Shown here in pieces: positions 1 to 13,435 of a stretch of 13,435 bases of DNA; within the stretch, counting starts at the first letter, position 1; each line of letters begins with the position of its first letter. The position numbers and the translations under genes were made by a program. The stretch is from Thermotogota bacterium. Lineage in GTDB: Bacteria; Thermotogota; Thermotogae; Petrotogales; Kosmotogaceae. The notes below the pieces were generated by a model that made no database searches, was not told where the DNA came from, and saw nothing but the letters and a program-made list of their open reading frames with translations. The DNA is taken from the NCBI GenBank assembly GCA_034660555.1, contig JAYEJL010000078.1, positions 1-13,435 of the forward strand. The letters are read 5' to 3'.

Positions 1-656
1 CCACCTGATTCAGGAAATTCTCTCAAATTCTTATAAATCACATTACCCATTAATTTACCATTATATGCAATACCTGTTGTACAGAATTGTCTGTGTTCAA
101 TATATTCCTGGACCATATAATTTTCACCGTTTATTTCCCTTAAAGCCTTTTCTAACTGAACTTCATTATCTATCTTTTTAATACCCATGGCACCACGATT
201 CTTCCTGGGCTTTAATACAAAGGGGAATTTCCATTCTGCCTGTTTAAAATCTTTTAGTAAAACAGTCCTGGGCACATCTATTCCAATATGTTTTGATAAT
301 TGAGTCATGGTGTATTTATCGTGGAGGACCATCAATTTTTCGTAGTCCTCAACCAGCATTTTGACTTTGTTTTTAAATCTTTCTTTATAAAATGAAAGTA
401 CATATGCTTCTTCAAAACTGGGAATTATGTATTCTATATTCTCCTGTTCAACAAAATCAAGGATAGATTCTATAAATAAATTGGCATTCTTACTAACTTC
501 CGGATAAACAAAACTCTTCTTGACATATTTTGAGAATGCACCACCATTCAATTTTATGCTATCTGCTGCATAGATTTCGTGTTTCTCAGCACTTAAAATT
601 CTAATCGTGTTCAAACCATACATATTTCTAGCTGTAGTAACCAATATTTTAGCCAA
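1..656 (-). CDS. ATP-grasp domain protein (putative carboxylate-amine ligase), 3' end truncated by the window edge
   Basis: Translated by hand. TTG start at 656 with SD-like GGTGGTGA at 670-663. The frame is open for 218 codons to position 1: MAKILVTTARNMYGLNTIRILS...FSKYV...IIPSFEE...LHDKY...IDVPRT...FPFVLKPRKNRGAMGIKKI...YMVQEYIE...REFPESG. The DK, P-x-V-x-K-P, glycine loop and VQEYI motifs are typical of ATP-grasp enzymes. Confidence 0.85.
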   Translation of the reverse strand, partial: MAKILVTTARNMYGLNTIRILSAEKHEIYAADSIKLNGGAFSKYVKKSFVYPEVSKNANLFIESILDFVEQENIEYIIPSFEEAYVLSFYKERFKNKVKMLVEDYEKLMVLHDKYTMTQLSKHIGIDVPRTVLLKDFKQAEWKFPFVLKPRKNRGAMGIKKIDNEVQLEKALREINGENYMVQEYIEHRQFCTTGIAYNGKLMGNVIYKNLREFPESG

Positions 657-699
657 TTGTTTTCACCACCAGCTCATATATATAATTTACTATAATCAC

Positions 700-728
700 A
701 TTATAATGCTTAATTCCCTCATATCCAA
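700..728 (-). promoter_or_regulatory. Sigma70/SigA-type promoter for the ATP-grasp gene
   Basis: The minus strand reads TTGGAT (728-723), a 17-bp spacer, then a perfect TATAAT (705-700), ending 43 bp upstream of the TTG start. Confidence 0.6.
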
Positions 729-856
729 GTCGAACCTCAATCAGAAGTAATTCTTCAAGAAAGTCTTCATTAATTTTAAAGTATCACTTTTAATTAACTT
801 TAATAGCACAAGAATGAAATGTTCAATAAGCAAATTTAATGAGCGATCAATACTTC

Positions 857-1876
857 TTACTCCAGTATTTCTTTCATGGCAGCTGAAACCTCCATTATAT
901 CTTCCTCAGTAATATCTTTGTTAGTAACAAATCTATACACACCATTTTCTGGAGGATTAATTTTTATTCCCTTTTCCATCATCAATTCAACCAGATTCAA
1001 CTTTTCATTATTGTTAAAAGTAAAGAAAATCATATTGATATCCAGTTGATCCTGCAAAACATTAACTCCTTTAATATCAGAGATTTTTTCTGCGAGTATT
1101 TTGGCATTTACGTGATCTTCTGACAATCTATCGATCATATGTTCCAGTGAAACAATACCAGCTGCTGCAATAATTCCTGCCTGGCGCATGCCCCCACCCA
1201 TAAGCTTTCTTCCTTTTTTGGCTTTTTCTATGAATTCTCTATCTCCGGCCAAAATTGAGCCTATGGGTGCTGCAAGACCTTTGGACAAACAGAACATTAC
1301 AGAATCAGCAGTTTTGGCAATTTCCTTTGGTTCAACATTCTGAGCAATGGATGCATTAAATATTCTTGCGCCATCCAGATGCACGGGAATATTGTATTTA
1401 TTAGCCAATTTTCTCACTTTTTCCAAATAATCAAGTTTAATAACCCTGCCGGATGAATGGGCATTTTCCATGCATATAAGACCAGTTTTTGGAAAATGAA
1501 TATCCTTTTCTCTTATTGAATTCTCAATTTTAGAAATTTCCGGTTGACCATCTTCGCATTCAAGCGTTCTCAGCTGAACTGAAGCAATTACAGAAGAAGC
1601 GCCAACTTCGTGGATAAATATGTGATTTGAATCAGCCAGTATTATTTCATCTCCCATATTGGTATGAGTCATAATTGCCAGTTGATTTCCGAACGTTCCA
1701 GATGGAACAAAAAGAGCATCTTCCTTTCCCAAAATACCGGCTGCAAGCTTTTCAAGTTTGTTTACGGTAGGATCATCTCCATAAACATCGTCTCCAACTT
1801 CTGCTTTATACATTGCTTTTCTCATTTTAGGTGTAGGTGTTGTAACGGTATCACTTCTGATGTCTATCCATTTCAT
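857..1876 (-). CDS. ltaE: Low-specificity L-threonine aldolase (PLP-dependent)
   Basis: Motifs IDIRSDTVT, VGDDVYGDDPTV, PSGTFGNQ, HLDGARIFNA, FCLSKGL (PLP lysine) and GGGMRQAG. I prefer the ATG at 1876 (SD GGGTGA 5 nt upstream) over the GTG at 1885 used by the ORF track. Confidence 0.93.
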   Translation of the reverse strand: MKWIDIRSDTVTTPTPKMRKAMYKAEVGDDVYGDDPTVNKLEKLAAGILGKEDALFVPSGTFGNQLAIMTHTNMGDEIILADSNHIFIHEVGASSVIASVQLRTLECEDGQPEISKIENSIREKDIHFPKTGLICMENAHSSGRVIKLDYLEKVRKLANKYNIPVHLDGARIFNASIAQNVEPKEIAKTADSVMFCLSKGLAAPIGSILAGDREFIEKAKKGRKLMGGGMRQAGIIAAAGIVSLEHMIDRLSEDHVNAKILAEKISDIKGVNVLQDQLDINMIFFTFNNNEKLNLVELMMEKGIKINPPENGVYRFVTNKDITEEDIMEVSAAMKEILE

Positions 1877-1881
1877 ATGTA

Positions 1882-3105
1882 TCACCCTTTCTCACTTATT
1901 CTCAATCGTACCAAAAAATATATCCCTGACATAAATAAACCACAAAGAACCAGTGCAAAAGCTATGCCTATGTTATCTGCCAAAAAACCTATGATAGGAG
2001 CAAGTACTGCCATGAGAATTGTTTTTAACTGAGATTCTGCAGAAAGACCTGATGCCATAGTTTTATGAGAGATCTTTTCACTAATATAAGATACATTAAG
2101 TGGCCTTCTCAAATTCTGCAGAACATACAAACCCATGAACATTAAAACAGTCACTATTCTTAAATCCAGATACTGGAATATTCCAGATAAAACTATCATA
2201 ATTGCCCCTACTATAAATGTAACATTAATTGCTGTCTCGATTTTGCCAATCTTTTTACTGATTTTATCAGCATTTTTAGAAGCATAACTTGTGGCAAGGT
2301 ATATGGAAAAGTATGCAACTCCAACTATTACTGACGTTCTCTTTTCGTTTTCAAAATTTAGCAAGAGCGGAAGCGAAAGAGCAAGTCCCTGCAAAACTGG
2401 TTGAAGATAAGCAGAAATAGTCTTAAAAAAAGCATCGAAAACTGTGCTGTTAAAAATAGCCTTAAGAGAGTATTTATTCTTAAATATTGAAAAAAAGATT
2501 TTGAATGTTTCCTTTTTGCTTTTCTTCTTTATTTCACCGTCAAGTTCACCTGGATAAGTAGTCAGATTTAGCAGATTACCAATGTATGGAATTAAAGCAG
2601 CAAGAAAAACAACTCTGTAATCCCCACTCCAGAAAACTATTCCCGCAGCTATTAAAGCGTTGAGCGCCGAACCCAACTGAGAGGCAGCCCGTGTTGCACC
2701 GTAGTATTCTGCTCTAGTATCCAGTACTTTATTTAATCTCAAATATTCCAGAATCATTGCCTTGTGTGTACCAGATCTTAAGGCTTCTCCCAGTCCAAAA
2801 AGCACCATTGCAATTGCGTAAACGAAAAATTGGGGAAAAAAGAAGAATATTAAAAATGAGATTATATAAGAGATCATTGCAAAAACCATAGATATCTTTC
2901 GACCGTAGAGGTCTGCAATAAAGCCTGTTGGTAATTCAAGGAGATTTGTAGATATTTCTCTGACAGAAAAAAGGATGCCTATTTGAAAAAAAGAAAAACC
3001 CATCTGTCTGAAAAAAAGGATGATAAACGGTTCAAAAAACCTCAGATTCTTTAGAAAACCATAAGAAGCAAACTTATAAAATTGTTTGTCCTTTTTTATA
3101 GCCAA
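1882..3105 (-). CDS. MFS transporter
   Basis: 407 aa with about 12 hydrophobic segments. Motif A-like ELPTGFIADLYGRK and C-terminal PIIGFLAD. TTG start with AAGGA upstream. Confidence 0.85.
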   Translation of the reverse strand: MAIKKDKQFYKFASYGFLKNLRFFEPFIILFFRQMGFSFFQIGILFSVREISTNLLELPTGFIADLYGRKISMVFAMISYIISFLIFFFFPQFFVYAIAMVLFGLGEALRSGTHKAMILEYLRLNKVLDTRAEYYGATRAASQLGSALNALIAAGIVFWSGDYRVVFLAALIPYIGNLLNLTTYPGELDGEIKKKSKKETFKIFFSIFKNKYSLKAIFNSTVFDAFFKTISAYLQPVLQGLALSLPLLLNFENEKRTSVIVGVAYFSIYLATSYASKNADKISKKIGKIETAINVTFIVGAIMIVLSGIFQYLDLRIVTVLMFMGLYVLQNLRRPLNVSYISEKISHKTMASGLSAESQLKTILMAVLAPIIGFLADNIGIAFALVLCGLFMSGIYFLVRLRISEKG

Positions 3106-3130
3106 TTACTATCATTCCTTTTTCAGTTTA

Positions 3131-4465
3131 CTAATCAATCACTCTTCTAGCCCATTCCCCTGATTTCAAACGCATAAATCCAAAGAAACCTTTAAATCCC
3201 TGTTCTGGTAACATCATTAAATAAACTAATGGTATAGACAACTTCAATACCAATCCACCAATTGCAACAAGTGGTATCCCAATTGCCCACAAACTAAAGA
3301 TTTCAAGAAAGAGAACCATCTTTGTGTCTCCGCCACTACGTAAAACACCTACAAGATTTACATTATTAAACATTCTTAATGGCTGAGACAGACCCATTAT
3401 AACCATTACAATGAGCAATGTGTTTTTTATGTCTTCACTGACATTATAAAAATCAATTATTCCCCATGAAAGTGCAATAACTCCTAATCCAGAGATTATT
3501 GCCAGTACAAGTGTAATTTTCAGGAGCACATGAGCATTTTTTACGGCACCTTCATAGTTATTTTTCCCCAACTCGGAACCAACCAGAACAACTGTAGCTG
3601 CTGAGACACCACCAAAGAAGATTAGTCCAAAACTGCCAATCGTGTGCTCAATATTTCTCACAGCTATTGCTTCCGTGCTCATTCTTGCGAGCACAACCGA
3701 ATACATTGTAATTCCAAGACTCCAAAAGAACTCATTGGCTATTACAGGTGACGCTATTTTCATCAATCTCTTGAAGAATATACTGTCAAAACTGAACAGA
3801 CTTTTTAGATTAATCTTTATTGGAGTCCAGTCTTTTCTTAACGAATAAATGTATAGGGAAAACTCTATGATTCTGGAGAATAATGTGGCAATTGCTGCAC
3901 CCTTAACACCCAATTCTGGGAAAAAGCCTATGCCGAAAATAAGTAAGTAATTGCTTATTGTATTAACAACAAGGGCAACTAAACTGATATACATGGGTAT
4001 CTTCGCTCTTTCCACTGTTCTCAAGACCATGACCATGATAAAGCTGAAGGATGTGAAAAAAGTTGTAAATGACACTATTCTGGAGTACTCAGCGCCAAGT
4101 TTAATCACAGCAATGTCATCGGTGAATAGAGACAATAAATGCTCAGGAAAAACAAACAACAAAACAAAAAATAACACCGCAGCTGAAATGGTTATCTTCA
4201 ATATATGTCCCACAGTTTTCTCTATGTTCTTTGTATCTTTTATGCCCCAATATTGGGAGACAAAAACGCCCGAACCACTTGCTGCACCAAATGTTATGAG
4301 CATAAGAATAAAAACTACCTGATTGACAATACCGACAGAAGCTATCGAAACAGCACCAAGCTGTCCTATCATAATATTATCAACAAGATTTAGCCCCACT
4401 GATATAAAATTCTGTATCGTTATAGGCACAGCAATATTAATGATTCTTCTGGTAAAATATGTCAA
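3131..4465 (-). CDS. MATE family efflux transporter
   Basis: 444 aa, polytopic. Motifs IAVPI, VDNIMIGQLG, SQYWG, PELGVKGAAIAT and GVLRSGGDT. The TTG start overlaps the upstream TGA stop (TTGA, 4465-4462). Confidence 0.9.
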   Translation of the reverse strand: MTYFTRRIINIAVPITIQNFISVGLNLVDNIMIGQLGAVSIASVGIVNQVVFILMLITFGAASGSGVFVSQYWGIKDTKNIEKTVGHILKITISAAVLFFVLLFVFPEHLLSLFTDDIAVIKLGAEYSRIVSFTTFFTSFSFIMVMVLRTVERAKIPMYISLVALVVNTISNYLLIFGIGFFPELGVKGAAIATLFSRIIEFSLYIYSLRKDWTPIKINLKSLFSFDSIFFKRLMKIASPVIANEFFWSLGITMYSVVLARMSTEAIAVRNIEHTIGSFGLIFFGGVSAATVVLVGSELGKNNYEGAVKNAHVLLKITLVLAIISGLGVIALSWGIIDFYNVSEDIKNTLLIVMVIMGLSQPLRMFNNVNLVGVLRSGGDTKMVLFLEIFSLWAIGIPLVAIGGLVLKLSIPLVYLMMLPEQGFKGFFGFMRLKSGEWARRVID

Positions 4466-5661
4466 CTTCTGAACCTTTCATTCACATGCGAACGGTCTTC
4501 TTTACTAAAAAATATCACTATCAGTCCACTAATAGCCATAATTGATGCCATAAATGTAAACATACCCGTGTATGTACTTTCGGCAATCAACCCTGCTGTA
4601 ACCGGTCCAACCATAAAGCCCAGCGAACGAGAAGATCTCAACAACCCGAGAAATTCAGCTCTTCTTTCATCTGGCGAATTCAGTGTGATAAAGGTAGAAG
4701 CACCGTTAATAAACGCTCCAAATGCAAGCCCGAGACATCCGTAAGCCAGTGCAATCATGATCCAGCTATTGGCTAATGCTAAAAATACAGCAGTCATGGA
4801 TGATAGGAAAATGCCTATCACCGTACTTGCCTTTGGACCAATTGCTGATATAAGTTTACCAAAAAGCAAATGAGAAAAAAACTGAAGGGCCGGGTTAATA
4901 CCAGAAAGAAGAACTGCAAATGACTTTGAAAGTCCAACTGACTCTGTCATGAAAATCGCTATCAAAGACATAATTCCAGCAATTCCAAGCTGACGCATAA
5001 AACTACCAAGATAAACAGCCCATAAACCGTTTTGCTTAAGAGGTGTAGAATCTACTGTAATGGGAAATATTCTGTGTAATATATTGCCATATCTTTCTCT
5101 AATATTGGTTCTTTTGGTTTCTTTTATCATTAAAGCGGGTAGAGCAGCCACAAAAACAAGCAATCCAAAAAAGAGTAGTGTATTTTGAACGCTTAGTACT
5201 ATCAATAACAAAGAAACGAGCACTCTTCCAAGAAACATACCCAGTGAACTTGCTGCATTAATAAATGATATCTCTCGTGAGGATTTGCCTACTGAATTAC
5301 CCGCACTAACTGTACTTACTGCAAGTACAACCGGTCTGAATCCTGACGAAAAGAAAGCAATTGCTCCCGCGAGCAAGATAAAATGATAAGGAATCTGTAA
5401 AAAGGCATAAAGAATGTAAAGAAAGCCTGGAAGCACAATAAGAAATATCATCAACGATTTCCTGTATTGTCTTTCATCAGCAAGTGCTCCCCATATTGGC
5501 GAACCAAATGTCATTACTCCGCCTCTGACAGTAGTTAGTAAACTTATAATAAATACTGAGGCTCCAAGTTCTCTAAGCCTCAATTGTAAAAGCATTCCAA
5601 AACTGAGTACTGCTGTAAATCGTAACAAAGCGGTTATGAGAAGCGGAAGTCGCCTTTTCAT
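4462..5661 (-). CDS. MFS transporter
   Basis: 399 aa with about 12 hydrophobic segments. Motifs PIWGALADERQYRK, FGKLISAIGPK and SLGFMVGPVTAG. SD GGAGG lies upstream of the ATG. Confidence 0.85.
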   Translation of the reverse strand: MKRRLPLLITALLRFTAVLSFGMLLQLRLRELGASVFIISLLTTVRGGVMTFGSPIWGALADERQYRKSLMIFLIVLPGFLYILYAFLQIPYHFILLAGAIAFFSSGFRPVVLAVSTVSAGNSVGKSSREISFINAASSLGMFLGRVLVSLLLIVLSVQNTLLFFGLLVFVAALPALMIKETKRTNIRERYGNILHRIFPITVDSTPLKQNGLWAVYLGSFMRQLGIAGIMSLIAIFMTESVGLSKSFAVLLSGINPALQFFSHLLFGKLISAIGPKASTVIGIFLSSMTAVFLALANSWIMIALAYGCLGLAFGAFINGASTFITLNSPDERRAEFLGLLRSSRSLGFMVGPVTAGLIAESTYTGMFTFMASIMAISGLIVIFFSKEDRSHVNERFRS

Positions 5662-5703
5662 CTATTTACCTCCACACAAAAACTTACTTAGTTTTCCTAA
5701 CAG

Positions 5704-5712
5704 ATAATAACA
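5704..5712 (-). promoter_or_regulatory. Possible extended -10 promoter for the MFS-MATE-MFS-ltaE operon
   Basis: The minus strand reads TG-T-TATTAT (5712-5704), 42 bp upstream of the ATG at 5661. No convincing -35 element. Confidence 0.35.
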
Positions 5713-5840
5713 CAGGCTGATTAAGGATTATTAAAAGAAGTTTTGTGAAACTGAAAACAATAAAAAACTCAGGGTACTTGATCATATAAATGCTGAGGTA
5801 AGACAAAAATAACTGGCATTTCATTAGTTTCAGCATTCTA

Positions 5841-5870
5841 CTAATTTCTCAAAGCGTTTTTAGAAATTAG
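5841..5870. repeat. 30-bp imperfect palindrome (operator or RNA hairpin)
   Basis: CTAATTTCT-CAAAGC|GTTTTT-AGAAATTAG. The 9-bp arms are perfect and 13 of 15 positions are symmetric. No U-tract follows on either strand. Confidence 0.6.
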
Positions 5871-6030
5871 CGGTATCATCTATTATCTCTTTTGTATTGT
5901 AATTCAGTAAATTATTTGTAAGGGCTCTAGCAAAAAGAACCGGGTTATCCTTTCAGTTTCTTGCCTACCACACATATCAAGAAAAACCTTCCCAATTCTT
6001 TTATGAATAGTAAACTACAAATATGTTACC

Positions 6031-6666
6031 TCATTGTTTGACCAATTTTCTTAACAAATCTACTGCGCCGGTACTATCTTCAGAATATCCATCTGCATCA
6101 ATTTCTTTTGCATAGCTTTCACTAACAGGAGCTCCTCCGATAATAACCTTAACTTTGTCTCTCAAACCTTCATTTTCAAGTGCTTTTATTACATTGGGCA
6201 TATTAATCATAGTACTCGTAAGAAGTGCTGAAATGAGTAGAAACCCTGGTTTCTCTTCTTTTACCGCTTTCACAAAAGCTTCTGGTTTTACATCTACACC
6301 AAGATCGACGACTTCAAATCCTGCTCCTTTTAACATCATGCATACAAGATTTTTCCCTATATCATGAAGGTCACCATCGATGGTTCCTGCAATAACTTTT
6401 CCTGCTTTCTTCACACCGCCCTTAACTAACAATGGCTCAATAATATCCATTGAAGCATGCATTGCCTTGGCAGCAACAAGAACTTCAGGAACAAAATAGT
6501 CACCTTCCTTAAATAACCTGCCAACTTCATCCATTCCGGGGATTAGTGAATCATCAAGTATTGTCTTTGCATCATAACCTTCAGACAGTGCTTGTTCTGT
6601 CAGTTCTTTTGCTGCTCCAGGATTGGTATTTACAATTGAATCTTTGAGTTTTTCTAGTAGGCTCAT
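6031..6666 (-). CDS. Stand-alone cobalamin-binding corrinoid protein (MtaC/MtbC/MtvC-like methyl carrier)
   Basis: 211 aa. N-terminal cap domain (LIPGMDEVGRLF...YFVPEVL.AA.AM), then the B12 motif DxHxxG (GDLHDIGKNLV, 6372-6355), GFEVVDLGVDV, SALLTST and IIGGAP. SD AAGGAGG. ATGA overlap with the GH38 stop. Confidence 0.93.
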   Translation of the reverse strand: MSLLEKLKDSIVNTNPGAAKELTEQALSEGYDAKTILDDSLIPGMDEVGRLFKEGDYFVPEVLVAAKAMHASMDIIEPLLVKGGVKKAGKVIAGTIDGDLHDIGKNLVCMMLKGAGFEVVDLGVDVKPEAFVKAVKEEKPGFLLISALLTSTMINMPNVIKALENEGLRDKVKVIIGGAPVSESYAKEIDADGYSEDSTGAVDLLRKLVKQ

Positions 6667-9308
6667 TTAGTGCCCTCCTTTAGTACAAGTTTTAATGTTT
6701 TTATTTCTTTCGACTTTAATCTTGTTGAAATGCCATCATTCACAACCAAATTGCCAGTAACTGTTTCATCCAATTTGCATTCGTACGCAGATTTTATTTT
6801 AAAGCTGCTTCTAATCTTTACATAATCTGTTTCAGATCCAAGATTTACAAATCGACATATTATTCCTTCCCCATCATTTGATCTTTTTAAAGCTGTTAGT
6901 TTTGTTGTTTTTGTTTCTATAGAAAAAGGTTCAATAATATAATCCTGGTTTCCACTGGAAGATATGGCTACAGGTATACTCTGATATCGTTCATTTTCCT
7001 TTATCAGTTCTTCCATAGAAGAAAAGAAAAACAAAGAATAGTCAAAGGAATAAGTACCGTGCATCTGTCCTTCCGGTGTTTCTATTGAAGGTCCAGCATT
7101 TCGTTTCATACATGAAAGTCCATATGGAGACCCAATATGTCCAACAGATCTAAGCAATGTGAGGTCTAAACTTTCTTTGGTTTTCACAAACTCGTATATA
7201 CCTCTATTTGCTATCGCGTAACCTTCACAACTTTTTCCTTCATATAACTCTCCAAACAACCCTTGATTAGGGAAAGCTGCTGGTGGATTTTCTATCCAGT
7301 GGTCAGGTTTCTTTTCATCAAAGAACTGTTTGTTATTTTTCTTTACAAGATCGAAAGGTGTTGTATAAAAAAAATCACCTGTAAAATTTTCAGGAATAAA
7401 TTTAATAAAAACTCTATGGTTGTCACAACGATTCAAAATTCTGGTTTTAAACTCAATTCTTTTTGAATCTTTTTTTAGCATTATTCTTGTATCGATTTCA
7501 ATTTTATCAGTTTCTTTACTTCGTGCCTGTCCATTATTGTCAAGTTTTTTTGGTATTTTGAATACATATTTAAACTTCATTGTATCTAACAAATAACTCT
7601 TTTCAATTTTAAATTCCATAAGTTTATCTAGACTACTAATTTCAACATTTTTTTTGGGTATTGAACTTACATAACCATCTCCGTTGTCCCCACTATCAAC
7701 AAAATGATTTGTTATTACTGATTTCGATGTTTCCTTATTGGTTACTTTTATTTCTCCGCTTTTCAGGAGCTCAATTGTTAAATATTCATTCTGAAGCTTA
7801 TCTGTTTCTTTCACATAAGAGGCTTCTTCCATTACGTTAGAAGCTTTCAATTTTAATTTGGTGAATCCCATTCCTGATAATTTCTTTCGAACAACTGCTT
7901 CTATTTCGTATACATCAAAAATAGGTGCTGAGCTACCAAAATGATCAAGTGCCTTTGTTCTTTTTTTCATTGCAATCAATTTACTGTCAAGTATTTCTCC
8001 ATTTTCATCTTCAAAAACCAAACCTTTTTTCTGCTGATTAAACATGCTTGCTAAAACATCTGCTGTGAAATGAATATATTCATCAGTATCGACAAAACCA
8101 GGATTGTAAATGAACAAATGATCCTGAGGTTCATTTGCTGAATTTCCCGACAAATTTACTAAAGAGCGTTTCACTATACTGTCATTTATCTGAGATGCCC
8201 ATTCAAAACGAGACTGAACATCCCTGTGTACCTCATCAGTACTGCAACCACCTATACTGTCATGTGCATGGTTCTTTAAGATCAGTTTCCACGATTTATC
8301 CAGGAACGCTTCCGGATATGGCTGTCCCTTCAACCAGCTGAGAACAGCCAACGGTTCAGTCACCTTTTCAATTTCATTCATCGCCTTCCAGTTTGCCTTT
8401 TTGTTATTGTATCGTGATGACAAAACATTTGGTAATATGAAATTCATAGCCCCTCTCTTTGATTTATTTACAGATCTTAACTCGCCTTTGATTACTGGAA
8501 GCATTTTCATGTTTTTAACATATCTTGCTTTTATTTCATCTGAAAGCCTATTCAACAAAACCTGTTCATAGCTATTTTCGATGTCATTATTTTGCATATA
8601 AGCAATAATGTCTGGTATTGAAACATTCAACTTCTTATGGTCACATCCATCCATCAATAAAACCAATCCTGTTTTTGTGTTCTCCGAGAATTCCTTTTTT
8701 AACTCTAGTAGCATTTCTTTGTCAACCTTTTTGCCTTCAGGGGTTACAGAAGCGTTGCAATATCCTATGGGCTCAGGCAATCTGTATGACATCAGTTTTG
8801 AACCATCTGCGCCTACCCAAATAAATTCCCAGGGTAAATCGTCACCGGAAATGCCTCGCCATAAAAGACATGTTTCTATATCAAAACCTCTAAGTATCTG
8901 TGGTATTTGTGAATTGTGTCCAAAGCTATCAGGCAAATAACCAAGAGATTGAATGCCTCCAAATTCTTTCGCAAGAGCTTTGCCATACATTAGATTTCTT
9001 ATTATTGATTCACCATCTACAAGAAATTCATCCATCTGCACATACCAGGGACCAATTCCTAATTTATCCGACTTCACAAGGTTAATTAATTTCTCCTTAT
9101 TTTCCGGGATAATCTCTAGATAATCTTCAAGCATCATTGTTTGACCATCAAGGTTAAAACAGGTAAATTCTTTATTACTCTGCAATACATCGATGAGTTC
9201 GTTTATCATCTCCACCAATCTGAATCTGAATTTTTGAAATGGCTGGTACCACTCTCTATCCCAGTGTGTATGGGATATAACAAAGACTTTCCCCTTTTTA
9301 CTTTTCAT
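6663..9308 (-). CDS. Glycoside hydrolase family 38 alpha-mannosidase (bacterial, MngB-like)
   Basis: SHTHWDREWY (metal ligands), LDGQ, IGPWY, GYLPDSFGH (nucleophile Asp at 8930-8928), GCDH, HAHDSIGGCSTDEVH and LTLLRSVG. I prefer the ATG at 9308 (SD GAGGT 6 nt upstream) over the TTG at 9311. Confidence 0.92.
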   Translation of the reverse strand: MKSKKGKVFVISHTHWDREWYQPFQKFRFRLVEMINELIDVLQSNKEFTCFNLDGQTMMLEDYLEIIPENKEKLINLVKSDKLGIGPWYVQMDEFLVDGESIIRNLMYGKALAKEFGGIQSLGYLPDSFGHNSQIPQILRGFDIETCLLWRGISGDDLPWEFIWVGADGSKLMSYRLPEPIGYCNASVTPEGKKVDKEMLLELKKEFSENTKTGLVLLMDGCDHKKLNVSIPDIIAYMQNNDIENSYEQVLLNRLSDEIKARYVKNMKMLPVIKGELRSVNKSKRGAMNFILPNVLSSRYNNKKANWKAMNEIEKVTEPLAVLSWLKGQPYPEAFLDKSWKLILKNHAHDSIGGCSTDEVHRDVQSRFEWASQINDSIVKRSLVNLSGNSANEPQDHLFIYNPGFVDTDEYIHFTADVLASMFNQQKKGLVFEDENGEILDSKLIAMKKRTKALDHFGSSAPIFDVYEIEAVVRKKLSGMGFTKLKLKASNVMEEASYVKETDKLQNEYLTIELLKSGEIKVTNKETSKSVITNHFVDSGDNGDGYVSSIPKKNVEISSLDKLMEFKIEKSYLLDTMKFKYVFKIPKKLDNNGQARSKETDKIEIDTRIMLKKDSKRIEFKTRILNRCDNHRVFIKFIPENFTGDFFYTTPFDLVKKNNKQFFDEKKPDHWIENPPAAFPNQGLFGELYEGKSCEGYAIANRGIYEFVKTKESLDLTLLRSVGHIGSPYGLSCMKRNAGPSIETPEGQMHGTYSFDYSLFFFSSMEELIKENERYQSIPVAISSSGNQDYIIEPFSIETKTTKLTALKRSNDGEGIICRFVNLGSETDYVKIRSSFKIKSAYECKLDETVTGNLVVNDGISTRLKSKEIKTLKLVLKEGTK

Positions 9309-9317
9309 CAATGTACC

Positions 9318-10535
9318 TCACTTTCTATAAAAGCCAAAATCATAAGCACTGTCATATAGCAGCACTATTTTTTGTGGAGTAACTTCTTTTTGAACATTAT
9401 GTATTGCTGAAAATACGAAGCCACCACCAGGAGCAAAAATATCCTCACGTTTTCTAATATCATCTTTAAGTTCATCAAGGGTTCCAAAGGGGAGAATATG
9501 CTGTGTGTCGCATCCTCCACCCCAAAATGTAAGATCTTCACCAAATTTCTTTTTCAGAACCTCGGGGTCCATCCCTCTGGCATTTGTTTGAACGGGATTT
9601 AATATTTCAATTCCAGCATCGATAAAATCAGGAATGAGTTTTATTACAGAGCCGCAGGAATGCAAAAAAATTCGAACATTTTTGTTCTTGTGTTTGATAA
9701 AATCGCATAATGTCTTCATGTGGGGTTTAAACATTTCTCTGAACATCTTTGGAGATATTTGAGAATTTTCTTGAGTACCGTAATCATCACCCAAAACAAT
9801 TATGTCGAGATATTTACCTACTCTGTTTAGATATTTCTCAAGATCGTGCAAGTATTTTTCTTCCAGTTTATTGAGAAAATACTCAATTAACGTTTTATCA
9901 GTGATTATTCGCTCCATAAATTCCTGATAACCAAAGTAACCATGTCCGGCCTCTAAAAAATTCCCGCCAAAAGAACCCATGATAGCACAATCAGTGTTTT
10001 CTCTAATCTCTTTAGCTTGTACTTCTAAAAAATCAAGCTCTTCATCGTTAATATATTCATCTAAAGTTTTATCTATTTCAGCCTTTTCTTTAACTCCTGA
10101 CAGTGGAAAATAACAACCGTCAAAATAATAACCACCTTTTGGCATGGTTGCGACCACTTTATTATTATTTTTAATTATTAGAGAGCCGTCACTTTCTACT
10201 TCTGGATAAAAGTCTTTTGGTACATAATATTCCCCACCATCAGGAAACATTTGAAATCTTTTCCAACCATTTATTTTAGTACCAAAACCACCATCTAGCC
10301 TTTTTAACTCAACAACATCTCCATGAACTCTTTCTCTTATATCATTTTCAACCAAAGCTAATTGTTGATAGATATCATATATCTTTATTTCTTTGTTCAT
10401 GCAATTAAGAAACTCCTTCAGATTTTTATAGGCAATTGCATGTATTCCAGTGGAACGCATCCCGCCCAAATCTATAGGAACCCTATCAGGCTCTTTATGA
10501 TTCAGTGTGGTTAACACCCTTTCTCTTGAAGTCAT
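9318..10535 (-). CDS. UroD/MtaA-CmuA superfamily TIM-barrel protein, putative corrinoid methyltransferase (HxC type)
   Basis: 405 aa. MTSRERVLTTLNHKEPDRVPID start, GDDYGTQ, ISPKMFRE, FLHSCG, ILNPVQ, FWGGGCDTQ and GGGFVFSAIHNVQ. It lacks the HemE RQAGR motif. SD AAGGGGGG. Confidence 0.85.
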   Translation of the reverse strand: MTSRERVLTTLNHKEPDRVPIDLGGMRSTGIHAIAYKNLKEFLNCMNKEIKIYDIYQQLALVENDIRERVHGDVVELKRLDGGFGTKINGWKRFQMFPDGGEYYVPKDFYPEVESDGSLIIKNNNKVVATMPKGGYYFDGCYFPLSGVKEKAEIDKTLDEYINDEELDFLEVQAKEIRENTDCAIMGSFGGNFLEAGHGYFGYQEFMERIITDKTLIEYFLNKLEEKYLHDLEKYLNRVGKYLDIIVLGDDYGTQENSQISPKMFREMFKPHMKTLCDFIKHKNKNVRIFLHSCGSVIKLIPDFIDAGIEILNPVQTNARGMDPEVLKKKFGEDLTFWGGGCDTQHILPFGTLDELKDDIRKREDIFAPGGGFVFSAIHNVQKEVTPQKIVLLYDSAYDFGFYRK

Positions 10536-10557
10536 ATATAATTAACCCCCCTTCTAA

Positions 10558-11553
10558 CTAATAACTGCCATATTTTTCTATGGCGTTTATCATCGAGACA
10601 TAATTTTCATACGGAACCCATTCTGGTATTGTATTGCTTGAACCACAACAATAACCGCCACCCGGGGCAAGCCCTTCAATCTTCCTTTTAACTTCTATTT
10701 CTATCATCTGAGGTGTTCCTCTGGTAAGAAAACTATCCACTTCGATGTTCCCAATAATACACAACGAATCTCCAAATCTGTTTTTCAACTCAAAAATATC
10801 CATACTCAATGGTTCAACAGGATGAATCGAATTGAATCCACAATCAACCAAATCATTCAGAACATTCCAGAGACATCCATCCGAATGGTACATAAAAGGT
10901 AACTCTCTTGCATGAACAAGACTTCCGAAGTGTCTGTACCATGGAAATATTAGCTTTCGATAGTGTTCAGGTGATAGCAATGTTGATGTTTTATATGCAA
11001 TGTCATCTGAATGCCATATTGCCCCAACTCCATCTATTTGTGTAACCTTATCGATAATTTCATACATTAAAGCCCCAACACGATCAACAACTGCCTTTAC
11101 GAGAGAATAATCTTCAATCAACTTTAATGCGAATGTTTCAAATCCCATTAACATCCAGCTTTCTTCAAAAACACCTGATAATGTACCGGAGATAACCTTC
11201 ATTTTTTTAGGGAGAACCCTTACAGCATTTTCCACTGGAGTGAAGTCTACTTCATCAATTGTTGGCCAGGGAAATGTTTTGAATTCATCCCATGAAGTAA
11301 TAGCTCCAGTGTGCTCATTTACCCATTCAACTCTTTCATGAAGAGTATAGGATGGAACTATATGAGCATAATCGTAGCCTGCTCTATACCAGAACTCAAC
11401 GACATTTTCAGTATCAACAACGGCATCCTTAACTTCTCTTTTTAAAAAATCAGACATAATTTTTCTATCTATCCATAGTTCAGCTTTTGGAACGTATCTA
11501 GGTTCACCTTCCAGCATTAAAACCTTTCTTAATTGATCAAAATCCCCTCTCAT
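10558..11553 (-). CDS. UroD/MtaA-CmuA superfamily TIM-barrel protein, putative corrinoid methyltransferase (HxD type)
   Basis: 331 aa. GEPRYVP, GVFEESWMLMGFE, SDDIAYK, LSPEHYR, MYHSDG, IHPVEP, IIGNIEV and GGGYCCGSSNTIP. No RQAGR motif. ATGA overlap with the upstream gene. Confidence 0.85.
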   Translation of the reverse strand: MRGDFDQLRKVLMLEGEPRYVPKAELWIDRKIMSDFLKREVKDAVVDTENVVEFWYRAGYDYAHIVPSYTLHERVEWVNEHTGAITSWDEFKTFPWPTIDEVDFTPVENAVRVLPKKMKVISGTLSGVFEESWMLMGFETFALKLIEDYSLVKAVVDRVGALMYEIIDKVTQIDGVGAIWHSDDIAYKTSTLLSPEHYRKLIFPWYRHFGSLVHARELPFMYHSDGCLWNVLNDLVDCGFNSIHPVEPLSMDIFELKNRFGDSLCIIGNIEVDSFLTRGTPQMIEIEVKRKIEGLAPGGGYCCGSSNTIPEWVPYENYVSMINAIEKYGSY

Positions 11554-13435
11554 TGATCCACCTCTTTACTTATAGATACGATGAGATTTTGAAAAGGCTT
11601 CAGTGAAACTTTTCTACAACTCCCTTTAAAAAATACCTTCTTATTTATGTCTTCGCAAATCGAAACAATTGTGTTTCTTGAACCTGTTAATTTCAAGCTA
11701 CCCCTTTTTCCTTCATTTTCCTTTAAAAGTAATTGCGCATTTTCATCCATACAGCCATCCAAAAAGTTTACTTCAATATTTTTTGTGCTTTCAAAATCAT
11801 GAAACCTTCCGCTAGAATTCGCACTTTTACCTTTGAAAGCGTTCATTTGAAATCTGTAATCCTTTCCATAAGAAAATAGCTCATCACTTTTCTTGCCTGA
11901 AGACAATTTTACGGAGAATATGTAAGGTTTACCATTTAAATATGGACTTGCAAATCGATTTTGCATGTTTCCATTAAGTAGTCGAAAGTAAATATTTGAT
12001 GTTTCAGTCAACGTTTTTCGAAATTTAAATGGTGATGGACTGGCAACATCAAAAAGGTTTATTCCCTTAAATGATAAATTTACTGATTTTTCATCATCTG
12101 CAATTTGGATAGCATCAAGAACTGTAAGCGCATCCTTGCCACTGCCTGAAATCAAATTATTCAGGTTTTGAATCTTCCCTGGAGTAGTGTAGTTGACTTC
12201 AGGTTTCACACTGTTTATACACCATTCGTTAAAAAGGAAATCAGAAGGACCAATGTCGTAAAGATAGTCAATTTTTAATGTCAAGTATAATTCTTTACTC
12301 TTATCTGGAAGAAATAATGTTTTTTTCATTGGTGAGCGATATTTTCCTTCTATTTCAATCTCAACAAACTGGCCTACTTCTTCTTTCCTAATAATATATT
12401 TGGCTGAACCTGGCAAAAAATCTTCAATAAACATTTCGCTGCTCTTCCCCGTATACAGTTCATCATGTAACGGAGCATTATCAAGGTTGTCTATGGGATT
12501 CACCTTTTGTCTGGTGATTAAAATCTTTCCAAAGTTCTTATTTTTCTCAACCAACTCACAATTGAGCTCCAGATCGACCACTGAAATAATATTCCCAAAT
12601 CCATCCAGTTTAATCCTGTAAAAATCATTTTCAATCTTTATTTGACCTTCTTTTACCTCCGGCTTTCTGCTATCATTTTCTCGATAATCTAACGAAAAAG
12701 TTCTGTAACTGAACGGTTCAATCATCACAGGACCAAAATAAACAGTATTTCCAAAAACACCAGCAGGTACAATTTTCCCGTTATCGTTATCTGTTATAGA
12801 GACTTTTTTATTCTTAAGCTCATTACTTTCATAGCAAACAATTGAATTTCTTGAAAAAGATAGAGAGTTAATTATTACAAGATCATTTCCTTCACAAAAA
12901 ATGCGATTCCTTTCTGCTTCAATTATTTTTTCAGAATTATGATAGGCTTTATGAATCCTTCCAAACCCCTCTTTTACCGCTTCTAATATTTCAAAGGTAT
13001 CTTCAGATTTATATACTCCACCACCACCAGAATGTTCATCAAAAGATGCCAGTCTTTCAAATTCTGTCTGAATTTCTTTGGAGAGGAAATTGCTGTTGTA
13101 ACTATCAAGCATTGCTGACCCATGCAGATTAGAAAAGGTCTTTTTCGCCAGATCGTTTTCTCTTGGATAACTTAATATATTTGATGTCCACCATCCATTA
13201 AAGTTTCCTGAAATTTTTTCTAGTTTATCTCGATTCGCTTCAAGTTGCTCAAAGAATGATGTCACAGTAGAAGTCTCAATTACAGGATTATCAAATTCTT
13301 TATTCCAGCGTTCTATAAGCTCAATAGGTTTGTAAATTGGTGGGACATTATCTATAGCCATCGGTATAGCGTAGTTGTCCAAACTGAATTTTGTTTCATC
13401 AATATAATTCATTTTTTCAATAATTTCAGTTTTCA
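11550..13435 (-). CDS. Divergent GH38-like glycoside hydrolase, N-terminus outside the window
   Basis: The frame stays open past the ATG at 13412 to the window edge (..KTEIIEKMNY), and that ATG has no SD, so the gene is truncated. DNVPP, 'IERWN...STVTSFFE', GWW, FDEHSGG, VIINSLSFSR, IENDFYRI and LLLKENEG resemble the end of the GH38 catalytic, middle and beta-sandwich domains. The catalytic N-terminus is not visible. Confidence 0.6.
   Translation of the reverse strand, partial: KTEIIEKMNYIDETKFSLDNYAIPMAIDNVPPIYKPIELIERWNKEFDNPVIETSTVTSFFEQLEANRDKLEKISGNFNGWWTSNILSYPRENDLAKKTFSNLHGSAMLDSYNSNFLSKEIQTEFERLASFDEHSGGGGVYKSEDTFEILEAVKEGFGRIHKAYHNSEKIIEAERNRIFCEGNDLVIINSLSFSRNSIVCYESNELKNKKVSITDNDNGKIVPAGVFGNTVYFGPVMIEPFSYRTFSLDYRENDSRKPEVKEGQIKIENDFYRIKLDGFGNIISVVDLELNCELVEKNKNFGKILITRQKVNPIDNLDNAPLHDELYTGKSSEMFIEDFLPGSAKYIIRKEEVGQFVEIEIEGKYRSPMKKTLFLPDKSKELYLTLKIDYLYDIGPSDFLFNEWCINSVKPEVNYTTPGKIQNLNNLISGSGKDALTVLDAIQIADDEKSVNLSFKGINLFDVASPSPFKFRKTLTETSNIYFRLLNGNMQNRFASPYLNGKPYIFSVKLSSGKKSDELFSYGKDYRFQMNAFKGKSANSSGRFHDFESTKNIEVNFLDGCMDENAQLLLKENEGKRGSLKLTGSRNTIVSICEDINKKVFFKGSCRKVSLKPFQNLIVSISKEVDQ

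Follow-up and report, generated by a model that had tools for sequence, protein, structure and literature searches.

Five minus-strand genes in the window studied here (the whole of contig C78, 13,435 nucleotides, of the Thermotogota assembly G000) are the tail of a Kosmotogaceae locus of 15–17 genes that, to judge from its sequence, almost certainly carries out corrinoid methyl transfer. The locus is probably one for glycan utilisation with a built-in corrinoid O-demethylase, and its gene context favours an O-methylated sugar as the methyl donor. This overall reading draws on gene content, gene order, fold, residues at ligand positions, co-occurrence, and the non-detection of folate-route genes. 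The features are:

11550..13435 (ORF 11550–13433), minus strand: fragment (3' two-thirds, 627 aa) of a divergent GH38-like glycosidase, from an ORF open at the contig end; 97% identity to L016:7767-10553 in genome G001
10558..11553, minus strand: UroD1, 331-aa UroD/MtaA-fold protein, candidate methyl-donor:corrinoid methyltransferase (MT1); Pfam URO-D 68 bits, alignments
9318..10535, minus strand: UroD2, 405-aa UroD/MtaA-fold protein, candidate MT1; Pfam URO-D 53 bits, fold searches, predicted complex
6663..9311, minus strand: complete GH38 alpha-mannosidase-family enzyme, 882 aa; four GH38 Pfam domains
6031..6666, minus strand: stand-alone corrinoid (B12) methyl-carrier protein, 211 aa, cap and Rossmann domains; Pfam B12-binding and B12-binding_2
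5780..6020, minus strand: frameshifted 5' remnant of an MtaA-like acceptor methyltransferase gene; blastn, tblastn, alignment, stops in translation

The sequence-only reading had described five co-oriented genes in the order GH38-like, UroD/MtaA-fold, UroD/MtaA-fold, GH38 and corrinoid protein, and the ORF list and Pfam searches returned the same arrangement. Both ATGA overlaps (11553-11550 and 6666-6663) can be seen in the sequence, as can the 22-bp gap; the 9-bp gap holds if the GH38 gene starts at ATG 9308, but is 6 bp if it starts at TTG 9311. An SD-like purine run lies upstream of every start, and the spacing suggests that the five genes are co-transcribed. Order and spacing agree with the idea of a single operon, but the five genes are only the 3' part of a longer locus, and the first ORF is a 3' fragment and not a whole gene. 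Scans of the window for promoters (54 vs. 50.9) and terminators (9 vs. 7.0) were at chance level, and an Rfam search of it gave no matches. A metatranscriptomic contig covers 5895-10616 with ca. 91% identity and flat depth, and cannot demonstrate a transcript.

Comparison with sister genomes showed that the locus is truncated here by the contig end. Its full content, read in G001, G003, G004 and G011, includes in addition a corrinoid activator (RACo), a sugar ABC importer, LacI, a ROK kinase, an esterase, and a third GH38; one GH38 of the locus has a signal-peptide-like N-terminus. RACo is located upstream within the locus in all four same-genus genomes, and directly upstream of a different GH38 in three Mesotoga-type genomes. 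In several Mesotoga-type genomes, a corrinoid locus that contains no glycosidases holds a UroD2 paralogue together with a UroD1-like gene. A 612-aa upstream protein gave only deacetylase-like leads in the ESM Atlas, all below 0.9.

Whatever its chemistry, the locus of this particular strain may be a decaying half that no longer works, a possible but doubtful state. RACo, the importer and LacI were not found in the G000 assembly, from which the whole upstream segment is absent (ca. 15.4 kb of the front half had no match), so this strain's copy may be decaying. The flanking gene opens contig C25 with a 33–45-nt repeat that is found at seven other places and resembles an IS end, only a remnant is left of the in-operon acceptor gene, the match of a B12-domain gene near galT is limited to 109 of 342 aa, and a contig of the possible source run also stops at base 13435. 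Against decay, the four complete ORFs of the window are intact and 99–100% identical to those of G001, the end of C78 is without the repeat and aligns to G001 over 600 of 600 nt, a related strain's contig extends 837 nt beyond that end, and G000 consists of 188 contigs at 95.5% completeness, with RACo in all four same-genus genomes.

The 627-aa GH38-like fragment corresponds to residues 302–928 of the 928-aa G001 protein; Pfam GH38N matched the full-length protein (E=2.5e-19), and the fragment by itself had no Pfam matches. It retains the Asp and His equivalent, in the alignment, to D221 and H350 of the 882-aa GH38, and the zinc HxD and nucleophile motif lie outside it. The zinc HxD, nucleophile Asp, acid/base Asp and middle-domain His are all present in the 882-aa enzyme (H16/D18, D128, D221 and H350) and, by alignment, in the 928-aa and 728-aa proteins of G001; the catalytic roles of these positions are presumably those known from GH38 enzymology. 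The nearest NCBIfam model to the 882-aa enzyme is mannosylglycerate hydrolase (514 bits, below the cut-off of 1138), and the nearest PDB chain is 2wyh (E=1e-78). The 928-aa form had no PDB sequence matches and is ca. 23–27% identical to the other GH38 types; its sugar may differ.

Both candidate MT1 proteins belong to the UroD superfamily: each scored above the Pfam URO-D cut-off of 23.9 bits, and fold searches agreed for UroD2. The AF2 model of UroD2 (pLDDT 94) had MtaA as its top Foldseek match, with a VIA Z of 26.3 to UroD 1j93 (rmsd 3.1, 313 aligned) and of 24.9 to MtaA 4ay7 (rmsd 3.4, 312 aligned, 18% identity); the ESM Atlas gave nothing further than URO-D. UroD1 matched MtaA 4ay7 (E=5e-5) and CdmB 9rui (E=0.09) in the PDB. 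MtaA, the methylcobamide:CoM methyltransferase, and CdmB have the fold in common with these proteins, and the HxC motif in common with UroD2. CdmB is missing from the fold lists of UroD2, from which its exclusion does not follow. Two assignments were rejected: HemE (uroporphyrinogen decarboxylase), as neither protein matched TIGR01464 at E 0.01, and the CoM methyltransferases MtaA/MtbA, as UroD1 and UroD2 scored 50 and 33 bits on the MtaA NCBIfam models, far below the cut-off of 400, and the third Cys is replaced.

The His-Cys-Cys zinc set of S-methyltransferases is absent from both proteins. Alignments place the putative ligands at H223-D225-N307 plus D183-D184 in UroD1 and at H292-C294-H379 plus the invariant E195, D250 and D251 in UroD2 (invariant columns taken from 53 homologues), while MtaA-like proteins at C97 and C144 keep H-C-C. 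Replacement of one or both Cys of the set is a criterion for O- rather than S-methyl chemistry (PMC10418091), and the predicted H-D-N and H-C-H positions fit O-methyl chemistry. The UroD2 family is large, with 7,987 of 8,000 scored candidates being homologues and at least 587 genome stretches confirmed, and close homologues are found in the cultured species Kosmotoga arenicorallina (69%) and Mesotoga prima (60%). The UroD1 family was sampled from metagenomes.

The 211-aa protein is a stand-alone corrinoid protein with the DxHxxG motif at D99-H101-G104; it matched MtgC/MtbC/MtaC-type models, every one below cut-off. Its predicted complex with UroD2 scored 0.79 (best control 0.00; the mark for this score was reached by 116 of 157 solved pairs vs. 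2 of 215 mismatched pairs), with at least 70% of contacts shared between runs and partner pLDDT of at least 89. The prediction may pass through likeness to solved methyltransferase-corrinoid complexes.

RACo was found in all 14 relatives that have a close UroD2 orthologue vs. 1 of 23 with no UroD2 match, and in 71 of the 77 distant genomes that carry a UroD2 homologue (46/50 and 25/27); among controls it was found in 1 of 14 genomes, and in 16 of 101 sampled Acidobacteriota. Because kin are not independent, p-values overstate these differences. Thirteen of the 14 Acidobacteriota within the 50-genome distant set carry RACo. In the random Acidobacteriota sample, two of three non-centre genomes with a close UroD2 gave no RACo match, and both had a stand-alone corrinoid protein. 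A corrinoid-protein match was found in 47 of the 50 distant genomes, in one of them solely in a long, MetH-sized frame. In several core loci of Acidobacteriota, UroD2-like genes lie next to those for the corrinoid protein and RACo; within the fetched loci, a corrinoid gene was present in only 3 of 77 (UroD2) and 5 of 80 (UroD1).

Absence of conserved linkage to carbohydrate genes was to count against the sequence-only reading. Such linkage was seen in both sister and distant loci, and the sister loci and neighbour counts support the idea of a corrinoid methyl-transfer system inside a carbohydrate-utilisation locus. Carbohydrate genes made up 32 of 137 immediate neighbours of UroD2 and 21 of 135 of UroD1, vs. 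3 of 76 for control genes. Nine of the 32 UroD2 labels were assigned through BLAST to Pfam-labelled proteins; when Pfam labels alone are counted, the comparison is 23/137 vs. 3/76 (p 0.008, overstated by non-independent kin). A second gene caller missed some true neighbours (e.g. GH38 and symporter genes in L101 and L110, ABC permeases in L072), which lowered the test count. No strictly carbohydrate gene adjoined in 48 of 75 UroD2 and 56 of 74 UroD1 loci with a scorable neighbour. Nine of the 77 distant UroD2 loci contain a GH38-type gene, and they are spread over separate branches in a quick tree that leaves out L110.

The expected fate of the methyl group, a "C1 unit", was not borne out: no folate methyltransferase, MTHFR, MetH, MetE, CdhD or homocysteine methyltransferase was found in the searched Kosmotogaceae, nor was a folate, acetyl-CoA or MetH/MetE route. 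In G000 and in five relatives (one of them single-contig), PF00809 matched once per genome, with the size and score of a DHPS; no other pterin-binding methyltransferase was found in the searched Kosmotogaceae, and AcsE-like queries had no tblastn matches in G000; an MT2 methylating tetrahydrofolate or H4MPT was rejected on these results. With pterin-binding MT2, MTHFR and CdhD all undetected there, folate C1 metabolism apparently does not receive the methyl.

The acceptor enzyme is more likely to be an MtaA-like thiol methylase. All 14 relatives that have a close UroD2 also have an MtaA-like gene, and the in-operon gene is intact in G003 and G004 at the position equivalent to 5780..6020. The remnant aligns with the start of the G003 gene (blastn 69% over 309 nt, tblastn 39% over 28 aa), and its lesions are identical in G001 and G002. 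The three genomes with the decayed in-operon copy carry another MtaA-like gene, which is missing from G003 and G011. In the intact in-operon protein, Phe replaces the first His ligand; the proteins at C97 and C144 are closer to MtaA, yet below cut-off. Methanol from methyl glycosides is an unlikely donor, as MtaB was found in 0 of 10 genomes.

In the proposed pathway, the importer and the signal-peptide-like GH38 would import oligosaccharides from a glycan that is substituted and probably rich in alpha-mannose, and the two cytoplasmic GH38 enzymes and the esterase would trim them. UroD1 and UroD2, using a metal Lewis acid with O-type ligands, would then transfer the methyl group from an O-methylated sugar to the Co(I) of the corrinoid protein, probably serving two different positions or sugars. 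The demethylated sugar would enter metabolism via the ROK kinase, and oxidised Co(II) would be re-reduced by RACo, presumably its role as in the rest of its family. The MtaA-like enzyme would hand the methyl to a thiol: to sulfide, which would give methanethiol, or to homocysteine, which would give methionine. This step is proposed because the searches of the family turned up no folate route.

A non-sugar donor, such as a methoxy-aromatic or other aglycone imported or released with the sugars, would leave the corrinoid machinery unchanged, as in Odm/Vdm/Mtv/Mto, and is unlikely. Characterised O-methyltransferases of this fold are phenolic O-demethylases (PMC10418091 and PMC8630106), MFS and MATE exporter genes lie downstream of the operon in the host genus as MFS/efflux genes accompany mto (PMC8630106), and four UroD1-like loci lie between UbiX-like and UbiA-like genes. 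The exporter genes, however, are separated from the operon by 369 bp and do not come after the locus in G011, and the neighbouring genes seen across phyla are specific to sugars: RhaT, rhamnose mutarotase, FGGY, SIS, galactokinase, and GH2/10/29/36/95/106/116/123.

Also improbable is a carbohydrate-bound donor other than a ring methyl ether: a methyl phosphodiester (e.g. methyl-phosphomannose), a methyl ester, an N-methyl group or a methylated cyclitol. Mannosylglycerate hydrolase, the best-scoring model for the 882-aa GH38, has a phosphorylated mannoside as its substrate, and GFO dehydrogenases and xylose-isomerase-like barrels, which are typical of cyclitol pathways, recur as neighbours. Hydrolysis, however, is the usual fate of esters, and an esterase is encoded in the locus itself; two MT1 paralogues with varied glycosidase neighbours would better fit positional ether isomers. 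It is very improbable that the UroD-fold proteins are not methyltransferases (but, e.g., sugar-acid decarboxylases or hydrolases) and the corrinoid gene a passenger: the fold is equally close to true UroD and MtaA and the corrinoid gene is seldom adjacent in distant loci, but the RACo co-occurrence, the Acidobacteriota core loci, the predicted complex and the lack of a HemE match all argue for methyl transfer. The reverse direction, in which methyl from a methylthiol donor is placed onto sugars for biosynthesis or tagging, is likewise very improbable: MtaA-like proteins can demethylate methyl-S and methyl-Se compounds (PMC10418091), but an importer, LacI, three glycosidases and a kinase form a catabolic setting, and no glycosyltransferase was identified among the scanned locus genes, two of which have no family.

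The preferred reading, sugar O-demethylation, has partial precedents. Odm/Vdm (Acetobacterium dehalogenans), Mtv (Moorella thermoacetica) and Mto (Methermicoccus shengliensis) are corrinoid O-demethylases for methoxy-aromatics. Like them, the locus as read in the sister genomes combines UroD-superfamily MT1, a stand-alone corrinoid protein and an ATP-dependent activator in one cluster (PMC8630106 and PMC10418091), and like Mto it has two MT1 paralogues, as in MtoB1/B2 (PMC8630106); the likeness drawn here is one of cluster content and of the ligand criterion. Unlike them, it sits among glycosidases, a sugar ABC importer, LacI and a ROK kinase, and pterin-binding MT2, MTHFR and CdhD were not found in the searched Kosmotogaceae.

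Type 1 mlp gene clusters have several UroD-family proteins, a corrinoid protein and Ram/RACE but no folate methylase, and their methyl is proposed to go onto sulfide or into methionine (Kountz and Balskus, PMC10418091); Mlps are >25% identical to MtaA, have His-Cys-Cys and act on methyl-S or methyl-Se (PMC10418091). The present locus is similar in having a corrinoid protein and Ram with no folate methylase nearby (G001, G003, G004). It has at most one MtaA-like gene, whereas type 1 mlp clusters have at least two at >25% identity with His-Cys-Cys, and UroD1 and UroD2 differ from Mlps in their ligand sets, in the low identity of UroD2 to MtaA and in their setting in sugar loci. Some distant hosts' core loci resemble a split methionine synthase with RamA-like and DUF1638 proteins (PMC5764234): beside RACo, 9 of 20 have DUF1638 and 7 of 20 a homocysteine methyltransferase. 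Neither gene was found in G000, and PF02574 was found in 0 of 5 relatives. The P450 6-O-methyl-D-galactose demethylase of marine bacteria does the job proposed for this locus, taking a methyl ether off a polysaccharide monosaccharide, but with unrelated proteins, as an oxidative monooxygenase yielding formaldehyde (PMC6292453).

A search of the main texts of openly accessible papers found no description of such a system, nor, to our knowledge, has an anaerobic way of handling sugar methyl ethers been described. These ethers block sugar catabolism and make glycans recalcitrant, and the P450 solution is oxygen-dependent (PMC6292453). A tentative wider proposal is that B12-dependent, oxygen-independent removal of sugar methyl ethers takes place across many phyla by two undescribed UroD-fold MT1 families, with the methyl in Kosmotogaceae discarded onto sulfide via the MtaA-like enzyme. 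If so, anoxic brines, sediments and oil fields would receive methanethiol from methylated glycans. The locus names testable candidate enzymes, and cultured relatives carry close UroD2 homologues. An O-demethylase function would give a role to the large unannotated UroD2 family, and the apparent lack of a folate acceptor points to a methyl sink new for O-demethylases.

The window is contig C78 in full, from a genome of 2.1 Mb that is 95.5% complete, and the named best homologues are from the Kosmotogaceae. The five minus-strand ORFs of the sequence-only reading, and the junctions between them, are all present in the sequence, and a Pfam search bore out the domains expected there: two URO-D proteins (UroD1 and UroD2, candidate methyl-donor:corrinoid methyltransferases), a full GH38, and a corrinoid protein with a cap plus a B12 domain. 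The first gene is GH38-like, as stated there, but it is not whole – the contig end cuts the ORF, which corresponds to residues 302–928 of a GH38N protein in the sister genome, G001. On the 3’ side of the locus, after a gap of 369 bp, are genes for MFS, MATE and MFS proteins, a threonine-aldolase-like PLP enzyme and an ATP-grasp protein (window 3–5661, minus strand). This run is conserved within the genus, and it is probably a unit separate from the locus. The features of the locus, including its order in G001 and another relative, G004, are:

G001 and G004, first part: two unknown proteins, ROK kinase, SASA esterase, RACo (corrinoid activator)
G001 and G004, middle: sugar ABC binding protein, two permeases, 728-aa GH38, LacI
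G001 and G004, last part: 928-aa GH38, UroD1, UroD2, 882-aa GH38, corrinoid protein
Window ~5780–6020, minus strand: frameshifted MtaA-like remnant, also in G001 and G002

The 728-aa GH38 has a signal-peptide-like N-terminus in both relatives, and metal and catalytic positions are kept in all three GH38 types in an alignment. The two conserved proteins heading the locus (612 and 590 aa, L237:3118–6741 in G001) have no Pfam family; a 54% homologue of the 612-aa protein is close to UroD2 in a distant locus, L041. In G011, the first five locus genes are divergently oriented. G003, G004 and G011 have two additions downstream, an MtaA-like gene and then a CobW-like gene, and the latter is gone in genomes with the remnant.

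The front half of the locus, ca. 15.4 kb including RACo, has no match anywhere in the assembly of the window's genome. It may lie on an unbinned contig of the same strain or be truly lost; decay of the locus in this strain is rather unlikely. Besides the unmatched sequence, this would fit the flanking contig C25, which starts with the end of an IS-like repeat (bases 1–45, with 7 other copies found) ca. 200 nt upstream of the point matching the locus start in G001, and the fact that the sequencing run that is the possible source has a contig stopping at the same base as C78; however, the end of C78 has no such repeat.

The system very probably performs corrinoid methyl transfer. The UroD2 model (pLDDT 94) has the UroD/MtaA fold, and a complex predicted between UroD2 and the corrinoid protein of the window reached a score of 0.79, the best control 0.00. 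The score mark is attained by 116 of 157 solved pairs and 2 of 215 mismatched pairs, and 70% or more of the contacts recurred between runs, with a partner pLDDT of at least 89, though the pass may reflect likeness to solved complexes. Among 40 relatives, RACo was present in 14/14 with a close UroD2 ortholog, in 1/23 with no match and in 2/3 with weak matches. More distant UroD2 homologs were studied in 77 loci; these are the best 80 of at least 587 confirmed stretches, less the 3 that belong to the host family. RACo was found in 46/50 and 25/27 of these host genomes, and a corrinoid-protein match in 47 of the first 50, compared to RACo baselines of 1/14 control genomes and 16/101 Acidobacteriota. 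Counting the other way, two of three randomly drawn Acidobacteriota with a close UroD2 had no RACo match, although both carry a stand-alone corrinoid protein. Other B12-domain matches in the window's genome (C57, C135 and C165) resemble, in their N-terminal sequences, ornithine and lysine aminomutases and methylmalonyl-CoA mutase, so cobamides are probably used elsewhere by the organism.

According to PMC10418091, UroD-family S-methyltransferases have a His-Cys-Cys ligand set, and O-methyltransferases replace one or both Cys. The putative ligand positions in alignments are H292-C294-H379 in UroD2 and H223-D225-N307 in UroD1, both of which have an Asp-Asp motif, while MtaA-like proteins encoded on C97 and C144 retain His-Cys-Cys. 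Because of this difference, the window's UroD enzymes are read from sequence as candidate donor-side O-demethylases, and the MtaA-like enzymes as candidate thiol methylases.

An MtaA-like gene scoring below the TIGR01463 cut-off is found in 14/14 relatives with a close UroD2, and also in 3/7 family members with no UroD2 match. A different MtaA-like gene, with His-Cys-Cys, lies beside galT-galK in the window's genome, G001 and G002, and is absent from G003 and G011; this looks as if a needed function had been replaced. In the in-operon protein (L018:1184–2551, L035:1878–3266), Phe replaces the first His ligand, and there is a C-terminal thioredoxin-like CxxC domain.

The C1 unit expected in the sequence-only reading lacks support in the Kosmotogaceae, since folate-route genes were not found in the members searched. 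In the window's genome and the 4–5 relatives searched per family, one pterin-binding gene turned up, DHPS-like, but nothing for homocysteine methyltransferase, MetE, MTHFR or CdhD. A search for MtaB gave matches in 0/10 genomes. The Mesotoga-type corrinoid locus (L029, L024, L026, L027) holds a stand-alone gene like the MetH activation domain, yet searches of family members gave no match to the MetH homocysteine domain. The likelier methyl sink would be a thiol acceptor (sulfide or homocysteine), by analogy with the proposal for mlp clusters in PMC10418091. Some distant hosts do have homocysteine, folate and MTHFR genes in the corrinoid core locus. A Pfam scan of one representative per cluster showed varying combinations of RACo, DUF1638, homocysteine methyltransferase, AcsE-like, MTHFR and sugar porter genes (L112–L121, L125), and the methyl destination in these hosts may be methionine or folate.

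The Kosmotogaceae system would work in the manner of the corrinoid demethylases Odm, Mtv and Mto (PMC8630106), but a counterpart of their folate-MT2 was not found in the family members searched. It shares a folate-free layout with the mlp clusters, whereas UroD1 and UroD2 do not have the mlp ligands (PMC10418091). The only sugar demethylase returned from the open literature was a P450 enzyme (PMC6292453), and no description of a corrinoid sugar demethylase was found in open-access literature.

UroD homologs recur beside carbohydrate genes. Glycosidases, carbohydrate-binding modules and sugar transporters, kinases and isomerases made up 32/137 direct neighbors of UroD2 homologs in the distant loci (from the best 80 of at least 587, minus 3 host-family), with a further 8 sodium symporters and 10 ambiguous genes. 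The control, 16 stretches taken without selection from the same set of genomes, gave 3/76 (p = 2e-4; counting Pfam labels alone, p = 0.008; kin not being independent). For UroD1 homologs in metagenomes, the count was 21/135, with possible redundancy among some of the contigs. Nine of the 77 distant UroD2 loci hold a GH38-type gene; in 7 of them it is immediately upstream on the same strand, and a symporter often comes next. These 9 are from Planctomycetota, Hydrogenedentota and Chloroflexota, and a quick tree places them on branches apart from the Kosmotogaceae. In G016, G018 and G022 (L230, L231, L232), RACo is directly upstream of a different GH38 (1020–1046 aa), at a site other than the UroD2 locus. 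Sugar genes again surround the corrinoid, RACo and MtaA-like genes of G005 and G010. C165 of the window's genome encodes a GH38 45% identical to the RACo-paired one, without RACo.

Several observations count against the sugar link. About two-thirds to three-quarters of UroD loci have no strict sugar neighbor, and a corrinoid gene is rarely within the same distant locus. One subgroup of UroD1-like genes, marked by an HACG motif (L157, L166, L183, L191), is directly before UbiA-like genes, after UbiX-like genes in 3/4 loci and with UbiD upstream in L183, a setting that looks like a quinone-biosynthesis run.

One further locus (L030, G018:C135) is a candidate methyl-rhamnose version of the system: three UroD-fold genes accompany a GH78 rhamnosidase, GH1 and DeoR, opposite a gene resembling L-rhamnose isomerase and genes for class II aldolases. 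O-methylmannose is found in glycans of algae, archaea and actinobacteria. The interpretation first offered for the window holds in part, its C1-unit step excepted: the association between a corrinoid methyl relay and glycan catabolism is real and recurrent, and the donor is somewhat more probably than otherwise an O-methyl sugar, used by demethylation.
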